This document shows, in pieces, positions 1 to 64,000 of a stretch of 64,000 bases of DNA. How positions within the stretch are numbered: position 1 is the first letter of the stretch; each line of letters opens with the position of its first letter. Source of the stretch: Myxococcales bacterium. GTDB taxonomy: Bacteria; Myxococcota_A; Polyangia; Polyangiales; DASUME01. The DNA lies in the NCBI GenBank assembly GCA_047601445.1, contig JASGJH010000001.1, positions 7,808,001 to 7,872,000 of the forward strand, written 5' to 3'. Made by a program: the position numbers and the translations under genes. The notes below the pieces were generated by a model. That model did no database searches. It was given only the letters and a program-made list of their open reading frames with translations, and was not told the origin of the DNA.

Positions 1-499
1 TGGTGGCGCCCGAGCGGCTCGTGCCCGGGAAGATGGCGGCCGCGATTTGCGCCAGGCCCACCACCACGGCCGTGGTCCAGCTGACGTCGGAGCGCGAGAC
101 TTGACGCTTGGCGAACCACTCCGCGCCTACGATCCAGATGCCCCCGAGGATCAAGGCCCACGCGATGGGCGTCACGCGCTCGGGCAGCTCGAAGCCGAGC
201 TTGCTGACCACCAAGCCGAGTACGGCCGTGATCACGAAGGCCACGCCGAGCTTGGCCGCGTAGCCGCGCTGCCCGGGGTCGCCCAGGTTCGAGAGTAGGC
301 CGAAGATGCGGCTCCAGAAGATCACCGTGATGGCCAGGATGGCGCCCGCCTGAATGCCGATGTTGAAAAGCTCCGAGCGCTGGCCCAGACCGAGCTGCTC
401 GGCGATCAGGAGATGGCCCGTGCTGGAGATGGGCAGGAACTCGGTGATCCCTTCGATGATTCCCAGCAGGACCACTTGCAGAAAGTTGTTCACGCGCAT
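1..499 (-). CDS. uppP: Undecaprenyl-diphosphate phosphatase (runs off the window edge)
   Basis: Manual minus-strand translation gives MRVNNFLQVVLLGIIEGITEFLPISSTGHLL...PGTSRSGAT, with both BacA/UppP signature motifs. Absent from the ORF track because there is no stop in the window. Confidence 0.93.
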   Translation of the reverse strand, partial: MRVNNFLQVVLLGIIEGITEFLPISSTGHLLIAEQLGLGQRSELFNIGIQAGAILAITVIFWSRIFGLLSNLGDPGQRGYAAKLGVAFVITAVLGLVVSKLGFELPERVTPIAWALILGGIWIVGAEWFAKRQVSRSDVSWTTAVVVGLAQIAAAIFPGTSRSGAT

Positions 500-630
500 C
501 CCGGGCAGGCATGGCCGGTGGCTCCACGGGCCCCGACAAATTTGCTTCCGAGCATAGCGGGGGCCCTGCGGGTGTGCCCGTGCCCTCCGGTGACCTTGAC
601 GTGCCTGTCGACTTCTCCCATCACCCGGCG

Positions 631-1308
631 ATGACGGGCCTCGACCCATCGAGCCGGAGTTGGCTGTCGCCGCGCGACCTGCCGCGCTTTGCGGGGGAGA
701 CGCTGTTCGATCGCGTGGCCCAGGTGGTGTGCGCGGCCCACTGCCTCCCGCGCAAGGAGCTCTACGAGTCCTGGGCGGTGGCGCGACGTGTGCGAAGGCG
801 GCTGCGCGGAGGGCGCGTGGTGGACCTCGCGGCAGGGCACGGATTGACGGCATGCCTGCTGCTCTTGCTCGACGACTCGAGCGAGTCCGCATTGGCCGTG
901 GACACGCGCTTGCCTGCGAGCGCCGCGCGCTTGCTCACGGGGATGGTGGAGCGCTGGCCGCGCATGCGCGACCGGGTCAGTCTGGTGGAGCAGGATCTGG
1001 ACACCGTGCGCCTGTCTGCTTCCGACCTGGTGGTTTCGGTGCACGCCTGCGGTGCGCTCACTGACCGCGTGATCGAGCGGGCCGTGCAGGTGCGCGCGAG
1101 GGTCGCCGTGTTGCCCTGCTGTCACGATGAGGAGACCTGCGACACCGGGGGCCTGTTGGGCTGGCTCGACGTGGGCATGGCGGTGGACACCACGCGGGCA
1201 CTGCGCCTGCGCGAGCGGGGCTACCAGGTGCATACGCAGCTCATCCCGGAAGAGATCACGCCCAAGAACCGCCTACTCATCGCGCAGCCCGTGGACGAGC
1301 CGCGGTAG
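631..1308 (+). CDS. SAM-dependent methyltransferase
   Basis: VVDLAAGHGLT SAM-binding motif, SVHACGALTD and LPCC motifs. ATG at 631 chosen over 511 because it follows TTGACG-N17-CATCAC. Confidence 0.8.
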   Translation: MTGLDPSSRSWLSPRDLPRFAGETLFDRVAQVVCAAHCLPRKELYESWAVARRVRRRLRGGRVVDLAAGHGLTACLLLLLDDSSESALAVDTRLPASAARLLTGMVERWPRMRDRVSLVEQDLDTVRLSASDLVVSVHACGALTDRVIERAVQVRARVAVLPCCHDEETCDTGGLLGWLDVGMAVDTTRALRLRERGYQVHTQLIPEEITPKNRLLIAQPVDEPR

Positions 1309-1372
1309 TCGTCGAGGCGACGGGAGGGCTGCGCACGGCATCGCGGGGCAGGGCCTGCTATCGTCGCGGGCG

Positions 1373-1984
1373 ATGGTGCGAATCAAGGTCTGCGGCGTGA
1401 CTTCGGTGGCGGACGCGCGCATGTGCGTGGAGGCCGGGGTCGACGCCATCGGGCTCAACTTCTGGCCCAAGTCCGTGCGGCGTTGCGAAGAGAGCGTCGC
1501 TCGCGAGATCGCGCTGGCGGTGGCTGGCGAGGCTCTGCTGGTGGGCGTGTTCGTGGACGCGCCGGCCGCCGAGGTGGCGCGCATCCGAGACCAGGTGGGG
1601 CTGGGCTGTGTCCAGCTCCATGGCACCGAGTCGCCCGAGTTCCTGCAGCCCTTCTTGCCGCACGCCTACAAAGCGCTGCGCGTGCGCGGCCCTGGGGTTC
1701 GGGACGAGGTGCGGCTCTATCCCGGGGAGCACATCCTGCTCGATGCCTACGTGCCCGGCATGCCCGGTGGGACCGGGGCCACCTTCGACTGGCAGATTGC
1801 CGCCGAAATCGCCCGCGAGCGCAAGCTCACGCTGGCGGGGGGCATCACCGCCGACAACGTACGCGAGGCGGTGCACCAGGTGCGGCCCTTTTGCGTGGAT
1901 ACGGCCAGCGGCGTGGAGTCGAGTCCCGGCGTGAAGGATCCGCAGCTGGTGCACAAGTTGGTGCGCGAGGCGCGCTCGGCCTGA
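1373..1984 (+). CDS. trpF: Phosphoribosylanthranilate isomerase
   Basis: MVRIKVCGVT, VQLHGTE, GGTGATFDW, LAGGI, VDTASGVESSPGVKD. Confidence 0.96.
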   Translation: MVRIKVCGVTSVADARMCVEAGVDAIGLNFWPKSVRRCEESVAREIALAVAGEALLVGVFVDAPAAEVARIRDQVGLGCVQLHGTESPEFLQPFLPHAYKALRVRGPGVRDEVRLYPGEHILLDAYVPGMPGGTGATFDWQIAAEIARERKLTLAGGITADNVREAVHQVRPFCVDTASGVESSPGVKDPQLVHKLVREARSA

Positions 1985-2003
1985 GATTTGGCGATCGCTC
2001 GCA

Positions 2004-2098
2004 GGCCCATTTCGCGAGCGTAGCGAACCTCGTGGTGGGGTAGGTCCCGGCGCAGCTTTGCAGCGACGGGCGGGAGGGCGCGGGCCCTCCCCGTGAAC
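2004..2098. repeat. Dispersed structured intergenic repeat, copy 1 (REP/MITE-like)
   Basis: GAGCGTAGCGAACCTCG...GGTCCC...GCGACGGG...GGGAGG..CCTCCCCG recurs at 34322-34458, with two hairpins. Confidence 0.8.
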
Positions 2099-2103
2099 CG
2101 AGC

Positions 2104-2132
2104 TTGACGGGCCTCTCCGGGTCCGCCATCGT
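2104..2132 (+). promoter_or_regulatory. Sigma70-type promoter of the trp leader
   Basis: TTGACG (2104-2109), N17, CATCGT (2127-2132). Predicted +1 falls at or near the leader ATG (2139). Same layout as the rpsO promoter. Confidence 0.65.
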
Positions 2133-2138
2133 GGGAAC

Positions 2139-2198
2139 ATGCTCCAGCGCACCAACCAGCACCGTCCGGCACCCGCCGGTCTTTGGTGGCCCCGCTAA
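2139..2198 (+). CDS. trpL: Trp leader peptide MLQRTNQHRPAPAGLWWPR
   Basis: 19 codons with tandem TGG TGG at 2184-2189, upstream of trpB and overlapping attenuator segment 1. Confidence 0.85.
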   Translation: MLQRTNQHRPAPAGLWWPR

Positions 2199-2275
2199 CG
2201 CGGGGTCAGGCTGAGCGTCGCTAGAGTTTCTACGCACGAATCGAGCACACCCCGCCCGGCAACGCGGGGTGTTTT
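2188..2275 (+). terminator. Trp attenuator (pause, antiterminator and terminator hairpins)
   Basis: 1:2 = CCCCGC(2190-95)/GCGGGG(2200-05); 2:3 = GCGGGGT(2200-06)/ACCCCGC(2249-55); 3:4 = CACCCCGC(2248-55)/GCGGGGTG(2264-71) followed by TTTT. Confidence 0.8.
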
Positions 2276-2387
2276 GCCAGCTGGCCTAGCTCTCCGCGTT
2301 CCACGCCTCCGGAGAGCCCAGATGCCCACGAAAACACAGAACACTGCCTGCTTTTCCAGCGCACAGCCATGCGCTACCCCTCCCGAC

Positions 2388-3581
2388 ATGGAACCCGCGT
2401 TGCCTGGTCGGTTCGGCCCCTTTGGGGGACGCTTCGTCGCTGAAACATTGATGCCCGCTCTGGACGAGCTGGAGGCCGCCTATCGTGAGGCCCGCGCCGA
2501 CCCGAGCTTCGAGGCCGAGCGGCTGCGCCTCCTGCGCGATTACGTGGGCCGGGAGACCCCGCTCTACTTCGCGCAACGCCTGTCCGCCGAAGTGGGCCTG
2601 CGGGTGTGGCTCAAGCGCGAGGACCTGTGCCACACGGGTGCGCACAAGGTGAACAACACCATCGGCCAGGTGCTCTTGGCCAAGCGCATGGGCAAGCCGC
2701 GCGTGATCGCCGAGACCGGTGCCGGACAGCACGGCGTCGCCACTGCCACCGCGTGCGCGTTGTTCGGCCTCTCCTGCGAGGTCTTCATGGGGGCCGAGGA
2801 CGTGAAGCGTCAGGCGCCCAACGTGCTGCGTATGGGGCTCTTGGGCGCGAAGGTGCACGCGGTGAACTCCGGCTCGCGCACGCTCAAGGACGCCATGAAC
2901 GAGGCCATGCGCGACTGGGTCACCAACGTGCGGACCACCTATTACTGCGTCGGCAGCGCCGCGGGCCCGCACCCCTATCCCAGCATCGTGCGCGACTTCC
3001 AGGCCGTGATCTCCGAGGAGGCGCGGGCACAGTTCCTCGCGGTTTCCGGCAAGCTCCCGGCCGCCGTGGTCGCCTGCGTGGGAGGCGGTTCCAACGCCAT
3101 CGGCGCCTTCTACGCGTTCCTGGGGGACAAGGACGTGCGCTTGATCGGCGTGGAGGCCGAGGGAGAAGGCATCGCCACGGGCAAGCACGCGGCGACGCTC
3201 AGTGCGGGCAAGATCGGCGTGCTCCACGGCATGAAGAGCTACGTGCTGCAGGACGCGCACGGACAGGTCCAGGAGGCGCACTCCATCAGCGCAGGCCTCG
3301 ACTATCCCAGCGTCGGACCCGAGCACGCGTATCTGCGCGATACGGGTCGCGCCGAGTACGTGTCCATCACGGACGACAAGGCCATCGCGGGCTTCCAGCT
3401 CCTCGCGCGCACCGAGGGCATCTTGGCGGCGCTCGAGTCGAGCCACGCCATCGCCTATCTCCCCGAGCTCGGCAAGCGGCTGGGGCCCGACAACGACGTC
3501 GTGGTGTGCCTCTCGGGGCGCGGCGACAAGGACATGGAAACCATCACGCGCGTGCTCTCGGGCACCCGGGAGTCGCACTGA
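2388..3581 (+). CDS. trpB: Tryptophan synthase beta chain
   Basis: [16 protein letters not shown] (PLP Lys), [29 protein letters not shown]. Alternative in-frame ATG at 2322 has a GGAGAG SD. Confidence 0.98.
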
Positions 3582-3582
3582 C

Positions 3583-4383
3583 ATGAGTCGGTTGAACAAG
3601 GTCTTCGAGCGCGCTCGCGGCGAGCAGCGCGCGGCGTTGGTGGCGTACTTCTGCGCGGGGGATCCCGACGCCGACACCACGGTCGAGGTGGCGGTCGCGG
3701 CCGCCGAGGCGGGCGCTGACGTGCTCGAACTCGGCATGCCCTTCAGCGATCCCACTGCCGACGGTCCGGCCATCCAGCGAGCCAGCGAGCGCGCTCTCGC
3801 CAACGGCATGACGTTGGCGAAGACGCTCGAGGTAGCCGCGCGCATTCGCAAGCAGAGCGAGATCCCGATCGTGCTCTTCGGCTACTACAACCCGATCCTG
3901 GCCTACGGCGAGGAACGGCTGTGCAAGGCCGCGGCGCAGGCGGGTATCGATGGTCTGCTGGTGGTGGATCTTCCGCCCGAGGAGTGCGCACCGTTGCGTG
4001 AGCCGGCCTTGCGTGAGGGCATGGCCTTCGTGCCGCTCGTGGCTCCCACCAGCTCCGAGCCCCGTGTCGCCCTGGCGGCCACGGTCGCGGACGCTTTCAT
4101 CTACTACGTGTCGCTCACGGGTGTGACGGGTGCGGCTTCGGCGAACTTCGAGGAGGCCGCCGAGCGCGCGCGTCTGGTCCGCGAGCGCACCGGCAAGCCG
4201 GTGGCGGTGGGCTTCGGCGTCAGCACCGGAGCCGACGTGAAGAAGCTCTCGCGCTACGCCGATGGTGTCATCGTGGGCAGCGCGCTGGTGCGCGTGGTGG
4301 AGCAAGCCAAGGATCGCGCGAGCGCGGTATCCGGGGTGCGTGAGCTCGTGCGTGACCTCGCGAGCGGACTGTCCAGGGCGTAA
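3583..4383 (+). CDS. trpA: Tryptophan synthase alpha chain
   Basis: ELGMPFSDPTADGPAIQ, YYNP, YYVSLTGVTG, VGFGVS, DGVIVGSA. Confidence 0.98.
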   Translation: MSRLNKVFERARGEQRAALVAYFCAGDPDADTTVEVAVAAAEAGADVLELGMPFSDPTADGPAIQRASERALANGMTLAKTLEVAARIRKQSEIPIVLFGYYNPILAYGEERLCKAAAQAGIDGLLVVDLPPEECAPLREPALREGMAFVPLVAPTSSEPRVALAATVADAFIYYVSLTGVTGAASANFEEAAERARLVRERTGKPVAVGFGVSTGADVKKLSRYADGVIVGSALVRVVEQAKDRASAVSGVRELVRDLASGLSRA

Positions 4384-4414
4384 CGAACCTCAACGATTGG
4401 AAGGCGGCGAGACC

Positions 4415-5242
4415 ATGACCTATTGCGTGGCCATCAAGCTGGATGCAGGCCTCGTGTTCGCTTCGGACTCGCGCACCAACGCCGGGCTCGATCAGATCAG
4501 CACCTTCCGCAAGATGATCGTCTACGAGCGGCCGGGCGATCGCTTCATGGTGTTGCTCTCCGCCGGAAACCTCGCCATCTCGCAGTCGGTGCGCGAGATC
4601 CTGCAGACCGAGGAGCTGGTGGACGCCCCGGGCGCGGAGCCGATCACCATCTGGAACGCCACCAGCATGTTCGACGCCGCGCGCGTACTGGGCAGCGCAG
4701 TGCGGCGCGTGTACGGCCAGGATGGTCGCGCGCTGCAGCAGTCGGGCGTGGACTTCAACGTGAGCCTGGTCTTCGGCGGCCAAATCCGCGGCGAGTCCAT
4801 GCGTCTGTTCCAGGTCTACTCGCCCGGCAACTTCATCGAGGCCACGCGCGAGACCTGCTATTTCCAGCTCGGCGAGTCCAAGTACGGCAAGCCCGTGCTG
4901 GACCGCATGATCACGCCCCACACCCCGCTGGCCGAGGCGGCCAAGTGCGCCCTCGTCTCGATGGACTCCACGCTCAAGTCGAATCTCTCGGTGGGGCTGC
5001 CGATCGACCTGTTGGTATACCGCGCTGGCAGCCTCCAGTGTGACGAAGTCGTCTGCATCGACGAAGGCAACCCCTACTTCACGATGATTCGAAGCACCTG
5101 GGGCGAGCGCTTGCGCGAGGTTTTCCAGGGCATCGACGACCCCGAGTGGGGCGTGGGCGACGCCCGCTACCCGCTGCGCGTGCGCTCCGATCGCTACGAG
5201 CCCATGCGCAAGATCGCCAATCCCGGCGAAAAGCTCGTCTGA
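4415..5242 (+). CDS. Proteasome-type Ntn protease (Anbu family)
   Basis: MTYCV N-terminus (Thr1 nucleophile), SDSRTNAGLD, GESKYGKPVLDR, SMDSTLKSNLSVGLP. Confidence 0.9.
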   Translation: MTYCVAIKLDAGLVFASDSRTNAGLDQISTFRKMIVYERPGDRFMVLLSAGNLAISQSVREILQTEELVDAPGAEPITIWNATSMFDAARVLGSAVRRVYGQDGRALQQSGVDFNVSLVFGGQIRGESMRLFQVYSPGNFIEATRETCYFQLGESKYGKPVLDRMITPHTPLAEAAKCALVSMDSTLKSNLSVGLPIDLLVYRAGSLQCDEVVCIDEGNPYFTMIRSTWGERLREVFQGIDDPEWGVGDARYPLRVRSDRYEPMRKIANPGEKLV

Positions 5243-5286
5243 CGCCGTCAGCGCGCTCGGTTTCTGTCCGGGTGCTCGGGCTCGGG

Positions 5287-5499
5287 TCAGCGACCGTTGT
5301 AGGGCATGCGTGCGGGTTCGCGCTCGGTGCTGTCCATCATGGTCGGCTGGTGGTTGCGGCGACCGAACAAGCCCCACAGTGCGAGCAGGCCGAGTGCCAG
5401 CGGGATCAACCAGCGCCAGATGCTCGCGCCCGCGCGATGGCCCTCGTGCCGCTCTACGCGATAGTCTCCCGGAGCACGCTGCTGATGGAAGGTGGCCAT
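5287..5499 (-). CDS. Small single-pass membrane protein (70 aa)
   Basis: AAGGAG SD before ATG; hydrophobic helix IWRWLIPLALGLLALWGLF. Confidence 0.7.
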   Translation of the reverse strand: MATFHQQRAPGDYRVERHEGHRAGASIWRWLIPLALGLLALWGLFGRRNHQPTMMDSTEREPARMPYNGR

Positions 5500-5873
5500 G
5501 ACTTCTCCTTGCGGTTGAGAGTGGCGTGCCAGTGTCGAAGCGAGCCCTCGGGCGCGCGAGCCGAGAACCTCCGTGTCGCAGGCATGAAGGCTCGCTACGT
5601 CCTCCGCTCAAGCTTCAAACTGCCATGGGGCCTTCGGACCTTCGAGCAACAAAGCGGCTCGCGTGCAGCGCTTTCGATGGCCGTGAGCAGCGCGTCCGCG
5701 ACGCGCGTGCGGTGCTTCCCGCCGCGCAGAGAAACAGCCGGGACATGTCTGCAGGCGGAGAATCCAGGCAACAATCGCCTCCCACCTGTTACGTACATGG
5801 GCTGCTGTGCGACGTCCTGTAGAAGCGAAACGAGTCGGAAGCTCTCGAGACCGCCGGAAAAGGAGGGTGCACC

Positions 5874-6332
5874 ATGCAAGCAGGCTTCGAAGACAGCAGC
5901 CGTAAGGACGCGAAGCTAAAACCAGAGCGCGATGAAGACCTCGTCATTCCCATCGTGGAAGAGGAGCTCGAGATCGGTAAGCGCGAAGTCGAGGCGGGAG
6001 GCGTGCGCGTATCCACGCGCGTGAGCGCCGTTCCGGTGGAGCGCAGCATTACGCTGCGCGAAGAGCACGTGAGTGTGGAGCGCCGCGCGGTCGATCGCCC
6101 GATCACCGACCGGGACGAAGCCTTCAGGGAGCGCTCGCTCGAGATGAGGGCCAGCGCGGAACTGCCCTATGCCACCAAGCGTGCGCACGTGGTGGAGGAG
6201 ATCCGCGTGCACAAGGATGCCGCGGAGCACGAGGAGAGAATCCGCGATAGCGTGCGACACACCGACGTGGACATTGCGGAGATCGAAGCCCGGGCGATGC
6301 CGATGCGGAATCCTCCGCCCACCCAGCACTGA
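5874..6332 (+). CDS. YsnF/AvaK (DUF2382) domain protein
   Basis: VIPIVEEELEIGKREVEAGGVRV, LREEHVSVERR, VVEEIRVHK; GGAGGG SD. Confidence 0.88.
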   Translation: MQAGFEDSSRKDAKLKPERDEDLVIPIVEEELEIGKREVEAGGVRVSTRVSAVPVERSITLREEHVSVERRAVDRPITDRDEAFRERSLEMRASAELPYATKRAHVVEEIRVHKDAAEHEERIRDSVRHTDVDIAEIEARAMPMRNPPPTQH

Positions 6333-6580
6333 GCGCCTCCTCGCGCTCGACTTGCAGACCGCTGACGTGCCCGCGGTACCCTTCGCGAACCGCCCGGGCC
6401 GGCACGGCGTGTGGTCTCCGCGCGCTCGTGTCCGCGGGCCCAGGACGCCATGATTTTTGCTCCCTCCCGCCATCCACTATAATCGGCCCTTCGCGCGCGC
6501 CTGAGTGCGCGTTGGTAGGGGAGTCGTTCGGTCTGGAGCCGTGCTCGGGCCGGGCGCGTTTTGGAGAGGGAGGGCCGCCG

Positions 6581-7207
6581 ATGGCCTTTGAGCTGACGAG
6601 CAAGACGCTTCGCGAAGGACAACCCATCCCAGCCGTCAACGCCATGGGCGTGCCAGGCGAGGGTGGGCCCGTTCCGGGTCCCAACCGAAGCCCCCACTTG
6701 GCGTGGTCCGGGGCGCCTGCCGGCACGCAGTCGTTCGCGGTCATCTGTGTGGACCTGGACGCACCCACCAAGCCCGACGACGTGAACAAGAGCGACCGCA
6801 CGGTCCCCTACGCCCTGGCGCGCGCGGACTTCTTCCACTGGGTCTTGGTCGACATCCCGAAGAACATCACGGAACTCAGCGAGGGGCTCGACGCCGACGG
6901 CTTGGTGGCTGGCGGCAAGGCGCCGGAGCGTCGACCCTACGGCCTACGCGGCCTCAACGACTACACCGGCTGGTTCGCCACCGACGAGGCCATGGCCGGA
7001 CATTACGCAGGCTACGACGGTCCCTGGCCGCCTTTCAACGACGAGCGCCGCCATCGCTACGTGTTTCACCTGTTCGCGCTCGACGTCGAGAGCCTCGGCC
7101 TGAGCGGACACTTCGGCGGTGCCGACGCCCGCCGCGCCATGCGCGGGCGCGTTCTCGGTGAGACCACCATCAAGACTACCTACGCCATCTATCCCAAGGC
7201 GCGCTGA
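6581..7207 (+). CDS. YbhB/YbcL family PEBP (Raf kinase inhibitor-like) protein
   Basis: NRSPHLAWS, DLDAP, FFHWVLVDIP, YDGPWPPFND..HRYVF; TATAAT at 6478-6483 upstream. Confidence 0.92.
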   Translation: MAFELTSKTLREGQPIPAVNAMGVPGEGGPVPGPNRSPHLAWSGAPAGTQSFAVICVDLDAPTKPDDVNKSDRTVPYALARADFFHWVLVDIPKNITELSEGLDADGLVAGGKAPERRPYGLRGLNDYTGWFATDEAMAGHYAGYDGPWPPFNDERRHRYVFHLFALDVESLGLSGHFGGADARRAMRGRVLGETTIKTTYAIYPKAR

Positions 7208-7305
7208 AGCGCCCTGGCTATGGCGCGCCGAGCGCGCGCGCCCGCTTAAACGCCGACGGGGACCGCGCGTGCGATCCCCGTCCCGAGTTTCCGGCCGAAG
7301 CGAGT

Positions 7306-10439
<3,134 letters not shown>

Positions 10440-10443
<4 letters not shown>

Positions 10444-11606
10444 GGTGCGGCTCCCGGGTTGGTGGCCTTGGCGGTCGCGCTCGGGGCGGCGCCGGCCTTG
10501 TCAGCACTGCCGAGCGTGATGGGGGCGCCCTCGCTGAGACGGCCGAGGCCGTTGGCGACGATGGGCTCCCCTTCCTGGAGACCTTCGAGCACTTCCACGC
10601 GCTCGCTATCGATGGGCGCGACGCGGATCTTGCGGCGCTCGGCCGTGTTGTTGGCGACCGTGAACACGAAGCGGTTCTCGCCGGTGCCGGCCACGGCGGC
10701 CGTGGGGACGATCAGGCTCTGCTGAGCGCCCTTGGGCTTGATCTCGATCTCCGCGAACATGCCGGCACGCAGCGCGCCGTCGGCGTTGGGGATGCGGGTG
10801 ACCACCTCGGCATTGCGGGTGCGGGGGTCGATTTCGGGGCTGATGAAGGTGACCTGACCGACGGTGCTCTGACCGCTGCTCGGGAACTTGGCGGCCACGG
10901 CGTCGCCCAGGGCGATGCGGGCGAGCTCGCGCTCATGGACTCGGACGCGCACGTCGACGCTCGACAGGTCCACCAGGCGCAGGAGCACGCTCGGCGGCAT
11001 CAGCGTGGCCACTTCACCCACGTCCATCTGCACCTTGGAGACGACGCCCGCGAAGGGCGCGCGCACCGAGGTGTTGCCCACGTTGCGGGCGGCATCGGCC
11101 TCGGCGACCGTCGCTGCGTCGGCGGCGGCCTTCAAGGCGTCGCGCTGACCGGCCAGGCGCTGCAGCTGCTGGGGCGTGACCGTGCCGCGCTCCGCCAGGG
11201 GAGCCAGGCGCTCGTACTCGGCCTTGGCGAGCTCGTACTGGCTGCGCGTCGAGGCCGACTGCGCGGCCGTCTGCTGCACGCGCAGGCCGGCTTCTGAGTT
11301 ATCGAGCTGCACCAGCGCCTGACCCTGCTTCACCTTGTCGCCCTCCTTCACCAGGAAGTTCGAGATGCGCGCGGTCATCTGCGGTCCGAGGTTGGCCTCG
11401 CGGGCGGGCTCCGTGGTGCCCGTGGCGACCACGGCCCGCACCAGCTCCTGGCGCGTGACCTTGACGGTCTCCACGGCGACTGGAGCCACCACGGCGGCGG
11501 TCTCGGTGTCCGGCAGCTGGGTGAGTTTGTCCTTGTTGGCGTTGCAAGCCGTCGTCAACAGCAGCACGGCGGCGCCCATCTGAACGGTACGATTCATGCG
11601 ATTCAT
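10440..11606 (-). CDS. RND periplasmic adaptor (membrane fusion lipoprotein)
   Basis: Lipobox [42 protein letters not shown]; 4-nt overlap with permease. Confidence 0.93.
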
Positions 11607-13297
11607 GGCGTGCTCCCTGCGACTGCGTTGTCCTGGACCGGGCCGTTGGTGGCGCCCGTCTTACCTTGTGCCTTGAGGATGTTGGCTTCGGCGCGGCGTG
11701 CGTTGACGAAGGCGTCGACCCATTCGAGGGCGGCCTGTGTGAGGTCGCGCTCCGCGAGCAGCACGTCGTTGGGCGTGGCCGCACCCGCCAGCATCAGCGC
11801 GCGCTGATCGGCGTGGTAGGCGCGGGCAGCGTTGAGCGCCTCGGTCTTGGCCGTGATATTGGCTGCGGCGGTGGCGTGACCGGTCACCGCACCCGAAGCC
11901 TCGATCGCGATGCCCTGCTCGAAGGCGCGCAGGTCCTCGGCCACCAAGCGCAGGTCGGTCTCGGCATCCTGGGCCTGCAGATAGTTATAGGTCGCGTCGT
12001 TGGGCGACCAGGTCAGCGCTACGCCGACGTCCCAGGTGCCATGCGGCGTCTTGGTCGGCGGCACGTAGCGAGGGTTGGGACTGGCGTAGTACCCATTGCC
12101 GATGCCGGCGATCTTGGGCATCACCGCGCCGCGTTTGGCACGGGCCAGGTGCTGGCGCGCGCTTTCGACGGCACGCAGGGCCTTGAGCTCAGGGCGGCCC
12201 TCGCGCGCCTGGCTCAGCAGCTGCTGGAAGGTGGGCGCCGCGCTGATCTCGAAATCCACCAAAGGTTCGCCGATACCGCGGGCCGGGTCGATCGTCTTGC
12301 CGGTGAACTGCGAGAGGCGCTCCAGGCTCATCTCGACCAGGCCGTGCATCTGCACTTCGAGGGCCTGCGCGTTGGCGTGGGCGGCCTTGGCGCGAGCCAG
12401 GGCCGAAGGCGTGGATGCGCCCGCGCGCACGAGGCTCTCGAGGTCCTCGACGCTGGCAGCCAGTACGCGCACCGACTCGCGCGCCACGGCCTCGCCGCCG
12501 CGCGCATGCACGTAGTCGTAGAAGGCAGTGCGCGCTTCGTAGGCCACGCTCAGGGCCTGGGCCTGACGCTGGAATTCCGCCACCTCGGCCTGCTTGGACG
12601 CGGCCTTGTAGGTGGGGATGATGGTCAAAAACCAGTCGGTGATCGGCAGGGTCAGCGTGGCCTTGGCCATGTACTGATCGAGGAAAGGACCGAAGATACC
12701 CGGGTTGTTGCCGTCCACCATCTTGTGTGAGCGGATATCCTTCGGATCCGTGATGCTGGGGTCGTAGCCGAAGTTCTTGAGGCGCACGTTCGACAGGCGC
12801 GTGTAGCTGCCGAGCAAGTCCAGACGCGGCGCGAAGGCCAGCTTGGCGCGTGCCTGGTTGGCCGACGCCTTGTTGGCCTCGAGCTGGCTCTTCTCGAGCT
12901 GCGGCGAGTTGGCCAGCGTGAGCTGCACGACCTCGTCCGCAGTCAGTCCACCCGGGGTGGGCTCGAGCGCGGCCGCGAGCTGCTGCGCAGCCTCATCATT
13001 CTCTGCGTCGCCAAGCGCCTTGCGCGCCGACACTGGAGCCGGCTTCACCTGCTGCGGACTCGGCACAGTGCGGGGCTGCACGGCGGGGGCCGGAGTCGTC
13101 GCGGCAGGCGCGGGCTGGGCGACTGGCGCAGGAGCCGGTGCGGGTTGAGGGGCAGGCTGCGCGGGCACCGGAGCAGCGGTGGGTGCGGGCGCAGCGGGAG
13201 GTGGCGTCTGAGCCGGAACCTGAGCGCTGGCGGGCAGTTGCACGCTGAGCAACGCCGCGACCAGGGAGGACCGGACGATAAGGGGAGTTGGCTTCAT
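11603..13297 (-). CDS. TolC-family outer membrane efflux protein with Pro/Ala-rich N-terminal linker
   Basis: Signal peptide MKPTPLIV...ASA, PA-rich linker, RPELKAL and helical OEP repeats; first gene of the RND operon. Confidence 0.85.
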   Translation of the reverse strand: MKPTPLIVRSSLVAALLSVQLPASAQVPAQTPPPAAPAPTAAPVPAQPAPQPAPAPAPVAQPAPAATTPAPAVQPRTVPSPQQVKPAPVSARKALGDAENDEAAQQLAAALEPTPGGLTADEVVQLTLANSPQLEKSQLEANKASANQARAKLAFAPRLDLLGSYTRLSNVRLKNFGYDPSITDPKDIRSHKMVDGNNPGIFGPFLDQYMAKATLTLPITDWFLTIIPTYKAASKQAEVAEFQRQAQALSVAYEARTAFYDYVHARGGEAVARESVRVLAASVEDLESLVRAGASTPSALARAKAAHANAQALEVQMHGLVEMSLERLSQFTGKTIDPARGIGEPLVDFEISAAPTFQQLLSQAREGRPELKALRAVESARQHLARAKRGAVMPKIAGIGNGYYASPNPRYVPPTKTPHGTWDVGVALTWSPNDATYNYLQAQDAETDLRLVAEDLRAFEQGIAIEASGAVTGHATAAANITAKTEALNAARAYHADQRALMLAGAATPNDVLLAERDLTQAALEWVDAFVNARRAEANILKAQGKTGATNGPVQDNAVAGSTP

Positions 13298-13316
13298 TGA
13301 AGTTGCAACGATATGG

Positions 13317-13407
13317 GATCGGTGAACCGATCGGTCAAGGCCATTTATGGCCGATTTTGTGTGAAAAATGGCGAAGCTGGAGAGCAGCAGTTCGATTGAT
13401 GAATCAA
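13317..13407. promoter_or_regulatory. Palindromic operator candidates between tolC and marR
   Basis: GATCGGT-GA-ACCGATC (13317-32), ACCGATCGGT (13326-35) and TTGAT-GA-ATCAA (13396-407) in an AT-richer divergent spacer. Confidence 0.5.
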
Positions 13408-13466
13408 CGATCTGGCTTTTCAGCCCATTGATTGTCGGCCGAGTCGGAACTACGTTACGCGCGTCC

Positions 13467-14024
13467 ATGCGCTCCCAGGTCCACCGCGAGATCTCGCTCC
13501 TAATGACGAGGATGCGTCGCCTCTGCTCGATGGCGGTCAACAAGCAGCTAGCCGTGGTCGGGAGCTCCATGCACGTCTACAGCGTGCTGTTCAGACTCGT
13601 CCATGAGGCCGAAGTTCCTCAACATGAGCTGGCTTATGACGCTGCCATCGATCCCGCGGCGGCCAGTCGGTTGATCCGCGACATGACCGCGGATGGGCTA
13701 GTCACCACCCGCGTGGACCCGGCCGACAAACGTCAGCGTTTTGTGAAAATCACGGCCAAGGGTCGGACCCTGGAGCGCACCCTGCAGCAGATCGTGGACG
13801 CTGCGCTGGAGCCCTACATGGTGGGGCTAACGGAGTCCGAAGAGCAGGATTTCCTGCGGCTTTTGCGCAAGGCCCACGAGGCCGTCATGGCCATCTCCAG
13901 TGAGGGCGAAGAAGCCCCGGTGCGCGCCCCGGCCAAGCCCCGAGCCTTGCCGGCTCGCGCGCCCGTGTCGAGAACGACGCAGGTGCACGCCAAGCTCAGT
14001 CCGCGTTCACGATCCACTCGCTGA
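13467..14024 (+). CDS. MarR family transcriptional regulator
   Basis: QHELA..IDPAAASRLIRDM..GLV..DPADKRQRFVKITAKG winged helix; divergent from the efflux operon. Confidence 0.9.
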   Translation: MRSQVHREISLLMTRMRRLCSMAVNKQLAVVGSSMHVYSVLFRLVHEAEVPQHELAYDAAIDPAAASRLIRDMTADGLVTTRVDPADKRQRFVKITAKGRTLERTLQQIVDAALEPYMVGLTESEEQDFLRLLRKAHEAVMAISSEGEEAPVRAPAKPRALPARAPVSRTTQVHAKLSPRSRSTR

Positions 14025-15621
14025 CACCCTCGGTGTCGAACCAGGGGTCGCTACGCGTCCAGCCGGTGACTCCTGCGGCCAGCTCCACCACTCGTCGCAG
14101 GTCCTCGAGCTCCTTGGCCTCGAAGGGGCCGCGGCAGCCATCGCGGTCCACCACCATGCGCTGACGGCCTCCCGCGACGACGCTGAACAGATCGCCACGC
14201 TCCTCCTCCGGCGAACAATGTTCGGCGTCCCAGCTCCCGCCCCGTCGCTCGAACCACGAGAGCTTCTCGAGCTGGGCGTTCAGGCGGCGCAACAGCGCTG
14301 CCGAGGTGCGGCCGTCACTGCGACCCGTGCCGTTCACGAAGCTGCGGCCATGGAAGACGACCGCGCCGTTGTGGAAGAGGGATACGATGAAGCGCGCGCC
14401 GTGGTCGAAGCCGCCCTCGCGACGACCCCGCCGCAAGGTGAGCTGAAAGTCGTCCGGTACGGGGGCCTGCCCCTGCGCGACCAGGTCGGACAACCCGGGT
14501 ACGCAACGCATGCGATGCGCGAGTGCTTCGTCCTTGAAGGCCGGGTCCAACTTCTCGCAGCGCTCGGGGACCTTCAGGCCGAGCAGCGAGCAGTAGGCTT
14601 CGCGCGGCACGCTGGAGGACGTGGCGGGGATCCGGGCTCGCAAGGCGCGTTCCTTGTCGGCACACTCGAGCGCGGCCCGACCATCGGTCACTTCGAGCAA
14701 ACGCGCGGCGGCGAAGCCCTGAGGCTCGGCGGCCGGCAGCTCGAAGCGCAGCGTCGCCACGATGTTGGGGGCATCATGTGCCTTGGGTCGCTCGAGCACC
14801 AGGCTCAGGCCCACCGATCCATCCTCCGCTCGGCTGAGTTCGCTCAGCGACAGGCGGGCAGGTTCGAAGCGCTCCAGCAGGCTCGCGTAGAGCGCGCGTA
14901 GACGCTCCAAGTCCGCTGCCGAGAGCGGGGGAGGTTGGGGCTCCGTGTTGTTCGTCAGCGCGTTCACGAGGCGCGTGAGCCACGCGTCCAGGCGATCGTC
15001 GAGGGCGTGCTGGCGCAGCCAAACCTCTTGTCGCTCGCCGTGGGCTTCCAGGCTGAGCCGTGCGATGTCCTTGTTGGGCGTGAACAGCGCGCGTCCGCTG
15101 CGTGCTTCGAAGCTACGGCGAGCGGGCGTGGGATCCTGGTCCGCGAGCTCGAACACCAGCGGCGCCGGATCGAAGCTCGAGAGTTTGGTGCGCAGGGAAG
15201 GCGCACGCCGGGTGGCGTTGCCTTGTCGCAAGAAGAGCAGCGTGTCGTTCGACAAGGCCGACTCGAGTGGCAGCGGGGCACCGGCCGCGGTGGTGCACTC
15301 CGTGTGCAGCGCGAGCACGTTGAGGTCGGGCTGTACGCGCGGGGCTCCGGCCTGGTTCGGTTCCGTGAGCACGCGCTCGGCGCGCGTCACCCGGCAGCGC
15401 GCTGAACCGAGCTCGAGCCATTCGTCGAGGTAGACGCTCGCGGTCAGGCGACTCTGGGGAGGGCTCGCCTCGGCGGCCTGCGAGCGTCCCGTGCCCAGCT
15501 CGCCGCACGCGGCCTGCCCATGAGCGAGCAGCGCGACGAAGCAGACACCCAAGCCGCTCCGCGCCCGGCCCTCGCCGGCAGCGCCTCGCTTCATCGAGGC
15601 ACGAAAAGGGCCGCTCTTCAT
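13996..15621 (-). CDS. Putative lipoprotein, C-terminal DUF6438-like domain
   Basis: ATGA overlap with the dciA stop, lipobox-like QAAC, C-terminal LTLRRG...VSLFHNGAVVFHG; family call tentative. Confidence 0.6.
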   Translation of the reverse strand: MKSGPFRASMKRGAAGEGRARSGLGVCFVALLAHGQAACGELGTGRSQAAEASPPQSRLTASVYLDEWLELGSARCRVTRAERVLTEPNQAGAPRVQPDLNVLALHTECTTAAGAPLPLESALSNDTLLFLRQGNATRRAPSLRTKLSSFDPAPLVFELADQDPTPARRSFEARSGRALFTPNKDIARLSLEAHGERQEVWLRQHALDDRLDAWLTRLVNALTNNTEPQPPPLSAADLERLRALYASLLERFEPARLSLSELSRAEDGSVGLSLVLERPKAHDAPNIVATLRFELPAAEPQGFAAARLLEVTDGRAALECADKERALRARIPATSSSVPREAYCSLLGLKVPERCEKLDPAFKDEALAHRMRCVPGLSDLVAQGQAPVPDDFQLTLRRGRREGGFDHGARFIVSLFHNGAVVFHGRSFVNGTGRSDGRTSAALLRRLNAQLEKLSWFERRGGSWDAEHCSPEEERGDLFSVVAGGRQRMVVDRDGCRGPFEAKELEDLRRVVELAAGVTGWTRSDPWFDTEGVSEWIVNAD

Positions 15622-16130
15622 CGAGGATTTTCGCGCTTCTGCGAGCGCGCTGCGTCGCGTCCGAGCGTGACACTGGCGGCCTGACCGATGGCATCGCGCA
15701 AGGCGTCGTCGTCGATGGCGGCGAGCGCGCGCGCCAGCGCCTCCGGCAAGATGGCGACCGCCACTGGGGCCTGGCGAGGCCGCTCCGGACGCGTGCCCGT
15801 GGGGAGTTCCGGCAGTGGACCCACGCGGAAGCGCAGGGACTTCACGCTGGCGTCTACCGCGTGCTTCTGCGCCGACGCCAGGAGTTGCTCCTTGAGGTGC
15901 TCGAGCTCCGAGGCCCACGCGCTGGTGGCCGTGTGGACCCACAGCACGCCGTTGCTCAACCGCACCGGACGCGCCCGCATGAACACCCGCTCCGGCACCG
16001 CACGGCGCCACCACGCGAACGCACGGATCGCTGCCGCGTGTTCTGGCTCCTGGCTCGGGTACACCTGGCGCACCAGTTGCGAGAGCGCCTCCGGCTCCGT
16101 AGCCCGGCGTCCTTTGCGTGAGCGCGTCAT
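15618..16130 (-). CDS. dciA: DUF721 / DciA family protein
   Basis: WRRAVPERV..ARPVRLSNGVLWVHTATSAWASELEHLKEQLL..VKSLRFRVG. Confidence 0.8.
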   Translation of the reverse strand: MTRSRKGRRATEPEALSQLVRQVYPSQEPEHAAAIRAFAWWRRAVPERVFMRARPVRLSNGVLWVHTATSAWASELEHLKEQLLASAQKHAVDASVKSLRFRVGPLPELPTGTRPERPRQAPVAVAILPEALARALAAIDDDALRDAIGQAASVTLGRDAARSQKRENPR

Positions 16131-16201
16131 CCGGGCGGGAGCCTAGTACGGACCCCGCCGCGGGTGAACCCCTCCCGTGCGGGTGCTAGCCTGGCCCCAG
16201 C

Positions 16202-17488
16202 ATGAGCGAAGCGCGCCCCATCATTCCCCTGCAAAATCCCGTGTCTGCCGACGTCGATGTGGTGGGCTCCAAGAGCTACACGAACCGTGTCTTGATCCTG
16301 GCCGCGCTCGCCCAGGGATCCTCCACGCTCAGCGGTGCCCTGTTCAGCGACGACACCCGCTACATGGCCGCCTCCCTGCGCGCCCTGGGGGTCCCCGTCG
16401 AAGCAGACGAAGCCAAGTATCAGCTCAAGGTGAGCGGCGCGAACGGGCATGTGAGCGCAGCTTCCGCCCAGTGCTTCGTGGGCAACGCCGGCACGGCGGC
16501 GCGCTTCCTGCCTGTGCTGATGGCGCTCGGAAAGGGCGTCTACGAACTCGATGGCATCGAGCGCATGCGCCAGCGTCCCATCGCGCCCCTGCTGCGGGCG
16601 CTCGAGAGCTTGGGCACCAAGGTGGAGTGCCTGGCCGAGCCCGACTGCATTCCGTTGCGCGTGCATGGTGGGAGCCTCGTTGGCGGGCAGGTGAGCGTGC
16701 CCGGGCACATCAGCTCGCAGTACATCAGCGGCTTGATGATGGGCGCGCCCTGTATGCCCAAGGGCCTCACGCTCGACATCGAGGGGGAGCTGGTCTCCCG
16801 CCCGTACGTCGAGATGACAGCCCAAGCCATGCGTGACTTTGGCGTGGAGCTCGAGCGCGTGGGCGAGCGTCGCTTCGTGATTCCAGGGGGACAGACCTAC
16901 CGGGGGCAGAACTACCGCGTGGAGCCCGACGCCTCGGCGGCCTCGTACTTCTTCGCGGCCGCAGCCATCTGCGGAGGCCGAGCGCGCGTGCCGGGCCTGG
17001 GCACACGTTCGCTGCAGGGAGATCGTGGGCTCGTGCACATTCTGGCGCGCATGGGCTGCCGCGTGGTGGAAGGCGAGGACTTTACGGAGGTTCACGGCCC
17101 CGCCGACGGCAAGCTCAAGGGCGTCGAGGTCGACATGGCGGATCTCTCCGACGTGGCGCAGACCCTGGCCGTGGTGGCGCCCTTCGCGGAGAGCCCCACG
17201 CGCGTCACGGGCATCGGCTTCATTCGCAAGAAGGAGACCGATCGCGTGGGCGCCGTGGTCACCGAGCTCAAGCGGCTCGGGATTCGCGCCGAGGAAGAGG
17301 CCGATGGCTTCGTGGTGTACCCGGGCACGCCGCAGCCCGGTTCGGTGCACACGTACGACGATCACCGCATGGCCATGAGCTTCGCGCTGATCGGACTGCG
17401 CGCCCCGGGCATCGTGATCGAGGATCCGGGCTGCACGGCGAAGACCTTCCCGACCTACTTCGACGTGCTCGAGACCCTGCGCGCGTGA
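16202..17488 (+). CDS. aroA: 3-phosphoshikimate 1-carboxyvinyltransferase (EPSP synthase)
   Basis: GSKSYTNR, GNAGTAARF, ISSQYISG, RKKETDR, TYDDHRMAM. Confidence 0.97.
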   Translation: MSEARPIIPLQNPVSADVDVVGSKSYTNRVLILAALAQGSSTLSGALFSDDTRYMAASLRALGVPVEADEAKYQLKVSGANGHVSAASAQCFVGNAGTAARFLPVLMALGKGVYELDGIERMRQRPIAPLLRALESLGTKVECLAEPDCIPLRVHGGSLVGGQVSVPGHISSQYISGLMMGAPCMPKGLTLDIEGELVSRPYVEMTAQAMRDFGVELERVGERRFVIPGGQTYRGQNYRVEPDASAASYFFAAAAICGGRARVPGLGTRSLQGDRGLVHILARMGCRVVEGEDFTEVHGPADGKLKGVEVDMADLSDVAQTLAVVAPFAESPTRVTGIGFIRKKETDRVGAVVTELKRLGIRAEEEADGFVVYPGTPQPGSVHTYDDHRMAMSFALIGLRAPGIVIEDPGCTAKTFPTYFDVLETLRA

Positions 17489-17756
17489 AGCGAGTGATCG
17501 GGCTTGCGATCTGTGTCGGGGTGAAGCCTCCGTCGAGTGAGCCCACGCAAAGCCCTGGATTTATGCGATCCAGAACACGCACACACTCAAGCGAGTCATA
17601 GGCTCGAACTCGGTCTAGTGAGCCTTCGTCTGTACGACTGGCACCGCCGCGCTTGCCTCCGCGATCACACACTCGCCGAGTCGCTCACAAAAACGAAGCA
17701 TCACGCCCAGAGCCCCGTAACGTGGTGCCCCTAGACACTCTTATGATCTCGACACC

Positions 17757-20700
17757 ATGTCGTCGATCACGAAGTTCCGCCCCGACCTGCTGGGTGTAGT
17801 GCTTGGTTTGAGTGTGGCCGCCTGCTCCGGCGGCGGTAACGGTGGGACTGCGAACAATGGCGACGGCGATGGCGACGCCGGACCGGTCGGTGACGGCGAC
17901 CAGATGCCGGGCGACGGTGATGGCGACGGCGACGGAATGCCGACCGGCCCGCTGTGCGGCACCATCACGTGTGGCGTTGGGCAGCGCTGCATGGACGGCA
18001 CACCGCCCGTCTGCGTGGACAATGCCTGCGGCGACCTGAATTGCGGCGAGACGGCTGCGTGCGTGCCGGCCCCTGGCGGCGGCAATATGTGCAAGAGCAT
18101 CGCCTGCAGCACCGACGCCCAGTGCGTGGCCGCGCAGCATTGCGACGGCACCAAGTGCGTGGACGACGTGTGCGAGCCCGATGTGCAGGCCTGTGACGGC
18201 AACACCGTGGTGCAGTGCTCCTCCAACGGCGGCGGCGAAACGCCGCGCTTCACCTGCCTCACGGGGGGCTACGTGGAGAGCAGCTGTATGGAGGCCGCGA
18301 GCGGCGCCTTTGGCTGCAGTTGCACCGATGACTGGGACTGCCCGAGCTTCACCGACTGCAACGCCGGCACCTGCGAAGGCACGGGCGTGGAGCCCACCTG
18401 CAAGGTCTCCGTGGCGGACTTCAAGGACGTGCTCCCCAAGGTGGAACCCGACGGATTCTGGGGCGGTCTGGGCCAAAAGGGCCCCGCCACCGGCCGCCCG
18501 TTCCCGGATCACGCGCAGGTCGCGGCCACGCCCATGGTGGCCAACCTCGACGACGACAACGGCGACGGCTTCATCAACGAGTTCGACTTCCCCGAGATCA
18601 TCTTCATCACCTATCCGAACAAGGACTCGGTGGAGCAGAACGGCATCGTGCGCGCCATTCACGGCGGCGGCCCCAACCGCGGTAAGGACTACTTCGCGGC
18701 CTGCAAGGCGATGCCCTGGAAGGAAGGCGACGCCATCACCACCGACGCTTGCGCCGACGCCGACGCCTCCGTGCGCCCCGGCAGCGGCCTCGCGGTGGGC
18801 GACGCGGATGGCGACGGCATCCCGGAGATTTTCGTGGCGGCCGAGGGTGGCAAGCTGCAGATCCTCGACAATCACGGCGTGCGCATGAGCCAGACGGATG
18901 CCTTCTATCCGTCCAGCAGCGGCAAGTGGAAGTACCCGCAGATCGCCCTCGCGAACCTCGACAACCGCGGCTATGCGGAGGTCATCATCGGGCCCCGCGT
19001 TGCGACCCTGCAGAAGGACGACCAGGGCATCATCAGCGTGCTCGACATCTTCGTGGGCGATGACACCAAGGCCAACGGCGCGCCCGACGACGGCAGCAAG
19101 GAATTCGGTCCGTCGGTGTGCCCAGCGAACCTGCTCGACACCGATCCCAACGACGACGACGTGACCCAGGAAATCGTGATGGGCACGACGCTCTACGCGT
19201 TCCCCACGAACCCCGATCCCGCGAACATCAAGAAGGTGGCCGACTGCCCTGGCAGCGACACCAGCGACTTCTGCAAGAAGAAGCTCACGTTCATCTGGGA
19301 CGCCAAGGCGGTGAACAGCGCGGCCAACATCAACCAGGAAGGCTTGTGCGCGGTCGCCGACGTCTGGGGCTCGAACAAGGATAAGGCCCCGGGGCCCGGC
19401 GTTGACCCCAACATGCTCGAGGACACCGAGCTCGACCGCGTGCCCGAGGTGATCCTGGTCTCGAACGGTCACATCCGCGTCTTCCGCAGCGTGGACGGCG
19501 TGCTGATCAAGGACGTCAGCGTGGAGGACGGGCAGCGCGGTGGTGCGCCCAACATCGACGACTTCGACGCCGACGGCTTCCCCGAAGTCGCGATGGCTTC
19601 GAGCGGCTTCTACACCGTGGTGGATCTGCAGACGCCCGACGCCGCTCACTGCCCGGCTTGGCCCGATGCCATGGGGTCGGCGCAGAGCGCGGCCAGCCCC
19701 GGCACCAACACCGCGCGCACCCCTGGCGGCGCGTGCACCAGCGACAGTGATTGCAACTCGGGCTCCATTTGCAGCCCGAGCCTCAAGAGCTGCGTCTGCC
19801 TCCACAACGGTTGGAAGCGCACCACCGACGACAACTCGTCGAAGGTCACCTCCTCGAGCGTGTTCGACTTCAATGGCGACGGCGCAGCCGAGGTGGTCTA
19901 CGGCGACGAGTGCTACTTCCGCATCTACGACGGCAAGAACGGCGACATCCACCTGGCGATGCCGTCCATGAGCCGCACCATCATGGAGAACCCCGTGGTG
20001 GCCGACGTCGACAACGACGGTAACGCCGAGATCGTGGTCGTGATGAACAACGAGCAGGCCCTATCACGTTGCAGCGAGACCGATCTCCCGCTGCCCCCCG
20101 TGCCAGGTCAGCCCACGCAGACCGTGACGCGCGATTCGCTGCCCAACGGCATCAACGTCTACGGCGACCTCAGCGACAGCTGGGTGTCCGCGCGCCGTAT
20201 CTGGAACGAGCACTCCTATCACGTCACCAACGTGACCGAGGGCGGCCAGATTCCGCTGCGCGAGCCCGAGAGCTGGCTGCCCTACGGCAACCGCTTCTAC
20301 AACACCTACCGCTCGCAGCCGCGCTCCTCGGGTGTGGCCCCCGACCTCGTGCTGGTGGACCTGCAGATCTCCTCGCCCGACGTCACCTGCGGTCAGCTGT
20401 CGGATCAGCTGAACCTGACGGTGCTGGTGAAGAACCAGGGCGATCTGCGCGTGGGCCCCGGTGTGCCGCTCAAGTTCTACGGCAAGTTCGGCGGCGACTT
20501 CGAAGCCCTGCTCCTGCCCGCGAACGGCAACGACCCCCGCGCGGCGCTCACCTATACCCTCACCAACAGCCTGGAGCCTGGCGCTTCCGTGCTGATCTCG
20601 GTGCCCTTCGCCGCGGCCGACAGCCTCACGGCAGCCCTGCCCAGCGACATCGCGGTCACCATCGACGAGGCGGTTCCCGGGGTGAGCCCGAACGGTACCG

Positions 20701-21104
20701 AGCGCGAGTGCCACGAAGACAACAACCGCATCGAGAAGCCCGTGACCAACGGCGGTTCCCAGGCTGACCTGCGACTCGAGGTGGGCGCCACGGGTGGTGA
20801 TTGCGGCAGCGCGAACGTCGCGGTGACCGTGTTCAACGACGGTTCGGTGGCGGCCAAGGACGTGCTAGTGCGCATCTACGCCGGTGACCCCAGCGCGGGT
20901 GGTCTCTCCATCGGCGAGGTCATGGTGGCCGGGCCCATCGACCCCGGAGCCCAGATGGGCGCCACCGTGCAACTCGGCAGTCAGGACCGCGACATCAAGC
21001 TGTTCGGTGTGGCCGACCCGCTCGACGCGATCCCCGAGTGCAACAACGCGAACAACGTGGCGCAGGGCCCCGATCTGATGTGCGCCAGCATCATCCTGCT
21101 GTGA
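17757..21104 (+). CDS. Large surface lipoprotein: GD repeats, Cys-rich repeats, FG-GAP/VCBS propeller, CARDB-like C-terminal domains
   Basis: Lipobox SVAAC, GDGDGD runs, many DxDxDG motifs (DADGDG, DFDADG, DFNGDG, DVDNDG), ECHEDNN and ECNNANN CARDB-like ends. Confidence 0.85.
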   Translation: MSSITKFRPDLLGVVLGLSVAACSGGGNGGTANNGDGDGDAGPVGDGDQMPGDGDGDGDGMPTGPLCGTITCGVGQRCMDGTPPVCVDNACGDLNCGETAACVPAPGGGNMCKSIACSTDAQCVAAQHCDGTKCVDDVCEPDVQACDGNTVVQCSSNGGGETPRFTCLTGGYVESSCMEAASGAFGCSCTDDWDCPSFTDCNAGTCEGTGVEPTCKVSVADFKDVLPKVEPDGFWGGLGQKGPATGRPFPDHAQVAATPMVANLDDDNGDGFINEFDFPEIIFITYPNKDSVEQNGIVRAIHGGGPNRGKDYFAACKAMPWKEGDAITTDACADADASVRPGSGLAVGDADGDGIPEIFVAAEGGKLQILDNHGVRMSQTDAFYPSSSGKWKYPQIALANLDNRGYAEVIIGPRVATLQKDDQGIISVLDIFVGDDTKANGAPDDGSKEFGPSVCPANLLDTDPNDDDVTQEIVMGTTLYAFPTNPDPANIKKVADCPGSDTSDFCKKKLTFIWDAKAVNSAANINQEGLCAVADVWGSNKDKAPGPGVDPNMLEDTELDRVPEVILVSNGHIRVFRSVDGVLIKDVSVEDGQRGGAPNIDDFDADGFPEVAMASSGFYTVVDLQTPDAAHCPAWPDAMGSAQSAASPGTNTARTPGGACTSDSDCNSGSICSPSLKSCVCLHNGWKRTTDDNSSKVTSSSVFDFNGDGAAEVVYGDECYFRIYDGKNGDIHLAMPSMSRTIMENPVVADVDNDGNAEIVVVMNNEQALSRCSETDLPLPPVPGQPTQTVTRDSLPNGINVYGDLSDSWVSARRIWNEHSYHVTNVTEGGQIPLREPESWLPYGNRFYNTYRSQPRSSGVAPDLVLVDLQISSPDVTCGQLSDQLNLTVLVKNQGDLRVGPGVPLKFYGKFGGDFEALLLPANGNDPRAALTYTLTNSLEPGASVLISVPFAAADSLTAALPSDIAVTIDEAVPGVSPNGTERECHEDNNRIEKPVTNGGSQADLRLEVGATGGDCGSANVAVTVFNDGSVAAKDVLVRIYAGDPSAGGLSIGEVMVAGPIDPGAQMGATVQLGSQDRDIKLFGVADPLDAIPECNNANNVAQGPDLMCASIILL

Positions 21105-21160
21105 TCGGGGGCGCTGAGCGGGAAGGTGTCGTTGCGATGCCGCCACGCTAGGCTCCTCCA

Positions 21161-21646
21161 ATGCGACGGCTCACCGGGGAAGAGCAAGCCTTTCTCGTCC
21201 GCTACTTCGGCGGCGCGCTCGATCTCGAGCCGATCCGGCTCTCCACCTCCATCGGTGCGCGCTCCTGGTCTCCCTATGGTGCTCGCATCAGCCTGGTGAA
21301 GGGCCTGTACCGGGAGAGAACCCTGGAAGCGGGCGTCGCCCTCGACGATCCCAGGGCGGCGTCCGTCTTCGCCCACGAGGCGATCCACGTCTGGCAGCGT
21401 CAGCGCGGACGCGCTGTGACCCGCCCCGGAGCCTGGCTGCAGACGCTCTACTTCCTCGGCATCCGCGATCCGTATGCTTACGTCCCGCGCCTGGACGCGC
21501 GCTGTCTGCTCTCGGAGTTCGTGCTCGGAAACGTCGAGCAGCAGGGCAAGATCTTCCAGGATTACGTGTTCGCGGAACGCACCGGACAGGCCAGCGAGCG
21601 TTTTTCGCGAATTGCCGCATGGGTCCGCTTGTCGGCATCGAAATAG
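21161..21646 (+). CDS. HEXXH zinc metallopeptidase-like protein (DUF4157-like)
   Basis: MRRLTGEE start, FAHEAIHVWQ, NVEQQG. Confidence 0.72.
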   Translation: MRRLTGEEQAFLVRYFGGALDLEPIRLSTSIGARSWSPYGARISLVKGLYRERTLEAGVALDDPRAASVFAHEAIHVWQRQRGRAVTRPGAWLQTLYFLGIRDPYAYVPRLDARCLLSEFVLGNVEQQGKIFQDYVFAERTGQASERFSRIAAWVRLSASK

Positions 21647-21662
21647 CCAGTATCGTCAGCAC

Positions 21663-22037
21663 ATGACCACGAAGGACGTCATCGCCACCAATTTGCGCAC
21701 GCTGCGCAAGGTGCGCGGTCTCAGTCAGCCGGAGCTGGCCGCCAAGGTCGGAATCAGCCCCCGCACCATCGCGCGCCTGGAGGCCGGACAGGTGGCCGAT
21801 CCCAGCATCAACCACGTGCGCGATTTGGCGCGCGCCCTCGGCGTCACGGTGGACCTCATCAGCGAGAGCGAGCTCTTGCCGCTCACCATCGCCGTGCCCG
21901 CCAAGGTGAAGCAGGTACTCGACTCGCCGGAGGGGCTCGAGCTGTTGTCGGAGCTCCTGGACTACGAGCGCGTGCGGGGCCGTCAGGCGGTGCTGGCGGC
22001 GATCCGACAGATTCACCTGGAGCGCGAAGGCGCGTGA
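21663..22037 (+). CDS. XRE family HTH regulator
   Basis: NLRTLRKVRGLSQPELAAKVGISPRTIARLEAG. Confidence 0.9.
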   Translation: MTTKDVIATNLRTLRKVRGLSQPELAAKVGISPRTIARLEAGQVADPSINHVRDLARALGVTVDLISESELLPLTIAVPAKVKQVLDSPEGLELLSELLDYERVRGRQAVLAAIRQIHLEREGA

Positions 22038-23206
22038 GCTCCGATCCTCGCTCGACGAGCACAGGGAAGGGGATGGGCTCGCTGATCGTCGATCGGGAGC
22101 GCGCGCTGGAGTCCCTCGAGGTGCTGTCGCGGGCGGCTCGCCTGTCGTTCGACACCGAGGGCGATGGGCTGTTTCGCTACCGCACGCGCCTGTGCATGAT
22201 GCAGCTCGGCTGCGCCGAGCAGGTCGCCTTGGTCGACACCCTGGCCTTCGATGCGCTGCCCTTGTTCGAGCGCTTGTTGGGCGAGCAAGGTCCCGAAAAA
22301 ATCGTCCACGACGCCTCCTTCGACGCGCGGGTCCTGTTCGCTCACGGGGTGAAGCTCGGGCGCGTCTTCGACACCGCCGTGGCCGCGCGCTTTCTGGGCC
22401 TGAAAGCCACGGGGCTCTCCAGCCTGCTGTCGACGTTCTTCCAGCTCGAGCTACCCAAGGACAAGCAGCAGGCCGATTGGGGGGCGCGACCGCTCGACGA
22501 CGACGCCGTGCGCTACCTGGTCGACGACGTGTGCCACCTCGAGGCGCTAGCCGACCTCCTGCTCGCCCGCATCCGCGAGCTGGATATCGAGGCCGAGGTT
22601 CGCGAGGAGTGCGCCTACCTGCTGAGCGAAGCCCAGCACCCGGCGGTCGAGGCGCCACCCTGGACGCGACTCAAGGGAGCGCTGGTGCGCCCCCCTGCGG
22701 AGCGCGCCCGCCTGCGTGAGTTGTTCGCGGAGCGCGAGGCGTTGGCGCGCGAGCTCGACGTGCCCCCGGGCCGTCTGGTGCCCAACGAAGTGCTCTCCAA
22801 GCTCGGAGAGCGCGCCGAGGTCGAGAGCGCCCAGCTCGCTCGTCTACTCGGCCCCAAGCTCGCGGGGCATTTGGAGCGCTTCGAGCAGGCGTTCGAGCGC
22901 GCACGCGGGCTCTCGGATGCACCCGAGGCGGAAATCCGGAGCCAGGCTAGCCGGGCCGTGAGCCCAGCCGAGCTCGAGCGGAGGAAGACCCGCAAACGCC
23001 TGCTGACGGAGCTGCGGACCCGTGAGGCGGCGCTGCGGGGGGTGGACCCACAGGTGGTGCTGCCCGGCCATTGTTTGAGCGAGATCGTCGATCTCCCCGT
23101 GGTCGATCTCGAGACGCTGCGCGCGGTGCCTGGCTTCGGTGAGTGTCGCATCGAGCGCTACGGCGCGCGCATGGTGGCCGAGCTCACAGCGACCTGGCCA
23201 CGTTGA
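22034..23206 (+). CDS. rnd: Ribonuclease D (DEDDy exonuclease + HRDC)
   Basis: FDTEG, KIVHDASFD, FDT, QQADWGARPL, YLVDDV, HRDC-like C-terminus; GTGA overlap with the XRE gene. Confidence 0.88.
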   Translation: MSSDPRSTSTGKGMGSLIVDRERALESLEVLSRAARLSFDTEGDGLFRYRTRLCMMQLGCAEQVALVDTLAFDALPLFERLLGEQGPEKIVHDASFDARVLFAHGVKLGRVFDTAVAARFLGLKATGLSSLLSTFFQLELPKDKQQADWGARPLDDDAVRYLVDDVCHLEALADLLLARIRELDIEAEVREECAYLLSEAQHPAVEAPPWTRLKGALVRPPAERARLRELFAEREALARELDVPPGRLVPNEVLSKLGERAEVESAQLARLLGPKLAGHLERFEQAFERARGLSDAPEAEIRSQASRAVSPAELERRKTRKRLLTELRTREAALRGVDPQVVLPGHCLSEIVDLPVVDLETLRAVPGFGECRIERYGARMVAELTATWPR

Positions 23207-23218
23207 GGTGCGGGGAGG

Positions 23219-23250
23219 TGGCGATTTGCGACCTGGTGTCGCCAGTTTTT
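23219..23250 (+). terminator. Probable intrinsic terminator after rnd
   Basis: TGGCGAT...GTCGCCA stem followed by GTTTTT. Confidence 0.5.
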
Positions 23251-23266
23251 CGCCTCCGAAACGCGC

Positions 23267-25177
23267 TTGGGAGAAAAGCGTGATCGCGCGCTGACCAACA
23301 CTGGTAAAACCAAAACGGGGTTTTTCGCGGTCGTGTTCTCCGTCCTTTCATACGGAAGTTTGCTGACGCTCGGAGCAGGCGTCATGGCGTCCTCCCTCGT
23401 CGGCTACCTGAGCTCGATCCGCCGCCAGCGGCGGGAATGTGACGAGCGTTTCGAGCGCTTTGGGCGCGCGGCCCAGGACGCCCTCTGGGAATGCTCCTTC
23501 GAGACCGCGGGTTCCGCCCTGCGCCCTGGTTCAGCGCACTACTCGGCTCGCTTCTGTGAGCTCCTGGGGCTGCCCGCCAAGTCGCAGGGCAACACTCGGG
23601 ATTTCCTGCTGGAGCGGGTGCACCCGGGGGATCGCCCGGCCCTCGAGGGCAAGCTCGGCGATCTCGCGCGCGGCTCGCTGGAGCGACTCGAGCTCGAGCA
23701 TCGGCTGCGCCACGAGGACGGCTCCTGGCTGTGGGTGGAAGTGCGCGTGGTGCGCGCGAGCTCGGCAGAGGGGCAGGTGGTGCTCACGGGGTGGGTCGCG
23801 GACATCAGCGAGCGCAAGGCGGCCGAACGCCAGCTGCGTTTCCATGCCTTCCGCGACTCGCTGACCGGGCTCGCCAACCGCAGCTTGTTCATGGATCGAC
23901 TGAGCCAGTGCCTACTGCGGCCCCGCGGCGTCCCCGAGGGGAGCCAGCCCGAAAACCAGCAGGGCAAGACCTCGAGCACCGCGGTGCTCCTGATCGACCT
24001 CGACCGCTTCAAGCGCGTGAACGACAGCCTGTGTCACTCCGCGGGCGACGTGCTGCTCTACGCGGTCGCCGAGCGCCTCTCGGCGTGCGTGCGCGAAGAG
24101 GACACGGTGGCGCGTCTCGGCGGCGACGAGTTCGCGCTGCTGCTCCACGAGATCGCTTCTCCCGAAGACGCCATCGACGTGGCCACGCGCGCGCGCCGCG
24201 CGCTGATGGAGCCCATCATCGTGCAGGGACGCCCGGTGACCGTGGGAGCGAGTGTCGGCATCGTGGTGGTGGGCGATGGACATTTGACGGCGGTCGACGT
24301 GGTGCGCGACGCCGATACCGCCATGTATCGCGCCAAGGCGCTGGGGCGCGGTCAGTGGGCGCTGTTCGATCCGTCCATGCGCGCGCAGGCCGTGGAGCGC
24401 ATGACGCTCGAGAACGAGCTGCGTAGCGGCTTGGCCAACGAGCAGATCGAGGTGTTCTTCCAGCCCATCGTCGATGGCGCGGGACAGTTCGCCGGCGTGG
24501 AAGCGCTGCCGCGTTGGCATCATCCGCGCCTGGGCATGTTGTTGCCGGCGGACTTCATTCAGCTCGCCGAGGAGACCGGCCTGATCATGGAGCTCGGCGA
24601 TCTGGTGCTGAGCCAGGCCTGCGAGCTCGGACGCCGCATCGGCAAGGTCGTCAACCACGCCAACTGGACCGTCAACGTCAACCTCTCGCCGCGCCAGCTA
24701 GGTCGCTCCGATCTCAAGCGCCGCGTGGAGATGGTGCTCGAGGGGACCGGCCTCGATCCGGCCCGTCTGTGCTTCGAGGTCACCGAGGATCTCGTGCTCG
24801 ATGAGTTGCCCTCCGGGGCGGCCTTGTTCACGGCGCTGCGCGAGCGCGGCGTGAAGTTGTGCATGGACGACTTCGGCACGGGCTACTCGTCGTTGAGCTA
24901 CCTGCATCGCTTCCGCTTCGACTTCCTGAAGATCGAGACGAACTTCGTGCACGGCATCGAGGCCCACGAGGGCGGCGTGCAGCTCGTGCGTTCCATGGTG
25001 AACCTGGCGCGTAACCTGGGCGTGATGCCGATCGCCGAAGGGGTGGAGACGCAGAAGCAGTGGGACGTGTTGAAGTCGCTGGGGTGCCCGCGCGCCCAGG
25101 GCTTCCACTTCGCCACACCGCTGACGGCCACCGAGTTCATGGCCTGGATCCGAGAGCGCTTCGCGGCATGCGCATGA
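23267..25177 (+). CDS. Membrane-anchored PAS-GGDEF-EAL protein (start uncertain)
   Basis: PAS (VHPGD, GSWLWV), RLGGDEF, EALPRW, DDFGTGYSSL, AEGVET. Real start may be 23360-23384. Confidence 0.9.
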   Translation: MGEKRDRALTNTGKTKTGFFAVVFSVLSYGSLLTLGAGVMASSLVGYLSSIRRQRRECDERFERFGRAAQDALWECSFETAGSALRPGSAHYSARFCELLGLPAKSQGNTRDFLLERVHPGDRPALEGKLGDLARGSLERLELEHRLRHEDGSWLWVEVRVVRASSAEGQVVLTGWVADISERKAAERQLRFHAFRDSLTGLANRSLFMDRLSQCLLRPRGVPEGSQPENQQGKTSSTAVLLIDLDRFKRVNDSLCHSAGDVLLYAVAERLSACVREEDTVARLGGDEFALLLHEIASPEDAIDVATRARRALMEPIIVQGRPVTVGASVGIVVVGDGHLTAVDVVRDADTAMYRAKALGRGQWALFDPSMRAQAVERMTLENELRSGLANEQIEVFFQPIVDGAGQFAGVEALPRWHHPRLGMLLPADFIQLAEETGLIMELGDLVLSQACELGRRIGKVVNHANWTVNVNLSPRQLGRSDLKRRVEMVLEGTGLDPARLCFEVTEDLVLDELPSGAALFTALRERGVKLCMDDFGTGYSSLSYLHRFRFDFLKIETNFVHGIEAHEGGVQLVRSMVNLARNLGVMPIAEGVETQKQWDVLKSLGCPRAQGFHFATPLTATEFMAWIRERFAACA

Positions 25178-27213
25178 ACGCGGCCTCGCGTGCTCCCGTC
25201 AAGCTCGGCGTCGCCCTCAGCGCGCTCTATCTGGCGTTGTTCGCCCTGGGCGCGACCCAGCTGCCGTTCTCCCTGGGGGCCCTGGCGACGCTGCCCATCC
25301 TGGCGTCCGCCTGGTTCGGAGGCCGCCGCGGCGTTGCCAGTGCCGGGCTAGCGCTCGCGCTCGGCCACAGCGTGCTGGCGCTCTCCTGGGCGGGATTCCG
25401 ACTCGACGGCTACGAGATTCTCTGGGGCGTGGCGCTGCTGGCCATCGGCTTCGTGGTCGCGGCATTGCGCGATTCGGGCGAGCGTGAGCGGGCGGCGTTA
25501 GGGGCCGCGGAGCAGCGCTTCGAGCGAGCCCTGCGCGAGGCGCGGGACGTACTCTGGGAGTGGGACATCCCTTCCGGAAGCGCGTTCTTCTCGGAGCGCT
25601 TTCAGGAGTTGGTGGGGGCCGAGGGGCCGGTGCTGTCCACGCGCATCAGCGAGTGGTTCGATCGTGTGCATCCGGAGGAAATCGAGCCCCTCAACCGCGC
25701 CGTCGAGGAGCACCGACGCGGCGAGAGCGAGCGCTTCGAGCACATGCATCGGCTGCGGCGCCAGGACGGCTCCTATGTGTGGGTCGCGGCGGGCGGCCTG
25801 TTGACACGCGACGCTCACGGTGAGCCCACGCGTATGACGGGTTGGATCACCGACGTCACGGAGCAGCGCCGCTCCGAGGCTCAGCTGCGGCGCTTGGCTC
25901 TCCAGGACGCCCTCACTGGCTTGCCCAACCGCGTGCTCTTCATGGATCGCCTGGAGCAGGCCCACGAGCGCGCGCGGCGCCGCCAGCGTGAGTACGCGGT
26001 GCTCCTGGTGGACCTCGATCGCTTCAAGGTCATCAACGACAGCCTGGGCCACGCGCTCGGCGACCTCCTCCTGATGAAGGTGGCTCGCCTGCTCAAGGAC
26101 ACGGTGCGGCCTGGAGACACCATCGCTCGCCTCGGTGGGGATGAGTTCGTGATCTTGCTCGAGGACCTGGAGCGACCCGAGCAGGCAGACGAGATCGCAG
26201 GTGAAGTGGTCGCCAACCTGGTGCAGCCCATCGACGTGGATGGTCAGCGCGTGGTGGTGGGCGCCAGCGTGGGCATGTCGCGGGGCCCGGGCTCGCGCGA
26301 TGCACCGCGGCCCGAGGAGATCCTGCGCGAGGCCGACATCGCGATGTACAAGGCCAAGGCCTCCGGCGGCGAGCGTGTGGACGTGTTCGACCCTGCCGCG
26401 CAGGGCAACCTGGCGGAGCGACTCGATCTGGAAAACGAGCTGCGGCGGGCGCTCGACGGAGAAACACTCCACGTGCACTACCAGCCCATCGTCGACGTCG
26501 AGGCGGGCCTGGTGGTCGGCTTCGAAGCCCTGGCCCGCTGGCATCACCCGCGCCTCGGCCCCGTCAGTCCGGGTAAGTTCATCCCGATCGCCGAAGAATC
26601 CGGCCTCATCGATCGACTCGGCGAGTGCGTACTGCGCGTGGCCTGCCGCGATGCCGCCGCGCTCAAGCGGCGCTTCCCCGACGCCACGGCCTTCCGCATG
26701 GGCGTGAACCTGTCGGTCGCCCAGTTGGCCCACACCGACCTCTGCGAGCGCGTGGAGCGCGCGCTCAAGGACAGCGAGCTGACCGCCGACTACTTGAGCC
26801 TGGAGATCACCGAGAGCGGCTTGCTCGAGGACACCGAAGGCGCCGTGCGCATCTTCTCGCGTCTGCAGGACATGGGCGTGCGCCTCTCGATGGACGACTT
26901 CGGCACCGGCTACTCCTCCCTGCAATACCTGCGGCGCTTCCGCATCGACACCCTCAAGATCGACGGCTCGTTCGTGCGCGACATGGAGCACACGGCCGGC
27001 GAGGAGATCTGCGCCACCATCATCAACCTGGGCAAGGACCTGGGCCTCAGTGTGGTGGCCGAGGGCGTGGAGTTGCCTCAGGAGCTCGCTCGCCTGCGCC
27101 GCCTCGGCGGACGCTACGCCCAGGGCTTCTTGCTGTCGCGACCGCTCGCGTTCGATGCCCTGTGCGCCTGGCTCGAGAGCATGCCCGGCTGGCGCCTCCG
27201 CATGGCGAGTTAA
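25174..27213 (+). CDS. Membrane PAS-GGDEF-EAL protein
   Basis: Multi-TM N-terminus, PAS, RLGGDEF, EALARW, DDFGTGYSS; ATGA overlap with the upstream paralogue. Confidence 0.92.
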   Translation: MNAASRAPVKLGVALSALYLALFALGATQLPFSLGALATLPILASAWFGGRRGVASAGLALALGHSVLALSWAGFRLDGYEILWGVALLAIGFVVAALRDSGERERAALGAAEQRFERALREARDVLWEWDIPSGSAFFSERFQELVGAEGPVLSTRISEWFDRVHPEEIEPLNRAVEEHRRGESERFEHMHRLRRQDGSYVWVAAGGLLTRDAHGEPTRMTGWITDVTEQRRSEAQLRRLALQDALTGLPNRVLFMDRLEQAHERARRRQREYAVLLVDLDRFKVINDSLGHALGDLLLMKVARLLKDTVRPGDTIARLGGDEFVILLEDLERPEQADEIAGEVVANLVQPIDVDGQRVVVGASVGMSRGPGSRDAPRPEEILREADIAMYKAKASGGERVDVFDPAAQGNLAERLDLENELRRALDGETLHVHYQPIVDVEAGLVVGFEALARWHHPRLGPVSPGKFIPIAEESGLIDRLGECVLRVACRDAAALKRRFPDATAFRMGVNLSVAQLAHTDLCERVERALKDSELTADYLSLEITESGLLEDTEGAVRIFSRLQDMGVRLSMDDFGTGYSSLQYLRRFRIDTLKIDGSFVRDMEHTAGEEICATIINLGKDLGLSVVAEGVELPQELARLRRLGGRYAQGFLLSRPLAFDALCAWLESMPGWRLRMAS

Positions 27214-27267
27214 GAGCAGAGTCACGAGAGCCAGCTCATTGACTCTGACTGGCCCGGGGACGTGAAC

Positions 27268-27849
27268 TCAGCCCCGGTCGTCGTCGCGCTCGATCTCTTC
27301 GCCCTCGGTCTCCACGATCACGTTCGCATGGCGTCCCGGTCCGCGACCCACCTCGGTGGTCGTCTGGACCGGACGTCCTTCGCGTCGCGACGCTGAGGGC
27401 GCGCGCACGTGACCCCCGAAGGGCATGGAGCCGTGTAGGCCCCCGTGCGGCACGCCGAAACCGAAGCGCTGCACTTGGATGCCGCCGCTCGCAACCTGGC
27501 GCTCCAGGTAGGTCCGTAGGGCGGTCGCCAGGTGCTTACGCGTGAACGGCAGCAGCATGAACAGACCGAAGAAGTCCGTGATCACCCCGGGCGTAATCAG
27601 AAACAACCCACCCACCAGGATCAGCAAGCCTCCGAGCACGCCCTCTTCCGGGACGCGTCCTTCGGCGAAGGCGATGCGCCACTCATCCACCACGCGGCGC
27701 CCCTGCTGCTTGGCCAGATAGGCTCCGAGCAACCCCATCGCCACCACGAAGCCCAGAGTGGGGGCCGCTCCGATCACCTTACCGATGCGGATCAAGAGCC
27801 AGAGCTCCACGAAGGGGATCAGCGTAAACGCGAGAAACAACAAGCCCAC
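27268..27849 (-). CDS. fxsA: FxsA family membrane protein
   Basis: IPFVELWLLIRIG, LLILVGGLFLITPGVITD. Confidence 0.9.
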   Translation of the reverse strand: MGLLFLAFTLIPFVELWLLIRIGKVIGAAPTLGFVVAMGLLGAYLAKQQGRRVVDEWRIAFAEGRVPEEGVLGGLLILVGGLFLITPGVITDFFGLFMLLPFTRKHLATALRTYLERQVASGGIQVQRFGFGVPHGGLHGSMPFGGHVRAPSASRREGRPVQTTTEVGRGPGRHANVIVETEGEEIERDDDRG

Positions 27850-28083
27850 CCAGTGTCTGTATCCACGCCGACCCTCCCGGGCAACCCCTCCGGTCCGGCC
27901 TTCTCACTAGTTCACACTGTGCGCGCGGCGCGTTTCCGCACGCGCTTCCCACGCTCCTCGTCGTCCGCTCCGGAAAACACTGGGAAAGCAGGTGTGCGGG
28001 CGAACATTCGCCGAGCTCGAAGCGTAAAGAAGTGAGAAGCCGGACGGCTTGTCTTTTTTCCCCGCTGCCCCCAGGGTGTCTTC

Positions 28084-28344
28084 GTGTCCGCACTAGCGTC
28101 TCACTCAACTCACTGTCCGCGCTGCGCGCGCTCCGTGTCGGTGGTGTCGGTTTGGCCTGGTTTCGTCTGGGCCAAGCGAGCCTGGTACGGCGGGCTTCTG
28201 GTGCTCGCCTGTTTGATGCCCGTGATCATGAGTGAAATCACGCTGCTCTTGCCGCTGGCCATGATGTTCGCCGCGGCCGCGGGGCCCGTGCATATGTTGG
28301 CCGCCCAGCGCGACTCCTGCCGCGAGTGCGGGCTCGAGCTCTAG
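28084..28344 (+). CDS. Small CxxC-hydrophobic hairpin-CxxC protein (LITAF-like architecture)
   Basis: CPRC near the N-terminus, two hydrophobic segments, CREC at the C-terminus. Confidence 0.6.
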   Translation: MSALASHSTHCPRCARSVSVVSVWPGFVWAKRAWYGGLLVLACLMPVIMSEITLLLPLAMMFAAAAGPVHMLAAQRDSCRECGLEL

Positions 28345-28364
28345 GCGACACCCCCGAAGGGCCC

Positions 28365-29246
28365 CTAAGGCTCCCACCAGGCCTGGCTCGAGGCGAATTC
28401 AGCGAAGCGCAGCGCGCTCTCTTTGGCCTTCTTGCGACGCCGTCCGGTGGGTGCTTGCACCAGTGCCACGCGCCTTCGCTCCACGAAGCCCACCAGCGGG
28501 ATGCGCGTGACGTTGCGTCCCTGGTAATGCTCCGGCATCACGGTGATGCCCAGGCCGGCGCCCACCATGGCCAGCGCACGCTCGTCTTGCTCGGTGCGGT
28601 ACACCAGGCGCGGGCGCACGTTGTGGCTGGTGAAGAAGCGGCTGGTCTCGCTGAGCATCTCGCAGCGGGTGCGCACGATGGTGGGCTCGTCGCCGAGCTC
28701 GTTCACCTGGATGCTGCTGCGGCGCGCGAGCGGATGGTGGGAGGCGATGGCGAGCGAGTAGCCCTCCTCGTAGAGGCGTTCGCTCCGGGCGCGCAGCTCG
28801 GGGCGCTCGATGGTGAGTGCCAGGTCGAGTCGCTCGCTCTGCAAGCGGTTGAGCAGCTCCCGCTCACTGCCTTCGAAGAGCTCCAGGATGGCCCCCGGAT
28901 GGGCACGCAAGAAGTCCCGCAACAGGCTCTGTACGGAAGCCGCCGCGATGGTCGTCAGCACGCCCACCTGCAGGACTTCCCGGGTTTGCACGTTGGAGAG
29001 CTCGGCCTGGGCCTCCTGCACTTCGGAGAGGATCGTGCGGGCGCGTTCTACGAAGCGAGTCCCCGCGCTGGTCAGGAACACGCGGCGACCTGAGCGGTCG
29101 AACAGCGTCACGGACAGCGCCGACTCGAGCTTTTGGATGCCCGCGGAGAGGGTCGGTTGGGACACGCGCGCGCGCCGGCTGGCCTTGGTGAAGCTGCCGG
29201 TTTCCACCACCGCCAGGAAGTAACGCAGCTGGTAGAGCTCGAGCAT
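28365..29246 (-). CDS. LysR family transcriptional regulator
   Basis: MLELYQLRYFLAVVETGSFTKAS..VSQPTLSAGIQKLE. ATG 29246 preferred because 29270 lies in the operator. Confidence 0.94.
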   Translation of the reverse strand: MLELYQLRYFLAVVETGSFTKASRRARVSQPTLSAGIQKLESALSVTLFDRSGRRVFLTSAGTRFVERARTILSEVQEAQAELSNVQTREVLQVGVLTTIAAASVQSLLRDFLRAHPGAILELFEGSERELLNRLQSERLDLALTIERPELRARSERLYEEGYSLAIASHHPLARRSSIQVNELGDEPTIVRTRCEMLSETSRFFTSHNVRPRLVYRTEQDERALAMVGAGLGITVMPEHYQGRNVTRIPLVGFVERRRVALVQAPTGRRRKKAKESALRFAEFASSQAWWEP

Positions 29247-29267
29247 GGGCGTTCCTCTGCGTTCGAT

Positions 29268-29334
29268 CATAGATGATTTCTATGAATAGAATCAAAAGCA
29301 TCGATTGGTTCTATCGAGGGGGGCTGCCTACAAT
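29268..29334. promoter_or_regulatory. LTTR operator array and -10 box of the divergent operon
   Basis: CATAG-N7-CTATG (29268-84), TCGAT-N7-ATCGA (29301-17), TACAAT (29329-34). Confidence 0.7.
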
Positions 29335-29364
29335 GGTCTCAATCGCGTGCGCTCGCGCGCGATT

Positions 29365-29467
29365 GGTCCTTTCTCGCTCGCGCGCCCCAGGGCGCGCCCG
29401 GTCCTTTCTCGCTCGCGCGCCCCAGGGCGCGCCCGGTCCTTTCTCGCTCGCGCGCCCCAGGGCGCGC
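29365..29467. repeat. 35-bp tandem repeat, about 3 copies
   Basis: GGTCCTTTCTCGCTCGCGCGCCCCAGGGCGCGCCC at 29365, 29400 and 29435 (last copy 33 nt), no spacers. Confidence 0.95.
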
Positions 29468-29480
29468 TTCGACAGTGGTC

Positions 29481-31088
29481 ATGCCCGCCCTCAGCAGCCA
29501 AACCGACATCCGCTCCGCCGAGTTTCGACAGAACCGTGAGTCCATGCTGGCTCTGGTCGAGGAGCTGCGTGCGCGCTCGACACAGGCCCAGAAGGGCGGT
29601 GGCGAGAAGGCCATCGAGAAGCACGTCGGCCGCGGCAAGCTGCTGCCGCGGGAGCGCGTGCGGTTGTTGCTCGATCCGGGCTCGCCCTTCCTCGAGCTGA
29701 GTCCGCTGGCGGCATCCGGCATGTACGGCAACGAGGTCCCCGCCGCGGGCATCATCACCGGCATCGGTCGCATCAGCGGACGCGAGTGCGTGGTGGTCTG
29801 CAACGACGCCACCGTGAAGGGCGGCACGTACTACCCGGTCACGGTGAAGAAGCACCTGCGGGCCCAGGAGATCGCGCGCGAGAACCGCCTGCCCTGCGTG
29901 TACCTGGTGGACTCCGGTGGGGCCAACCTGCCCAACCAGGACGAGGTGTTTCCCGACAAGGAGCACTTCGGCCGCATCTTCTTCAACCAAGCCAACATGA
30001 GCGCCGCGGGCATCGCGCAGATCGCCGTGGTGATGGGCTCTTGCACCGCGGGCGGCGCTTACGTGCCCGCCATGGCCGACGAAAGCATCATCGTGCGCAA
30101 GCAGGGCACCATCTTTCTCGGCGGCCCGCCGCTGGTCAAAGCCGCCACCGGCGAGGTTGTGAGCGCCGAGGACCTCGGCGGTGCCGAAGTGCACACCAAG
30201 CAGAGCGGCGTGGCCGATCACTACGCCCTCGACGACGCGGACGCGCTCACTATTGCGCGCCGCATCGTGGGCCACCTCAATACGCGCAAGGACGTGAGCT
30301 TGAGCCTACGCGAGCCACGGGCACCGCTGTTCGACGCGGAGGAGATCCTCGGCTTGATCCCCAAGGACACCCGCATCCCCTACGACGTGCGCGAGGTGAT
30401 CGCCCGCGTGGTCGACGGCAGCGAGTTCGATGAATTCAAGCAGCGCTACGGCACCACGTTGGTCACCGGCTTCGCGCACCTGTCCGGTTATCCCGTGGGC
30501 ATCGTGGCCAACAACGGGGTCTTGTTCAGCGAGTCGGCCCTCAAGGGAGCCCACTTCGTGCAGCTCTGCGCGCAACGCGGCATCCCGCTCCTGTTCTTGC
30601 AGAACATCACCGGCTTCATGGTCGGCCAACGCTACGAGGCGGGTGGCATCGCGAAGGACGGCGCCAAGTTGGTGACCGCGGTGGCCTGCGCGCGCGTTCC
30701 CAAGCTCACGCTGATCCTGGGCGGCTCGTTCGGTGCAGGAAACTACGGCATGTGCGGGCGTGCTTACGGCCCACGCTTCCTCTTCATGTGGCCCAATGCC
30801 CGCATCAGCGTGATGGGCGGTGAGCAGGCCGCACGCGTGCTGGCCACGGTGCGGCGCGACGGACTCGAGGCCGCGGGCAAGACCATGAGTCTCGAGGAGG
30901 AGGAGCGCTTCATGGCGCCCATCCGCGCGCAATACGAGGAGCAGGGCAACCCCTACTACGCCACCGCGCGCCTGTGGGACGACGGCGTGATCGATCCGCG
31001 CGATACCCGCACCGTGCTTTCGCTCGCCCTGAGCGCAGCGCTCAATGCACCCATCGAGAGCACGCCGTTCGGCGTGTTCAGGATGTGA
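29481..31088 (+). CDS. mccB: 3-methylcrotonyl-CoA carboxylase beta (carboxyltransferase) subunit
   Basis: [52 protein letters not shown]. Confidence 0.94.
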
Positions 31089-31093
31089 CGCCC

Positions 31094-33130
31094 ATGTTCG
31101 AGAGCGTACTCGTCGCCAACCGTGGTGAGATTGCCTGTCGCGTCATCCGCACCTTGGATCGCCTCGGCATTCGCAGCGTGGCTGTGTGCTCCGAGGCCGA
31201 TCGCGGCGCGCTCTTCACGCGCCTGGCGGATCAGGTCATCGAGATCGGCCCGGCCCCCGCGCGCGAGAGCTATCTGCGGGCAGACAGGGTGCTCGAGGCT
31301 GCCAGGCTGAGCGGCGCCCAGGCCATCCACCCTGGCTACGGCTTCCTCTCCGAGAACGCGGCGTTCGCCGAAGCGTGTGCGGCACAGGGGGTGCGCTTCA
31401 TCGGTCCGAGCCCACGCGCCATCGCAGCCATGGGCCTCAAGGACGCCGCCAAGGCCATGATGGAGCGTGCCGGCGTTCCCGTGGTGCCGGGCTATCACGG
31501 CGAACAGCAGGACCCGGCGCGGCTCGCTCAGGAGGCCGTGCGCATCGGCTTTCCAGTGCTCATCAAGGCCGTGGCCGGCGGCGGCGGCAAGGGCATGCGC
31601 CGCGTCGACCGGGCGGAGGACTTTCGGGCCGCTCTCGAGGGAGCCCAGCGCGAGGCCGCCGGCGCCTTCGGCGACGAGCGCGTGCTGATCGAAAAGTACC
31701 TCACCCGTCCGCGACACATCGAGCTCCAGGTCTTCGCCGACAGCCATGGCCACGCCGTGCACCTCTTCGAGCGCGACTGCTCACTCCAGCGGCGCCATCA
31801 AAAGGTACTCGAGGAGGCTCCCGCGCCGGGCATGTCGAGCGAGATGCGTGCGGCCATGGGAGCTGCCGCGGTCAAGGCCGCGCTCGCCATCGGCTACGAG
31901 GGAGCGGGCACGGTCGAGTTCATCGCGGACGTCTCGCAGGGCCTCCATCCCGACCGCTTCTACTTCATGGAGATGAACACGCGCCTGCAGGTGGAGCATC
32001 CGGTCACCGAGTGCATCACGGGGCTCGACCTGGTGGAGTGGCAGCTGCGTGTGGCAGCGGGCTCGCCCTTGCCGCTGAGTCAGGACCAGATTCCACTGCG
32101 TGGGCACGCCATCGAAGTGCGTCTGTATGCCGAGGATCCCGAGCAGGAGTATCTGCCCCAGACTGGACAGCTCCTCGAGCTCGCCTTGCCCGCGGCCGAC
32201 TCCCACGTGCGCGTGGACACCGGCGTCGTCGCCGGCGACAGCGTGAGCATTTTCTACGATCCGATGATCGCCAAGCTCATCGTGTGGGACCGCGACCGCA
32301 GCGCCGCTGCGCGGCAGCTCAATCATGCCCTGTCCAAGGTGGAGATCCTGGGACTCAAGACCAACACACGGCTCTTGAGCCAGCTCAGCGCGCACCCCGC
32401 CTTCCTCGCGGGCGACGTGCACACCGGCTTTCTGGGCGAGCACCAGGCGAGCTTGTTCGCCGTCGATCCCGCCCTCGACGAGCGGCTCTGGATCGCCTGC
32501 TGCGTCGGCTTGCTCGAGACCCGTCGGCGCGCGCGGCAAGAGGCGCTCCGTGGCACCATCGCCTCGCCGTGGGATGCCCTCGACGGCTTCCGCGTGAACG
32601 AGGGCTGTGTGGAGCGACTGCGCCTGCGCAGCGGTGAGCGCAGCGTGGAGCTCGCGATCCGCCACGAACGCATGGGCAGCGTGGTGAGCCTCGATGACGG
32701 CCGGTCGCGCAAGGCGTTCGCGCTGCGCGACGTGAGTCTGAGCGGCACGCGGCTCGACGTGATGGCGAATGGGCAGCGCCTGCGCGCCCGCTATGCCGAG
32801 CGCAGCGGCGAAGCGCACGTCTCGCTCGGCGGTCGCAGCCTGGTGGTGGAACATCCCTGGGCCGAGCGCGCCAAGGACCGCAGCGCTGAAGCCGGGGAGA
32901 GCGTGATCAAGGCACCCATGCCAGGCAAGATCATCGGAGTCCTGGTGTCGGCGCGCGAGCACGTGAAAGTGGGTACACCGCTGTTGCGGCTCGAGGCGAT
33001 GAAGATGGAGCACACCCTGAAGGCAAGTCTGGAAGGGGTCGTGAGCGAGCTTTCCGTGCAGTTGGGAGAGCAAGTGGAGGCCGGTAGCACGCTGTTGGTG
33101 CTCAAGGCCCTCGAGGAGGTCGGACCATGA
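31094..33130 (+). CDS. mccA: 3-methylcrotonyl-CoA carboxylase alpha subunit (biotin carboxylase + BCCP)
   Basis: [51 protein letters not shown]. Confidence 0.93.
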
Positions 33131-34302
33131 CGAACGTGATCAACACATTGAGCCTGAACCATGGGCTCGGTGAAGAACTCGACGCGCTTCGCGAATCCGT
33201 ACGGTCCTTTTGCGCCAAACACGTGGGCCCGCGGGCCGCCGAGATCGACCAGACCAACACGTTCCCGCGCGACCTGTGGCCGCGCTTCGGCGAACTCGGG
33301 CTGCTCGGTATCACGGTCAGTGAAGCCCATGGCGGCGCAGGGCTCGGCTACTTGGCTCATTGCGTGGTGATGGAGGAAATCTCCCGCTTCAGCGCCAGCG
33401 TCGGGCTTTCCTATGGCGCTCACTCGAACCTCTGCGTGAACCAGATCTTCCGCCACGGCACCGCGGCCCAGCGCAAGCAGTACTTGCCCAAGCTCATCTC
33501 CGGCGAACACGTTGGCGCCTTGGCCATGAGCGAGCCCGGCTCCGGCAGCGACGTGGTCAGCATGCGGACCACCGCCGAGCGCCGCGGCGACAAGTACGTC
33601 CTCAACGGTCAGAAGATGTGGATCACCAACGGTCCCGACGCCGAGGTGTTGGTGGTTTACGCCAAGACCGAGCCCACGGCGAAGAGTCGAGGCATCACCG
33701 CGTTCCTGGTCGAGAAGGGCATGCGCGGCTTCAGCACCGCCCAGAAGCTCGACAAGCTCGGGATGCGCGGCTCCAACACCTGCGAGCTCGTGTTCGAGGA
33801 TTGCGAGGTGCCGGTCCACAACGTGCTCGGAGAGCTGAACGAGGGCGTCAAGGTGCTGATGAGCGGCCTCGACTACGAGCGCGTCGTGCTGTCGGCCGGG
33901 CCGCTCGGCATCATGCAGGCCTGCCTCGATGCGGTGCTCCCTTACGTGCACCAGCGCAAGCAGTTCGGGACGCCGATCGGACAGTTTCAGCTCATCCAGG
34001 CAAAGCTCGCCGACATGTACAGCACGCTCAGCGCCTGCCGGGCCTATGTGTACACCGTGGCGCGCGCCTGCGACCGCGGCGAGAGCGCCCGCAAAGACGC
34101 GGCAGGCTGCATCTTGTACGCCGCGGAGAAGGCCACCTGGTGCGCGCTCGAGGCCATCCAAGCCTTGGGGGGGAACGGCTATATCAACGACTTCCCGGTC
34201 GGCCGCCTACTGCGCGACGCCAAGCTCTACGAGATTGGTGCCGGGACGAGCGAGATTCGGCGCATGTTGATCGGTCGCGAACTGTACGACCAGAGCGCCT
34301 GA
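33127..34302 (+). CDS. ivd: Isovaleryl-CoA dehydrogenase
   Basis: [44 protein letters not shown]. Confidence 0.95.
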
Positions 34303-34321
34303 GCACCGCATCCAGGCTTTC

Positions 34322-34499
34322 GGCCCATCCGTGAGCACGGCGAACCTCGGCGAGGGGGCGGGTCCCAGTGCAGTGAGCGTAGCGAACCTCGCGCCGGGGT
34401 GGGTCCCGTCGCAGTTTTGCGGCGACGGGTGGGGAGGTCGCGTGACCTCCCCGCAAACAACCGCGCTGGGCGGCGAGGGCGCGGCCCCGTCAAAAGAAC
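34322..34499. repeat. Dispersed structured intergenic repeat, copy 2, with partial duplications of both ends
   Basis: Partial 5' copy 34322-34373, full copy 34375-34458 matching 2016-2098, degenerate 3' hairpin ~34468-34499. Confidence 0.8.
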
Positions 34500-34547
34500 C
34501 GCGTGCGGGGACTTGCGCGGAGCACGCTTTTGCGGTTCCTTCTGCGG

Positions 34548-35084
34548 GTGACTCTCCCCATTCGACTCTTGCGCACCTCGGAGCTCCGAGCGGTGGCCGC
34601 GCACATCGAACGGCATGCCCTTGAGTCTGGACGCGGCGAGGACCTGGTGTTCGCACCATTCCTCGAGTTCGATCGCGAGGCCTACCAGGAAAGCCGTTAC
34701 GAGAGTTGGCGCCGCGCCGTGGACGTGCCTGGCTGGGAGCGCTGCTGGGCCTTCTTCGAGGGCGACCGGGTGGTGGGCCACGCGGATCTGTCCGGTGCCG
34801 CGCTGTACTCCGGGTTGCATCGTGCCCGGCTTGGCATCGGCGTGGAGCGCAAGTTCCGCGGGCAAGGTAAGGGCAGCGCACTCCTGCGCACGGTGCTGGA
34901 GTGGGCGCGTCGCGAGCCTGACCTTGCGTGGGTGGACCTGTCTGTGTTCGCGCACAACGAGCGGGCGCAAAAGCTCTACCTGAGCCTCGGCTTCCGCGAA
35001 GTGGGCCGCACCCACGACGCCTACCGGCTCAACGGCCTCTCCATCGATGACGTTCACATGGTGCTCAACGTGGAGTCGCGTTAG
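34548..35084 (+). CDS. GNAT family N-acetyltransferase (start uncertain)
   Basis: LGIGVERKFRGQGKGSALL, VFAHNERAQKLYLSLGF. Confidence 0.88.
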   Translation: MTLPIRLLRTSELRAVAAHIERHALESGRGEDLVFAPFLEFDREAYQESRYESWRRAVDVPGWERCWAFFEGDRVVGHADLSGAALYSGLHRARLGIGVERKFRGQGKGSALLRTVLEWARREPDLAWVDLSVFAHNERAQKLYLSLGFREVGRTHDAYRLNGLSIDDVHMVLNVESR

Positions 35085-35135
35085 CGGCAACAGCCGGGGG
35101 GCGACGGCGCCGCGAGTCCAGGCAAACTCACGCCA

Positions 35136-35510
35136 CTAGTTCTTCACGCTGATCTCCAGCACCGCTCGCTTCTTCTTCTTGCCGGCCAGGCCCGAGAAGA
35201 AGTCGAGCACCCGCATCTGCAGACCATACTTCCTGCGCAACACGGCGTACGCGCGCTCTTCCTGCTGGTGGTCACTCAAGACCACGCAGGTGGCCTCGCT
35301 CCATGGCCCCAGCACCTTGCCGCGCACGTCGCATTTGGCGACGCGTACGTTGGGGTTCCTGCGAATCCGCTTCACCTTGAAGGACTCGCCCTCCGTGAAC
35401 ACCACGATCTTGCCGTCCAACGGGGCGCACCAGACCGGTGTCTTCACGCCGTTGCCGTCCTTCTTGAAGCTCTCGAGATTGATGTAGCGCTCTTCTGCCA
35501 GGTTCGACAT
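35136..35510 (-). CDS. PPOX-class (F420-type) oxidoreductase-like protein
   Basis: YINLESFKKDGNGVKTPVW, KVKRIRRNPNVRVAKCDVRG. Confidence 0.85.
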   Translation of the reverse strand: MSNLAEERYINLESFKKDGNGVKTPVWCAPLDGKIVVFTEGESFKVKRIRRNPNVRVAKCDVRGKVLGPWSEATCVVLSDHQQEERAYAVLRRKYGLQMRVLDFFSGLAGKKKKRAVLEISVKN

Positions 35511-35528
35511 GAGCACTGCTCTACCGCA

Positions 35529-36960
35529 TCAGTTCGGCGTTCGTATAGCCAGTAGTCGCAGCTCGCTCATGTCTTCGATGGCGTAGCGCACCCCTTCGCG
35601 ACCGAGCCCGCTGTCCTTGACCCCACCGTAGGGCATGTGGTCGACGCGGAAGCTCGGAATATCCCCCACCATCACACCGCCCACTTCCAGGCGGTCCCAG
35701 GCACGCTGCACCTTGTAGATATCCCGCGTAAACACGCCAGCTTGCAGCCCAAAGTCGCCCTGGTTCACCTCCGTCAGGGCCGCCTCGAACTCCTCGAAGC
35801 GGGACAGCACCGCTACCGGTCCGAAGGCTTCCTTGCACACCAGACGCTCCTGCCTGGGCACGTCCTCGAGCAGCGTGGCCTCCAGCATCGCTCCCTCGCG
35901 GCGCCCGCCACACAGGAGCTTTCCGCCCGCGCGCTGGGCGCTCTCGATCCAGTCGGTGAGGCGCTGGGCTTCCTTCTCGCTGATCATGGGCCCGATGAAC
36001 GTGTCCTCGCGCTTGGGGTCACCCATCTTGAGGTTGCGGGTCTTCTCGACCAGGAGCTGCTTGAAGGCGTCGTACACCCGCGCGTGCACCAAGATGCGTT
36101 GCACGCTGATGCAACTCTGGCCGCTCTGGTAAAAGGCTCCGAACACGATGCGCTCCACCGCGTCCTTGAGGTCGGTATCGGCGTCCACGATCACCGCGGC
36201 GTTGCCGCCCAGCTCGAGCACAACCTTCTTCTTGCCCGCCCGCGCCTTCGAGATCCCAACCCACCTCAGGTGAGCCCGTGAAGCTGAGCAGCTTGAGACG
36301 TTCGTCGGTGGTGAACAGGTCGGCTCCCTCCCGATGTGCGGGCAGGATCGAAAAGGCACCACGCGGCAGCTTGGTCTCGGCCAACACCTCGCCGATCAAC
36401 AGCGCGCCAATCGGCGTGAGGCTGGCGGGCTTCAGCACGAACGGGCAGCCCACGGCGATGGCCGGCGCGATCTTGTGAGCGGCCAGGTTCAGCGGGAAGT
36501 TGAAGGGCGAGATGAAGGAGCAGGGCCCGATGGGCACGCGCTTCACCATGCCCAGGTAACCCTTGGCGCGCGCGCTGATATCGAGCGGAAGCACTTCACC
36601 GGTGATGCGGGTGCTCTCTTCGGCGGCCACGCGGAAGGTGTCGATCAGGCGCGTCACCTCACCGCGCGCGTCCTTGATGGGCTTACCGGCTTCGATGCAC
36701 AGGGCCAACGCGAGTTCTTCAGCTCGCTCCCGGAAGCGCGCCACGCAATGGTCGAGCACATCGCGACGCTCGTAGCTCGCCAGGGCTCGCATGGGCTCCT
36801 GGGCTTCCACGGCCAGGGCGATCGCTCGCTCGATGGCGCCCCGATCGGCGAGCGCCACACGCGTCACGATTTGCCCGGAGAACTTGTCGGTGACGGCCAG
36901 GTCCTGGTTGGCGTGGACGGGCTGGTTACCGAGGTAATAGGGGTAGCTGGGCTTGAGCAT
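35529..36960 (-). pseudogene. Aldehyde dehydrogenase split by a +1 frameshift (pseudogene or sequencing error)
   Basis: One frame gives PFNFPLNL..SFTGSPEVGWDL, another continues KARAGKKKVVLELGGN..GQSCIS..EAFGP. Extra base in GATCTCGAAG at 36249-36250; span 1432 = 3n+1. Confidence 0.88.
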
Positions 36961-37096
36961 GTTGGGGAGCTTGCCAAACCGGCTCGTTCGCGCCATTCGT
37001 CATTTTTGTCCGGATAGCCGGATGTCTCGCGTCTGATCACCCGGCGCTGTGGACGCCTCTCACGGCGTGGTCCGCTCCCAGGGGTGCTCGCTCAGC

Positions 37097-37285
37097 TCAG
37101 GTGTTGCTCTCGGGGTCGAGCTTGTGACCGTCGATGCGCTTGTTCTCGAGCTCACGCTTCTTCTCGAGCAAGCTGCGTTCGGCACCGCTGAGGCCGTGCT
37201 TGAGCCGGCGCTGCTGCGAGAGCTTCTCCTTGGTCTCGCGGGCCTTCTTCTTGCGATACTTGTTGAGGTTCACCACGTCGCCCAT
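37097..37285 (-). CDS. DUF4169-like small basic protein
   Basis: MGDVVNLNKYRKKKAR...KHG...AER...IDGHK. Confidence 0.8.
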   Translation of the reverse strand: MGDVVNLNKYRKKKARETKEKLSQQRRLKHGLSGAERSLLEKKRELENKRIDGHKLDPESNT

Positions 37286-37362
37286 GGTCTGCACCCTACC
37301 ACCGATGTCGCCATGATGGATCGGTGGCGTGTGCGATTCGTGGGGTCAGCGGCGCAGTCCGC

Positions 37363-38487
37363 TCACGCGGCGCTCGACGCGAGCTCCTGCGAAATCGCGA
37401 GGAGCTCCGCATCGAATGGCGACGCGAAATCGCCGGGAGCTGCTCGCGGCGCGAGCAACTCGCCCAGGAAGCTGCGCGTGTCTTCCCACAGGAGCTTGCT
37501 GGAAGCGCGCCACCACATCGCGTGAAATGCATGAATTTCGCCAGGATAGTAGTGGGCTCGGTGGTCCACGCCGCGCGCGCGCAGCGCAACTTCGAGGCGC
37601 TCGGAGTCGTGGAGCAGCGGATCGGCGGTGCCGCACGTGACCAAAAATGGAGGCAGCGGTCGCGCGAAGGCCTCTGAACTCTCGAGCAGGCGTAGCGGGT
37701 CCGCCAAGTCGTGCTCTCCCGCATAGTGGGCCGGCTTCGGCAGGTAGGAGCGCCCGATTTGTTCGATGGCTTGTTTCGTGACGAACCAACTGCGCTTGGC
37801 GAGCGCGCGAAAGCGGCCAGCATTGGAGACTTCGAAGAAGCCGCATGCAGCGAGCACCGCAACCGGTACGCGATGTCTGCGAAACACGGCGCGTGCCCAA
37901 GGCTCGGGACGCTCCACGCAGGTGGCCATGGCGAGGCTCGTCACCAAGTTTCCGCCGGCTGACTCGCCGGCCACCACGATGCGGCTGTGGTCTCCGCCGA
38001 AACGCTCGGCGTTATCCAGCACCCAGAGGTAAGCGGAGCAGACGTCTTCCAGACCCGCAGGAAAGGGATGCTCGGGGGCGAGGCGATAGTTGATGTTGAA
38101 GACCACGTAGCCGGCGCGGGCGAACTGCCCGGCCATCATCCAGTGGGTCTCTTTGGAGCAGGTCTCGAAACCGCCGCCGTGCACGTAAAGCACCACCGGC
38201 AAGCCCGCGCGGTGGTCCGCGTCGCGTGGGCGCACGACGTCGAGCGTGTGCGACGAATCACCGCTCCCCAAGTACGGCACGTCCTTGATGATCTGAACGT
38301 TGTTCCGAGAGAGGAACGCCTGCACCGGCGCCGACAGCCCCACCAATCGCGCTACGCCGCGCACCACGTCGAGCCCGACGCGTTCGGCGACGAGCAAGGG
38401 ATGTCGGAGCGAGAGTGGGCCGGGAAGAGGACGCAGCGCAGGGTTGGAAGCACGAGCAAAGCCGAAAGGCGCCGCGGCCATGACCAT
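37363..38487 (-). CDS. Alpha/beta hydrolase (HSL-family esterase/lipase)
   Basis: YVHGGGF, NYRLAPEHPFPA, GESAGG, DPL, HAF. Confidence 0.92.
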   Translation of the reverse strand: MVMAAAPFGFARASNPALRPLPGPLSLRHPLLVAERVGLDVVRGVARLVGLSAPVQAFLSRNNVQIIKDVPYLGSGDSSHTLDVVRPRDADHRAGLPVVLYVHGGGFETCSKETHWMMAGQFARAGYVVFNINYRLAPEHPFPAGLEDVCSAYLWVLDNAERFGGDHSRIVVAGESAGGNLVTSLAMATCVERPEPWARAVFRRHRVPVAVLAACGFFEVSNAGRFRALAKRSWFVTKQAIEQIGRSYLPKPAHYAGEHDLADPLRLLESSEAFARPLPPFLVTCGTADPLLHDSERLEVALRARGVDHRAHYYPGEIHAFHAMWWRASSKLLWEDTRSFLGELLAPRAAPGDFASPFDAELLAISQELASSAA

Positions 38488-38671
38488 CGTTCAATCCTCC
38501 GAGCAACACCAGCCCGGGGCGGGTCTGGCGCTTCGTAACAGATTCGTAATCGGACAGCCCAACGTCGTTAACTATCGCCACCCGCTTGGAACAACTCAAC
38601 TTCCAGAACGGGAGTGGCACGAATTCGCTGGGTGTAACGCACACTACGGAGATCAGGTGGGCAGTGTGGGC

Positions 38672-39664
38672 TCACAGGCTCTGGGCGCCGAGGCTGACCT
38701 GAGTGCGCGCCATGGTCTGGCCCAGCCCGGTCTCCACGCTGCACTGCACGATGCCCTCCGCCGCGCGCGGCAGGGAGGCGCGCGACCAGGTGCGAAAGCC
38801 TGCTCGACGCCCGCCCTCGACCTTGAGTTCAAGCCGATAGAACTCGGTGCCGTTGAGACTCCACACGTGAAAAAGCCTGTCTTTGAGGCCATGTGGCGCG
38901 CGCACCGCGCTGAAGCACACCAGGGCGCCGGGCGAGCGCGCGAAGTGAGCGTGCGGATCGATCAAGGTGCGGTCGACGACCTGGGTGCCGATGCCGGAAG
39001 ACATCACGCGCAAGGGAGCCGGAGGCACGGCGCTGATGCCGCCCACCGCCAACAGCAGCGGCACCGAAAGCCCGACCAGCAGCGCGCTCAGGCGCTGCCG
39101 CCCCAGGGCGCCCCCTGCGATGTGCACGGCGGGAATGGCGAACCCCACCACCCCTGCGGTGATCCAGGCTGCCGTTCGGTGCGGCACGCCGAGCATCGGC
39201 AGCGCGGCGTTGAAGCCGACGAAGCTGGCGAATGCGAGCAGTGCTGGCCCGAACACCGGCTTGAGCAAGGCGCGCGAGCACCATGGGTCCCAGGCAGAAA
39301 TCGCCAGCGCGACCACGAACAGTGCTCCGAAGGCGCATTGCAGAGGGGTGAAGACGCTGGCCTGGAAATAGAAGGGTGCGCTGAAGAACAACGGCAGCTG
39401 CAGCAGCGACTGACTGGCGGCCGTCGAACCGAATCGCAGCAGCTTGTGCAGACGACCGTAGGGCTTCGCCTGGGGCGTGGAGGGCAGTCGATGCGCAAAA
39501 CTCAAGACCACGAACACGAGCCAACTGCCGGCGGCGGCTGCCGCGACCCAGGGCCCCTGCGCTTCGCTGCGATCCATCCACACCGCGCTCACGATGCTCG
39601 TGCCGAGCGACACCCATGGCATCGCGCGTTCACTCGCGGCGAGCAGGCGTGCCCAGCGCGACAC
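38672..39664 (-). CDS. Membrane protein with C-terminal DUF2914-like domain (start uncertain)
   Basis: Several TM segments, then CFSAVRAP..LFHVW..GGRRAGFRTWS. The frame is open to 39790, but that overlaps the divergent gene. Confidence 0.7.
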   Translation of the reverse strand: MSRWARLLAASERAMPWVSLGTSIVSAVWMDRSEAQGPWVAAAAAGSWLVFVVLSFAHRLPSTPQAKPYGRLHKLLRFGSTAASQSLLQLPLFFSAPFYFQASVFTPLQCAFGALFVVALAISAWDPWCSRALLKPVFGPALLAFASFVGFNAALPMLGVPHRTAAWITAGVVGFAIPAVHIAGGALGRQRLSALLVGLSVPLLLAVGGISAVPPAPLRVMSSGIGTQVVDRTLIDPHAHFARSPGALVCFSAVRAPHGLKDRLFHVWSLNGTEFYRLELKVEGGRRAGFRTWSRASLPRAAEGIVQCSVETGLGQTMARTQVSLGAQSL

Positions 39665-39788
39665 CGGAGCAGACTTGGGAGCCTCATCCTGGCGAGGGGA
39701 CAGCGGTGGTGACGTGGGGGCCGACACGAGCCGTAGTACTAGCGCGCGCTGCTTGCTCGTGGCCTGGATTTGACGTAGTCGCAGCTCC

Positions 39789-39998
39789 ATGGAGTTGGAA
39801 GCGGCCCTGGTTCAGGCGAGCGAAGAGTTTGGTCTCCAGAGCTACTACCGCGACTGCGTACGCCCTTTGCTCTACCAACCCCGTGAGCAGTGGCCCGGCT
39901 GCTGTGGCGGCGGCTGCGAACCCTGTGCACAAACCCTGGTTTCGGTGGCCGACCGGGTGCTCACGTTGATCGGCAAGGAATCCGCGCGCGACCTGTGA
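39789..39998 (+). CDS. Small Cys-cluster protein (oxidoreductase-like CCxxGCxPC motif)
   Basis: WPGCCGGGCEPC in 69 aa; stop abuts the glmU stop. Confidence 0.65.
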   Translation: MELEAALVQASEEFGLQSYYRDCVRPLLYQPREQWPGCCGGGCEPCAQTLVSVADRVLTLIGKESARDL

Positions 39999-39999
39999 G

Positions 40000-41415
40000 T
40001 CAGCGCTTCTTGGCGGCTTCTTTTTGAGCCTTGAGCTTGGCTCGCAGACGGGGCGCGTAGTTTTCCTTGTTGCTCTGGCGTGCGCGACCCACCGCGAGGG
40101 CATCGGCGGGCACGTCCAGCGTCACCGTGGTGCCGGTGCCCACGTAGGCTCCCTTGCCCACGCGAATCGGCGCGACGAGCTGCGAGTCGCTGCCGATGAA
40201 CACGCCGTCTTCGAGCACGGTCTGGTGCTTCTGGACGCCGTCGTAGTTGCAGAAGATGGTGCCGGCGCCGACGTTGACGTCGTTGCCGATTTGGCCATCG
40301 CCGAGATAGGCGAGGTGGTTGGCCTTGCTGCCGCGACCGAGGCGGGTCTTCTTCATCTCCACGAAGTTGCCGATATGCGAGTCGGCTTCCATCACGCTCT
40401 CGGGGCGCAGATGCGAGAACGGCCCCGCCTGCGCGTCTTCTCCGATGCTGCTCTCGGTGGCCACCGTGTAGGGTTTCAAGTAGGCGCCACGGGCCACGCG
40501 CACGTCGGTCAGCACGCAGCCGGTATCGATGCGCGCGCCCGAAGCGATCACGCTCGCACCCCGGATGTGCACGTTGGCTTCGAGGACGGCATCGGGCTCC
40601 ACCACCGCTCGGGCATCGACGTAAACCGCACGCAGGTCCCTCACCGTCACCCCCGAGCGCGCGAGTTGCGTCGCGCGGCGCAGCCTGAGCGCCGACTCGC
40701 ACTCGGCGAGCTGGGCGCGATCGTTCACGCCCTGCGTGTCTTCGAAAGGCCAGTCGATGGTCGTAACGCCACCCTGCGTCGCAGCCTGCTCCACGACATC
40801 CGTCATGTAGAGCTCGCCCTGCGCGTTGTTCGTGGACAGCTTTGCCAGCGCATCGCGCAGGAAAGGCGCCCGAATGGCGTAGACGCCTGGATTCACCTCG
40901 CAGATGGCGCGCTCTTCCGGGCTCGCGTCCTTGTGCTCACGAATGCGCAGCACGCGCCCGTCCGAGTCACGCACGATGCGTCCATACCCAGTCGGGTCGC
41001 TGACCTGACTCGTCAGCATCACGAGCGAACCCGAGCTCTTTTCGGCCGCTTCGATCAGCGTGCGGATGAGTCCGGCGTGCACGAGCGGGGTGTCCCCAAA
41101 AAGAACCACGACCCAATCGCGAAAATCAGTCAGCCCGGTCAGGCCAGCGCGCGTGGCGTCGCCGGTGCCGAGCTGGCGCTCCTGGACCGCAGTGCTCACG
41201 CGCGCGTCGAAGCGCTCTGCGACGTCGCGCTCGAGCTGCTCGCGGCCGTGTCCGACCACCAGCACCACGCGCCGAATGCTCGCTTCCAGGGCGGCGCGCG
41301 TCACGTGGGCATACATGGGAAGTCCGATCAGGGGGTGCAGGACCTTGGGGAGGGTACTGCGCATTCGCGTGCCCTGGCCGGCCGCGAGGATCACCGCTGC
41401 GAACTCCGAACTCAT
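40000..41415 (-). CDS. glmU: Bifunctional UDP-GlcNAc pyrophosphorylase / glucosamine-1-P acetyltransferase
   Basis: LAAGQGTRMRS..PKVLH, QLGTG, GYGRIVR, GNFVEMKK, CNYDG. Confidence 0.97.
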   Translation of the reverse strand: MSSEFAAVILAAGQGTRMRSTLPKVLHPLIGLPMYAHVTRAALEASIRRVVLVVGHGREQLERDVAERFDARVSTAVQERQLGTGDATRAGLTGLTDFRDWVVVLFGDTPLVHAGLIRTLIEAAEKSSGSLVMLTSQVSDPTGYGRIVRDSDGRVLRIREHKDASPEERAICEVNPGVYAIRAPFLRDALAKLSTNNAQGELYMTDVVEQAATQGGVTTIDWPFEDTQGVNDRAQLAECESALRLRRATQLARSGVTVRDLRAVYVDARAVVEPDAVLEANVHIRGASVIASGARIDTGCVLTDVRVARGAYLKPYTVATESSIGEDAQAGPFSHLRPESVMEADSHIGNFVEMKKTRLGRGSKANHLAYLGDGQIGNDVNVGAGTIFCNYDGVQKHQTVLEDGVFIGSDSQLVAPIRVGKGAYVGTGTTVTLDVPADALAVGRARQSNKENYAPRLRAKLKAQKEAAKKR

Positions 41416-41494
41416 ATGAGGCAATCTAGGGGACTAGCCGCATTTGGCGAGCACCAAGTCGCAACTTGCCACAGCGACAAGGAGGTGGATGAAG

Positions 41495-42673
41495 TCAAAC
41501 CTGCGGCTGAGTAAGGAAGTGTCCTACACGCGCAAGAGCGCTCAAATCATGCACATCTTCGTCGAACGCTGGCACCTCGACGTAGAGCCCGCGGTTCCCG
41601 GTCAGTGCTTTCAAGCGCTCCACCTCGACGCGGCACGTGACGGCGCGCGTGCGCTCCTCGTCGAGTGCGCGCTCCAGTTTGGCGCCGAGTTGGGCTGGAT
41701 CGGGAGCGGCCGAGAGGGCGCTCACGAGCGCGCTCGCGATCTGGTTCTCCGGGCCGGGGGGCTCCGAGAGCAGGGGGATCACGCGGTTGATCACCGTGGC
41801 CTGCTGGCGCATGCCGTGCTCGCCGAGCTTCTCGGCGAAGAAGATGGCTTCCTTGACCGCGAGCGGCTCCGGGCTCGTGACGAGCACGAAGGCTACTTCG
41901 GGGCTGCGCAGGGCCTCCGAGACCGCCTTGGCGCGCGTGGTGAAGCCGCCGAAGAGATCATTGATGTCGCTCACGAACTGGGCCACCGAATCGAGGAACT
42001 CGCCACCCGTGATCTTGGCCAGGCCCTTGAGCACCATCTGCGCTCCGCGACCCACCAAGCTGAAGCCGAGCTTGCCCGCGCCGCTGAAGGCCTGGATGAA
42101 CCAGCGCATGGCGGGCGAGTCGATGGCTTCGATGAGCTTCTCGGGAGCGTCGAGGAAGTCGAGAGCGTTGGTGGTGGGAGGCGTGTCGAGCACGATCAGG
42201 TCGTACTGGTCGCGCTGCCGCACCGCGTGCAACTTCTCCATCGCCATGTACTCCTGGGTGCCGGCCAGCGAGGTGGAGATGTACTGGTAGAGCTGGTTGT
42301 CGAGGATGCGCTGGGCGCGCTCGGGGCTCGAGGCGTAGCGCGTGACGAGCTCGTCGAAGGTGCGCTTGGTGTCGAGCATCATGGCGCTCAACGAACCCGT
42401 ACCGTTGAAGGGCAAGCCAGCGCGCTCGAAGAGCTCGCGCGAGACCAGTTGCTCTTCGGTGGTCATCGAGGTGAGGCCCATGCTGTTCGCCAGGCGTTTG
42501 GCTGGGTCGATGGTGAGGCACAACACGCGACGACCCTGGCGCGCGGCGTACAACGCGAGCGCCGCCGACGTGGTGGTCTTGCCGACGCCTCCGCTGCCGA
42601 CGCAGACCACGACGCGATGCTTGGAGACGACCTCGGAAAGCCCCATGAACTCGCGCAGACTAGCAGAACTCAT
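41495..42673 (-). CDS. ArsA/Get3-family ATPase
   Basis: GSGGVGKTT, TIDPAKRLA, GTQEYMAMEKL, LDTPP; ATGA overlap with hemC. Confidence 0.9.
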   Translation of the reverse strand: MSSASLREFMGLSEVVSKHRVVVCVGSGGVGKTTTSAALALYAARQGRRVLCLTIDPAKRLANSMGLTSMTTEEQLVSRELFERAGLPFNGTGSLSAMMLDTKRTFDELVTRYASSPERAQRILDNQLYQYISTSLAGTQEYMAMEKLHAVRQRDQYDLIVLDTPPTTNALDFLDAPEKLIEAIDSPAMRWFIQAFSGAGKLGFSLVGRGAQMVLKGLAKITGGEFLDSVAQFVSDINDLFGGFTTRAKAVSEALRSPEVAFVLVTSPEPLAVKEAIFFAEKLGEHGMRQQATVINRVIPLLSEPPGPENQIASALVSALSAAPDPAQLGAKLERALDEERTRAVTCRVEVERLKALTGNRGLYVEVPAFDEDVHDLSALARVGHFLTQPQV

Positions 42674-43647
42674 CGCTTCCAGGCTTGCCCTTCGGCCACG
42701 CCGCGGGCTTTTTCGATGAGCTCGCCGCCACCGCGTTCCAGAATCTGTTCGGCTAGTTCGAGGCCGATTGCGTGGGCCAATTTGAGCTTGCCGAGGGGGG
42801 TGGTGTCTTCGATGCGTTGATCGCTGCCCGCGCTGATGATGTTCAGTCCGTCCGGGCTTCCGACCAGGGCATCCATGCGCAGGCGCGTGCCGTTGTGAGA
42901 GAGATGGGCGTGGCCAGCGATGGGCAACTGACAGCCACCCTGCAGACGGCCGAGGAACGTGCGCTCCGCTTCCACGGCCACGCGGGTGTCCCAGTGTTCG
43001 AGCGGGCTCAGTAGCGCGCGCGTGCGATCGTCGTTGGCCCGGGCTTCCAGGCCTAGAGCGCCCTGACCCACCGCGGGAACGCACTCTTCGACGGTGAGCA
43101 CGCGGTGATGGTGGTGGGTCAGCCCCAGGCGTCGCAACCCCGCCAGGGCCAGCACGATGGCCCGGTACTGACCTTCGGTGAGCTTGCGCAGCCTGGTATC
43201 CACGTTGCCGCGCACCGACTCGCAGATGATGTCGTTGCGGCGCATGCGCAGCTGGGCCTGGCGACGCAGGGAGCTCGTGCCGATCTTCGAGAAGGCCTCG
43301 AGGTCGTCGAGGGCTGCGCCGTCCTTGGTCACGAGCACGTCGCGGGCGTCCTCGCGCATGGGCACGCAGACGATCTCGAGTCCCGGCGCCAGCTCGGCCG
43401 GTACGTCTTTCATGGAATGGACCGCGAAGTCGGCGTTTCCATCCGCGAGCGCTTGCTCGATCTCGGTGACGAACAGGCCCTTGCCGCCGACTTCGGAAAG
43501 CGGGCGATCCTGGATGCGGTCGCCGAGCGTGACCACGTGCAGCTCTTCGATTTCGAGCCCGGGATGATGGCGCTTGAGCTCGGACGCGATCCAGCGCGTC
43601 TGGGCCAGAGCCAGGGGACTCTTGCGGGTTGCGATGCGCAATTTCAC
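42670..43647 (-). CDS. hemC: Hydroxymethylbilane synthase
   Basis: IATRKSPLALAQ, GGKGLFV, VHSMKDVP, GTSSLRR, RGNVDTRL, GGCQLP. Confidence 0.97.
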   Translation of the reverse strand: MKLRIATRKSPLALAQTRWIASELKRHHPGLEIEELHVVTLGDRIQDRPLSEVGGKGLFVTEIEQALADGNADFAVHSMKDVPAELAPGLEIVCVPMREDARDVLVTKDGAALDDLEAFSKIGTSSLRRQAQLRMRRNDIICESVRGNVDTRLRKLTEGQYRAIVLALAGLRRLGLTHHHHRVLTVEECVPAVGQGALGLEARANDDRTRALLSPLEHWDTRVAVEAERTFLGRLQGGCQLPIAGHAHLSHNGTRLRMDALVGSPDGLNIISAGSDQRIEDTTPLGKLKLAHAIGLELAEQILERGGGELIEKARGVAEGQAWKR

Positions 43648-45005
43648 GAGCGTTCTCCGCTGGGATTGCTGGTGCGTACGAGCACGTTGCCGGGCACGGG
43701 GTCGGGCTCGGCTTCGGGCTCGCTGTTCGGAGCTTGGCGCGCTTCCTCGAGCTCGAACAGGCGGCGCACGCTCTCCACGAGCTGGCTACCGTCGGGCTCG
43801 CTGCTGGTGCGCTTGAGCTCGGTGATGGGGCGATGGAGCAGCTTGTTGACCATCGCGTCGCACATGATCTCGAGGGACTTGCGTTCGGCGTCGCCCAGCC
43901 CCTTGAGGCGGGGCAGGGTGCGCTCGAGTTCGCCGTGGATCACCGTGCGCACGCGCTCACGCAGGGCCACCAGAGTGGGCGTGAGATCGAGGGCTCGTTG
44001 CCACTCCTCGAAGGCCTGGACCTCGGTCTCGACGATGCGCTCGGCTTGTTCGGCTTCGCGCTTGCGCGCAGCGATGTTTTGGCTGGCCACCTGCTCGAGA
44101 TCGTCGATATCGAACAGGAACACGTTATCGAGATTTTCGACGCGCGGGTCCACGTCGCGCGGGACCGCGATGTCGATCAAGAAGAGCGGGCGGTGGCGGC
44201 GAGCGCGAATCACGCCCTGCATCAGCTCCCGGGTGATCACGTAGCGGGGACTCGCGGTCGACGTAATGACCACGTCGGCGGCCACGAGCTCCTGTGCGAG
44301 CTGGTCGAACTCGCGTGCCTCTCCACCGCAGGCCTCGGCCACGGCGCGCGCGCGCTCCTGATTGCGGTTCACCACCGTGAGCAGCGTTCCGTTCTGGGCC
44401 AGCGCCTTGGCCGCGCCCTCACTCATCTCGCCGGCGCCCACCAGTACCACGCGCCGGCCAGTGAGCTCGCCGAAGATCGAGCGCGCCAGGTCGCAGGCGA
44501 TGGAGCTCACGCTCACCGCACCAGCGGCGATGCCGGTCTCGTTGCGCACGCGCTTGGCCACCGCGAACGCGCGGTTCATGCAGCGCCCGAGCAGGGACCC
44601 CACGGTGCCAGCCTCGCTGGCCAGGGCGAAAGCTTCCTTCACCTGGCCCAAGATCTGCGGCTCGCCGACCACCAAGGAGTCGAGACTCGAGGCGACCCGG
44701 AATGCGTGGCGCGCCACCGCGTCGCCGGTGTGTTCGTAGAGATGGCTCTCGAGCTCCTGCTCCTGAGCGATCTCCGCGAAAATGCGCCGGACGCCGCGCA
44801 GGGTTTCCTGAGGGTCTTCTGCGCTGCCGTACATCTCCACGCGATTGCAGGTGGACACCAGCATGGCTTCCTGCAGACCCGTGCGGGCAACCAGGTCGCG
44901 CAGTCGCTCGGGGACCTGATCGCTCGAGAAAGCCAGCCGCTCGCGCACCGAGAGCGGCGCGGTGTGGTGAGAGAGGCCGACCAGGATGAGCCGACGCGGC
45001 GCCAC
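43644..45005 (-). CDS. hemA: Glutamyl-tRNA reductase
   Basis: VGLSHHTAPLSVRE, STCNRVE, LDSLVVGEPQILGQVK, GAGEM, DIAVPRD; GTG overlaps the upstream TAG. Confidence 0.96.
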   Translation of the reverse strand: MAPRRLILVGLSHHTAPLSVRERLAFSSDQVPERLRDLVARTGLQEAMLVSTCNRVEMYGSAEDPQETLRGVRRIFAEIAQEQELESHLYEHTGDAVARHAFRVASSLDSLVVGEPQILGQVKEAFALASEAGTVGSLLGRCMNRAFAVAKRVRNETGIAAGAVSVSSIACDLARSIFGELTGRRVVLVGAGEMSEGAAKALAQNGTLLTVVNRNQERARAVAEACGGEAREFDQLAQELVAADVVITSTASPRYVITRELMQGVIRARRHRPLFLIDIAVPRDVDPRVENLDNVFLFDIDDLEQVASQNIAARKREAEQAERIVETEVQAFEEWQRALDLTPTLVALRERVRTVIHGELERTLPRLKGLGDAERKSLEIMCDAMVNKLLHRPITELKRTSSEPDGSQLVESVRRLFELEEARQAPNSEPEAEPDPVPGNVLVRTSNPSGERS

Positions 45006-45805
45006 TAGAACGCTCCCGTCTTGGCGCGCAGGGCGTAGCCGATGACGACGGCCAGCGCGCAGGCAAAGCCGAGCAGGGTGCCGATGGCTGCGCGTCGACC
45101 TTGCCAGCCTGCGGCCACGCGCAGCAAGAGGACGCCACCGAACACGCACCAAGCGACGAGTCCGAGCGCCTGATTGGGGGAAATGCGGGTAGGCAGCTGG
45201 GCGGCCCAGATGGCACCGGAGACCGAGCCCAGTGTGAACAGCGGAAACCCGACCAAGAGCAGCTTGAGGCCGAGCGAGTCGAGCACGTCGAGCGGTGGCA
45301 GGCGATGGAACAGCCCACCCAGCTGGCGCCTGCGCAGCAGCCGCTCCTGAATCAGGTAGGCGGCCGCCACCGCGAATGCCAGCGTGAACGCCGCGACTCC
45401 GAGCACGTTGACGATCACGTGGGCCGGCAAAAGCGCCGAGCGGACGTCCTCGGGCACGTTGGGGACGCTGTGCCCGAGCCCAGCGGCCAAGAACATCAGG
45501 AGCGCCACCGGCGTGACGAAGGCGCCCAACACGGAGAGTCTCCCAACCCGCTGAGCGAGCAGGAGCCCGACGACGATGGCCAGCGACGCGAGCGTGAACA
45601 TCTGCCTGACGTCTTCGAACTGAGGAACGCCACGCGTATCCCCCAACATGAAGCCGACCTGGCAAGCGGCGCCCACAAGCAAGAGCCGCGACGCCCACGT
45701 GGAAGCGGCTTCGCTGCCGTTTCCGATGAACAGGAAGTAGCCGAGCGACGCCAGCGAGTAGGCGCAGCTCGTGGCCACGAACAGCAGCGACAAGGAGCTA
45801 CTCAT
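45005..45805 (-). CDS. ccsA: Cytochrome c assembly protein (CcsA/HemX-like)
   Basis: About 8 TM segments, AH..., YLIQER, LPPLDVLD, GAIWA, GWQGRRAA; sits between sirC and hemA. Confidence 0.8.
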   Translation of the reverse strand: MSSSLSLLFVATSCAYSLASLGYFLFIGNGSEAASTWASRLLLVGAACQVGFMLGDTRGVPQFEDVRQMFTLASLAIVVGLLLAQRVGRLSVLGAFVTPVALLMFLAAGLGHSVPNVPEDVRSALLPAHVIVNVLGVAAFTLAFAVAAAYLIQERLLRRRQLGGLFHRLPPLDVLDSLGLKLLLVGFPLFTLGSVSGAIWAAQLPTRISPNQALGLVAWCVFGGVLLLRVAAGWQGRRAAIGTLLGFACALAVVIGYALRAKTGAF

Positions 45806-46463
45806 GGGGAGGCTCCGACGTTGGATGAGTGCTCGAGTCGGAGAGCGCTATTTCGCGCAGGCTCGCGATTTCCGCCGCGTCGCCGCGCGCACAGGCTTCG
45901 AACAGCGGCCCTTCGGAGAGGCGCCGCAGGCGCGCGCTCGACTCCGGGTGTCCACGCAGGGCGCGCCGCACGCTGGCGAGCTCCTTGGCGAAGCGATCGG
46001 GCCCCAACGAGACCCAGCGCGCGAGCTCCTTGCCCAGGCGTCGGCTGGCGCTCGGGGCAGCGCCCGCGGTGGATACGGTGGCCTCGACGCACTCGCCTCG
46101 CGCGACGGCGGGCACCGTGAAATCCGAATCTTCCGGGGCATCCACACGCGACACGAGGACACCCAGCGCGCGCGAGGCCTGGGCAAGGTTCGCGTTGGTC
46201 GCCGGGTCGTCGGTGGCGGCGATGACGAGGAACTTGTCCCGTGCGTCGGCGTCCTGGACCCCGCGCAGCGTGAGCTCGAGCTTCCCCTCGCGTGCCAGTC
46301 GGCTCACGATGCCCGAAGCTTCATGCGCCACCACCTGGACGCGAGCACCGCTCTCCACCAGGCGCTCGATCTTGCGCGTCGCGACCCGCCCCGCACCGGC
46401 CACCAACACCGGCCGACCGGTGAGCCGCACATGCATGGCGTAAGAGGGGTGCGATGCGGTCAT
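45798..46463 (-). CDS. sirC: Precorrin-2 dehydrogenase / sirohydrochlorin ferrochelatase (CysG N-terminal-like)
   Basis: VLVAGAGRVATRK, IAATDD, DFTVPA, VSTAGAAP. Confidence 0.85.
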   Translation of the reverse strand: MTASHPSYAMHVRLTGRPVLVAGAGRVATRKIERLVESGARVQVVAHEASGIVSRLAREGKLELTLRGVQDADARDKFLVIAATDDPATNANLAQASRALGVLVSRVDAPEDSDFTVPAVARGECVEATVSTAGAAPSASRRLGKELARWVSLGPDRFAKELASVRRALRGHPESSARLRRLSEGPLFEACARGDAAEIASLREIALSDSSTHPTSEPPHE

Positions 46464-46807
46464 GACTTGGGGAAGAGCTTGAGCACGCGGTCGTGGGTGA
46501 GCTTTTCGACCCCGTCGGCGGGCTGCGCCAGGAAGCCGTCGATGACCTCGTAGGCGTTGTCCCCGAGCACCACGGAAGCCGTTACGTGCTCGCCGCCGAG
46601 ATCGCTGACCTGGACCAACGTCTTCACCTTGCCGACCAGCTCCTGGGCGTCGCCGCCGCCCGCCACCTCGGCGATGAAACGCACCGCGCTGGCAAGTTGG
46701 AAGGGCACCTCTTCGAGCACCAAGGTCTCGCCGTTCAGTTGAGCGCGCCCTTCGGCGACCCAGCTTTCGAGGGCTTCTTGCGGCACGAACACGCGCGCCA
46801 GGGACAT
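46460..46807 (-). CDS. Hypothetical protein, first gene of the hem operon
   Basis: GAGGAG SD, ATGA coupling to sirC, normal protein-like composition. Confidence 0.75.
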   Translation of the reverse strand: MSLARVFVPQEALESWVAEGRAQLNGETLVLEEVPFQLASAVRFIAEVAGGGDAQELVGKVKTLVQVSDLGGEHVTASVVLGDNAYEVIDGFLAQPADGVEKLTHDRVLKLFPKS

Positions 46808-47068
46808 GCGCGACTCCTCGCGAGGGTAGGTCAGGACACCAAAGTCGGGCCGTAGCCCGCGGCCACGCCCGTGGCGCGAAGCGTACCACGCCCGGCAGCG
46901 CGGAGGTAGCCTGGGGTCTCCCCCTGTGGGGCGTAACGCCCGGGGATTGGCGGTCGAACTGACCGCACCAGGCTCATTCGCGGCGAGCCTCGATCGAGAC
47001 ATCGACAGGGGCGCACACATTGACATGGCCCCATGCCGTCTCTACGTTGCCCCTTCAGGAGAAGCAGC

Positions 47069-47398
47069 ATGGCTGGCAAAAACGTACAAGAGTTCAACGA
47101 ACTGAACTTCGACGCCGAGGTCCTCAAGTCGGACGTGCCCGTGCTCGTCGACTTCGCCGCGACCTGGTGTGGCCCGTGCAAGGCCATCGCGCCCTTGGTC
47201 GGTCAGCTGGCTGACGAGTACACCGGCAAGGTCAAGGTCGGAACTATCGACATTGACGACAGCCCGGGCATCGCCCAGCGCTACGGCATCCGCGGCGTTC
47301 CTACGCTCTACGTGTTCAAGGGCGGCGAAGTGGTCGGCAAGCTCGTGGGCGCTGCGCCCAAGCAGAACATCGCTGCGCTCGTGCAGCGGGCGCTCTGA
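47069..47398 (+). CDS. trxA: Thioredoxin
   Basis: WCGPCK active site; AGGAG SD. Confidence 0.97.
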   Translation: MAGKNVQEFNELNFDAEVLKSDVPVLVDFAATWCGPCKAIAPLVGQLADEYTGKVKVGTIDIDDSPGIAQRYGIRGVPTLYVFKGGEVVGKLVGAAPKQNIAALVQRAL

Positions 47399-47444
47399 GC
47401 GAAGCACTCGGCCCCGATTCCAGGGGGCTCGGCACCACGAACAC

Positions 47445-47509
47445 GCGCCGTAGTTGGGCGCCGGTTTGCGCCGTAGTTCGGCGCCAGCACCTCGCGCCGT
47501 AGTCTGCGC
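47445..47509. repeat. Three short GCGCCGTAGT repeats between convergent trxA and dut
   Basis: Copies at 47445, 47468 and 47494, each followed by a (G)GCGC arm. Confidence 0.7.
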
Positions 47510-47965
47510 TTAGCGGCCGGTGCTGCCGAAGCCACCACCGCCGCGCACTGTCTCACCCAGCTCCGCGAGATCCACGCAGGTCTCGAGGTCGACTTGGACG
47601 ACGGGCGCCACGACCAGTTGAGCGATGCGCTCGCCGTGGGCAATGGTGAACGGCGTGTTGCTCAGGTTGACCAGCAGCACGGCGAGCTCCCCTCGGTAGT
47701 CTTCGTCGATGGTGCCGGGCGCGTTCAGCACGGTGATGCCGTGCTTGGCCGCGAGTCCCGAGCGCGGTCGCACCTGGCCTTCGTGGCCCTTGGGTAGCGC
47801 CAGAATCAGGCCCGTCGGAATGCGGGCACGCCCCAGCGGCTCGATGACCACCGGGGCGTCCAGGTCTGCGCTCAGGTCGAGTCCCGCGGCTCCGTGCGTG
47901 GCGTAGCGCGGGACAACCGCACTGGGGCGCACACGAAAAATACGGAGCGTGGGACCGTCAGCCAT
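47510..47965 (-). CDS. dut: dUTP diphosphatase
   Basis: [39 protein letters not shown]. Confidence 0.97.
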
Positions 47966-50900
47966 CAGCGACGTTCGCGCTCGCGGTCAGCCTCGCGGAC
48001 GCGCTCGCGGTTGCGGGCGCGGGCGCGGATGCGTGAGGGACGCTCACGCTCGGTGCGGTCGTCGCGGTCGGAGGTCGAGGCCGAACCCTCGCGCTCTTCG
48101 AAGCGCTCGTCGCGCTCGTCTTCGAAGCGCTCCGGACGGCGTGGAGCGGGGCGCTCGGGCAGATCCGAGGAGCGTGCGCGGCTGGGGCGCTCTTCGTCGC
48201 CACGGCCACGGGCAGGGCGCGCTTCGAAGCGGTCGTCGTCGCGACCCGCTCGGGCCGGACCACGCGCGGGGCGCTCTTCGGCGTCGAGGTCACGCGAGCG
48301 AGGACGCTCGTCGCGGCCACGGCTCGGGAGCTCTTCGTCACGGCCACGCGGGCTCACGGGCTTGCGAGCGGCGCTGCGGTCGTCGAGGTCGCGACCGCGT
48401 GCGGGCTCGTCGCGATCGAACTCACGCCCACGGGCGCGGGGTTCGCGTTCGCTCTCACGCGTGGCGGGCTTGCCGAAGGAGGGACGCTCGTCCTCGCGCG
48501 AACGCGCAGCGGGACGCTCGAGGTCGAGGTCGCGCGAGCGAGCGGGGCGCTCATCGCGATCGAGGTCACGCGGCCGTTCCCGGCTGCGCTCCTCGTCGCG
48601 AGGACGCGCGGGGCGGTCGAGATCGCGGCCGCGACTCGGACGCTCATCGAGCTCCTCACGGGCCTTGACTGGCGTCCGCTCACGGCGGCTCGAATCACGC
48701 TCGAGGTCGCGCGGCTTTTCGTCGCGGCGCTCGAAGCGCTCCTCGCTGCGGGCCGAGCGTTCGCGGCGCGGCTCTTCCTCGCGGCGAGCGGGCTTCTCGC
48801 GCTCGAATTCCCGGCTCTTGGCAGGGCGCTCTTCGCGCTCCTCGCGAGCCTTGAGGCTGGGACGTTCCTCGCGCTCGAAGTCGCGCGGCTTGCGCTCCTC
48901 GCGCTCCTCGCGTGCCTTGAACGCCGGGCGCTCTTCGCGGGCCTTGAAGCTCGGACGCTCTTCGCGCTCTTCACGTGCCTTGAAGCTCGGACGCTCTTCG
49001 CGCTCTTCACGTGCCTTGAAGCTCGGACGCTCTTCGCGCTCCTCACGGGCCTTGAAGCTGGGGCGCTCTTCGCGCTCCTCGCGCGCCTTGAACGCCGGAC
49101 GCTCTTCGCGCTCCTCACGGGCCTTGAAGCTGGGGCGCTCTTCGCGCTCCTCGCGCGCCTTGAACGCCGGACGCTCCTCGCGCTCCTCACGCGGCTTGCG
49201 CTCCTCGCGCTCTTCGCGCGCCTTGAACGCCGGACGATCCTCGCGTGCCTTGAAAGCGGGGCGCTCCTCGCGCTCCTCGCGCGGCTTGAATGCCGGGCGC
49301 TCTTCACGGCCACGTCCGCGTCCTTCGCCGCGCTCGAAGCCACGACGCTCGCCGCGACCTTCCTCGCGCGCTTCGCCACGGCCGTTCAGCTTGCTCGCTG
49401 CTGCCTGGTCGGCGGCCCCGGGCAAGGCGTCCTTGCGCGAGAGCCGGATGCGTCCTTCGCGGTCGATGTTGGTCACCTTCACGGTCACCTTGTCGCCGAG
49501 GTTCACGAAGTCCTCCACGCTGTTCACGTGGTTCCAGTCCATGTCGCTGATGTGGCAGAGCCCATCCTTGCCAGGCAGGATCTCGATGAACGCGCCGTAA
49601 GGCTCGATGCGCTTCACGGTGCCCTCGTAGACCTCGCCGATTTCGGGCTCGGTGGTGAGGCTCTTGATGATCTCGAGCGCCTTCGCCACGGCCGCGCTGT
49701 CGGCCGAGGCCACGCTCACCGTGCCGTCGTCCGCCACGTCGATGCTGGCGCCGGTCTGGTCGACGATGGCGCGGATCATCTTGCCGCCAGGGCCGATGAT
49801 GGTGCGCACCTGGTCGGGCTTCACGCGGATCTGCGTGATGCGCGGCGCGTACTGCGAGAGCTCCTCGCGTGGCGCTCCGATGGCGCGGTTCATCTTGTCC
49901 AGGATGTGCAGGCGAGCCTCACGCGCCTGGTGCAAGGCGCGCTCCAAGATCTCACGGCTCAAGCCCTCGATCTTGATGTCCATCTGGATCGCGGTCACGC
50001 CCTTCTCGGTGCCACACACCTTGAAGTCCATATCGCCGAGCGCGTCCTCGTCACCGAGGATGTCGGTCAACACCGCGTAGCGCTCGCCTTCCTTGATCAA
50101 GCCCATCGCCACGCCGGCCACGGGGGCCTTGATCGGCACGCCCGCGTCCATCAGCGCCAGGGCTCCGCCGCACACGGAGGCCATCGACGAGGAGCCGTTG
50201 GACTCCGTGATCTCCGACACGATGCGCAGGGCGTAGGGGAACTCTTCCGGCGTCGGCAGCACCTTGGCCAGCGCGCGCTCCGCCAGGTTGCCGTGGCCCA
50301 CCTCGCGACGACCGGGGCCGCGCATGGGCTTCACTTCGCCGACCGAGTAGGGCGGGAAGTTGTAGTGCAGCATGAAGTGCTTGTGCTGATCGCCCTGCAG
50401 CGTGTCGAGACGCTGGGCATCGCGGGTGGTGCCCAACGTGGTGGTCACGATGGCCTGGGTCTCACCGCGCGTGAACAGCGAGGAGCCGTGGGTGCGCGGG
50501 AGCACGCCGAGCTCGATGCTGATGGGACGCACCGTGCGGGTGTCGCGACCATCTAGGCGACGGCCTTCGTCGAGCACCTGAGCGCGCATGGTGTTGTAGC
50601 GGAGCTCTTCGAAGGCGTCCTTGAGGGACTGCTCTTCGTTCGGGAACTCGTAAGCCAGCTGGCTCACGGTCTCCTTCTTGATCGCCTTGATGCGATCGGC
50701 GCGCGCGTGCTTGTCAGCGATGTTGCACGCTTCACGCACGTTCCAGAGCGCGGTCTGGCTCACGCGGTCCTTGAGGAACTGCTGCGGGCCCGAGGCGCTG
50801 AAGCTCCACTTCTGCTTGCCTACCGCCTGCTTCATGCGCTCGATGAGCTCGAGCGTGTCCTGCACCGACCGGTGCGCGAACAGGAGGGCCTCGATCATGT

Positions 50901-51492
50901 CCGTCTCGGACATCTCGTCGGCTTCACCCTCCACCATCACAATCGCGTCGCGCGACGCCGCCACCAGGAGCTCGCAGTCGCTCTTCTCCATCTGCTGGAA
51001 GGTGGGGTTCGCGATGAACTCACCGTTCACGCGGCCGACGCGCACGCCGGCGATGGGGCCGCTCCACGGAATCGGGCTGATGTGCAGCGCGGCCGAGGCG
51101 CCGATCATGGCCAGCGTGTCAGGCGGGTTCTCCTGATCGAACGACATCACGGTCGCCACGACCTGGACCTCGCTCAGGTAGCCTTCGGGGAAGAGCGGGC
51201 GGCAGGGGCGATCGATGAGGCGCGAGATCAGCACCTCGTAGTCGCGCAGCTTGCCTTCGCGCTTGAAGAAGCCGCCGGGGATCTTGCCGGCCGCGTAGGT
51301 CTTCTCCTGGTAGTCGACGCTCAGCGGGAAGAAGCTCTGGCCGGGCTTGGGCTCCTGCGTGCCGCACACCGTGACGAGCACGATGGTGTCACCCGCGCGC
51401 ACCAAAACCGAGCCACCTGCTTGCTTGGCGATGCGACCCGTCTCCAGAGTCACGACCTGGTCGCCGATCCGTACCTTCTCTCTAATGATCAT
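47965..51492 (-). CDS. pnp: Polyribonucleotide nucleotidyltransferase with ~480-aa charged C-terminal extension
   Basis: [44 protein letters not shown] and S1 domains to ~aa 690, then an in-frame R/E/D-rich tail whose stop overlaps the dut ATG. Confidence 0.96.
48820..49305 (-). repeat. Coding tandem repeat (~36 nt, RP[S/A]FKAREEREE) inside pnp
   Basis: 12 RP[AS][FL]K units counted in the translation, with synonymous variation between units. Confidence 0.92.
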
Positions 51493-51874
51493 TCAGCGCT
51501 CCTCGGGCCCGCGTTCGGGCCGGGACAAAACACGGAGCGCTGGGGGCTGCGGGCTCGGTCTTCCTTCGGAGTGCTCGAACTCGGTGGTCGAGTGCTCGGA
51601 GCGAAGATCGAAGAGCCGCGGGCCATTCCTTGTGGGAACTCAGCGACCGTGGTGTACGCGCCACTCCGATTTTGAAGGGGCGCTCACGTGAGCACGCTGC
51701 CCGTCGGGCAATGCGCTCTGGCAGCCACCTGGCCTCAGCTGGCCGCCTGTTGGCGAGCGGGTGCAGCCCTAAACTGCGTTGACCCGCCCAAGGGACGCCC
51801 GTCTGGACAGTCCCGGGTCCGTCCCCCCTGGGAACCGACCCTGTTCGGTGCCGGACACCATGTCCGACCCCGTA

Positions 51875-51903
51875 ACCATACCGAGCCATCGGCCCAGTAT
51901 CTA
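51875..51903 (-). promoter_or_regulatory. Candidate pnp promoter
   Basis: Minus strand TAGATA-N17-TATGGT with an upstream T-rich tract, just downstream of the rpsO terminator. Confidence 0.55.
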
Positions 51904-51976
51904 AAAAATTCGCCAGACCCCGTTGCCTGGCCTTCCCCTATTTCGTGCTTCGAAGCGCGCAGGTGGGCGCGCACGC

Positions 51977-52016
51977 AAGAAACGGAAAAGCCCGGGGCGG
52001 TTTCACCGACCCGGGC
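51977..52016 (-). terminator. Intrinsic terminator of rpsO
   Basis: GCCCGGG-TCGGTGAAACCGC-CCCGGGC followed by TTTTCCGTTTCTT. Confidence 0.8.
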
Positions 52017-52024
52017 CAACCCCA

Positions 52025-52294
52025 TCACTTGCGGATGTTGAGTTCCTTGATGACCTTCCTGTAGCGCTGGAAATCCGCGCGCATCAGGTAGTCCAACAAG
52101 CCACGACGCTGGCTGACCATTTGGAGCAGGCCGCGACGGGAGTGGTGATCCTTGGTGTGGGTCTTGAAGTGCTCGGTGAGGTGCTGGATTCGCTCGGTCA
52201 ACAGGGCGATCTGGACCTCGGGGGACCCGGTGTCGGTGGGGTGCGTGCGGAACTTGCTGATCAAGTCCGTCTTGCGTTCTGCTGCAGTCGCCAT
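52025..52294 (-). CDS. rpsO: 30S ribosomal protein S15
   Basis: [23 protein letters not shown]; 89 aa. Confidence 0.98.
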
Positions 52295-52329
52295 CGAAAT
52301 GCTCTCTACGTTGTTCTCTTGGGCGGGCG

Positions 52330-52358
52330 AATATGAAGGCCACCCCCCCGGCCGTCAA
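52330..52358 (-). promoter_or_regulatory. Sigma70-type rpsO promoter
   Basis: Minus strand TTGACG-N17-CATATT. Confidence 0.65.
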
Positions 52359-52413
52359 GGCCGTGACCCGACCAGAGTCAGGCTTGGGCCCCGGTTCGAG
52401 GGGGGCTGGGGGC

Positions 52414-53202
52414 TCAACCCGCGAAAGGAATACGTTCCTTAAGCAGACGGGCCCGTTCCCGGGCCAGCGGGACGCGCGGTGAATCCGGGTGATCAAGGAT
52501 GAGTTCGTAGGTCCCGGCGCCCGCGGGCTCCATCGCCCGGATTTTGTCGATCCGCACCATGGCCCCTCGATGAGAGCGGAAGAACTCGCTCTCCGATAAG
52601 CGCTGCTCCAGGTTCGTCATGGTGAGGTCGAGGGCGAGGCGATCGCTGGCGGTCACGGCCCAGACCAGCTCGTCCTTCATCTCGAAGTAGATCACGTCGG
52701 CCACTTCGACGACCACGTAAACCCCGCCGCGTCGCACGGCGAGCCGCTCGAAGAGGGCCTCCTTGGGGCCGGCCGGGATCGAAGCCGTGGTGGCGGTGGT
52801 GGGGGAAGGGCCGAACGAGTTGGTGTCCTTGCGCAACGCGGCCTGAGCGCGTGCGATGGCGCTGCGAACTCGCTCGAGCCGCGCGGGCTTGAGCAGGTAG
52901 TCGAGCACTTGGGCCTCGAATGCGCGCAACGCGGCGTCGTCATAGGCGGTCACCACGATGACCTGAATGTTCGGGCGCCGACGCTTGAGCGCCTCGGCCA
53001 GAGCGATGCCATCGGGGCCGGGCATGCGTAGATCCACGAACGCCAGCTCGGGGTCTTCACGATCGGCGAGCCTGAGCGCCTCGTGCGCGTCACCGGCCTG
53101 ACCGACCACGTCTACACCACCTACCTCTCCCAACATGAATGCGAGTTCGTCTCGCGCGAGAGGTTCGTCGTCCACGATTATGGCTCGCAGGGGAGCGTTC
53201 AT
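52414..53202 (-). CDS. LytTR family response regulator
   Basis: IVDDEPLAR, FVDLRMP, TAY, DYLLKP, FFRSHRG; ATGA overlap with the kinase. Confidence 0.93.
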   Translation of the reverse strand: MNAPLRAIIVDDEPLARDELAFMLGEVGGVDVVGQAGDAHEALRLADREDPELAFVDLRMPGPDGIALAEALKRRRPNIQVIVVTAYDDAALRAFEAQVLDYLLKPARLERVRSAIARAQAALRKDTNSFGPSPTTATTASIPAGPKEALFERLAVRRGGVYVVVEVADVIYFEMKDELVWAVTASDRLALDLTMTNLEQRLSESEFFRSHRGAMVRIDKIRAMEPAGAGTYELILDHPDSPRVPLARERARLLKERIPFAG

Positions 53203-54491
53203 TGCGCTGCTGCCTCTTCTGCCGCTGCGGCGGGCTTTTCGGGCAAACGTACCGAAGCAATCATGCCGTGTTCCGTCGGATCCAAGGTGAGCCTCGCTTG
53301 ACGACCGTACACGTGCGCCAGGCGTTGTCGCAACGTCTTCAGCGCGATGCCGGTGCCCGGTCGCTCGTCGTCGTCGTAGTGACTCACGCTGCTCGAGCCT
53401 GCGAGCGGGCGCATGGAACGTAGCGGGCCTTCGCTGGCATCCTCGATTTCGATCAACAGGTCGCGCCCGTCCATGCGGGCCCGGATGCTGACGGTGCCCT
53501 TGCCGGTGCGCTTGCCGATGCCGTGCTTCACCGCGTTCTCGACCAGCGGCTGGAGCAGCAGGGCCGGCACCAAGTGATTTTCCACGGCGGAGTCGAGCTC
53601 GACCTCCACACTCAAGCGTTCGTTGCCGAGGCGCGCCGCCTCGATCTCCAGGTAGGAGCGCGCGTGGTTGACCTCGGCTCGCAGTGGGGCGTCGCCGGGG
53701 TGAGAGAGCAGGTAGCGGTAGAGATCCGCCAGGTGACTGACGAGCTCTCGCGCGCGCATGGGGTCGATGCGGATCGTCGCGCGCAACACGTTCAGCGAGT
53801 TGAACAGGAAGTGAGGCTCCAGTCGGCGGCGCAAGGATTCGAGGGCGGCTTGATCGGCGGCGGCGCGCGCTTCGACCAGGGCGACCGCGGCCTCCTCGCG
53901 CTGTACTACCAGGCGCGACACCTCGACGAACAGCGTGACGCCTGCGGCGTTGACCAGCAGCTTGATCAAGTGGGCGGGCCAGGCGGGCAAGTAGCGACCT
54001 GCGTGTCCCACTACCACCAGACCGAAGCCCACGATGGCCAGATGGAACACTTGCACGCCGATCGCGGTGAAGAACACGCGGTGCCCGCGGAACGCCTGCG
54101 GTCTGCGTTTGGCGATCACGCCCGCGACCACGCCGTCCACCGCCGAGGCCAGCAGCACCCACGGGGCCGTCTGGTCGTCGACCCGGCTCGCCATGAAGAT
54201 GCCGCTGCACAGGCCCGCCAAAGCCCCCGCCTTGCGTCCGCCCAGGATGGCCGCCACCAACACCCCGATGGCGCGCACATTGATGTGCTCACCAGCGACC
54301 TCAAGCCCCAGCGTGGAGCCCCAAACGCTGAGGGCGGTGCCGAACAGCATGCCGAAGGCTTTGTCTCGGCTCTCGCCGGCCTGCCCCAAGAGGCGCTTAC
54401 GGAGCGGCGGAAACAACACCGCGAAGACGGCAGCGGCCGCGAGCAGCGCCATCTTCTCCGTGAGCGCAGTGAGCAGCTCGAGGGTGGACAT
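53199..54491 (-). CDS. LytS-type sensor histidine kinase
   Basis: 5TM-LYT-like N-terminus, EPHFLFNSLN, LQPLVENAVKHG, GTGIAL. Confidence 0.93.
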   Translation of the reverse strand: MSTLELLTALTEKMALLAAAAVFAVLFPPLRKRLLGQAGESRDKAFGMLFGTALSVWGSTLGLEVAGEHINVRAIGVLVAAILGGRKAGALAGLCSGIFMASRVDDQTAPWVLLASAVDGVVAGVIAKRRPQAFRGHRVFFTAIGVQVFHLAIVGFGLVVVGHAGRYLPAWPAHLIKLLVNAAGVTLFVEVSRLVVQREEAAVALVEARAAADQAALESLRRRLEPHFLFNSLNVLRATIRIDPMRARELVSHLADLYRYLLSHPGDAPLRAEVNHARSYLEIEAARLGNERLSVEVELDSAVENHLVPALLLQPLVENAVKHGIGKRTGKGTVSIRARMDGRDLLIEIEDASEGPLRSMRPLAGSSSVSHYDDDERPGTGIALKTLRQRLAHVYGRQARLTLDPTEHGMIASVRLPEKPAAAAEEAAAQ

Positions 54492-54515
54492 CAGCTCGCA
54501 GCTTAGCGCGCCTGG

Positions 54516-56540
54516 TCACGGACTTGGAACGGCCGCGCGGTGGGGCAGGGGAGTCGCCATGACGCGGCGCACACTTTCGGAGATTTCGGGCGTCAACTCG
54601 ATGACCGGAGGCGGCGGCTCGCGGTCGGTGTGGATGGGGTAGCGCACACGCACCCCGCCGGAGAAGGCTGGCACGCGCAGCTTCGGCAGCAGGTCGGTCA
54701 GGCAGGTCCGCAGGTGCTCGGGGATCTTGCCGTCGATGGACACCTCCGAGACCTCGCGGTGGCTGAAGAAGGCGAGAAAGGACAGCGCGACCGCATAGTC
54801 TCCGCGGCCACGTCGATCACTGCGCAGACAGGCCCGCGCCTTGGGCACGAGCTGCGTGCGCAGCATGTCGAGCACGCTCTCGGCCGGCATGGCCGTGTAC
54901 GCCCGAGGCGCCGACTCGGGGACGCTCGTGAAGGGGATCGCGGCGATCGTGTTGTCGCGCGGCGCCGGGCTAGCGCTGCTCCAGGGTGGCGGGGGATCCG
55001 AGCGAGCCAACCAATGGCCGAGCCAGTGACTCCCCCCATCGGGCACGAAGGTGTCGTGCGGGCGCTGCTCGACGACCTGCTGTTCCCCTGCGATGAGCCC
55101 CGTCGATAGAGGCTTGCTCAGGGCACGTCCGAGCGCGTCACCCAGTTGGGCGAGATCGCCTTGTTTCAAAGCGCGATCGGCCTCCTCGGCCAGCCAAAGC
55201 ACGCGCAGGGTCCGAGACGAAGCGACGGGAGGCCGGTCGCCCACGGCGAGCAGCCACAGCTCGGCGCCTCGTTCGTGGGCTAGCTGAAGCGCGCGCCGAT
55301 CGTCGGCGCTCGGGTCGAGGAGGCCGTCGGACAAGATCAAGATGCGGGGGCGTTCCTTGGCGATCTGGTGTTCGTGCAGCGCGAAGGCAGCGGAAGGGCG
55401 CGTGCCAGCATCGAGGTCGCTCATGGTGGCTTCGCTCAAGAGCGTGAGCGGAACGCTCTCGGCGCTGAACTGACCGAGCTCTCTCGCACGGGCCGCGAAG
55501 GCGGCCGCGCGCACGGGTGTTTGCGCGGGCAGCGCGGTGAGCAGTGCCGCCAGCACACTATCCACCCGGCCACGTGCCGGACCCTCCATCGACGGGCTCG
55601 CGTCGATCCAGAGCCAGGTCGGTCGCACCGGTGTCGCGGTGCTTCCGACGGCTCGGTAGCGGCGTGTACACCATCCTCTGCCGCAGCGAGCGCGGGTCAC
55701 GGGCGGGGTCAGAGGCTTCTCCGGTGGCCATTCGGCCCGCAACTCCAGCGACAAGCTGGCGTCCCAACTGAACTCCTCCGCCACCTCGAGGGACTGGAAA
55801 CCCGGCGCCAGCACTTGCACCCGCGAGGTGGGGGCGATGCGTGGATCCTGGCCGCGCGCCGGCAGGTGCAGCTGGACGTGTCCGCCCCGGAGCGGACTTT
55901 CAAGCATGTATCGCACCTCGAGTGCGAGCTTCGCCTCCGGCGCGATGGGGCCCACCCGGATAGCCAGTGCTGGCCCTGCATGGTCGCGAATGAGCTCGCC
56001 GGCCAGCCACAGTGAAGTCCGGGACGGGGACGGGGCTGGCTCGGTGGCCACTGCGCGCGGGCCGGCTGCGACGCACGGGTTACGACCCTGACAGGCAGAT
56101 AACCCCAGCAGGACCGCCCCCTCTGGCAGCGCCAGGCGGTAGGACGCTTCGGTCGCGTATTTGGCCTTGGAGTCCAGCTCCAGATTCACCTGAATGAAAG
56201 CCAACCCCTGCTCGATTCGAATCAGAATCTGGTGGCTCGTCTCGGTGACCTGGCTGAGGGAGCTCAGCACGGGCCCGCTCACGGCGCTGGGCAATACGAC
56301 CGCCTTCGCAGGCGTGAGCCGCTTGGCCGCCTCGTCGAGGTCCGATCCGGTGCTCCGGTCGATGCCGAGCGGGTCCTCGCCCTGCTCGGTGCTCTCGATG
56401 ACGCGCAGCTCATGGGTGTCGTCTGGTGTGGGCGCCACGTCCCTGGGCTCCGCCCTCGCCGGAGCGGCCCCCAGGACCAGCCCGCAGGCGGCCGCGTACA
56501 GAACAACGCGAAGCCTCGGTATCACTGCTATTCTCGCCAT
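54516..56540 (-). CDS. Secreted VIT + vWA domain protein
   Basis: Signal peptide ending APARA, VIT-like EASYRLALPEGAV, MIDAS motif IDASPSM...LSDG, small C-terminal alpha/beta domain ending VRYP. Confidence 0.7.
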   Translation of the reverse strand: MARIAVIPRLRVVLYAAACGLVLGAAPARAEPRDVAPTPDDTHELRVIESTEQGEDPLGIDRSTGSDLDEAAKRLTPAKAVVLPSAVSGPVLSSLSQVTETSHQILIRIEQGLAFIQVNLELDSKAKYATEASYRLALPEGAVLLGLSACQGRNPCVAAGPRAVATEPAPSPSRTSLWLAGELIRDHAGPALAIRVGPIAPEAKLALEVRYMLESPLRGGHVQLHLPARGQDPRIAPTSRVQVLAPGFQSLEVAEEFSWDASLSLELRAEWPPEKPLTPPVTRARCGRGWCTRRYRAVGSTATPVRPTWLWIDASPSMEGPARGRVDSVLAALLTALPAQTPVRAAAFAARARELGQFSAESVPLTLLSEATMSDLDAGTRPSAAFALHEHQIAKERPRILILSDGLLDPSADDRRALQLAHERGAELWLLAVGDRPPVASSRTLRVLWLAEEADRALKQGDLAQLGDALGRALSKPLSTGLIAGEQQVVEQRPHDTFVPDGGSHWLGHWLARSDPPPPWSSASPAPRDNTIAAIPFTSVPESAPRAYTAMPAESVLDMLRTQLVPKARACLRSDRRGRGDYAVALSFLAFFSHREVSEVSIDGKIPEHLRTCLTDLLPKLRVPAFSGGVRVRYPIHTDREPPPPVIELTPEISESVRRVMATPLPHRAAVPSP

Positions 56541-56687
56541 CGGGTCCGTTCGGGGTCTTCCCGTAGGTGTCATAGAGCCTGCGAGAGTTCCCGAATACCG
56601 CGAGGTGCGCTGGGCCGCACCCGGGCGCGAGGACCGCCGCCCACTTGGTCTTGGTCTCGACAGCGGGGGAACGGGCTTCACACCATC

Positions 56688-58307
<1,620 letters not shown>

Positions 58308-58308
58308 C

Positions 58309-58725
58309 TCAGAACGCGAGGTTGCCCTTCTCTTTGGGCCCCTTGTTCTCGCCGAGCCCCTCGACCACACTGCCGCCCATGTCCTCGTAGGTGTAGGCCT
58401 GCTTGAGGCGGAATGCGTTGCCATCGTCGGCACGCACCGTGACGTCCGTCGGGCCTGCTTCGCCGCTCGGCGTCGTCACCACCAGGGACTCGGTGCCCCG
58501 GATGGTCACGCCCTTGGCCTTGGCGTTTCCGAAGTACACCGTGTAGCCGATGTCGGAGCGGAAGTTCTTGCCCTGAATTTCGACCTTCTGGTCGCCGGTA
58601 AGGTGCCCCGCTCGGGGGTTGATCCCGGTGACGGCCATCTGGCCGTCGCTTTCGCAGGCCATACAGAACACCGAGAAGAGTGCCGCTGTCATACTTCCTG
58701 CGCGCAAAGTGTTCCGGCTCATCAT
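58309..58725 (-). CDS. IPT/TIG domain lipoprotein
   Basis: Lipobox CMAC, INPRAG..GDQKVEIQGKNF, VYFG, VTTP, AYTY; TTGACC-N18-TATGGT upstream. Confidence 0.8.
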   Translation of the reverse strand: MMSRNTLRAGSMTAALFSVFCMACESDGQMAVTGINPRAGHLTGDQKVEIQGKNFRSDIGYTVYFGNAKAKGVTIRGTESLVVTTPSGEAGPTDVTVRADDGNAFRLKQAYTYEDMGGSVVEGLGENKGPKEKGNLAF

Positions 58726-58857
58726 GATCCCTCGATCCCCTCGTCTGCGAATTCCGTCGGGACCATAGACGACACCTAGACGCAAGGTCAATGGCCCTTG
58801 GTTGCGTCACAGGCAGGGCCGAACTTGACACTACTGGCGCCACGTCAGCACACTCCA

Positions 58858-61371
58858 ATGCGCAGGGTGGCCAAGCGAAATCTTCTGCTCGTTGATTCGG
58901 ACCCTCGGAGTTTGAGAGTCCTGGAAGTCAGTCTCCGTAAGGCTGGCTATAGCGTGACTACGTCCGCGGATGTCGACGGCGCTCTCGAGCTCACCGAGCT
59001 CACCGAGCCCGATATGATCCTGGCCGACACGCGCTTGCCTGGGAAAGATGGCTTCGCGCTCGTGGCCGCCCTCAAGGCGCGTCCCAAGTGGGCGGAGATC
59101 CCGCTCGTGTTCCTCTCGAGCGATCCCTCCGTGGAGAGCCGTGTGCGCGGGCTCGAGCTGGGCGTCGAGGACTACCTCACCAAGCCCGTTTACATCCGCG
59201 AGATCCTCACCCGCGTGAATCTCGTGATGCAGCGCAAGGAGCGCGAGGGACTCAGCCGCACCTCCAAGACGCGCTTCGCGGGCGCCCTGGCCGACATGGG
59301 CCTGGTGGACCTGCTGCAGACCATCGATGTCAGCCGCAAGTCCGGCATCCTGCACCTCACCTCCAACGGCAAGAGCGGTTCCGTGTACTTCCATGAGGGG
59401 CGCGTGCTCGATGCCGAGCTCGGCGATCTCTCGGCCGAGGCCGCCATCTATCGCTTCCTGCTCTGGAACGAGGGCGAGTTCGAGCTGGATTTCCGCGATG
59501 TGCGTCGTGAGGACAAGCTCGGGGTCTCCACGCAGGGCCTGCTGATGGAGGGTATGCGGCGGCTCGACGAGTGGAGTCGTCTGCAGGAGCAGCTGCCCTC
59601 GCTCGGCACCGTGTTCGACGTGAGCCATGACGAGCTCTCGCATCGTCTCTCCGAGATCCCGGACGAGATCAACGAGGTGCTCAAGCTCTTCGACGGCCGG
59701 CGGACGCTGGCGCAGGTGCTGGACGAGAGCCGCGGGGACGATCTCGCCAACCTGAACTCCATCAACAAGCTCTACTTCGAGGGCTTCCTGATCGTCCGCG
59801 ATGCTCCGGCGCCCGAGGACAACGGTCCGGGCGACGACCTGCTCATCGGCTCCCTCGAGGGGCCCTACTTGCCGGATGAGGCCGAGACGCTGCTGCCCGC
59901 CGGGGAGCAGCAGGCGCAGGAGGCGCCGGCCCCCGTGGAGTTGGTCGCCCAGTTGGCGGAGCCCTTTGCGCCCGCGGCAGCGGCCCCCGTGACTCCCCAG
60001 TTGGTGGCCCCGGAGCCTGTGGAGGAGTCTGCGGAGACCCCGGTGGCGCTGGCCACGGAGGCCCAGGTGGCCGTATCTCCGGAGACCCCGCTAGCGTTGG
60101 CCCAGGAGGCGCCGGTGGCGTTGGCCGCCATCAAGCTCAAACGCGTCGCCATGAGCGCCGAGAGCGGTGCGTCGACGCGCCGTGTGAGCGCCCGAGAAAG
60201 CCTCAAAACCGAACCCGACTCCCGCGACCCACAAGCAGCAGCCGACGACCAGGCGGCGGCCGAGGATGAGGGCGCGATGGCCAAGCGGGCGAAGAAAATC
60301 AGTATTCCGAGCAGCGAGCCCAGCGCGCCCCGAGCGCCGAGTGCAGACAACGTCATCCAGCTGCCGGTCGGTCGTGCCGAGCCGCCGGCCCTTCCGAGCT
60401 CGGGAAGTCCCGCCGGTGGGCGCTCCAAGAAGGCGCGCCGCAAGGAGAAACGCCAGGCTCGCGAAGTCGCGGCGCGTGCCAACGGCGTGGGACCCACCCA
60501 GGGTGGCATCTCCGAGGTGCCGGGGGCGGCATCGGATCAGGATCCGGACGAGGACGAGATCGAGCGCTTCTTTTCAGAGCCGCCACCAGCTCCGGTGCCC
60601 ACGCCTCAGTGGACGGACCTCGAGGCCGTCGACGCGGATCCGGCGCATCGCAAGCAGGCCCAGCGTGGCCAAACCTGGACCATGTTGGTGCTGGCCCTGG
60701 GAGTGCTCGGGATTGGCGGCTTCCTCCTCTACAACAAGGTCTTCATGCCGACCCCGGCGGACCTTCCGGCCGTGCAGGTGGCTTTGCCCACCCCGGAGAT
60801 GATGCGCGCAGTGCCTGCGGCACCTCCAGCGGCGGCGCCCGCGCACGCAGCGGAGGCCGAAAAGCCCGAGCTCGCGCAGCCAGAGCCCGCCCCCGTCGAA
60901 CCCACCGCGGCCCCGAGTCCGGAGGCGGTCGAAGCGGTCCCGTCTGCCGAATCACCCGAGGCGGCGTTCGAACCCGTGCCCGGCGAGCCCGCGCGCGCCG
61001 AAGCTCCCAAGTCGGTCATCACCGCGTCGGACGCCGAGGGCTACGACACGCTTCTGGCCCAGGCCCGCAAGCAGGGCTATCGCCGCGCTGCCGAGTCGAG
61101 CTACATGCAGGCGCTCTCCATCAATCCCGAGGGAGCCCAGGCCTTGAGCGGTCTGGCCATGTTGTATCTCAACCTGGGCAAGAACGAGCAGGCGCGCGAG
61201 CGTGCGCGTGCCGCCGTCAAGGTCGATCCCAACAACTCCGAAGCATGGATTGTTCTCGGCGCCTCCGAGTCCAGCTTGGGCGACGAGGCGGCTGCCCGTG
61301 AGGCCTACGCGCACTGCGCCGAGCTACCCACGGGCAAGTACGTTCCAGAGTGCCGCCGCATGGTGCGCTGA
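58858..61371 (+). CDS. Receiver + DUF4388 + disordered linker + TM + TPR protein
   Basis: LLLVDSD..ILAD..YLTKP receiver, FAGALADMGLVDLLQ..KSGILHL..LLMEGMRRLDEW, TM near aa 630, C-terminal TPRs; start may be GTG 58867. Confidence 0.85.
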   Translation: MRRVAKRNLLLVDSDPRSLRVLEVSLRKAGYSVTTSADVDGALELTELTEPDMILADTRLPGKDGFALVAALKARPKWAEIPLVFLSSDPSVESRVRGLELGVEDYLTKPVYIREILTRVNLVMQRKEREGLSRTSKTRFAGALADMGLVDLLQTIDVSRKSGILHLTSNGKSGSVYFHEGRVLDAELGDLSAEAAIYRFLLWNEGEFELDFRDVRREDKLGVSTQGLLMEGMRRLDEWSRLQEQLPSLGTVFDVSHDELSHRLSEIPDEINEVLKLFDGRRTLAQVLDESRGDDLANLNSINKLYFEGFLIVRDAPAPEDNGPGDDLLIGSLEGPYLPDEAETLLPAGEQQAQEAPAPVELVAQLAEPFAPAAAAPVTPQLVAPEPVEESAETPVALATEAQVAVSPETPLALAQEAPVALAAIKLKRVAMSAESGASTRRVSARESLKTEPDSRDPQAAADDQAAAEDEGAMAKRAKKISIPSSEPSAPRAPSADNVIQLPVGRAEPPALPSSGSPAGGRSKKARRKEKRQAREVAARANGVGPTQGGISEVPGAASDQDPDEDEIERFFSEPPPAPVPTPQWTDLEAVDADPAHRKQAQRGQTWTMLVLALGVLGIGGFLLYNKVFMPTPADLPAVQVALPTPEMMRAVPAAPPAAAPAHAAEAEKPELAQPEPAPVEPTAAPSPEAVEAVPSAESPEAAFEPVPGEPARAEAPKSVITASDAEGYDTLLAQARKQGYRRAAESSYMQALSINPEGAQALSGLAMLYLNLGKNEQARERARAAVKVDPNNSEAWIVLGASESSLGDEAAAREAYAHCAELPTGKYVPECRRMVR

Positions 61372-61438
61372 GCGCGGCGCGTCCGAACTTCGCCGTTTCG
61401 GGCGCCAACCAGCCGAACTCGCGATAGTCTCAGAGGAC

Positions 61439-63151
61439 ATGTCGCAAGCGTTCGTGCATGAGACCGCCATCATCGACTCCAACGTCGAACTCGCCGAAGG
61501 AGTTCGCGTGTGGCACTTCGTCCATGTCTCGGAGGGCGCGTCCATCGGCCCGCGCACGAGCCTCGGGCAGAACGTGTTCGTGGGGAAGGGCGTGCGGGTC
61601 GGGGCCGGCGTGAAGGTCCAGAACAACGTCTCACTCTACGAGGGAGTGGAGCTCGAGGACGACGTCTTCGTGGGCCCGAGTGCGGTCTTCACCAATGTCA
61701 TCAATCCGCGTGCTCACGTGGAGCGCAAGCGTGAATACCGCCGCACCGTGGTTGGACGTGGAGCCACCATCGGGGCCAACGCCACCCTGGTTTGCGGCAA
61801 CCAAATCGGTCGCTATGCCTTGATCGCCGCCAACGCCACCGTCACCCACGAGGTGCCTCCCTACGCGCTCGTCATGGGCACGCCCGCGCGCCAGGTGGGC
61901 TGGGTCTGCGCCTGCGGTCACAAGCTTGGGCCCAAGGAGCTCGAGGGGGACGTGCGCTGCGCTGCATGCGCTAGCGACTATCGGATTGCGGTGGGGCATT
62001 GCGTTCCGCTGCCCGTTGGGGACTCCCAGGCCGCTGCCCAGCCGGTGCCGATGCTCGATGTTCGGGCCCAAAACGCGCCCTTGATGCCGGCGCTGCGGGC
62101 CAGCTTCGAGCGCGTGATGTCATCCGGGCACTTCATTCTGGGGCCCGAGGTGGAGGCCTTGGAGAGCGAGCTCTGCGAGCGCTTTGGGTATGCCCACGCC
62201 ATCGGCGTCTCGAGCGGCACGGATGCGCTGCTGTTGGCCTTGATGGCGCTTGAAGTCGGTCCCGGCGATGAGGTCATCACGAGCCCGTTCTCGTTCTTCG
62301 CGACCGCGGGCGTGGTGGCACGGCTCGGTGCGCGGCCCATCTTCGTCGACATCGATCCGGCCTCATTCAACCTCGATCCACGGCATCTGGAGATGGCCAT
62401 CACGCGCAAGACCAAGGCCATCATTCCCGTGCATCTGTTCGGTCAGGCCGCCGACATGGACGCGCTCCTGGCGGTGGCCGGCAACCACAATGTGCCCGTC
62501 ATCGAAGACGCTGCGCAGGCTCTGGGCGCAACGTGCAGAGGGCGCGCAGTAGGGACCCTGGGGGCCTTCGGCTGCTTCTCGTTCTTCCCATCCAAGAACC
62601 TCGGCGGCTTCGGCGACGGCGGACTGCTCACGACCCAGCGCGCGGATCTAGCCGAGCGCGCGCGCATCTTGCGGTCCCACGGAGGACAGCCGAAGTACTT
62701 CCATCGTTTCGTGGGCGGAAACTTCCGCATCGACGCGCTGCAGGCTGCCCTGATCCGCACCAAGCTCCCTTTGTTGGGCGAATACACCGAGGCGCGCAGA
62801 CGCCACGCGGCGTTCTACGATGAACGCTTCCAGATGGCCGACCTCGGCGCGCTGCTGCGAACCCCGGCTCGGCTCGATGCGGGACACGTGTACAACCAGT
62901 ACGTCATCCGCACCCCCAAACGGGACGCGTTGCGCGCGGCGCTCCAGGCGGCAGCCATTCAAAGCGAGGTGTACTACCCGCTCGGCCTCCACCTGCAACA
63001 GTGCTTCGAGTCCCTGGGCGGCAACGCGGGCGACATGCCCGAGACGGAGCGCGCGTGCGCCGAAGTGTTGGCCATCCCGGTGGCACCAGAGCTCTCGCGC
63101 TCCCAGCTGCACCGCGTGGCCGAGACCGTGATTGGCGCGCTCAGGGCCTGA
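61439..63151 (+). CDS. Fused hexapeptide N-acetyltransferase (WbpD-like) + DegT/DnrJ aminotransferase (WbpE-like)
   Basis: VWHFVHV, QNNVSLY, FTNVINPR, GWVCACG, then SSGTDAL, EDAAQA, SFFPSKNLG in one frame. Confidence 0.9.
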   Translation: MSQAFVHETAIIDSNVELAEGVRVWHFVHVSEGASIGPRTSLGQNVFVGKGVRVGAGVKVQNNVSLYEGVELEDDVFVGPSAVFTNVINPRAHVERKREYRRTVVGRGATIGANATLVCGNQIGRYALIAANATVTHEVPPYALVMGTPARQVGWVCACGHKLGPKELEGDVRCAACASDYRIAVGHCVPLPVGDSQAAAQPVPMLDVRAQNAPLMPALRASFERVMSSGHFILGPEVEALESELCERFGYAHAIGVSSGTDALLLALMALEVGPGDEVITSPFSFFATAGVVARLGARPIFVDIDPASFNLDPRHLEMAITRKTKAIIPVHLFGQAADMDALLAVAGNHNVPVIEDAAQALGATCRGRAVGTLGAFGCFSFFPSKNLGGFGDGGLLTTQRADLAERARILRSHGGQPKYFHRFVGGNFRIDALQAALIRTKLPLLGEYTEARRRHAAFYDERFQMADLGALLRTPARLDAGHVYNQYVIRTPKRDALRAALQAAAIQSEVYYPLGLHLQQCFESLGGNAGDMPETERACAEVLAIPVAPELSRSQLHRVAETVIGALRA

Positions 63152-64000
63152 AACCAGGAGTCGTGGGAGGCTTTCCAAAGATGGCCTGGCGCACGGAAAC
63201 CAGGCGAGCGTCCTCGACCACCGTCCAGCCACCCTCGGCGCGGGCTCCGAGCGCTTCGAGTACGGGCGCCACGTCGGGAAAGGTCCGGTTCAAGCATTCG
63301 TCCGCCAGGCGTCTGAACACCGGGGTTCCTGCCAGGCGATCCAAGCGGGACAGGAGATCGTCGAGGGAGCTCATCTCGGCCTCCGAGCCTTCCCCTCGTC
63401 TCAACTCCGCCAGCACGGCATCCAGCGAGCGCTGACCCTGCGAGGCCTCTCGCAGCGCCACGTCGGCCATCAGGAAGAAGGCGGCTCCGGCCCAATACAC
63501 GGAGCGAAAGGCGTAGGTCTGGTGCATCGCGCGGCTCTCTTCGCGCAGTGTCCTTCCGGTCCCTTCTTGGGCCGCACTCTGCGTGGAACGCGCGATGTTG
63601 AGCAGGGCTTGCTGTTCGGAGAGCACGCCTCCGCGCGCCCGCAAAACCTCTTGGTAGTAGGTGGCCAGTCCTTCACTGAACCAGGCGTGTTCGCGCGCCA
63701 CGAACGGCAGGAACAAGTGACTCAGCTCATGGGGCAGCACCCAGTCGCTGTTCAAGCCCGCCAAGGTGGCGTTCTCCGAGACGAACAACAACACCGAGCC
63801 CGCGCCTCCGCGCGTCACGGACCCGAAAGCAACCGGCTCGGTCTCGCTGCCCGCAGGCAGCACCAGCGCGTGCAGGCGAACTGCGGGGAACCCACCTGGG
63901 CCCAAGCTAGCGAGCTCGATGGCGCTCCTCATCCATGCGCCCACGGTCTCTTCGTCCGGGGCCGTAGCCACGTCCATCAGGGCGGCTTCGAAGGGCACAC
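63141..64000 (-). CDS. Gluzincin-type metallopeptidase (5' end outside the window)
   Basis: PHELSHLF...WFSEGLATYY, VYWAGA. Confidence 0.75.
   Translation of the reverse strand, partial: VPFEAALMDVATAPDEETVGAWMRSAIELASLGPGGFPAVRLHALVLPAGSETEPVAFGSVTRGGAGSVLLFVSENATLAGLNSDWVLPHELSHLFLPFVAREHAWFSEGLATYYQEVLRARGGVLSEQQALLNIARSTQSAAQEGTGRTLREESRAMHQTYAFRSVYWAGAAFFLMADVALREASQGQRSLDAVLAELRRGEGSEAEMSSLDDLLSRLDRLAGTPVFRRLADECLNRTFPDVAPVLEALGARAEGGWTVVEDARLVSVRQAIFGKPPTTPGFRP

Follow-up and report, generated by a model that had tools for sequence, protein, structure and literature searches.

The analysed stretch of 64,000 nucleotides (the window) carries the gene order rpsO-pnp-dut on its (-) strand, in a genome that consists of one 9.5-Mb contig with 66% GC and has a gene content suggestive of a myxobacterium. 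The pnp ORF (47965..51492, (-)) encodes a protein of 1175 aa, an intact PNPase followed by a long C-terminal tail. The usual gene upstream of pnp, rpsO for ribosomal protein S15, is found at 52025..52294 (-) (PF00312, E 3.7e-38), and dut for dUTPase lies downstream (47510..47965, (-); PF00692) with its start overlapping the pnp stop, the TGA of pnp and the ATG of dut having one base in common. Two conserved structures were recognized in the pnp leader. The long stem-loop at 51552..51617 (-), which we take by analogy to be RNase III-site-like, has a 21-nt arm that is invariant in 8/8 genus sequences, and covarying pairs in its upper stem, where four pairs are changed on both sides among the same eight. 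The second is a hairpin in the consensus fold (51496..51540, (-)) that covers the ribosome-binding site with its Shine-Dalgarno-like GAGGAG and is also present in 8/8 genus sequences. An Rfam search of 46800-52500 gave no match; the leader structures (51496-51617, (-)) are likely an autoregulatory element. Tandem arrays also occur elsewhere in the window, at 29365-29467 (a perfect 35-bp unit in 2.9 copies) and at 60028-60126 (a 24/48-bp unit).

The PNPase core, delimited by Pfam, motifs and PDB matches, corresponds to aa 1-690 (49423..51492, (-)). Pfam detected two RNase PH domains, the PNPase domain, KH (553-610) and S1 (615-687), and the domain order is thus PH1-helical-PH2-KH-S1. The motifs at aa 75, 431, and 476, presumably those of catalysis and the RNA pore, are intact and conserved across 17 aligned sequences, and PNPases of the PDB match aa 3-697 with an E value of ~1e-230. 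This gene downstream of rpsO is the sole full-length PNPase copy in the genome. Domain order, catalytic motifs, and rpsO-pnp synteny are like those of bacterial PNPases such as the E. coli, Caulobacter, and other solved enzymes, and the protein can be assigned from its sequence to the PNPase family, with a putative phosphorolytic activity and a putative trimeric assembly. Known PNPases are trimeric, from which we assume the trimer here. The solved PNPase chains listed have at most 784 aa and none of them matches beyond aa 700, whereas the window PNPase has 485 more residues.

Composition, conservation and coding status of the tail

The tail comprises 485 aa (aa 691-1175). It begins with a linker and an RG-rich segment (aa 691-731; 49300..49422, (-)) that resembles the short tails seen throughout the order. 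This is followed by 12 RP[SA][FL]K units, mostly 12-mers, located by TRF and pattern count (aa 732-888; 48829..49299, (-)), by degenerate R/E/D/P units (aa 889-1144; 48061..48828, (-)) and by a conserved, net basic end motif with a predicted helix (aa 1145-1175; 47968..48060, (-)). The RP[SA][FL]K pattern occurs 12 times in the tail, nine times in its full 12-mer form, and TRF placed a 36-bp array at 48827-49305; the 12 units after S1 and the open frame to 1175 aa, as described in an earlier note on this DNA, were borne out.

The most abundant residues of the tail are R (27.8%), E (22.3%), A (9.9%), P (9.1%), and D (7.4%). It contains 156 basic residues against 144 acidic ones, is 62% charged and has a net charge of +0.025 per residue; Arg outnumbers Lys by 135 to 21. 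Its kappa is 0.06 compared with 0.12 after shuffling, indicating that the charges are finely mixed. Pfam found no match on the tail at E<=1. The composition fits disorder, in agreement with the earlier proposal of a disordered tail on an intact PNPase. An AlphaFold model, run on the 17-sequence alignment, shows coil with low confidence throughout the tail; because the core was modeled poorly as well (mean pLDDT 40.9), the model is no proof of tail disorder. A single alpha-helix (ER/K) domain was ruled out by the 9% Pro content and a longest Pro-free run of 41 aa. By the definition of Arg-enriched mixed-charge domains in 10.1101/771592 (more than 60 aa, FCR 0.7, charge ratio from 1:0.7 to 1:1.3), qualifying windows numbered 45 at 61 aa and 12 at 100 aa, none of 150 aa was found in the tail, and the whole-tail FCR of 0.62 is below the 0.7 cut; the tail agrees in part with the definition of a mixed-charge domain.

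The tail was seen in 8/9 congeneric genomes, the ninth being without that part of the region. Complete tails of 414, 473, 524, and 576 aa were present in four of the nine congeners, and in a further one 146 aa are followed, after a gap of 100 N, by about 330 more. All 17 genus tails examined have a net charge of +0.014 to +0.036 and an FCR of 0.56-0.65, Arg makes up 84-98% of their basic residues, and their charges are mixed more finely than in shuffled sequences (z -4.7 to -10). The repeat units vary between species. The earlier note had proposed regularly spaced Phe/Arg stickers, which is not supported for the genus: the Phe-bearing unit is missing from many congeners and the aromatic content of the tails is 1.1-4.8%. 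What is conserved is the bulk properties together with the end motif and not the repeat unit.

The end motif, the last 31 residues of the protein, is present in 6/6 genus genomes with an assembled end and in 16 of the best 120 long PNPases (of 636), these 16 having tails of 414-693 aa. Codon differences within the motif among the six genomes were 146 synonymous and 68 non-synonymous, with 14, 27, and 197 differences at codon positions 1, 2, and 3, as counted from genome pairs that are not independent. It consists almost entirely of Arg and Glu with two or three hydrophobic residues, and the last 30 residues have a net charge of +4 to +7 in eight tails. The sole predicted helix of the tail is located here (aa 1155-1174), at a pLDDT of about 60 in a model that is weak throughout. 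The motif occurs once in the genome. A search against 1.84 billion representatives gave three matches, namely two fragments of the same tail type and one unrelated repeat protein, and an Atlas feature search gave nothing above 0.76.

Several results bear on whether the tail is translated as annotated. Differences between full repeat units are 115 synonymous and 28 non-synonymous, falling on codon positions 1/2/3 as 28/20/140, and the choice of Arg, Lys, and Phe codons is the same as in the core. A separately deposited database protein (P0001), whose core is 97% identical, shows the same end on a tail of 510 aa. Public sequencing runs contain only 5-6% of the words and the contigs obtained from them come from relatives; a soil contig of a relative covers the tail end and dut. 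It is hardly conceivable that the tail is an assembly artefact or a read-through of a missed stop after S1. Repeats do break assemblies, and besides the congener with the N gap, three congeners run off the contig inside the tail, after at least 351, 445, and 455 aa. Nevertheless, independent assemblies from several sources agree on the architecture and the end motif, the units differ by synonymous changes, and the soil contig spans the tail end and dut. The artefact reading is largely refuted, and misassembly, against which the earlier claim had to be checked, is countered by the eight congeners and the 16 database proteins. The coupling to dut, also used as a coding argument in the earlier note, stood in so far as it marks the true stop; by itself it is no proof of a coding tail, because a short-tailed relative (L068) has the overlap as well, and the overlap predates the long tail. 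In line with the earlier claim of a real coding tail, the congeners, the database relatives, the synonymous unit changes, and the same end at a 97% identical core indicate that the tail is genuine coding sequence, and we regard it as selected and recurrent.

Long tails and charged regions in other lineages and proteins

Outside the genus, PNPase tails at 17 closed loci of other genera in the order are Gly-rich and 39-249 aa long (median 52), with L019 (truncated) and L029 (stops inside) kept out of the count, and the open-ended L022 and L023 kept out of the range. G005, in which the C-terminal part is absent, was likewise dropped before counting. A phylum sample gave a match in 191/201 genomes, and among the 150 phylum matches listed, a length above 1000 aa was reached by a single other open frame, whose tail measures 6 aa.

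A search for PNPases limited to proteins of at least 955 aa found 636 among 7998 scored candidates, and in 82 of the best 120 the tail is of the mixed-charge kind and no shorter than 200 aa. In a FastTree phylogeny of 231 cores, long charge-balanced tails fall into at least six well-supported clades with short-tailed rows between them, a rough figure because the sample was chosen for length. Planctomycetota, Verrucomicrobiota, and one 'Deltaproteobacteria' MAG are among the members. Most of the long-tail clades have an end motif of their own and some have no clear one; the short end motifs of other clades are hydrophobic or proline-rich. Within Verrucomicrobiota, one subclade has a second S1 that is connected to the first by a very similar linker (four proteins checked); this is the clearest hint that the linker tethers an RNA-binding tip. 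This recurrence in other phyla, the conserved end motif, and the matching KhpB tail described below go beyond the earlier note. No description of long disordered PNPase tails was found in the literature searched, as judged from titles and abstract starts and with few subscription papers covered. One review of BR-bodies (WIREs RNA, 2020), which reportedly surveys disordered regions in decay enzymes, may mention PNPase.

The genome has a single RNase E/G of 509 aa without a C-terminal tail. The enzyme ends 187-191 aa past its catalytic motif in 29/29 matched genomes of the order and is 502-516 aa long in 22/25 measured, the remaining three having internal inserts. Since RNase E/G is without a C-terminal extension in all 29 and most of the PNPase tails are short, its tail-lessness is common to short-tailed relatives. 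In 10/10 assessable long-tailed Planctomycetota (G226 was left out, as its contig ends), RNase E/G has an insert of 141-336 aa with acidic and poly-Arg stretches. The earlier note had proposed to check whether RNase E lacks its disordered region, and in this genome the enzyme has no C-terminal tail. Replacement of an RNase E tail by the PNPase tail was rejected as a rule, with short-tailed relatives being tail-less too and Planctomycetota keeping an insert. Seven RNase E inserts used as a control have blocky charge (z +3.1 to +9.9). The insert is situated inside the N-terminal S1 region of RNase E/G, in place of a C-terminal tail, and was seen in Planctomycetota (L199, L201-L203, L205, L206, L210-L212, and L214) as well as in two genomes of the order (L041 and L057).

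The genome encodes RNase J and a nuclease of the RNB family, and the N-terminal domain of RNase Y was not found in it. None of the other core decay enzymes examined, including RNase J and four DEAD-box helicases, has a long mixed-charge region. Rho was not found in the single-contig genome, where the best tblastn match reached 27% within a portion of the ATPase domain. In the order, the RNA-binding domain of Rho was detected in 18/121 genomes, all within 2/19 families, and Rho is present in 11/11 long-tailed Planctomycetota genomes. A link between the tail and Rho loss was rejected as a rule; Rho is mostly undetected in the order whatever the tail length. One Rho-less species is given among 12 Myxococcota in PMC11347177, so a widespread absence of Rho from large GC-rich genomes may have gone undescribed.

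In a proteome scan for mixed-charge windows, the PNPase tail was by far the longest region with 442 windows, followed by a HARE-HTH/Mrr protein and KhpB with 179 and 125, so that the three longest are all on nucleic-acid-binding proteins. KhpB/Jag (KH + R3H; C1:7988001-7989095, (-); L221:1001-2095) has a 157-aa Arg/Asp/Glu repeat tail. The KhpB tail is 65-203 aa long in five complete genus copies, compared with 0-53 aa (median 9) in 21 other genera, and a long one was found only in this genus among the 22 genera sampled. The HARE-HTH + Mrr-like protein (C1:1974035-1976632, (-); L222), which has long Arg/Asp and acidic regions, was found in 26/30 relatives. Genus-specific growth of its charged regions was not clear, as they have 239-267 residues in six complete genus copies and 206-241 in 3/15 others. 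A 503-aa ORF (C1:3177252-3178763, (-); L223:453-1964), without a Pfam match, ends in RG/F-rich and GGFEKK-type repeats.

Possible roles of the tail

The long-tailed protein appears from sequence comparison to be a new architectural variant of PNPase, and the function of its tail is a matter of interpretation. The reading we prefer, the chances of which we regard as about even, is that the tail is a disordered RNA-capture arm with a basic tip and weak Arg-driven cohesion; its disorder, its cohesion, and RNA binding by its tip are what we infer. An intact housekeeping PNPase would carry a long, charge-neutral, Arg-rich disordered arm tipped by a basic helix, and a PNPase trimer would have three such arms. 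The basic tip and the arginines may catch RNA at a distance, and the captured RNA would be held near the KH/S1 funnel. Many weak contacts between Arg and acidic residues could make trimers cluster with RNA and with other proteins that have a similar tail, for instance KhpB, and the arm would then serve as a built-in scaffold of PNPase. It counts for the capture arm that the units turn over while charge balance, Arg bias, and the end motif are kept, and RNA capture is favored by the PNPases with a second S1 and by the finding that regions of this kind are restricted to nucleic-acid-binding proteins. On the other hand, the spread of tail lengths (414-693 aa) is as expected from slippage-driven repeats, neutral repeat units would yield balanced charge automatically, and long-tail clades without a clear end motif also count against it. 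In addition, a long tail is not needed with a tail-less RNase E/G, because such relatives manage with PNPase tails near 50 aa.

Condensation of PNPase through the tail is plausible, and within the capture-arm reading visible condensates in cells are a tentative prospect, somewhat less probable than the arm itself. According to 10.1101/771592, long repeats of RE and RD form condensates in vitro depending on their length and on Arg, and parts of the tail fall within the charge limits of that study. In PMC9324279, short 24-residue alternating DR peptides showed no phase separation but blocky ones did; by this analogy, the fine charge mixing of the tail would count against condensation. An extended version for this lineage, with its tail-less RNase E/G and neither Rho nor RNase Y detected, in which PNPase scaffolds an RNA-decay compartment and Arg-rich mixed-charge tails are an address code uniting PNPase and KhpB in a bacterial speckle-type sorting that arose several times across phyla, seems to us unlikely.

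The tail can be compared with several known systems. In Caulobacter BR-bodies (PMC10412687), the C-terminal region of RNase E is long, charged and disordered. The PNPase tail, which is long, charged and putatively disordered, resembles it in its attachment to an enzyme of RNA decay and in combining a poorly conserved bulk with a short conserved motif. In BR-bodies, however, PNPase takes the part of a client and the charges of the scaffold are arranged in blocks, whereas here the region is on PNPase itself and, in 17/17 genus tails, finely mixed. This sets the tail apart from a blocky scaffold of the RNase E type, and the likeness to RNase E patterning put forward earlier is not supported. U1-70K-type Arg-enriched mixed-charge domains of nuclear speckles (10.1101/771592) are alike in charge fraction, near-neutrality, preference for Arg over Lys, and association with an RNA-binding fold; the PNPase tail differs in being bacterial, proline-punctuated, and much longer, with an FCR of 0.62 overall. 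Atypical Rho (PMC11347177) and Type II RhlB (PMC13462270) are precedents in which a conserved RNA enzyme carries a disordered extension in particular lineages, and for which phase separation has been shown or predicted. They are other enzymes, and the PNPase tail differs in its C-terminal position, its construction from repeats and its much greater length.

Two other explanations compete with the capture arm. In one, which we consider improbable, the repeats would serve as a soluble spacer without activity of their own and only the end motif would matter, docking PNPase on a protein partner or structure such as RNase E/G, RNase J, a helicase, or the ribosome. This would invert the known arrangement, in which a microdomain of RNase E binds PNPase. 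Well-mixed charge favors an expanded soluble chain in polymer physics, which suits a spacer, as do an end motif conserved while the units turn over and the hydrophobic or proline-rich ends of other clades, which resemble protein-binding more than RNA-binding sites. However, the genus motif, almost all Arg/Glu and net basic, suits RNA better, and a spacer alone explains neither the bias of Arg over Lys nor the matching KhpB tail. The other explanation, slightly less probable still, is near-neutral expansion, in which slippage in a GC-rich genome lengthened a short RG/RD tail and selection keeps only frame, solubility, and coupling to dut. Short RG/RD tails do occur order-wide and grade continuously into tails of up to 249 aa, both the units and the length are free to vary, codons for Arg, Ala, Pro, and Asp/Glu suit high GC, and the KhpB expansion could reflect a lineage-wide tendency. 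Yet no assembled genus tail is below 414 aa, which means that none has contracted again, and the 31-aa motif, under protein-level constraint, exceeds the length that a ribosome-binding site requires. Regions of this kind are also confined to a few nucleic-acid-binding proteins, and about 485 extra residues on an abundant enzyme would presumably be costly.

If the capture-arm reading is correct, PNPases with their own disordered arm of 250-700 residues would represent another way to organize RNA decay, with recurrent arms and clade-specific tips including a second S1 domain, in distinction from BR-body work, in which PNPase is an RNase E client. The genus and its counterparts also offer a natural series of tail lengths and units for studying finely mixed Arg/acid sequences in bacteria, accessible through purified protein or expression in laboratory strains without the uncultured host. 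Among the long PNPases, P0076, P0062, P0082, and P0104 have two or more S1 domains split by low-complexity linkers, and P0068, P0019, P0031, P0035, and P0066 are further proteins of this multi-S1 type.
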